Source: Anolis carolinensis (lineage: Eukaryota). From it: 64,000 nt of DNA. Where the stretch lies: the NCBI RefSeq assembly GCF_035594765.1, contig NW_026943825.1, positions 434,001 through 498,000 on the forward strand, read 5' to 3'. Below the pieces are notes generated by a model. That model was not told the origin of the DNA. It was given only the letters and a program-made list of their open reading frames with translations, and made no database searches. This document shows, one piece after another, positions 1 to 64,000 of this stretch. Position numbers and translations under genes: made by a program. Within the stretch, counting starts at the first letter, position 1. Each line of letters begins with the position of its first letter.

Positions 1-12716: not shown

Positions 12717-12840
12717 CAGGCCATCCCCAAGTTACGAACAAGAGAGGTTCTGCAGGTTTGTTCTTAAGTTGAATTTGTATGTAAGTTGGAACAGAGACAT
12801 GTTCTAAGTGTGGCTCAAGATAGATAGATATATATACACC

Positions 12841-12884
<44 letters not shown>

Positions 12885-12925
12885 TTTTTTTATTGATTAG
12901 CCCTTAGACCATATCACAATATCAA

Positions 12926-12967
<42 letters not shown>

Positions 12968-13752
12968 AGGCTATATATACGGTATGTGTATATATGTTCA
13001 TATATATACACACACATACATGTACATATACAGGCAGCCCTCGTTACAAATAGAGTAAGTTCTGTAGGTTTGTTTTTAAGTTGAATTTGTATGTAAGTTA
13101 GAACAGGGACATTTCTAAAGTGTAACTCCAGCCAAATATTGCACACACATATACACATACAGATATACATGTATACACACCCAACAAATAGGCGGTCCTG
13201 AAGTCATGAACAAGAGAGGTTCTGTAGGTTTGTTAAGTTGAATGTGTATGTGAGTCGGAACAGAGACATTTGTTAAATGTAATTCAGCCGAATATATATA
13301 TGGGGGTGGTAACTCAAGTCAAATATATATGCAGCTCCCAAGTTATGAATAAGATTGCGTCTGTAGGTGTGTTCTTAAGTTGGATTTGTATATAAGTCTG
13401 AACAGGGGCATTTCTTAAGTGTAATTCAAGCCTATTTATATATATTTATTTATATATAAAGTTTTTATATATATAAACTTTCAATGGCATAGGGAAGGGT
13501 GAATGCCCCTGTGGTGTTTCCTTTGCTGTCTGTGCCCCTGGTCAGAAGATTCCACCTCACTTTCTGTCCCTGTGAGAATTGGTTTTTGGATAATTTGGCT
13601 TAATATGGGAACAAGGATTGGTGATAAAGCTTCCATGGAGACCACTTTCCCCTCTTCCTAGAAGTAGATTTCTCTCACTTCCTGTTGTCTCAGCCGTGTT
13701 CTTAACTAGGAGTTGTTTGTCGGTCTGATGTTTGTAACTCTGGGATGGCTTG
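12717..13752. mobile_element. Tigger-like non-autonomous element family B with tandem partial left ends
   Basis: TA-caggccatccccaagttacgaaca ... tgtttgtaactctgggatggcttg-TA; left end repeated about four times. Confidence 0.7.
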
Positions 13753-14429
13753 TATTTGGGAAAGGATGTGGTGGGCACAACAGTATCGGCTTTTATATGT
13801 GCTTTTGTCTCAGACACGCCGCTCCCACCGCCTTCTGCGAAGGAAGCGCGCAGCAAACACATGTGCGAGGAAGCCACCATCGCAACAGCGACACACCCAC
13901 TCTGTCTGTATGCAGTATGTGTGGCGACTGGTGTGTGGCTCTCCGGGATGCGCACCTCCTCATAGCTGCAAGCTGTGTTGAAAACAATGGCCTTGCAGAC
14001 AGGGAGACCTTTGTAGGGCATGCTTTTGATATCCATCTATCTGCTTACCTGCGGAGATCTCCATTCAGAAGCAGAGCTGCATGAGTGCTGCAGCAGGTCC
14101 AGAGGTGTAGCAATGCAGGAGAAACAGGGCATCAATGCTCTGCTCAGATAATAATTCTGCCCTCCTATCAAGTGCCTTTTCAGTCCCCAGGTTTCTTACG
14201 TTGTGGAGAGTGAAGGATTCGATATGCTTTGTTTTTGAATGCTCAGTGGAAGCTTCCAAAACAGCAGCAATTCAGGATTGGCCCTTGGGAAGTAGCTACT
14301 TACTCACGGTCTGACTTCTGCCTAAATGCCATACAAGACAATTGATTTAATTTGTCCGTGAATGGCCCACATACATAAATAATGCGTTACCCCAATTTCT
14401 GGTTCTTTTTAGCGACCCTCACCTCAATA

Positions 14430-14940
14430 CAAGCAGCTCCCTAGTGACAAACAAGAAAGGTTCCGTAGGTTTGTTCTTAAGTTTAATTTGTATGTAAGCC
14501 GGAAAACAAACAAACATGTTCTAAGTGTAACTCAAGCCAAATATATATGCAGCTCCTAAGTTATGAATAAGATTGCGTCTGTAGGTTTGTTCTTAAATTG
14601 GATTTTTATATAAATCAAAACAGGGACATTCTCTAAGTGGAATTCCATATATATATGAGAGCTCTTGGTGGCAAAGCGGGTTAAACCACTGAGTTGCTGA
14701 ACATGCTGATCGAAAGGTCGGCGGTTCAAATCCAGAGAGCGGGGTGAGCTCTCACCGTTAGCCTCAGCTTCTGCCAATCTAGCAGTTAAGAAACATGCAA
14801 ATGTGAGTAGATCAATAGGTACCGCTCTGGCGGGAAGGCAACGACATTGCATGCAGTCATGCCTATGGCGACATGACTCTTCGGCTTAGAAATAGAGATG
14901 AGCACCAACCCCAGAGTTGGACATGACTAGACTTAATCTT

Positions 14941-15017
<77 letters not shown>

Positions 15018-15311
15018 TTTCGATCTTATCTGGAAGGGTGAACAACACCCTTGTGGCATTTCTCTTGCTGTCTGTGCCCCTGTTCAGAATATTTCCCCTC
15101 ACTTTCTGTGCCTATGAGAATTGGATTTTGGGCAATTTGGCTTGTTGTGGAAACAAGGACTAAGGATAAAGTTTCTTTAGAGACCCCTTCCCCTTGATGA
15201 TAGGTCTTCCAAGAGTGGATTTCTCTTCCTAGAGTAGATTTCTTTCACTTTCTGTTGTCTCACCGCTGTTTGTAACTATAAGTCGGATGTTTGTAATTCG
15301 GGGACGGCCTG
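14430..15311. mobile_element. Tigger-like family B copy containing a Sauria SINE and (TA)n(CA)n
   Basis: Homologous to 12717-13752; right end gtaattcggggacggcctg-TA. Confidence 0.7.
14657..14937 (+). mobile_element. Sauria SINE
   Basis: tRNA-like head with A box (ggtggcaaagcgg) and B box (ggttcaaatcc), conserved body, 3' tail. Confidence 0.85.
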
Positions 15312-17357
15312 TATATGGATTGTTTTGATATCTTGTTCAACGTATATAGAAATAAATGTTTTCCGATCCTCAGTCAATGAATTCTGACAAAGCCAGGTGA
15401 AAGAGCAGTTCCCAAAACTCAGGGGACCCAGTTGGGGAACAACACCATTGTTTATGGAGTTCTTCCTTTTGTCGGAGCTGCAAGGCCACTAATGGATTTC
15501 ATGAAGCTTGAATCACTTTCTCACTTGGCTTTCCTGGATGTGTTCTCCCTTCAGGGACTCTCTGTAGTATCTGAAGTATAGTTGTTGCCTCTGTTTTACA
15601 ATGATGGGCCTTGAGGAGCTCAGATGGCCAGGTTACTTGAGTGACACTATAAGGATATGGGGTCCATTCCTAAAGGGAAATGGTCCTCAGTGATTGCTAG
15701 GCAGGAAGTCTGTAGGCCAACCCCAGAATTAGGATTTTGGGGTTCATGGGAAGGAGGGGTGCTGGTCTTTCTGATGGACAATATGCCTTTGTTCAGGTCC
15801 AGTATGGCTCCTCTTATGTTCTCACATTCTTCATTCTTGCAAATGGTGGGATTTCCTGCCTCCGGACGTTGTGATGGTGACCGACTTGTTTGGCTTTAAA
15901 ATGGGTCTGGACGCATTTGTGGTGGCGGGAGGGTCTTCCACCCGTTCCTCCTGTGTCCCATTTGTGATGGCTCCATTGTGAGTCTTCATTCAAACCTTTT
16001 TTTATGGGGGACTGTAAGGAAACTTTCTCCAAGCCATCACAACAGCAGGCTGTTCGATGTGCTCTGGTGTGGTACAAGGAGGTTGCTGCCAAATCTCTTC
16101 CATACTGGCCAGATTCGCCGGGACATCCAGCTTTTGGGGTGCGCTTTCCTTACCTTCCTCATCCCCTCCTTCCTTCCTGCCTGGTCCCATCACAACAGTA
16201 GGTTCTTTGGTGTCTTCGGTGTGCTCTGGTGTTGTTCAAGGAGGTTGCTGATCATTCCCTTTCATTTGGGCTGGACTACAGCTCTTGAGTGGTGCCTTCC
16301 TTGCCTCCCCGTCCCTCCTGCTCCCTCCCTTTCTGCGGCTTCTGCTGTTGCCCCCCCCCCCGCCCCCCTCCGGTCCTCTTTCTGGGGCACTGAGCCAACC
16401 ATCCAGGGGCCTCCCCTCCCCACCTCCTCCTCCTTTTGTCTTCCGACTGTCCCCACCCCCTTTTCTCCTCTGCTTTCTCCATCTCCCTGTCCCTCTTTCT
16501 TTCTGCCTTCTGCAGAGTGGGCTCCATCGTGTGTCGTCCCCACCCCCTTCCCGCTCTCTCCCTCTGTCCTTTCCCTAATCGCTGCCGTCCTTCAGCCCCC
16601 CTCCCTCCCTCCCTTGCACCACTCCTGTATTTGTCCCCAATTCCATCCCCAGCTTCCCTCCATCTGCTCCGTGCCTGGGCTTCCCTCCATCCACCTCTCC
16701 ATCCCCCACTTCCTTTGTCTTTGCTCCTCCATCTCCATGACCCCTTTGTTTCACCTTCCTCTCTTCCCCATCCACCCTCACTGCCTTGCTTGCCATGGAC
16801 CACCGCCCTGCTCTCCCTCCCTCCCTCCGGTCCCTCAGTTCCAACCTGGAGGAAGACCACTCCCATGAAGTGGAATGGCCTGCCTTGACGTTGACGGAGG
16901 TGGTGGTGTGGCTTTGTTTGGAGACCTGGACAATGGGCAGGTTGCAATGCAGATCTCCAGCCCCCAAAGCAAGGGAGCTCTTCTGGTCCAGAGACAAAGA
17001 GAGAAATTAGTCCATTAAAGGCAGCCCCCTCCCCCAACTGTGTTTCTAGCCTCCAAAGCAGAGCTTTGTGTTTTTCTCCTCACCTTCTAGACTGGAATTT
17101 CCAAAGACCCTCCTCCGTTCTCTCGATGAATAATTTATCTCGCTTCCCTGAATTAAGGGAAGAACATCAATCAATTTTGTTTCTGTTCCATTTTTGAAAG
17201 GCTATATTCATCCCCTAAGTTGAAGCTGGCTTTCCAAGGGCTGCAGAGTGGCGTTTATAGGGTTTCTAATAGAGAGGTCCACTTCAAACCCACACTCTGC
17301 CATGAAGGGCCTTCCCCACAGAAACTATTTTCTGCACAGAAATGTTGTTTTATTGTA

Positions 17358-17680
17358 CAGTAGAGTCTCACTTATCCAAGCTAAACGGGCCGGCAGAAGC
17401 TTGGATAAGCGAATATCTTGTATAATAAGGAGGGATTAAGGAAAAGCCTATTAAACATCAAATTAGGTTATGATTTTACAAATTAAGCACCAAAACATCA
17501 TGTTTTACAACAAATTTGAAAGAAAAAGCAGTTCAATACGCAGTAATGCTATGTTGTAATTACTGTATTTACGAATTTAGCACCAAAATATCACGATATA
17601 TTGAAAACATTGACTACAAAAATGGCTTGGATAATCCAGAAACTTGGATAAGCGAGGCTTGGATAAGTGAGACTCTACTG
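17358..17680. mobile_element. MITE family A, full copy
   Basis: Intact TIRs and TA flanks. Confidence 0.9.
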
Positions 17681-18520
17681 TATTTCAGGATTTGTGGGAC
17701 AGCTTAGGCACACCTTCTACTACATAGTTAAGCAATGTGGCTATCTATCACAGAACAATTTGGGGCTTTTCTGTGTGCCCATTGCTTACTGTTAGGAGAT
17801 AGAAAGAAGGTCTTGTGGATTAATGCAGGCTTTTTCAAGCAGAAAAGAGACATGTAGGCTAAAGAAAATGCCATTCCAGTGAAGAGGAACCTGGAGTTTA
17901 TATGCAAGTTGTTGGGGGCCAGCAAATGTTTAATGCCTTAAAGAACCTAAAGATGATGTGATTCTGAGGAAAGGATTTTGTGTTCTATTGTTAGTTTTGT
18001 TAATACAAGTGCACTCAGTGTGAAGTTTTTTTTTGGGGGGGGGGGGGTGTTTGCCTTTTTTGGGAGAACCACATAGCCATTCCAACCTATTTTCACTTTC
18101 AGAGGGAGTGCTGCCTCTCAATTTATATATTTAAAAATTTATATACTGTAATTTTATATTGTATTTAATTGTTTTTAACTGATTTTATGTAATGTTGATT
18201 GATTTTGTATAGGCATCTAATTATGCCAGTGTTGTAAGCCGCCCTGAGTCCCTTCGGGTGAGAAGGGCGGGATATAAATATTGGAAATAAATAAATTTCC
18301 AAACTGATGGAGGATTTCTTTCCTCCTGTTTTTTAATACCTTTAAACATGGGACCTGTGCCTCTGATTGGCCAACCCTTCTGTTTCTGCTTCTTCAATGG
18401 TTGAATGATGGGAAATGGAGGATTCCATGCCGCATGGTGCCCTTCCTCACTGAGTTCCAGACTTGTGGAGCCTGGCACACTAATCCTTCTCCTGTGTTTC
18501 TCCCTTTGTTTCTCTTTCAG

Positions 18521-19638
18521 GCTGCAAAATCAAGGCCTTGAGGGCCAAGACCAACACCTACATCAAGACCCCAGTGCGAGGCGAGGAGCCTGTCTTCATG
18601 GTGACCGGGCGGAGGGAGGACGTGGCCATGGCCCGGAGGGAAATCATCTCGGCTGCCGAGCACTTCTCCATGATCCGGGCCTCTCGCAACAAGGCCGGCA
18701 GTACCTTTGGAAGCGCCCCCACACTGCCGGGGCAGGTCACCATCCGGGTCCGGGTCCCGTATCGCGTGGTGGGCCTGGTGGTGGGGCCCAAAGGTGCCAC
18801 CATCAAGCGGATCCAGCAGCAGACCAACACCTACATCATCACTCCCAGCCGGGACCGGGACCCTGTCTTCGAGATCACAGGAGCGCCGGGCAATGTGGAG
18901 CGGGCCCGTGAGGAGATAGAGACCCACATCGCCGTCCGGACGGGCAAGATCCTGGAGTACAACAATGAGAACGACTTCCTGTCCAGCAGCCCCGACTCAG
19001 GCCTGGAGAACCGCTACTCAGAGGCCTGGCGCGTCCATACTCCGGCTCCCGGCTGCAAGCCCCTCTCTACCTTCCGCCAGAACAGCCTGGGCTGCATTGG
19101 GGACTGCTCTGTAGAGCCCGCCTACGAGACGCCCCGCCTCAATGACCAAAATGACTTCAATTACAGTTACCTCTTCCCCAACTATGGCGTCAACAAGCAA
19201 GACCTGTACTATGGGGTCTCGGAGTCAGGGGCTCCGCTGTGGGCCGGGCAGGAGAACACCAACCCCGTCTCCATCCTCTTCTCCAAGCAGCAGCAGCGGT
19301 CCGGCAGTGCAAGCACCCTCCACTCCAACTCCCATCGCTCCCCGTCCTCCTCCTCCCTCCCCGAGCCTCCGCTCTCCGGGCTTCCCAGGCGGTCTCAAGG
19401 GGAGACCCTGCCGGGCTTCTCCAAACTGGGCGCCTCCTCCACCGGCGCCGGCCGGACGCCCCTCTCCAGCAGCCGGGAGTGCATGGTTTGCTTCGAGAGC
19501 GAGGTGACTGCCGCCCTGGTCCCTTGTGGCCACAACCTCTTCTGCATGGAGTGCGCCGTCCGGATCTGTGAGCGAACCGACCCCGAGTGCCCCGTGTGCC
19601 ATGCAGCAGCCACGCAGGCCATACGAATATTTTCTTAA
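18521..19638 (+). CDS. MEX3A: MEX3A coding exon 2 (KH1, KH2, C-terminal RING); total CDS 1740 nt, 579 aa
   Basis: Acceptor tctctttcag|G; [19 protein letters not shown] Gxx[51 protein letters not shown]...CPVC, ends AIRIFS-TAA; synteny with RAB25/LAMTOR2. Confidence 0.97.
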
Positions 19639-21192
19639 AGACAGACACGCAAGCCCACCAAGGAAGAAAGAAACCAACCAACAAAACCACGAGAGACAGA
19701 CAGACAGGCAGATAGCATTTGGGGATAAATTTGGAGTGGGTGACAGGACGGGAGGGAGGGGACCGTGGAGGAGAGAGGGAGATCAAGACAGAATGAGACA
19801 CGTCCGAGGGACGAACAAACAAATCAGAAATAAGAAAAGGAAATTAATTTAAAGATGAAGAAAGAAATTATTTTAGCAGTGTATGTTATTGTTAAAGAAA
19901 ATAATGATAAGGATGATGGTAGTGGTGGTGGAAAAGAAAAAGGAAGAAGGTAGAACTATTAGAGAAGGCCATTGCCATACAAGAGCTTGGACACGGAGAA
20001 CTCTATCCAATGGAAACAGTGCTTAGAGAACAGAGGAGGTTTTGGGGGCGCGACCTGGGCAGGGTCTGCAGCTCTGTCCTCAATGGAGAGAGACGTCTGA
20101 AGGGGACGGATTGGAAGGAGGCACCCACTTCGGGTGGGGCTGTGGTCCAAAGATGGCCGGACGCGGCCACTGGGCCTTCAAACTGCATTGGAAGCTAAAG
20201 AGGACGGGATCTGATGACAAAGGAGGAAGAGGAGGAGGGAAACCATCAGCCTCTGGGAACCTAATCAAACGAGGGCACAACTGTATTACCTCAAACATTT
20301 CAAAGAGAAAAAAAGCAGCTAAAGACCTTTATATTCTTTGTCCTCTATTTTGTTCCTAAGGAAAAAAACAAAACAAGTAAAACAAAACACGTAATATTAA
20401 AGCCAGTGAAATTGTGGGGCGGAAGGAATGGGGTCGGAAGGGCCCGTTGGAAGAACCTTCTTGGCCGCCTTGAAATTTTTCATTTTGAGTCTTCTGAGCC
20501 ACTGCTTTCGGACATTTGTTTTTTTTCCGTTTTTCTGTTTGGGCAGGGATTCATCCAATAAGGATCAGGAGTCACTAACAGGGTATTTCCAAGACAAAAC
20601 GACCGACTTCTCCCCATGGAAACGAACCTTTCAAATTCCCGAGTCAAGGGGGAATTGCGAGGGCCGCGCTCCACGTTTCTATATATTTTTTTTGCTTCTT
20701 ATCCTTGCCAGATGATACAAATTCAAAATAAAAACAGTCACACATGCCAACAACAACAAAGAGAAACATCTTTTCTTCCTTTCTTTCTCTTTTGGTTTCA
20801 ACAACGACAACAATAATTTCACACCAAACCTAAGAAAGACAATAATGCAATACTGGCCACAAAGCCCATGTCAAACCAATTCACAACCCGATGGAAAGCA
20901 AAAAAAGAAAAGAAATAATAATAATATATATCTATATCTATCTATCTATCTATATATATATATGAATTAACATGTTTATATATAATTTTGTCGTCTTTTT
21001 AAACTGGACCAAAACTTTTGTTACTCAAATCCAAGTAAAGAGAGAGAGAGAAAAAGAGTATTTCCTTATGGACCAAAACCTCTTTTCGCTGTCCGCACAT
21101 GGATCTTCCTGAGGTTGCCTACTTTTATATATTCTATTTTTTTCAGAATGAAGCAAACAGACACATGCTCAATAATAATAATAATAATAATA

Positions 21193-21227
<35 letters not shown>

Positions 21228-23649
21228 ATTGAATTGCCTTGTCAAACATCCTTAATCATTTCAAGACATTTTGACTCCTGCTTTGGTTAACATCTGAAAC
21301 TGTAGACTGTTGGGAACCAGAGAGACGGCGCAAGCAGAGATGCGGAAAGGGAGACTTCGAACAGCCAAGTCGTTTGTGTGAAGGGAGAAAGATAGGTAGA
21401 TAGATACAGCGTATGCACACGCTCTCCATCTCTCTTGGCCCCTTTTCCTCCTTCCCAACTCTCCCCTCTTTTTACCTTTGCTTAAGATTTTCGGACCTTT
21501 ATTTCAGAAGGAAACTTTGGAATTGAGCTAGAAGAGAGTGCTTGTTTGGAGGGGCGTCCTTGTATACTTCACTTCCCTTTCCTTTCCTCCCAACACACTG
21601 TCCCTTGACTTCTTTGTGTTTCTCCTTGGTGGTCCCTCCGGTCGTCTGTTGGTAGGGCTGGGTCTACTCTGACTCTAAGGAAGGCCATTTGGTAGATGTT
21701 GTATTTTGCTCCTTCTCAGAGAGTGATGAGGACAGGGCCTCTCTTCTCTGCAGCCAAATTGGAAGCCCAGAGCCCATCTTTTGGCCTCCTTCCACGGGAT
21801 GGACATCTTGCCAAATTCCTGCCCCCTTCCCGCACAAGATCGGGGTCTCAAAGAGTATACCCAGCACTGCCTTCCGAGTTTGGCGAAATGCGCAATGTTT
21901 GCCGAATGTTCTTATTGTTCCCAAGTTCGGTGAAATGCGCAATGTTTGCCGAATGGGACAAGCGATCGCCGCCCAAGTTTTAGAAGTTTTAGAAGCGACG
22001 GCTTTGTGTACATATTGCCCAGAAGCCGAGAGAGAACCCGCAGTGGAGATGAAATATGCTGACCGTCTGCCCGCTCCTGGTTCTGCTCTTTTGGCCAAAA
22101 AAGGGGAGACTGTCAATCAGGCAGAAAAGAGGCGTCCGTTCCATGCCGTTTGCAACCTTCATCCTCCAGAATTGGTTGTTTTATTCCCTCAAATTCACAA
22201 AACAGTAGGCCTCACCTTTTGCAACCTTCATCCTCCAGAATTGGTTGTTTTACTCCATCAAATTCACAAAACTCCAAATTTTGGAGACCTTTTCGTGTCC
22301 GCTTGAGCCAATCTGGCCACCTCCGATCCTGTTTCGTTGCAAAAATATTGATTCTGTGAGAACGAATGCTGGAGAATAAATAAAAAAAGGGCAGAAGTGG
22401 ACACCCTTGGCCTCAGTTTCTCAAGCAAAGCGTCTTTGCGGGAGTTTCCTTCCCAACAACTTCAGTGGGAATGGGGGTGGGAATGGGATGGCCATTGGTC
22501 ACCTCTTGCACCCCTTCTGTTCTCCCCAGATCCCCCCTCTTTTTCCTATATGCCAGCAAAACAACTTTCTATGCATTCCTTTCCAAAAAAAAACAACAAA
22601 ATCCCACAAAGACGTTTGTAACACCTCGGCGATGGCCTCTGCCCTCGAAGGCCATGGATTCTGACAGTCTCCCCTTTTTAGAAGATGTTCTCGTGAAAAA
22701 ATGAAAAAGAGAAAAAGGAAGTCTATATATAACAGAATGCTTGTTTTTTTTTTTAAAGAACTGAATAGATCTATAGTTATCCCAGTAGAAGAAAACCAGA
22801 GGAGGGTGGGGGGAAAAAAAGGAAAGAAGGTCAGGAGATGGAATTAACCTTTTTTCTTTCTTTCTCGTTCTTTCTTTCATCCTTTCGTTTTTCAAAAGAA
22901 ATGGTGGAAGCGAGTGGAGGAAACGTGGGGAGAGGCACTGTGGTGGCCTTCTCCCGCATATGTAGATATTAAAAATGTGTGCTGGTGGAAGAGGAGGAGG
23001 AGGAGGAAGGGGTGCCCAAAATGGATTTGGGCCGAGAGCCATGTCCCGTCCCTCCGGCCGTCTTGAAGGAAGTGGGCCGGACGTGTTTCTTTGAATTTAG
23101 TTGTTTTTGGCGGAGTGACGTCTGTTTGTCGTTGACGTGAGGAAGTTTTCGGTCCATGTTTTCTTAATTTTGTGCTAGGCAACGGAGGAGGAGGAGGAGC
23201 GATGGGGAGAGGAAGGAGTGAGTGGGAAAAGTGAGAAAGGAGAGAGCGAGAGAGTTGGATATCTTGGGGGGTATGGCCCCTGGATAGGCCTCCTCCTTCC
23301 CTCAGTTTCCCCCATGGTCTTCTTATTACAGTGCGACCCCAGTATCCACAAGGAAGACATTCATTCCAGGACTCCGTCTTGATACGCGAAATTCCGGATC
23401 ACGCACAAGCCATTGAGGACTTCCTCCAGCCATTGAGTTGCACTGGAGGACCTCAGAAATAGATAAACGCCATGGTGAGTCCTGATCGTGTGGATACGGG
23501 TCTCGTACTGTCAGATGAACATGGGAAGAAGTCTTCCCCTTGTATACATGCATGACGAGAATATTAGAATATTTCCCCCTTTTCTAAAAGTAATAATAAT
23601 AATAATATGGATAAAAGTATAAAACCCAAACCAATATCCGCATTTGCTA

Positions 23650-23773
23650 ATGGGAGTCGGAAGCGGTGCTGTGAACACGTGTTGTTCCGAGGCGGGATAA
23701 CCCTAAGCCGTTATCCTGCCTCGGAGAGACACGTGTTCACGGGACGGGCGAACACACCTCTTCTGACTTCCAT
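23650..23773 (+). ncRNA. Long RNA hairpin, candidate pri-miRNA or structured UTR element
   Basis: 33-position stem 23669-23701/23710-23742 with one mismatch, 8-nt loop, plus 19-position basal stem. Confidence 0.45.
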
Positions 23774-25041
23774 CTTTTTCCTTTAAGGAAAAAAAAAAAG
23801 TAGGAAAGAAAAAAGGGTTTCGTTTTTTAGTTCCAATAACCTTTTATCTATCTAATCTATATATACATATACATATATATTAAAAGAAAGCCTGATGTAG
23901 CAGCTCTAGTTTAATAGCAGTATTTTAACTCCCATCTTTTAAAAATATATATAAATATAAATATATATATATATATTTCCGTCAACTTGCCCCCTCGTTA
24001 TTTTTTAAATGTAGCAAGAAAAGAAAAAGAAAAGAAAAAAAGGTTTTAAATGGAAAACAGTCCTCCTGTGTTGAAAGGAATGAAGGGAGGAAGGGAGGAA
24101 TAAAGGCATTGTGGGGCTGGTGTGCCCTCACACCCATTCCCCCTTACAGGAAGGCAGTGGGAATAAATTTGCATAATTACCTTTAAAAAATATATGTATC
24201 TATATAAATCTGAAAAAGGAAAAAATGCCCAAGACCTTAAGCTTTTGCTCCGATGTCCACCTTCCTCATCCGGGGGCAGATTGCAAGTCTCTTTGGGGGA
24301 GAAAACGGGGCTCGTGCTTGGCACGGCTCCCCCCAAAGTTCAGATTAAACTCTGAACGGGTTTGCTCCCTCTGCCCCAAGCTACGCTCGTCAGTCAGATT
24401 CATCAGCAATAAAGACGACTAAACATTAGGACGACCATGATTTTTATTAGTGTTATTGTTTGAGGAGAAGCAGCCCCTCCCTCCGTTGGGGCCCGGAAAG
24501 CCCAGCCTGTGCCAATCTCTGAACCTGCACTGAAATCCATGTCGCCTGGAAGGTCCCACAAACTTGTGGGTTTCAGTCCAAGCTTTTGAGGCATCCAAGA
24601 CGGCCAAAAACCGTTCCCAAACACAATCAGACCCTCTTGGCTGCCAAAGTTCGGACTGGGCCTGACCACCCAATCGCACTGACCAGCAGGGTCCAACCCT
24701 TGATCTCAGGGCCCCCGTGAGACCCAACCGGCCTTACTCTGACTGACTGCCATCACCACCATTGCCTTGTGGCCCAGGGAGGACCCCTGCCCTTTTGCTT
24801 TAAATCAAGCAGGGCTCCTCCACCTGGCTGACCAGATAGAGAACAAAATATGGCCTCTTCTTGTACGAACACAGCACCAAATCCTGTGCGATGGCTGCAT
24901 AAATCAGAGTCCGAAGTTATCCCGATAATCGTAGCTGGCTTTGGTGTCTGGAATTCGGGCCAAATTCAAGACAACAGAGCTCTCCTGAGAGACTGGCTTG
25001 TTACACGTTACTTGTAACTCGGACCCACCAGCGGGCATATA

Positions 25042-25527
25042 CAGTAGAGTCTCACTTAACCAAACATAAACGGGCCGGCAGAATGTTGGATAAGCGAATA
25101 TGTTGGATAATAAGGAAAAGCCTATTCAACATCAAATTAGGTTATGATTATACAAATTAAGCACCAGAACATCATGTTAGACAACAAATTTCACAGAAAA
25201 AGTACAGTAGAGTCTTACTTATCCAAGCTAAACGGGCCGGCAGAAGCTTGGATAAGCGAATATCTTGGATAATAAGGAAAGATTAAGGAAAAGCCTATTA
25301 CACATCAAATTAGGTTATGATTTTACAAATTAAGCACCGAAACATCATGTTATACAACAAATTTGACAAAAAAGGTAGTTCTATACGTAATAATGTTATG
25401 TTGTAATTACTGTATTTACAAATTTAGCACTAAAATATCACGATGTATTGAAAACACTGACTACAAAAATGCGTTGGATAATCCAGAACGTTGGATAAGC
25501 GAGTGTTGGATAAGTGAGACTCTACTG
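25042..25527. mobile_element. MITE family A, partial copy plus full copy
   Basis: TIR starts at 25042 and 25205, right TIR ends 25527. Confidence 0.88.
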
Positions 25528-25567
25528 TACTTGTAACTCTGACCCGCCTTGGAGCCCAGCGGATGTA

Positions 25568-25873
25568 CAGTAGAGTCTCACTTAACCAAAATAAACGGGC
25601 CGGCAGAATGTTGGATAAGCGAATATGTTGGATAATAAGGAGGGATTAAGGAAAAGCCTATTAAACATCAAATTAGGTTATGATTTTACGAATTAAGCAC
25701 CAAAACACCATATTATACAACAAATTTGACAGAAAAAGTAGTTCAATACGCAGTAATGCTATGCAGCAATTACTGCATGTACAAATTTAGCACCAAAATA
25801 TCATGATGTATTGAAAACATTGACTACAAAAATGCGTTGGATAAGCAAATGTTGGATAAGTGAGACTCTACTG
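25568..25873. mobile_element. MITE family A
   Basis: TIRs and TA flanks. Confidence 0.9.
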
Positions 25874-26946
25874 TACATTCTAGGGGTGTGCGGATCTGTT
25901 CTGTTTTTGTTTTGAATTTTGAGTGCTCCCCATTCCGTTTCTGATTTTGGGAGGTTAGGAGGGGGGCTGTTTGGATTCATAATTCGGAAACTTGAGTTCC
26001 ATTCTGGGAAGAATCTTCACAAAAACGGAACAGATTGTGTGCTGTTTCATATGCCCCTAAACATTCCGCCCCAAGGGTCTCTCACCTGGCCAGGATCCCA
26101 CTTTGTTCAGCCTGCGACCACTCTCGATGTGCTATTTGCACCTCCAAAAACCCAGCCATTGGACAGCAAGGTTTATAGGGGTGCTGCTAATAGAAGTGGA
26201 AGGCTTTCTGAGGCCATTGTGTGAAATAGGTGAACCTGGTGAAATGCAGCATCGAGGGATGAGATCACACACATATTATAGAACGAAGGCTTTTGTCTCG
26301 CAATGGCCAGAATTCTGGGAAATGATGTTGAGATGAGATGAGGTGAAACCTGCTACTGTCCGCTGGTTGGACTTGAAAGTTACGGCCTGAATGGAGTAGA
26401 GCCATGTTGGATGGTGAGCCCATGTGTAGAGAGATCCCGTTTGTCCAATCAGACGGATGGAGAGATTCAGACGGTAGTGTCCAGTCGGGATGGGTATTGT
26501 GCCGTCTTTTGAGGGTCGGGTTTGGTCCCTTTCGGAGCTCTATGGACGTGAATTCCCCATCCCACTGTCTATGTTGTGCTCCTCTCCATGTAGAAAACAT
26601 TGCACCCAGCTGGGAAAATGACAACACAAGGCAGGGAATGTAATAGCGAGTAGGTTGCCCGGAAGGGATTAGACACAGAGGCAGAATGGACATGCGTTGA
26701 CGCCGATCCTACTCTGACTTTGCATTGGGACCTTGAGCGTTTTTAAGGTGGATTTCCATCAGTCAATGGTCAGAACTTCCAGTAACCCACCAGCTCACCA
26801 TCTAAGAACAAACGAGCATAATTTCTTGTGTCTGGAGGCAGAGTCTTGTAGATGTTTTCCTTGATAAATTCTTGCATTAAAAGTAATGTTAATGAGTAAA
26901 GGAAGCCAGGCAGATAGTTTGACCAAGCTCTTCGGTGGTTTAAATA

Positions 26947-27254
26947 CAGTAGAGTCTCACTTATCCAACATAAACGGGCCGGCAGAATGTTGGATAAGTG
27001 AATATGTTGGATAATAAGGAGGCATTAAGGAAAAGCCTATTAAACATCAAATTAGGTTATGATTTTACAAATGAAGCACCAAAACATCATGTTAGACAAC
27101 AAATTTGGCAGAAAAAGTAGTTCAGTACGCAGTAATGCTATGTAGTAATTACTGTATTTATGAATTTAGCATCAAAATATTACGATATATTGGAATCATT
27201 GACTACAAAAATGCGTTGGATAATCCAGAACGTTGGATAAGCGAGACTCTACTG
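26947..27254. mobile_element. MITE family A
   Basis: TIRs present. Confidence 0.9.
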
Positions 27255-29118
27255 TTTGTGCGTTTCCCTTTCATTCGTGGATCAATTAATTGATTGACAA
27301 AGGGTGGCGGCCGCAAATGTTTGGCCACTCATTTGGGAGGGGTTTCCATCTCTTGCCGGTTTTTCTTTGCTTGGGATCTTAGACGGGAGAGCTGGCTTTC
27401 TATGAGAATATCTGCATTAGTTGAAGCATTGCTATGGCAAAAAGAAAGGAATGGATATTTGGGGAGGGAGGGAGGGGGCCCGGTTTGCATAAAGTGAAAG
27501 GAAAGTTATTGATAAAAGTGATGTAAAAGTAGTAGTATTGTAATAGTTTTTTTAAAATGGAGAAATGAGTTTGGAATTATATACAAATGAGGCTCAATCG
27601 ATCAAAATGGCAATCCAATCCAGACTCTGGGGGCAGACACTTTGTGTAGCTGGTGGGATAGCGGTCTGGTATTTTTCCTTTCTTTCTCTTCTCTTTCTTT
27701 CTTTCCTTCCTTTCTTTTCTTTCTCTCTTTGTCTTGTAAAAAAGAATCCCCAGCAATGCAAAGGCTACGACTGTTACGCCCCTCGGATCCAAACGACAGC
27801 AACACACATTGCAAACCTTTTTATTCCTTTCAGAATATTATTTTTTATTTTAATTTTTTTTTGCCTTGATGATGCGCATTTTGATGCCTAGTTGTTTGGG
27901 TTTGTTTTTTTTTAAAAAAAAAGAAAAGAAAAAAGGCAAAAGGGGGAAATGAGGAAAAAATTAGAACCTTTCTTTATAATTTAATATTCTATTTTAATAA
28001 ATGCATTTATTACATGTAAATGTATTAAGGAACTGGGCTAAATAAAAAAAATACTTTTTATTAGGTAATTTATTATTATAAGGAAAAAAGGATATTTTAT
28101 TTTATGATAAAGTGATCCTTACAAAGATTAGAATGTTTAGAATATATGTAGGTTAAAAAATACATTTGTATCCAGAGTATGGCTTAAAAAGTGTTTTTAA
28201 TATATGTTCCACTTTCTTTCCTTCCTCTTGTGTGTGCGTGTATGGTGTGTATCAGTGGATAGTGGTGGTGGTGGTGAGAATAGCCCTTCCAAGAAAGAAA
28301 ACGCTGCTGCAAGGTTGTATTTGACACACACACAAAAAAATAAGACTTTTAGAATTGGCAAAACGTCACTCTTTTTTAATAAGTTAAAACATTAAGGATT
28401 TGGCTGTGATTTCGAACTAGTCCCAACCCGAAGAGGCTGGGGTTATTATTTGATTCGACACGAGACTTCTAATGCGTACCGAGCAGAGGGCTCGGTGGCG
28501 TTGCAAATTTTGGGTGGAATCAGGCCGGTTCCGGTTCCGGTTCTTCTCGATAGAGATTGTGAAAGAGCCTTGAAAGCCGGGCCCAACAGCTGGGTTTGTC
28601 CTAAGTGGGAGCAAATCTTCCTAATACCATCTTCCTCGGCCAGCATTAAGCCTGAGGATCCCTGGTCTGATGTTGTAGTCTCCAAAGGGCACTTTGTTTG
28701 GATGGAGCAATAGGATATCTGGATGCGTTGAGCCTTCCCGTTGGGCTTCTGCATGGAGACTGGAGGCAGGAGGAAATCCCAAAGTTGTGGAGCACCATAC
28801 GGCCAAGACAGGAGAGCAGACCCCTCATCTGTCCCAGGGTTAGAATAACCTTAAAGCCCATTACGAAACCCCTCAAAGGCTCATTGCAAGTCTTAGAGAT
28901 CCCTAGAGAACCTTCTCTAGGAACGTCTAGCTCCTCCGAGATGATCCTTGGGTTAAGTGAATGCCATCAAATCTTTCATTAAACCTAAAAGGAGTTTTAT
29001 GGGTGCCGGAAGAGCTTCTGCACCTTCAAGTTCACCTTCTCAACTTGTGGCCTTCCAACGCCCAGGATTCCATACCATTGGCAATAGAGTCTTCTGGGAA
29101 TTGGAGGGCTGTGGGTTG

Positions 29119-29320
29119 ATGTTCCACCTGAACATCAGGAAGAACTTCCTCACTGTGAGAAGGGCTGTTCGGCAGTGGATCTCTCTCCCCCGGACTGTGG
29201 TGGAGGCTTTGAAGCAGAGGCTGGATGGCCATCTGTCAGGGGTGCTTTAAATGAGATTTTCCTGCTTCTTGGGTTGGACTGGATGGCCCCCGAGGTCTCT
29301 TCCAACTCTACGATTCTATG
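29119..29320 (+). mobile_element. CR1 LINE 3' end
   Basis: F-H-L-N-I-R-K-N-F-L-T-V-R...W..LP..VV CR1 ORF2 C-terminus and attctatga tail. Confidence 0.85.
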
Positions 29321-29474
29321 AGGAGAAAACTTGAAGGTGCAGAAACTCTTCTGGCGCCTGGATAGCTCCTTTAAGCATTGATGAAGGATTTGATGACTTA
29401 ACGATAGAGTCATCTCAGAGGAGCTAGATGTTTCCAGAGAAAATTCTCTAGCGTTGTTGTCAGGTACCTCACAA

Positions 29475-29515
29475 CCTCTGAGGATGCCTGCCATAGATGT
29501 GAGTGAAACGTCAGG
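29475..29515 (+). ncRNA. Minimal type I hammerhead ribozyme motif
   Basis: cct CTGAGGA [t gcctgc catagat gtgagt] GAAA C GTC agg: conserved core, palindromic ACGT helix III, GUC cleavage triplet. Confidence 0.65.
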
Positions 29516-29588
29516 AGAGAATACTTCTAGAACATGGCCAGACAGCCCGGAAAACATACAACAACCCTGTGATCCCGGCCATGAAAGC

Positions 29589-29863
29589 CAGGCCTGTAGC
29601 GAGGGGGGGGGGGGGGGTTAGGGGTTGAAACCCCCCCCCCCCCCGAAATTTTTCAAGTTATAAAAAAATCTCGTTTACTCATGAATTTTAACTGGTTAAC
29701 CAAATCCCCATGCTAAGTCTATGAGATGCAAAACATTAACAAGAGTCCCTCCAGGCACTATCTCAAGCAGATATTGACAGGTTTGTAGCGGGGAGGGGTG
29801 TGTGCTAGGGGTTCAACCCCCCCCCCCCCCGAAATTTTCAAAACCCCTCCCGAAATTTTTGGG
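29589..29863. mobile_element. hAT-like insertion inside the Penelope fragment
   Basis: Starts caggcctgtagc; 8-bp direct repeat atgaaagc at 29581-29588 and 29864-29871; right TIR not seen. Confidence 0.6.
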
Positions 29864-32800
29864 ATGAAAGCCTTCGACAACACAAATTCTCTAGCCATCT
29901 CTAAGACTTACAATGATAAGATCTTGTAAACCCATTCCTTCTGGCATTTGAGGAGAAAAGTTCCCAAAACTGTAAGCCTCTATTGTACCTTTGATGGGTT
30001 TGTAACGGGCCGAATGTTGTGGCTCTCGTCTCCGTTTTGGCTTCCCGGGGGGCCGTTCTGATCCCATTCCCTCCAGACCCCCAGTTTCTAGGGATACCAC
30101 GTTTATCAACGAGGCTGAAAAGAGCTTGAGGTACCCAGAGCCCACCTTCCTTGCAGGGCACATCTCCACCCCTTCGGCCTTTTGCTCAAAAGAATCGTCC
30201 CGTAGTTTTTAAACCAAATCACGAGAGAGAGAGAGAAAGGAAGAGAATAGAAAATAATCACTAAGTATATTAAAAAAAGAAGGAAATCTTTCTAAAAGTA
30301 TAACGCTTTCTAATGTATTTCTTATAATCGTATAGAGAAAGAATGAATAAAAGATGAATAGTAGATGCTATCCGTATTAAAAAAAGATAAGGAAAACTGA
30401 TAATCCCGGACTGAGCAGAATGTAGAGATCCGCTTCTCCCGAGGGGGGGGGGGGGGGGCGGGGGGTTCCACTTTCTGTGGCTTGTTTGTTGAAATCCCTG
30501 CCAAGACATTCCTTTGCTGAGATTTGAACCACGGTTTCGTCACTTTTCTGTCGGTCAAAGTGGTTAATGTTATTTTTTTATAAAAGGGGGAAAAGCGCGG
30601 GGGTTCTAATAGGAGTCTATTTTTTAAGAAAAAAAGAATTACGGTTTTGTTTCGTTTTGTTTACGTTGATCTTCTAAAGGATGTTTGTCAAACACCTGAG
30701 AAAAGGGAAAGAGGAGGCTAGAAGTTAGTCTGCTCCTTCCCGACTTCCTGCAGTAAGAACGGTTTTCGTTTCGTTTTATATTTTAAAGAGAAATGGGGAA
30801 ATTGGGAGAGAACGGCATAATTTTCATGGCAGTCGTTTTGTTTTTCCTTTGAAAGCAAGTTAATGTTTTCCTTCAGAGACACAAAAAGGAAAAGAAGGAA
30901 GGAAAGGCATTTTCCAAAAAAGTTCAGGAAGGTTTTGGCACCAAACTTGATGAAACCATCTACTTATACAGAAAAAAATAACCGAATATCCACAATAAAC
31001 TATATTTGATCCCCAAAAGCTTGGGGTCAGTAGTTCATGCCGATGAAAACGTGCGGCTGGTAGAATTCATCCATTTTATCCATGGACCACAACAAGATGC
31101 CCACTTACAGATTTCAAGAGGACCATCTGGAATAAAGAAAACAGTCTTGTCCAAAGTTACTCCATCATTTCTTCCTCCAATTCATCTGTAGCATCTGTTC
31201 AACAGATAGACAGGAGATGGAAGCGTAACCCCGACATCTCCATTACCTAGATCCCTTTCATTCAACTTCAGCTGAAAACATAACTGCTCCATATCATATT
31301 TGTCTTGCAAAACTACAATTGAACACTCGTTGTGGGCCATTTCTGTGTTTCGTTTTGTGCAGATCCAGGATCCTTGGAAGGAGCCAATAAGGAGGACATC
31401 TGGGAGAAGGTGGATTTCGGGCATTATTTCGGGGAGTATCCATGGCCACATATCCGAAGGCCTCTCTGCAAAAGAAGAATCAAATTGCCACCCGTGGCCC
31501 CTTTCCCACCATTCTCTTGGCTCTTTTCCTTGGTGTCTTACTACACTCTAAACTCTTGGGATATCTGTGGCATCATCGTGATGGTTGTAAATGATGACAT
31601 AGTGTACAGTGACTGCTGTCAGTCATTGAGCGACGCCTCTGAGGCCTTGCAGTCAGCTTCTTTGGGGCACTTCCTTTGCCAGGCCTTGTAAAGAGAAAAC
31701 CCCAAACTTGGTGCAACTGTCGGACCCCTAGACAACCCTTCAGTTGGTGATCTTCACTTTGCAAGAGTTGCTTTGCCCCACATTCTGAAGGAAATGGGAA
31801 AAATGCTGCTGCAAGACGGGACCACTCAAATCCGATTTCCCTTGTGTTTGGTACCAACGTGGACTTGATCTCGTCCCTCTTTGACAGACGTCCAGATCCA
31901 CTGCGTCCGGCCAGTATGGATGGAGAGTACCTCGCAACCTCTTTCGAAAATGTGATGAGCTCCGTCCCAGACTTCTTGATGTCTTACAGTCATAGGAACT
32001 GTTTTGTTTTTCTTTCCAGCCAGAATCCCATTTGGGTCTGAAACGAAGTGGCGAATCGCTTCGGGCTTCAAGAAGACCCCAGGCGGCCGCTTCACTGTTT
32101 TTAGGACCAGAGGTTCCTTTCAATGTTCCTTTCCTCGTTTTATTTTACCTCATTGTTCCTTTTTCTTTGAGATACTTGAACGGCTTGACAGCGAGACCCT
32201 GGACTGAACCTCAGTTTGCACTTTACGGAAGGCTTCTATCTATATCAGAGCTTGGGGCCACCTCCCAGAGCCACCCCTTATCTTGACCTTATCTCTTTGC
32301 GTCCTGAAACCTCCCACCTCTGAAATGTAAAAAGGTTTGACCACAGAAATGTAGAATCGAAGAAGAGTAGGAAGACGAAGGATGGGTTCCCCAGATTCTA
32401 AGGACTTCATCACATGGACTATCGGTCGAAAAGCCTCTGCCGCCGCTTCTCCAGCTCTCCGTTGCTCTCTTTTTTCAGCGGCTCTTTATCACTTTGCGGC
32501 AACGGAATGGGACCGGGAAGGATACGTCCCATCCCATGTGTTTTTAGCTTTAAAGAGCGGATCAAATCGCACAAGACCATTACTCAACCCATGGTGGGAA
32601 CTCCCTCCGCCGGGCTCATTTCAAAGATGGCCTGGACGTAATTCAACATCACGTGATGGGTTCCGTGCCCCTCCATGATTGAAATCGGCCTGAAATGTCC
32701 TTGGACGGGGAAATAAATCAGTGTGATGAAGTCCTGGATCAAGTTGGCCATTTTTCGTATCATCCTATTAACGTCTCATCCTTGCTTTACGCACCATTTT

Positions 32801-35110
32801 GATAACACCGGACATAGGTCTTGTCCATTTCTGTTCCCGTATGAGTCACGATGAATGTTCAACCTGTTGCCACCAAGCTCTGATATATGTAGAGAGACTC
32901 TTTAAGTTTACAGCAGCTCAGACAGACCGAACGGCTGCCTCTCCGCCCCGTAGCTCTGCTTCATTTCTCTTTCCGGCAGGAGTGATGACAAGGGCTTAAA
33001 CCCCCTTAAGCCCACTTCTGGACCAATGTTCTCCAGATCCCACAATGGTCCCAATGTACAGAGTCGGCCTTTTCGTAATACCTGGCTTAGGCAGCGAGGA
33101 GCCTGTTTGGCCTTTTCTCTTCGGCTTCCAGTAAAATCAGGAGTTGCCTTTTCGGTCCGTCAGAAATACTTGAGCTTTGATATTTTGTAAGTATTTAATT
33201 TTGTACAAATATGACTGTCGGAACTCAAAACAACCGCAACCGGGACCTACTTTTGCTCGTGTTTACATTACAATACAAGGAAACCTCATGGGCAGGAATG
33301 GCGCCTGCTTTTAGTACGTAAAAGGAGAAGCAAGGAATCGATCTGGATCCCGGGTGCCGCTTTTCTGGGATACAGAGGCGAATCCTGCTCTGCTTTTTGG
33401 CGCAAGCAAGGGCGATCTGGATTTAGAGGGAGCCAAGGAAGCCGGAGGGCGTCTGGAATCCCTTCTGGGATTAAGGTATTTGCGGGAATGAAATCTGGAA
33501 CGGCCTGGTGCTGAAAACTGAGATTGAAGAGAAACCGCTGTTCCCTTTTGCATGAGTTTGGTCTGCAAACAGAATATCATACAATGAGTTTATCTTGGTT
33601 GTGTTTAGGAGTGGAAATGCGCCGCTTTCAGGTTCAGAACCATATCCAGGAATCCTTGAGGTGAGAATCGGTTCCTGTGTCTGAACGGAGGAAGGCTCCA
33701 ATCTGTTCAAAGGTCTTCCATGAGCTCAACTCGGATGAAGGAACACAACAATGGAGACACCAAGGCCATCCATTGGTAGAGGAGCATTGTAGAGGAGGGC
33801 TTTGTCTGCTGGTTGGGCAGAATTGCACTGCTTTTTGTGAAATAATAATAACAATGTCTGGTGCTAAAACAGCCTTTTCTGCGTAATGGTCCATTCACTA
33901 ACTTGGACTTGTTTACTTGTTCTGCTTTGTTTCGGTCTGTGGCTCCGCCTCTCCCTCCGTCCGGGCGCTGTCGCATCTCATTTTTCTTTTACAGGACACT
34001 ACAAATCCCAGAATCCCTCGGCGGGGTTGGCCTCAGACATGGATGGGCATTAGGGTTTGCCAGGGGGATATTTCTGGTTGGCCCATCATTCTGTACAACC
34101 TTTTCTCCTTGGACCATCGCTGTCCAATCTCCCTTTGGGTCACTGGGATTTGCTGGTCGATCTCAAACCTTGTTGGTTTTGCTTTTATGACATCATATTT
34201 GAGGCTGCAAAGTGTGGATGGGCAACTGAGGCAAGTCCAAGGGCAGCTTTTATAGCTCACATCAATTTGAAACAAAGCAAAAAACAAAAGCCTCAACAGG
34301 GCCAGAGGTTATATTTATGGTGCGCATGGGAATCTTTTGGTAATGAAACCATTCGTCATTGTTTTGGCCACGAAAAGGCCAAGGATGCCAACAAGGTCTT
34401 GCCCTTTGCCCATCCACGACTTCAAGTCCACAAGGGCTGTGAAAATCTTAAATAACCCCTCTTTTAAATATGGTGCTGAAATCTTTGTTCTGTTTTTCAA
34501 TATGATTTTCTATTGTGTACACCGTTTGCCAAGGGTTTTCGAAGCTCCGTCCATCCCTTTGCCTCGTTTTTGGGGCTTTTTTTGTCATAGGAAACCGGTA
34601 TCCAATGCTTAGAAAGCCGTATTCTCTCTCTCTCTATCTCGCTTGACAAGATAGAATAATAAACAAAAACCCAGGGAAATGGAAGGAGAGAGAAGCCCGG
34701 AAATGGTAACCCAAACAGAAAGTAAAAGGAGGAGAAGAAAAAAAGACGGAGAAGGAAAAGACAACTAGTTAGACTCAGTGTCTGAGTTCGGAGGCATATA
34801 GTTAAAAAAAAAGAAGATTTTTTAAAAGTTAAAGTTAAAAGAGAGAATTAATGATGTTGCACAACTTGTAGGAAAACAAAGAAGGGAAAGGGTTATTGTA
34901 TTAAATGTGCTAAATTACATTAAGAACTTAATTTTATTAAAGTATTATTATTACTTAAGAAATGTGTGGTGTCTTGGCTTTGACTGGTTCTTGGAGAAAT
35001 GGCCGTTTCCACTGCTGTTTGCTGCCTCGACTTTTTCTATTCTTCCCTACCCATAAGAACAGAACCCATGCGAGTGCAAATCCCCTCCAGTTTGTCAGGG
35101 ATGATAATAA

Positions 35111-35157
35111 ACACTTGGGAAGTGTTTGACTTGTGATTTTGTGATACGAAATCCAGC

Positions 35158-35196
<39 letters not shown>

Positions 35197-35457
35197 GCGC
35201 TATCAGGACCTCAAGATTGAACTGCAAAGACTCTGGCAGAAACCAGTGCAGGTGGTCCCGGTGGTGATGGGCACACTGGGTGCCGTGCCAAAAGATCTCA
35301 GCCGGCATTTGGAAACAATAGGCATTGACAAAATTACGATCTGCCAACTGCAAAAGGCCACCCGACTGGGATCTGCACGCATCATCCGAAAATACATCAC
35401 ACAGTCCTAGACACTTGGGAAGTGTTCGACTTGTGATTTTGTGATACGAAATCCAGC

Positions 35458-35511
<54 letters not shown>

Positions 35512-35799
35512 GCGCTATCAGGACCTCAAGATTGAACTGCAAAGACTCTGGCAGAAACCAGTGCAGGTGGTCCCGGTGGTGATGGGCACACTGGGTGCCG
35601 TGCCAAAAGATCTCAGCCGGCATTTGGAAACAATAGGCATTGACAAAATTACGATCTGCCAACTGCAAAAGGCCACCCGACTGGGATCTGCACGCATCAT
35701 CCGAAAATACATCACACAGCCCTAGACATTTGGGAAGTGTTCGACTTGGGATTTTGTGATACGAAATCCAGCATATCTACCTTGTTTGCTGTGCCATAA

Positions 35800-35846
<47 letters not shown>

Positions 35847-36075
35847 CAATAATAATAATAATACATCACACAGTCCTAGACGCTTGGGAAGTGTTCGACT
35901 TGTGATTTTGTGATACGAAATCCAGCATGTCTATCTTGTTTGCTGTGTCATACAATAATAATAATAATATACATCACACAGTCCTAGACACTTGGGAAGT
36001 TTTCGACTTGTGATTTTGTGATACGAAATCCAGCATATCTATCTTGTTTGCTGTGTCATAATAATAATAATAATA
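35111..36075 (+). mobile_element. Array of truncated R4/Dong-clade LINE 3' ends in (TAA)n
   Basis: Encodes RYQDLKIELQRLWQKPVQVVPVVMGTLGAVPKDL...ARIIRKYITQS-stop (RLE endonuclease C-terminus) twice; five 3' UTR copies, each next to TAA runs. Confidence 0.85.
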
Positions 36076-36710
36076 GGAGGGGGAGGACTATTAGATCCCT
36101 ACTCAGCTCCCTTGGGGAAGTCACATTCTCTCAGCCTCAGAAGAAGCCAGCTTTGAACGAACCAGAAAACTCTAGGAGAAGTTTCCTGTTGAAGCTGTTG
36201 AGCTGGTCATAATCTGTTTTCTGAGCCAAGATGAGCGCATCTTCCGGCACAGCCTTGCTCAGGCTGACCTCTCCTTGTAAAGATAGCCAGGTGACGCTGA
36301 GGATGATGACAGAATGATGATGAAGAAGAAGCCGGAGAGGCTGACTCAATGGAGTTGCTGGAAGGGAAAAGCCAAGGCACGAAATGGAGCTGTAAAAAAC
36401 ACCGTTTAAATCCTTGCCATTCTGTATCACCAGGATCTGAACTGTGACTCAGAGCAGTTTGGCGCCTGAGAGAAGCCCATCGAATCCCAAGCCAATCAAT
36501 AGCAAGATAAGGAATTAGTATCAGAGGAGAAGCCTGGGTTGAATTTGATCCCAAGGGCAGCAAGACCCCAAAACGGAGGGAATTGAACCGGGTGGGATGC
36601 AAAGGACGGGGTGGTCAACACAACACCGTCTACCTGCATTGGGACTTTTCGGAGCCATTTAGGATTCCATTGGACTCTCTTCTGCCTCAACATTTGACAA
36701 GTCTCCAAGT

Positions 36711-38074
36711 CAGGGGTCCCCAAACTAAGGCCCGGGGGCCGGATGTAGCCCTCCAAGGTCATTTACCTGGCCCCCACCCTCAGTTTTATAATATAATATT
36801 TTTATATCAGTTTTGATAATATAATATATTGTATATACATATAATATTGATAATCTTATACAATATAATACTTATAGTAATACCATATAATAATATTAAT
36901 TATATGTTATATATTACACATTATATAATAGTATAGTGGTATAGTTCAGTATAGTAATATATACAGTAGAGTCTCACTTATCCAAGCTAAATGGGCCGGC
37001 AGAAGCTTGGATAAATGAATATCTTGGAAAATAAGGAGGGATTAAGGAAAAGCCTATTAAACATCAAATTAGGTTATGATTTTACAAATTAAGCACCAAA
37101 ACTTCATGCTATACAACAAATTTGACATAAAAAGCAGTTCAATACACAGTAATGTTATGTTGTAATTACTGTATTTACGAATTTAGCACCAAAATATCAT
37201 GATACATTGAAAACATTGACTATAAAAATGGCTTGGATTATCCAGAGGCTTGGATAAGTGAGACTCTACTGTAATACTAATATTGTGCTATGCTAATAAT
37301 ATAATATATTGTATATACATATAATATTGATAATAATCTTATGTTATACAATATAATACTAAGAGTAATACCATATAATAATATTAATTATATGTTATAT
37401 ATTACACATTATATAATAGCATAGTGGTATAGTTCAATATAGTAATATATAATGCTAATAATGTGTTATGCTAATAATATAATATATTGTATATACATAT
37501 AATATTGATAATCTTATACAATATAATACTTATAGTAATACCATATAATAATATTAATTATATGTTATATATTACACATTATATAATAGCATAGTGGTAT
37601 AGTTCAATATAGTAATATATAATGCTAATATTGTGTTATGCTAATAATATAATATATTGTATGTACATACAGCTGCTCTGAGTCCCCTTTGGGGTGAGAA
37701 GGGTGGGATATAAATGTAGTAAATAAATGCAGTAAATAAATAATTAATTTTAGACTTAGGCTCGGCCAAAGTCTGAAATGACTTGAAGGCACACAACAAC
37801 AACAACAACAATCCTAATTAACTTGACTATCTCATTGGCCAGTAGTAGGCCCACACTTTCCATTGAAATCCTGATAGGTTTATGTTGGTTAAAATTGTTT
37901 TCATTTTTAAATATTGTATTGTACTTTCATTGTTGTTGTTTTGCACTACAAATAAGACATGTGCAGTATGCATAGGAATTTGTTTGTATTTTTTTTTCCA
38001 AATGATAATTCGGCCCCTCCACAGTCTGAAGGATTGTGGACAGACCCTCGGCTTTAAAAGTTTGGGGACCCCTG
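36711..38074 (+). mobile_element. Non-autonomous hAT (Charlie/OC1-like) with AT-rich duplicated interior, L2 tail and nested MITE
   Basis: 16-bp TIR caggggtccccaaact; TSD ctccaagt/cgccaagt. Confidence 0.85.
36964..37271. mobile_element. MITE family A nested in hAT element
   Basis: TIRs and TA flanks. Confidence 0.9.
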
Positions 38075-38159
38075 CGCCAAGTCTTCAAGGAAAGGCCACT
38101 GGCTCCGACTCCCGTCCCATATGGAAGCAGCAAATATACATTTGTGTTCCTATCATCCT

Positions 38160-38165
38160 TTTATT
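38160..38165 (-). terminator. Probable polyadenylation signal of the Rab11-like gene
   Basis: AATAAA on the - strand about 270 nt past the stop codon. Confidence 0.5.
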
Positions 38166-38432
38166 GGTGCACACCACACGTCGGGAAACCGGGACACCTC
38201 CTCTTCCCACCATCCCACATCTCCCACCGGATTGAATTCCCTGAAACAGCAGCATCTTCGAGGGAAGCAGCAAAAGGATCCCGGGACAGAGACACCATTC
38301 AAAGGGGCCGACAGTTGGGCCTGGGTCCCCAAAAACCTCTTCCCATGAAAGAGGAGCATTTTCTGACTGAAGATGGGAAACACAAGGCTCCAAAGAAGCA
38401 AAAGGCTCATGGTCCGTTCCGGGGAGCGATGG

Positions 38433-38581
38433 TCAGATGTTCTGGCAGCAGGGCGCCTGCCGGCCTTCCTGCTGCGTGGGCAGGACGCGGATGGGCTCGA
38501 TGGCCGTGCTGCCGCTGGGGCTGAACTCGGCCTCCGGGGCCCCGCCGGACATCTGCCGCTGGGACACGATCCGGTAGATCT
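38433..38581 (-). CDS. Rab11-like GTPase exon 5 (hypervariable tail, CCQNI prenylation motif)
   Basis: Acceptor cccgcag|AG; EIYRIVSQRQMSGGAPEAEFSPSGSTAIEPIRVLPTQQEGRQAPCCQNI-TGA. Confidence 0.93.
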
Positions 38582-38735
38582 CTGCGGGACGGAAGGAGAG
38601 GCCGGAAGGTCAGCCACGGCCCCATCAAAGGGGACTTCAGGTCCCAGTGGCCAGACTGGGACAATGGGGGATGCAGTCCTCCATGGAAGATTGGCCAAAG
38701 GACGGCATTGGAGGACTATTTATTTATTTGCAGTA

Positions 38736-39058
38736 CAGTAGAGTCTCACTTATCCAACATAAACAGGCCGGCAGAATGTTGGATAAGCGAATATGTTGGA
38801 TAATAAGAAGGGATTAAGGAAAAGCCTATTAAACATCAAATTAGGTTATGGTTTTACAAATTAAGCACCAAAAGATCATGTTAGACAACAAATTTGACAG
38901 AAAAAGTAGTTCAATAGGCAGTAATGCTATGTAGTAATGACTGTATTTACGAATTTAGCACCAAAATATCATGATGTATTGGAAACATTGACTACAAAAA
39001 TGCGTTGGATAATCCAGAACGTTGGATAAGCGAGTGTTGGATAAGTGAGACTCTACTG
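38736..39058. mobile_element. MITE family A
   Basis: TIRs and TA flanks. Confidence 0.9.
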
Positions 39059-39273
39059 TATTTCTATCCCGCCCTTCTTTCTCACCCCGAAGGGGACTCC
39101 GGGCGGATCCCATTACACCTATAAGGCAAACATTCAATGCCTTTAACATAGAACAGAGGCAAAGACAAACACAGGCTCCGGGCTGGCCTGGAACTCATGA
39201 GTGATTTGTTGCAGCTGGCTGGCTGCTCACCAGCCTGCGCCACAGCCCGGGCCTCGTAATGATGCCAACAGAC

Positions 39274-39354
39274 CTGTGAGGATGTTCTGGAAGGCCGTCT
39301 CCACGTTGGTGGAATCCAGCGCCGAGGTCTCGATGAAGGCCAAGCCGTTTTTTT
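39274..39354 (-). CDS. Rab11-like GTPase exon 4 (81 nt, G5 ETSAL)
   Basis: ccccag|AA; [27 protein letters not shown]; donor G|gtctgt. Confidence 0.93.
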
Positions 39355-39364
39355 CTGGGGCAGA

Positions 39365-39623
39365 AGGAGAAATGGAAAAAAGAAAGGAAGAGAGGGAGTG
39401 AGAGAGAGGGAGGGAAGGAAGGAAGGAAGGAAGGAAGGAAGGAGGAAGAGAAGTATGGAAGGAAGAAGGGAATGAAGGAAGGAATGAAAGGATGAAGGAG
39501 AGGAAGGGAGGGAGGGAAGGATGGAAGGAAAGAAAAAGAAAAAAGGAAGGAAGGAAGGAAAGAAAAAAGAGGCCGGGAAGGAAAGGAAGGAAACAATGGA
39601 TGGATGGAATGGTAGAAAAGAAA

Positions 39624-39654
<31 letters not shown>

Positions 39655-40200
39655 CGAACAATGAAAGAAATAGGAGGAAGGAAACGATGGATGGAAGTAA
39701 GGAAAGAAACAAAAAGAAAGAAAGAAAGGAAGGAAGGAAGGAGGAAGAGAAGTATGGAAGGAAGAAGGGAATGAATGAAGGAAGGAAAGGATGGATGGAA
39801 GGAAGGGAGGGAGGGAAGAATGGATGGATGGAAGGAAGGAAATAAAAAGAAAAAAGGAAGCAAGGAAGGAAAGAAAAAAGAGGCCCGGAAGGAAAGGTAG
39901 GAAGGAAACAATGGATGGATGGAATGGTAGAAAAGAAAGAAGGAAAGAAAGTAAGAACGAAAGGAAGGAAGGAAGGAAGGAAGGAAGGAAGGAAGGAAGG
40001 AAGGAAGGAAGGAAGGAAGGAAGGGGAAAAAGGAAGAGGAGGAGGAGGGGGGAAGAAGGTCATAATGAAATAACAAAAAATAATGAAATAAAAATTAAAA
40101 TAATGAAAGAAATAGGAGGAAGGAAACGATGGATGGAAGTAAGGAAAGAAACAGAAAGAAAGGAAGGAGAAAAAGGAAGAGGAGGAGGAGGAGGAGGGAA
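39365..40200. repeat. GA-rich low-complexity tract with (GGAA)n and internal duplications
   Basis: Purine-dominated + strand. Confidence 0.9.
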
Positions 40201-40304
40201 GGTGGTCCTTCAGGCAGCCAGGGCGGATTCCCATCCCGTGGTGCCCCCAGCCAAGCCGTGGGGAGGGTCCCGTGGGGTCTCCCTTTGGGGGGGGGGGTCC
40301 CTAC

Positions 40305-40498
40305 CGGCGAAGGCCTTGGCCTGTTCGGTGGGCACGGCCCGGAGGTGGCGCAGGTCGCTCTTGTTGCCCACCAGCATGATGACGATGTTGGCGTCGGCGT
40401 GGTCCTGCAGCTCCTTCAGCCAGCGCTCGGCGTTCTCGTAGGTCAGGTACTTGGCGATGTCGTAGGTCAGGAGGGCGCCCACCGCCCCACGGTAGTAC
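40305..40498 (-). CDS. Rab11-like GTPase exon 3 (194 nt, G4 GNKSDL)
   Basis: ctccag|G; [64 protein letters not shown]; donor G|gtaggg. Confidence 0.95.
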
Positions 40499-40997
40499 CT
40501 GGAGGGGGGGAGGGGGGAGGGAGGGAGGGAGACCGGTCAGTGCCCCACAGAACGGGCACAACAGCCACAACGCGGCCGCCGGCCCCCCACTTCCATGGGC
40601 CTTGGAAGGAAAACAATCTGCAAAACACTGCCCGTCATGGGACCCCCGGGGCACCCCCATTAATGGACTTTAAAGAACCCAAGCCAAACGGAGGATTGAT
40701 TTCGGGAATACGGCCCACGGAAACTCACATGAAGCCAATTGGCTCCTAGTTTCAGCCTTCAAAACGCAGAACTCGCTTTGGAGATATTGCCCATGATGGA
40801 CTTCATAAAACACGCATGGGTTCATCTTCTCACAGCCTGACCGTTGAAGAATCTCCGCAAGACGGAATCTCTGCCTGTCGTGATCCTCGGGGCCTTCCCG
40901 TAGGCTCTCTATTTGGCCATAATAAAGCCCACCCGCAAAATGTAAAGTTGGGAACATGGCGCATTATGGACACCATGACTGACAGAAATATTACAAA

Positions 40998-41360
40998 CTA
41001 GCTGTGCCCGGCCACGCGTTGCTGTGGCTTATGGGAATGCTTTGTTGGCCAAGTGGAACAGCCTTGCAGCTTCAAAAGCCTGAACCCTGGCTGTACCCCA
41101 GCTCCATTGTGGCTGAGGTTGCTAGGAGACAAAGTGGGCAAGGCCTAAAGGGGGCAGGGCCTACCCTTCTGACCAGCAACCCGGGTTGAAAACGGCTCTT
41201 CCTCATTCTCTAATTTGGACTTTATTTTCCTGGGGTTTTTTTTGTTTTGTTTGAAAGACATGTTTTGGATGACTATGTCTTTTGTGGCCAAATTTGGTGT
41301 GATTGGGTTCAGTGGTTTTGTTGTTTACTCAGTCCTACAAACGTACATTACATTTTATAT
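40998..41360 (-). mobile_element. Non-autonomous Helitron
   Basis: 3' end gccacagcaacgcgtggccgggcacagCTAG|T (hairpin plus CTAG) on the - strand. Confidence 0.7.
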
Positions 41361-41361
41361 A

Positions 41362-41569
41362 CTGTATATACTTGAATACAAGCCTAGTTTTTCAGCCCTT
41401 TTTTTAAGACTGAAAAAGCCCCCCTCGGCTTATACTCGGGTGAGAGTCCTGGTGGGCTTATATTTGGGTCAGCTTATACTCAAGAATACAGGGTACATTT
41501 ATTATTTTGGTATTATTACATTTATTATTTTACTCTATTATTGTTACTACTATTAAATTTATTTTACTC

Positions 41570-41600
<31 letters not shown>

Positions 41601-41949
41601 AATAATAATACATTTATTATTTCACTCTGATATTATTATTATTGCATTTATTATTTTACTCTATTATTACATGTATTATTTTACTCTATTATTATTAAAA
41701 GGATACATAAGCACATTTTCATTGAAGAAGATGGGAATAATGATTTGATCAGAGTTGGACAGTCTATCTTAAATTTGAGCTTGATGTAAATATTCAAAAA
41801 CATTTAATCTACTAATGTAAATTTATTGGTATCTATTTTTATTTCTGAAATTTACCACTCTCAGCTTATACTGGAGTCAGTGTTTTCTCAGTTTTTTTGT
41901 GGTAAAATTAGGCTTATATTCAGGTCGGCTTATACTCGAGTATATATGG
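41362..41949. mobile_element. Tc2/pogo-type non-autonomous DNA element family C
   Basis: TIR ctgtatatacttgaatacaagcc / ggcttatactcgagtatatatgg with TA flanks. Confidence 0.7.
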
Positions 41950-42254
41950 TATATAGATTAATTAACTAGGTATGTTCTCTCTATTGTTCTAAGACCAGGT
42001 CACACAACGTTAAAGGCCTCTTGACGCACACGGGACCCCTTGTGGCCCCGTCCCTGTGGGATGGGAATTCTGCGCATGCCCAGGGGCCGAGAAGAGGACC
42101 CAGAATTGGTTCTCTCTTTTGTTATAAGGTCAGCCTGTGGGTTCTTTCTTTTGCTATAAGACCAACCCACTCAATGTTAAGTCCTCTTGGGGCCAGAATG
42201 ACCCCACCCGTGTGGACCGGGAATTCTGCGCATGCCCAGGGGCCGTCTCCCTTA

Positions 42255-42725
<471 letters not shown>

Positions 42726-43164
42726 TTACTGAATCAACACAAACAGACGACAGAGGACACAGGATTCCTCTGTCAAACAGACGACAGACGACACAGGATT
42801 CAAACTCTAGGCAGACAGAACCCGACTCCTGGGCAGACAGAATAGGACCGGACAGACACAATGGATATGCACACACACTTGTGTCTGGATACTCCCTAGT
42901 TCCAGCCACACATCAAGGTCATCACAGGCAGGGTTGGCGGAGAATTGAGACGTGATTTTGGGAATTGTAGTTCACCCACATCCTTGTGCATGTTCCAATG
43001 GGAGCAGTCATAAAAAACAAAGTAAAGATGGGAGTTTTTCCTAATAAATAGTATTACACATTACCAAACCGATAATACCGAATACCCCAAAACACGCAAT
43101 GCCTTCTTCTAAGAACCCGGCACCGCTGGGTCCCCAAGCTTGTATGTGTGTGTGTATGTGTGTG

Positions 43165-43198
<34 letters not shown>

Positions 43199-43201
<3 letters not shown>

Positions 43202-43502
43202 TAAAGTCTCACTTAACCAATGTTCTGGATTATCCAACGCATTTTTGTAGTCATTGTTTTCAATACATCGTGATATTTTGGTGCTAAATTTGTAAATACA
43301 GTAATTACTAAATAGCACTAATGTGCAATGAACTACTTTTTCTGTCAAATTTGTTGTATAACCTGATGTTTTGGTGCTTCATTTGTAAAATCATAACCTA
43401 ATTAGATGTTTAATAAGCTTATCCTTAATCTCTCCTTATTATCCAACATATTCGCTTATCCAACGTTCTGTCGGCCCGTTTCGCTTGGATGAGACTCTAC
43501 TG
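43199..43502. mobile_element. MITE family A (opposite orientation)
   Basis: TIRs and TA flanks. Confidence 0.88.
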
Positions 43503-43827
43503 TATATAATCTATCTTCTATTCACTCATCTATCCATCTAATTCATCTATCCATCTATATTTCTATCTATATTTATCTAGCTATTTATTATCTATATCTG
43601 TCTCCCAAACAGGGAACAAGGAAGGCATGGGCTTGATCTTGGAGCTAAAAAGGGGACCTCCAGAGGCCGTCTAGACTGACCCAACCTCCCCTTGGCTATG
43701 GACTTCTTCTACCTTTTGTAAGACTCAGGCCAAGCCTGCCTCCCATAGGAGTGGACCTACAAGGCTTAGGGTTGGGCTAGATGGCCTTTGGGGGCCCCTT
43801 CCGAAGGCGAGAAGGCCTGGGACTTAC

Positions 43828-43867
43828 TTTTGAACAAGTAATCGTACTCGTCGTCCTTGCCTCGCAT
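43828..43867 (-). CDS. Rab11-like GTPase coding exon 1 (40 nt); total CDS 660 nt, 219 aa
   Basis: ATG-MRGKDDEYDYLFK-A|gtaagt; Rab11 N-terminal DDEYDYLFK signature. Confidence 0.93.
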
Positions 43868-43899
43868 CCTGTCCAATTTCTTGCCCTAAAAGAGAGAGA

Positions 43900-44115
43900 A
43901 AATGCCCCTTTTCCCAGGTAAGGACACACCTGTCTCAGTGAGGAGGAGGAGGAGGAGGGTGATCTCACCTCTTTGGGATTTCCTGGGTTCAACCGGCTCC
44001 AGGTGCAACACCTGCACTGCCATTGGTCGCTTTGGCCGCCTTCTTCCTGATTGGCCCCCATTGGCTGCCCAGGGCCTCACCTGGCCACAGGTAACTCAGG
44101 GGGCGGGGCCACCCC
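43900..44115 (-). promoter_or_regulatory. Probable promoter and 5' UTR of the Rab11-like gene
   Basis: Three CCAAT boxes (44022-44064), GC box near 44100, six CAGGTG/CAGGTA boxes; possible 83-nt 5' UTR intron 43886-43968. Confidence 0.55.
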
Positions 44116-44374
44116 CATCCCTCCCTCCTTTCCCTCCTCTTTTAAAGGGACAAGTCTTGGGGTTGATTCCATTTCAATTTAATTTAATTTAATTGAGAAT
44201 ATTGAGCCTTCTTTGAGATAGAAATACCAATAATAATAATAATAATAATAATAGGATAGCAGTAATAGCAATATAATATATTATTATAATATATATATAA
44301 CAGTTATTAATAATATTATAGTATATATAGTAGTCGCAGTAATAATAGGATAGCAGTAATAGCAATATAATATA

Positions 44375-44415
<41 letters not shown>

Positions 44416-44418
<3 letters not shown>

Positions 44419-44738
44419 TAGAGTCTCACTTATCCAACACTCGCTTATCCAATGTTCTGGATTATCCAACACATTTTTGTAGTCAACGTTTTCAATACAT
44501 CATGATATTTTGGTGCTAAACTCATAAATACAGTAATTACTACATATCATTACTGTGTATTGAACTACTTTTACTGTCAAATTTGTTGTCTAACATGATG
44601 TTTTGGTGCTTAATTTGTAAAACCATAACCTAATTTGATGTTTAATAGGCTTTACCTTAATCCCTTCTTATTATCCAACATATTCGCTTATCCAACATTC
44701 TGCCGGCCCGTTTATGTTGGATAAGTGAGACTCTACTG
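44416..44738. mobile_element. MITE family A
   Basis: TIRs and TA flanks. Confidence 0.9.
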
Positions 44739-44788
44739 TAGTAGTCGCAGTAATAATAGGATAACAGTAATAGCAATATAATATATAT

Positions 44789-44840
<52 letters not shown>

Positions 44841-45189
44841 ACATTATTATTAATATTATAATATATATAATAGTAGCAGTCGCAGTAATAATAATAATAA
44901 TAGGATATCAGTAATAGCAATATTATATATATATATATATATAAAACATTATTATTAATATTGTAATATATATAATAGTAGCAGTTGCAGTAATAATAAT
45001 AATAATAGGATAGCAGTAATAGCAATATAATATATATATACAGTATATATTATATAATAATAATATAATATTAATATTATAACATATATATTATAGTAGC
45101 AGTAATAATTATAGGGTAGCAGTAATAGTATGCACTTTATATATGTGTGTGTGTGTATATATATATCTATATCTATATATATATATAGT

Positions 45190-45505
45190 TAAAGGTAAAG
45201 GTTTCTCCTGACGTTAAGTCCAACTCTGGGGGTTGGGGCTCATCTCCATTTCTAAGCTTAAGAGCCGGCGTTGTCCATAGACACCTCCAAGGTCATGTGG
45301 CCACTGGCATGACTGCATGGAGCGCCATTACCTTCCCACCAGAGCAGTACCTATTGATCTACTCACATTGGCATGTTTTCGAACTGCTAGGTTGGCAGAA
45401 GCTGGGGCTAACAGCAGGAGCTCACCCCGCTCCCTGGATTCGAACTGCCGACCTTTCGGTCAGCAAGTTCAGCAGCTCAGCGGTTTAATCCGCTGCGCCA
45501 CCAGG
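45190..45505 (-). mobile_element. Sauria SINE, near full length
   Basis: Reverse complement of tRNA-like head, body and (acctttt)-type tail. Confidence 0.88.
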
Positions 45506-45524
45506 GTATATATAATTATATATC

Positions 45525-45571
<47 letters not shown>

Positions 45572-46950
45572 TATATTATATATAATTGTATATATAATAG
45601 TAATAATAGTAGAAGCCGCGGTGGCGCAATGGGTTAAACCCTTGAGCCAGCTGAACTGCTGACTTGAAGGTTAGGTCGCTGACCTGAAAGTTGCTGGTTC
45701 AAATCCACGAGGCAGGGTGAGCTCCTGTCTGTCAGCTCTAGCTTGCAGGGACATGAGAGAAGCCTCCCAGCAAACACGTCCTGGGCATAGAGGACCCCCA
45801 TGATCAATTGAACATGTTGCTGTGGTTCATGGGAATTGACGCTGATTATGGGAGTTGTAGTTCACCGATATCCAGAGAACATTCCACCCAGACAACAACG
45901 GATCTGGACCGAACTTAAGAGATATTACCTAACATCCCAAAACAAACAATGCCTTCTTCTAATAACCCGGGCACCGCCGGGTTCCCAAGTTAGTATATAT
46001 AAAATTGTGTTTATAATAATAGTATAATGGTAATAGCATGTATAATAATAGTAATCATAGTTATTATAATAGTATAGCAGTAATAGTAAATAATAATAAT
46101 AATATAGTATATATAACATTGTGTTTATAATAATAGTATAATGGTAATAGTATGTATAATAATAGTAATCATAGTTATTACAATAATAGTATAGCAGTAA
46201 TAGTAAATAATAATAATAATATAGTATGTAGCAATATATCATAATGAGAGCTTGGGAAAATGGTGGTCTTTTGGGGATCTTGGGAGCTATACCATAAAAG
46301 TAAGCCTTTTATAAGTCTTGGGGTGCATTTACACTGCCAAATTAATGCAGATTGAACCCACACAATTAGTCGGGGACCTGGGAGTAGTAGTTTCACAAGG
46401 CCTTCTCCGCCAAAGCGATGCCTGAGTCAAAGCAACAGATGAAGAATCAATCTGATGCCTATTATATCCAGATAAAAAATAATAAAAACCCTTCAATAAA
46501 TAAAGAGAAAGACACGTCTTGGATCCAGAGCCATGCATTTACAAAACAGGTTGATTAGTATTTTATACAGATATATATATATATTTAGAGAGAGAGAGAG
46601 AGAGAGAATTATAAAATGTACTACGTCGCCTTGAGTCAAGACTAAAGGTGTCAGTCCACACTGCATTTTAATATACCACTTTGATCCCACTTTAAAATCC
46701 CAAGAATAGGCCGAGTGAGATGGAACGGCAACAACAGCAGCGCAGGATGGAATCCCAGCCGAGACGCCATTTCGTTACTGATTAACTAGAGCGGATAAGG
46801 AGTCGTATGTGTTCCATCCGGACCAGGTCTTTCGCCCGATTTGGATTCTTTAACTCGAAGAAGCAAACGGGTGGAGAGCAATGGTTGCCGGGTCTTTGCC
46901 GCCAATGGCTTCCACTGGGTCCGTCCTTCTTCTTCCCTCCTGTTTGAGAT

Positions 46951-47090
46951 TCATAGGTTGACGCAACAGGCCCGCTTTCCCGGTTCGGATGGTGGTCCGG
47001 AAGCCGTGGTGCTGGGGTTTTCGGCCGAAAGCTGGACGGCCTCCTCCAAGGGGCTCTTCTGCTTCTGCTTCCGCACCTTGTTGAAAATGT
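46951..47090 (-). CDS. RAB25: RAB25 exon 5 (CCVNL prenylation motif); total CDS 651 nt, 216 aa
   Basis: ttggcag|AC; DIFNKVRKQKQKSPLEEAVQLSAENPSTTASGPPSEPGKRACCVNL-TGA. Confidence 0.9.
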
Positions 47091-47163
47091 CTGCCAAAGC
47101 AAAAGAAAACCCCAAATTGCAGCCTTTTAAACTAAGGATCCTGAAATGGGTTCTATTACATTA

Positions 47164-47638
47164 TCTATATATATATAAGAGTAATGGCATCACGGCGACC
47201 CACAAAACAACAAAACTACAGGACCCCCAACCTCGAAATTTGACAACACAACCCATCATCCACGCCTCTAGGTTGATACAACAAAAAGAAAAGAAAAATA
47301 AAGTCCTAATTAGAGAGAGAGGAATAATTGCTTTTATCCAATTGCTGCCAGTTAGAAGGCTAAGCTCCTCCAACTTGGTCTCCTAGCAACCCAATAAAAA
47401 ATAATAAAAAACACTAAAAATAATTAAAAACACTAAAAAAATTAATACAATAAAATACTATAATAACAGAAAATAACTAAAAATAATACAAGAAAATAAT
47501 AAAATATAATAAATAAAAAGATAACTTACAATAAAATAAATTAAAAAATACAAATAACGTCAAATAAAAATTACACAACAATTTTTAACCAATACCACCA
47601 CCACTTTGCCACAGCAACGCGTGGCCGGGCACAGCTAG
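47164..47638 (+). mobile_element. Non-autonomous Helitron
   Basis: A|TC 5' end, 3' hairpin gccac...gtggc and CTAG|T; no TSD. Confidence 0.78.
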
Positions 47639-47659
47639 TGTTATATTATATATATATTA

Positions 47660-48235
47660 CTAGCTGTGCCCGGCCACGTGTTGCTGTGGCGAAGTATGTT
47701 GTTATGGGAAATAAAGTATTGAGGAATTGGTGGTAGTGAAGGTCAAGGGTCAAGGTTTTCCCCTGACGTTAAGTCCAGTTGTGTCCGACTGCACACTGAA
47801 GTGGATCATATGGCAGTGTGGAGTCAAGATAATCCTGTTCAAAGCAGATAATATAAGATTATAAATGGGTTCTATAGCTGGGTGGAAGGGCCTTGAGTCT
47901 ACACTGCCATATAATCCAGTTCAAATCTGATAATCTGTCTTTTATAGGCAGTGTGGAAGAGGCCTAAGTGAGGCCTAACTCTGCCTGTCCCCTGGGCTGA
48001 GTGGGTTGCTAGGAGACCAAGTGGGCGGAGCTTAGCCTTCTAACTGGCAGCCATTGGATAAAAACAATTCTTCCTCTCCCTCTAATTAGGACTTTATTTT
48101 TCTTTTCTTTTTGTTGTATGAATGTAGAGGCATGGATGAGGGGTTGTGCTGCCAAGTTTAGTGTTTCTGGGATGTGTAGTTTTGTTGTTTTGTCCTAGGC
48201 CGAAATTTCATTACCCTTTTATATATATATATAGA
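47660..48235 (-). mobile_element. Non-autonomous Helitron (related family)
   Basis: Same 3' terminus on the - strand; 5' TC near 48235. Confidence 0.78.
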
Positions 48236-48409
48236 TAGATATTATCCAGTTATGTTATTATTTATTTTTATTTATTGGGTACTTTGTTATGGCTATGAAC
48301 ATACTTTTGGGATTAGACGGGCTTGTTTATTTTGTCTTGTATTATTGCCATTTTTTGTTGGAAGCCACCCTGAGTCCCCCCAGGGAGACAGGGTGGAAGA
48401 TAATTAAAG

Positions 48410-48458
<49 letters not shown>

Positions 48459-49223
48459 TATATTATCATTATTAGTAATATTATTATATATAATATCTCT
48501 CTATATAAAAATGTAATGTGCGTTTTTATTATGGTGTAAACAACAAAACCACTGAACCAAATCACACCAAATTTAGCCACAAAAGACATAGTCATCCAAA
48601 ATATGTCTTTCAAACAAAAAAACTAGAAAAATAAAGTCCAAATTAGAGGAAGAGGAAGAACTGTTTTTCCCCCTTGCTGCCAGTTAGAAGGGTAGGCTCC
48701 GCCCACTTTGTCTCCTAGCAACCCACTCAGCCATTTAATGGCGCCCAGGGCCTCTTCAACCAAGGCTCTTCCACACTGCCTATAAAATACAGATTATCTG
48801 ATTTGAACTGGATTATATGGCAGTGTAGACTCAAGGCCCTTCCACACACCTATATAACCCAGAATGCCAAGGCATTATATTTATTATAATATACAAAATA
48901 TAGTATATAATACAATATACTATAATATTATTTATTTACTTTATTTCTGCCCCGAAGGGGACTGAAGACGGTTTACATAGGGCAACCACCAGATGCCTTA
49001 AAATACACACACAGAGAGACTTGAAATCAATTAAATTTAAAATTAATACATATTAAACATTAATATTAAAATTGCATCCTCCGAAAAACATAGTCAAATA
49101 ATATGATATTAGTTGTAATTATAATATGATATTAGTTGTAATAATAATAATAATAATAATAACAACAACAACAGATACATAGCCTCTTTGAGTCTCCTTC
49201 AGGAGAGATAAAGCAGGGTATAA

Positions 49224-49272
<49 letters not shown>

Positions 49273-49353
49273 CTCTGAGGATGGTTTCGAAGGCCAGTTC
49301 AACGTTGGTGGAGTCCAGGGCGGAGGTCTCCAGGAAAAGCAGGCCGTTGTTTT
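49273..49353 (-). CDS. RAB25: RAB25 exon 4 (81 nt)
   Basis: tttgcag|AA; [27 protein letters not shown]; donor G|gttatt. Confidence 0.92.
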
Positions 49354-49481
49354 CTGCAAAGGAGGACCGCAATGAGAACCATGCCTGCAGGGAGTGGGCC
49401 CTCCTGAGGTCATCTAGACTGACCTAAGGCAACCTGATGGGGCGGGGGCCCTCCTGAAGCCCCGCAGAAGCCCCTCATCAC

Positions 49482-49675
49482 CTGCGTACATCCGGGCCTC
49501 CTGGGTGGGCACCTCTCGGCTGTGTGCCAGGTCGGCCTTGTTTCCCACCAGCATGACCACGATGGTGGCCTCGGCGTGGTCGTAGAGCTCCTTCAGCCAG
49601 CGCTCCACCACCTCGTAGCTCTGGTGCCGGGAGATGTCGTAGACCAGCAGCGCTCCCACGGCACCGCGGTAGTAT
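49482..49675 (-). CDS. RAB25: RAB25 exon 3 (194 nt)
   Basis: ctccag|A; [49 protein letters not shown]...EARMYA; donor G|gtgatg. Confidence 0.95.
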
Positions 49676-49721
49676 CTGGAGGAGGGAACGAGAATGCTTA
49701 CGGAAAAGTAAACAACTGCTT

Positions 49722-50296
49722 TTGAAGCAGCGCTAAGGAATAGTTTTCTCAAGAGAGAAAGAATTTTCTCATGAAAGGAAGACCTTGGATTTCCCTTATG
49801 AAGCAGCTTGATGAATAGTTTTCTCATGAGAGAGTTTTCTCATGAAAGGAAGACCTTGGATTTCCCTTATGAAGCAGCTTGATGAATAGTTTTCTCATGA
49901 GAGAGTTTTCTCATGAAAGGAAGACCTTGGATTTCCCTTATGAAGCAGCGCTGATGAATAGTTTTTTCACGAGAGTTTTCTCATGAAAGAAAGACCTTGG
50001 ATTTCCCTTATGAAGCAGCTTGATGAATAGTTTTCTCATGAGAGTTTTCTCATGAAAGGAAGACCTTGGATTTCCCTTATGAAGCAGCTCTGATGAATAG
50101 TTTTCTCACAAGAGAAAGAGTTTTCTCATGAAAGAAAGACCTTGGATTTCCCTTATGAAGCAGTGCTGATCTCTCTTTCTTTTCACGAGAGTTTTCTCAT
50201 GAAAGAAAGACCTTGGATTTCCCTTATGAAGCAGCGCTGATGAATAGTTTTCTCATGAGAGTTTTCTCATGAAAGGAAGACCTTGGATTTCCCTTA
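49722..50296. repeat. Tandem repeat, ~71-bp unit, 8 copies
   Basis: gaccttggatttccctta at 49781, 49852, 49923, 49993, 50062, 50138, 50209, 50279. Confidence 0.92.
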
Positions 50297-50543
50297 AAAG
50301 CCTGGTCCCTCTCTATTATGGCGGGAGAATGATCTTTGCTCAGTGTTCCTGTATCTTTGGATTTTGCTTCAGGTTCCAGCCTGGTTTGCCTTTAATAAAG
50401 CCCAGAGTTGGGAGAGACCCCCAAAGGCCATCCAGTCTGAATGCACAAGGAAGGAACGCATGAATGAATGAATCCATAGAACCGCATGGCGGGAAGGGCC
50501 CCCCGAGGCCATCCATCCCACCCCAAGCCGGACAGGGACTCAC

Positions 50544-50739
50544 GCGGAGGTGATGGCGCGGTATCGCTCGAGCCCGGCGGTGTCCCAGACCTGGGCCTTG
50601 ACCAGGGCGCGGTCGATGAGGAGGGTCCGGGTGGAGAACTCCACGCCGATGGTGGTGCGGCTGTCGTGGCTGAACTCGTTGCGCGTGAAGCGCGACAACA
50701 GGTTCGTCTTGCCCACGCCGGACTCGCCAATCAGCACCA
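50544..50739 (-). CDS. RAB25: RAB25 exon 2 (196 nt; diagnostic WDTAGLE)
   Basis: [39 protein letters not shown]...[15 protein letters not shown]; Leu at the catalytic Gln position is the RAB25 hallmark. Confidence 0.96.
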
Positions 50740-51009
50740 CTGCAGCACACCCACGGATGGAAATATAATAATAATAATACACACAATAACAGACATAATA
50801 ATTATAATAATTCACATGATAATTAACATAATAGAAATATAATACAGTAATAATAATAATACAATAATTATTATAATTCAAATAATAAATGTAATAGAAA
50901 TATAATACAGTAATAATACACAGAACAACATACATAATTATAATAATTCACATAAGAAACATAATAGAAATATAATACAGTAATAATAATACACACAATA
51001 AAATACATT

Positions 51010-51515
51010 AATAAACGTAATAATACCAATAGTAATAGAGAAAAATAATAAACGTAATAATACCAATAATAATAGAGAAAAATAATAACTTTAATAATAC
51101 CAATAATAGTAAGAGAAAAATAATAAATGTAATAATACAAATAATAATAGAGAAAAATAATAAATGTAATAATACCAATAGTAATAGAGAAAAATAATAA
51201 ATGTAATAATACCAATAGTAATAGAGAAAAATAATAAATGTAATAATACCAATAATAATAGAGAAAAATAATAAATGTAATAACACAAATAATAATAGAG
51301 AAAAATAATAAATGTAATAATACCAATAGTAATAGAGAAAAATAATAAATGTAATAATACCAATAATAATAGAGAAAAATAATAAATGTACCGTATATTC
51401 TCGAGTATAAGCTGACCCAAATATAAGCCAACCAGGACCCTCACCCGAGTATAAGCCAAGGCAAGCCGAGTATAAGCCAGGCTTAAAAAAGGGCTTATAC
51501 TCGAGTATATACAGT
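51010..51515. repeat. ~36-bp tandem repeat (about 10 copies) expanded from a family C element fragment
   Basis: agagaaaaataataaatgtaataataccaataataat units abut the family C end at 51390-51515. Confidence 0.8.
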
Positions 51516-51762
51516 AATACAATAATACACATATCATAATAAATAAAATAACAAATAATAATATTAATAATTGTAATAATGATTATTCCTTATCCGTACC
51601 AAGATCTGACCTAGTTCATGTGGAAAGGGGCATTTGTGGAAGGAAGGACACCAACGGATCCCTCCCGACAGATGCCCGTCCAGCGTCTCATGGAATCCCA
51701 AAGGCCATCCAGTCCAACCCCAGTGTCCTGCCCGGCATGGAATCCCATTGGAAAGCACTCAC

Positions 51763-51802
51763 CTTTGAAGACAAAGTTGTAGTCGTCCTCAGAGGCAGCC
51801 AT
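51763..51802 (-). CDS. RAB25: RAB25 coding exon 1 (40 nt)
   Basis: MAASEDDYNFVFK-G|gtgagt; RAB25-type EDYNFVFK motif. Confidence 0.93.
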
Positions 51803-51804
51803 CC

Positions 51805-52030
51805 TTCACCTGGGAGGCTCACCTGCCTTCTTGGCACCGAGAGCGAGGAAAGGAAGAAAGGAAGACGGAAGGAAAGAAGGAAGGAAGGAAGGAAGGAGCC
51901 TGGCTCTCACCTGGAGGCAGGTAGGGCTCCCTCCCGCCCTCCCAGCCAAGGTGAAAGGTGAGTCAACAGGTGGGGCCGAACCCGACAAACAGGTAAAGAG
52001 AGGCCCCGCCCACCTGCCTCACCTGGAAAG
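51805..52030 (-). promoter_or_regulatory. Probable RAB25 promoter with E-box cluster, AP-1 and GC box
   Basis: Six CACCTG/CAGGTG, two CAGGTA, TGAGTCA at 51959-51965, ggccccgccc near 52002. Confidence 0.6.
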
Positions 52031-52054
52031 AAGGGAGGGAGGGGCCAAGGCCAA

Positions 52055-64000: not shown

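Follow-up and report, generated by a model that had tools for sequence, protein, structure and literature searches.

The window that we analysed, a stretch of 64,000 nucleotides from Anolis carolinensis, contains a gene whose product has KH and RING domains and matches MEX3 structures, and the hairpin that is the subject of our study lies 4.0 kb beyond the stop codon of this gene. RAB25 and LAMTOR2 are found downstream of the MEX3 gene on the opposite strand. In what we take to be the human gene order MEX3A likewise stands with RAB25 and LAMTOR2, which would make the gene here MEX3A. The name rests on the domains and the neighbours together, and both support the MEX3A assignment of the initial annotation. 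A RING-domain query finds at least three MEX3 genes in the genome (C16, C13 and C2), and the fourth one, absent from these, would presumably be MEX3D. The minus strand also carries two tandem Rab genes (42255-42725 and 49417-49839), one of which, lying between MEX3A and RAB25, is RAB11-like; for the human counterpart region we assume RAB25 only and no second Rab gene. The coordinates of the features are collected in Table 1.

Table 1. Features of MEX3A and of the hairpin in its downstream region (positions in the window)
Feature	Positions	Strand	Remarks
MEX3A coding exon 1	2211-2832	+	ATG to predicted splice donor
MEX3A coding exon 2	18521-19638	+	KH domains, RING; stop codon TAA at 19636-19638
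MEX3A 3' UTR, putative, ~8.5 kb	19639-28200	+	Contigs of probable RNA runs and paralog-shared block; end unmapped
Second, weaker multibranch structure	23328-23512	+	Single-copy; 140 nt upstream of the hairpin
Lower stem, 5' arm	23650-23668	+	19 positions; fold, pair count and shuffle test
Upper stem, 5' arm	23669-23701	+	33 positions; carries the ACACGTGT palindrome
Apical loop	23702-23709	+	8 nt; without UGU or GUG
Upper stem, 3' arm	23710-23742	+	Carries the mirrored ACACGTGT palindrome
One-sided bulge	23743-23754	+	12 nt
Lower stem, 3' arm	23755-23773	+	19 positions; fold, pair count and shuffle test
AT-rich block, likely terminal conserved element	27944-28178	+	Common to the 3' UTRs of both other MEX3 genes

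The hairpin probably lies within the MEX3A 3' UTR, near the middle of its approximately 8.5 kb. We infer this length because contigs from sequencing runs cross the hairpin and because a block shared with the paralogs follows downstream. The runs are four of the 18 that match, one from each of four studies, and they are RNA by our guess: none is recorded as RNA, and their sizes of 21-79 million letters, far below the 1.85 Gb of the genome, fit RNA. All 24 runs listed for the MEX3A stretch come from one organism. In every run one contig spans the whole hairpin (22223-23844 in X1, X10 and X11, 22890-23844 in X6). The pieces of X1 begin at 19672, a contig of X11 reaches 24329 and another of X6 extends from 24186 to beyond 25040. 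In X1 and X10 there is no contig cover beyond an AT repeat near 23,975, where X11 and X6 continue, and the gap in the former two proves nothing. The hairpin is identical in the contigs of all four runs; the runs were picked for their match and contigs drop rare variants, and this identity is uninformative on editing or constraint.

The AT-rich block at the distal end matches the UTR of the C13 paralog with E-values of 7e-6 and 1e-3 and that of the C2 paralog more weakly, and from this similarity it likely marks the 3' end of MEX3A near 28.2 kb. It may correspond to the conserved untranslated region of Mex3b that is cited in PMC10120280. The initial annotation had placed the hairpin in the MEX3A 3' region, and with four probable RNA runs and the end block a position in the 3' UTR itself becomes probable. 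Other parts of this putative UTR are less uniform. Over 24186-25040 five substitutions and three indels separate run X6 from the window, so this part varies within the species. A direct duplication of about 58 nt is present at 22146-22272, and the contigs of all four runs break there. Several copies of a repeat of about 320 bp with inverted ends, which we presume to be Tc1/mariner-like, lie at 25040-25880 and 26939-27259, and the same family is also found downstream of the C13 paralog.

Our analysis confirms the fold of the hairpin in every detail first described. Counted pair by pair, the upper stem consists of 28 Watson-Crick pairs, four G-U pairs and one G-A mismatch, and the lower stem of 16 Watson-Crick pairs, two G-U pairs and one C-U mismatch, which reproduces the claimed stem, loop and bulge geometry in full. 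Both stems together thus hold six G-U pairs and no A-C pair, and 17 unbroken pairs close the apical loop. Adenosines occupy 20 positions of the stem. Folding of both strands, a check proposed with the annotation, gives a minimum free energy of -83 kcal/mol on the plus (MEX3A) strand (z -11.35) and of -66.5 kcal/mol on the minus strand (z -8.17), with none of 200 shuffles equal or better in either case. The pair probabilities of the two stems are mostly above 0.9 in a context of 400 nt and also of 700 nt. The lower stem is non-random on its own, as shuffling the downstream flank 20,000 times never produced at least 16 Watson-Crick pairs in its 19 positions. Among 220 folding windows over 19,600-28,400 the hairpin is the top fold (z -12.4), and the next non-overlapping one has a z of -4.7. 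The weaker multibranch structure upstream (z -4.45 on the plus and -3.56 on the minus strand) has no strand preference.

The differences between the arms are distributed unevenly between the strands. On the sense strand every one of the six transition differences produces G-U. The probability of this is 0.016 in a one-sided and 0.031 in a two-sided test, and about 0.038 under an assumed sense-strand mutation bias of 58:42 towards G-U, p values that have to be read with the bias having been part of the reason why the hairpin was picked. In 15 control stems, by comparison, the pooled counts are 45 G-U vs 35 A-C. None of the eight controls with at least four transitions has them all one way, and among those with at least three this is the case for two of 13, both 3:0. 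Half of the G-U pairs of the hairpin (3 of 6) are a CpG facing a TpG on the sense strand and none involves CpA (p = 0.125 taken alone). The observed/expected ratio of CpG reaches 1.09 for the hairpin, compared with 0.59 for the upstream UTR and 0.34 for the intron, and the 11 CpGs of the hairpin are equalled in only one of 171 UTR windows. Taken together, the G-U bias and the CpG pattern lean towards selection on the sense-strand fold and are modest evidence for it. The six G-U pairs and zero A-C pairs of the initial annotation hold, while the selection read from them was overstated, with a 6:0 split of only p 0.016-0.04 at a site chosen in part for that split.

Our copy counts for the hairpin, in the window and in the genome, are lower bounds. 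A DNA search of the 1.85 Gb genome with the hairpin returned the site itself as its sole match, and the window likewise yielded no second copy, as had been annotated. A 15-mer of the 3' arm has 26 genome matches with one mismatch allowed vs 63 for a control pattern, and of the 20 loci checked none apart from the hairpin site extends past 23 nt. For a 19-mer of the lower arm with two mismatches allowed there are two genome matches vs 21 for the control. Inspection of the hairpin ends by eye agrees with the annotated lack of TA flanks, and also found no 8-bp direct repeat that would suggest a target-site duplication.

A strong stem is in itself not unusual in this genome. We scanned the window and twenty 10-kb stretches, 264 kb in total, with a score that is blind to G-U vs A-C, and found 16 stems of comparable or greater strength once nine AT-rich rows were removed, which is about one strong inverted repeat per 16 kb. 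When other copies of these 16 stems were sought in a 324-kb sample, 13 had at least four, two had one, and the MEX3A hairpin alone had none. Strong stems are therefore ordinary here and single-copy ones are not, since 15 of the 16 comparable stems have other copies. The initial annotation had named dispersed copies of an old MITE as what would speak against a functional element, and the genome-wide searches found none. An origin as a MITE or other dispersed repeat is rejected on the single copy and the absence of a target-site duplication, and it fails in particular because the hairpin is the only one of the 16 stems with no other copy in the 324-kb sample. Two of the stems that came up in the scan may be described here. 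A low-copy stem of 36 positions in one of the control stretches (L075, 5995-6070; z -8.0) has one other match and contains three G-U and two A-C pairs. At 47603-47695 of the window a repeat end that carries a short palindrome and then CTAG is present as an inverted pair, with 24 other copies in the sample, three G-U and no A-C pairs; we take this repeat end to be a Helitron-like 3' end.

A comparison with the other MEX3 genes gave no counterpart. Against the 10 kb downstream of each of the two paralogs the hairpin scored 22-28, and 30 shuffles scored 23-33. The strongest folds in the two paralog UTRs fall on repeat-like sequence, and no similar single-copy hairpin was found in either. An ancient element common to the MEX3 paralogs thus finds no support, given paralog scores no better than shuffles, and we conclude from the two UTRs that the hairpin is not a family-wide element. 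Scans of metagenomes gave no match to the hairpin pattern and no vertebrate MEX3A UTR; the protein scan returned 35 MEX3 relatives, and in none of them was the UTR similar (best E 0.084). MEX3 genes control their own mRNA through the 3' UTR, and the region here that may resemble such systems is the paralog-shared block at 27,944-28,178. The hairpin differs from it in lying 4 kb upstream and in being absent from both paralog UTRs examined.

The initial annotation had seen Microprocessor geometry in the hairpin and had suggested an undescribed miRNA or else a Drosha, Staufen or ADAR element that controls the MEX3A mRNA. Helper motifs are optional in real miRNAs. According to PMC10710096, the preferred pri-miRNA has a stem of 35 bp and a loop of at least 10 nt, and PMC9905709 lists as helpers UG, mismatched GHG (mGHG), UGU and a CNNC 16-18 nt beyond the 3' cut. 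The upper stem of our hairpin has 33 positions. The annotated Microprocessor geometry is weak, for this stem does not end in single-stranded flanks and runs past the one-sided bulge into 19 further positions, and the 5' flank is paired in this lower stem, mostly with a probability of at least 0.9. The loop of 8 nt is shorter than the preferred one. If the 5' cut precedes 23681 there is a UG at -14/-13, and this is the sole helper motif in register. CNNC at +16 to +18 is absent in all eight registers examined, the loop has no apical UGU and the hairpin no mismatched GHG.

Searches of existing collections likewise gave no name to the hairpin. The Rfam search proposed in the annotation was run and found no family: there is no match at the gathering score across the 64-kb window, and at E <= 10 over 22,500-24,600 nothing convincing and no match above 20 bits that overlaps the stem, so a known Rfam RNA family is rejected. 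Of the published catalogues searched, the green anole miRDeep2 tables (352 novel and 261 known rows; PMC4858913), for which a let-7 motif was the positive control, do not contain the motifs of the arms, and neither do bearded dragon miRNA tables (PMC7576210), a multi-species vertebrate heart miRNA table (PMC7931589) or a human novel-miRNA set (PMC4054668). These absences are weak evidence, as the lizard libraries are adult or regenerating and the anole ones use AnoCar2.0, an assembly that may lack this locus (PMC4858913). The anole sheet of known miRNAs has 261 rows vs 282 miRBase precursors, which makes a single-species entry possible (PMC4858913). Among the rows listed in the available anole miRNA target table there are none for MEX3, RAB25, LAMTOR2 or UBQLN4. 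The undescribed-miRNA idea has against it the absence from the catalogues searched and the lack of every helper motif except the basal UG; the miRNA reading is weak, and on present evidence the hairpin cannot be filed as a miRNA.

What could the hairpin be? An undescribed lizard miRNA or a Drosha cleavage site in the MEX3A 3' UTR is in our view unlikely. A Drosha cut near 23681/23732 would free a precursor of about 52 nt and sever the distal half of the 3' UTR. The length of the upper stem and the position of the UG agree with such a cut, and the 12-nt bulge could serve as the basal junction, but the small loop, the paired 5' basal flank and the lack of CNNC, UGU and mGHG argue against it, as do the shortness of the implied precursor and the absence from Rfam and from four miRNA catalogues, the latter with the reservation on adult and regenerating tissues. 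The canonical motifs are perhaps dispensable, since according to bioRxiv 10.1101/2021.10.22.465432 a hairpin in the NFIB 3' UTR is cut by Drosha without DGCR8. We also see only a small chance that a hairpin born by template switching in the lizard lineage was recruited in the MEX3A 3' UTR as a Drosha site or new miRNA. If this were true, the cut would separate the message from its paralog-conserved distal end and would be an added lizard switch on a stem-cell gene. A neutral relic, which needs only the first step, the duplication, of the mechanism favoured below, is quite possible, if on balance still improbable. The hairpin would then be left from a template switch or local inverted duplication, or be an orphan decayed transposon end, that folds and has no function, and its G-U bias would be chance together with a mild transcription-linked mutation bias. 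Template switching builds whole stems in one step and seems random, according to PMC10710096. The same internal palindrome ACACGTGT is present in both arms, the minus strand folds strongly too (z -8.17), and strong inverted repeats are as frequent as given above. A 6:0 split is expected by chance about 2-4% of the time, and the paralog UTRs lack a counterpart. What does not fit a neutral relic is that dispersed copies are absent and a target-site duplication is not seen, that none of the six transitions gives A-C, that CpGs are retained (observed/expected 1.09) and that the other strong stems sampled are nearly all repeats.

A DNA-level element is by far the least probable explanation. The two inverted CACGTG palindromes, which we presume to be E-box-like, would here be an enhancer in a CpG-rich patch and the RNA fold a by-product. 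The presence of ACACGTGT in both arms and the CpG ratio of 1.09 are consistent with this, but it accounts for only eight of the 52 paired positions and for neither the G-U-only bias nor the lower stem. The explanation we favour, tentatively and with a little less than even confidence, is a single-copy inverted repeat that is kept by selection as a double-stranded element of the MEX3A mRNA. Fold, strand preference, single copy and position are established; the steps from there to a function are our proposal. The stem would have originated as a local inverted duplication through an error in copying, probably a template switch, and a 12-nt indel would have followed its birth. The stem would be carried in the tail of the mature MEX3A mRNA, where changes that break the pairing on the sense strand would be disfavoured by selection. 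The helix of about 50 bp (52 positions) could then dock proteins of the Staufen or ADAR type, and this docking may tune the stability or the transport of the MEX3A mRNA. Staufen and ADAR bind long 3' UTR duplexes. The hairpin is probably a likelier candidate for a docking site of double-stranded RNA-binding proteins than for a microRNA, because a long continuous duplex, a small loop and a paired base fit the former better than a pri-miRNA as characterised in PMC10710096. Against the double-stranded element stand the paralog UTRs without a similar hairpin and the modest strand bias. PMC10710096 also reports that template switching yields thousands of hairpins without selection, more than 6,000 of them in primates.

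The hairpin resembles several known systems in part. The NFIB hairpin (Rolando 2016, via bioRxiv 10.1101/2021.10.22.465432) is likewise found in the 3' UTR of a stem/progenitor regulator and is a plausible working model, but for the NFIB hairpins conservation, binding and cleavage have been demonstrated. The template-switch hairpins of PMC10710096 are, as here, single-copy near-perfect inverted repeats in transcribed regions that belong to no family. They differ in that the miRNA cases of that paper are enriched in introns. The MEX3A stem is also not fresh, given its 12-nt asymmetry and eight non-Watson-Crick positions. Like the 3' UTR duplexes bound by Staufen or ADAR, it is a long near-perfect duplex formed within one molecule, in a 3' UTR that is itself long; unlike them, it does not consist of repeat-family copies in inverted orientation. 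In the top-ranked literature matches and the available text of a MEX3A review (PMC12270390) we found no structured RNA element in the MEX3A 3' UTR. The hairpin apparently is undescribed, and its class is that of the known 3' UTR stem-loops.

MEX3A controls stem and progenitor cells, as described in PMC7536324 and PMC12270390. Structured 3' UTR elements are an already known class whichever explanation is correct, and the importance of the finding is at most moderate. A neutral hairpin would be just another accident of copying among many. A selected stem in the MEX3A 3' UTR would, if true, add a control point to this gene, and if it is specific to the lineage it would show cleanly how a developmental gene gains a new regulatory hairpin.
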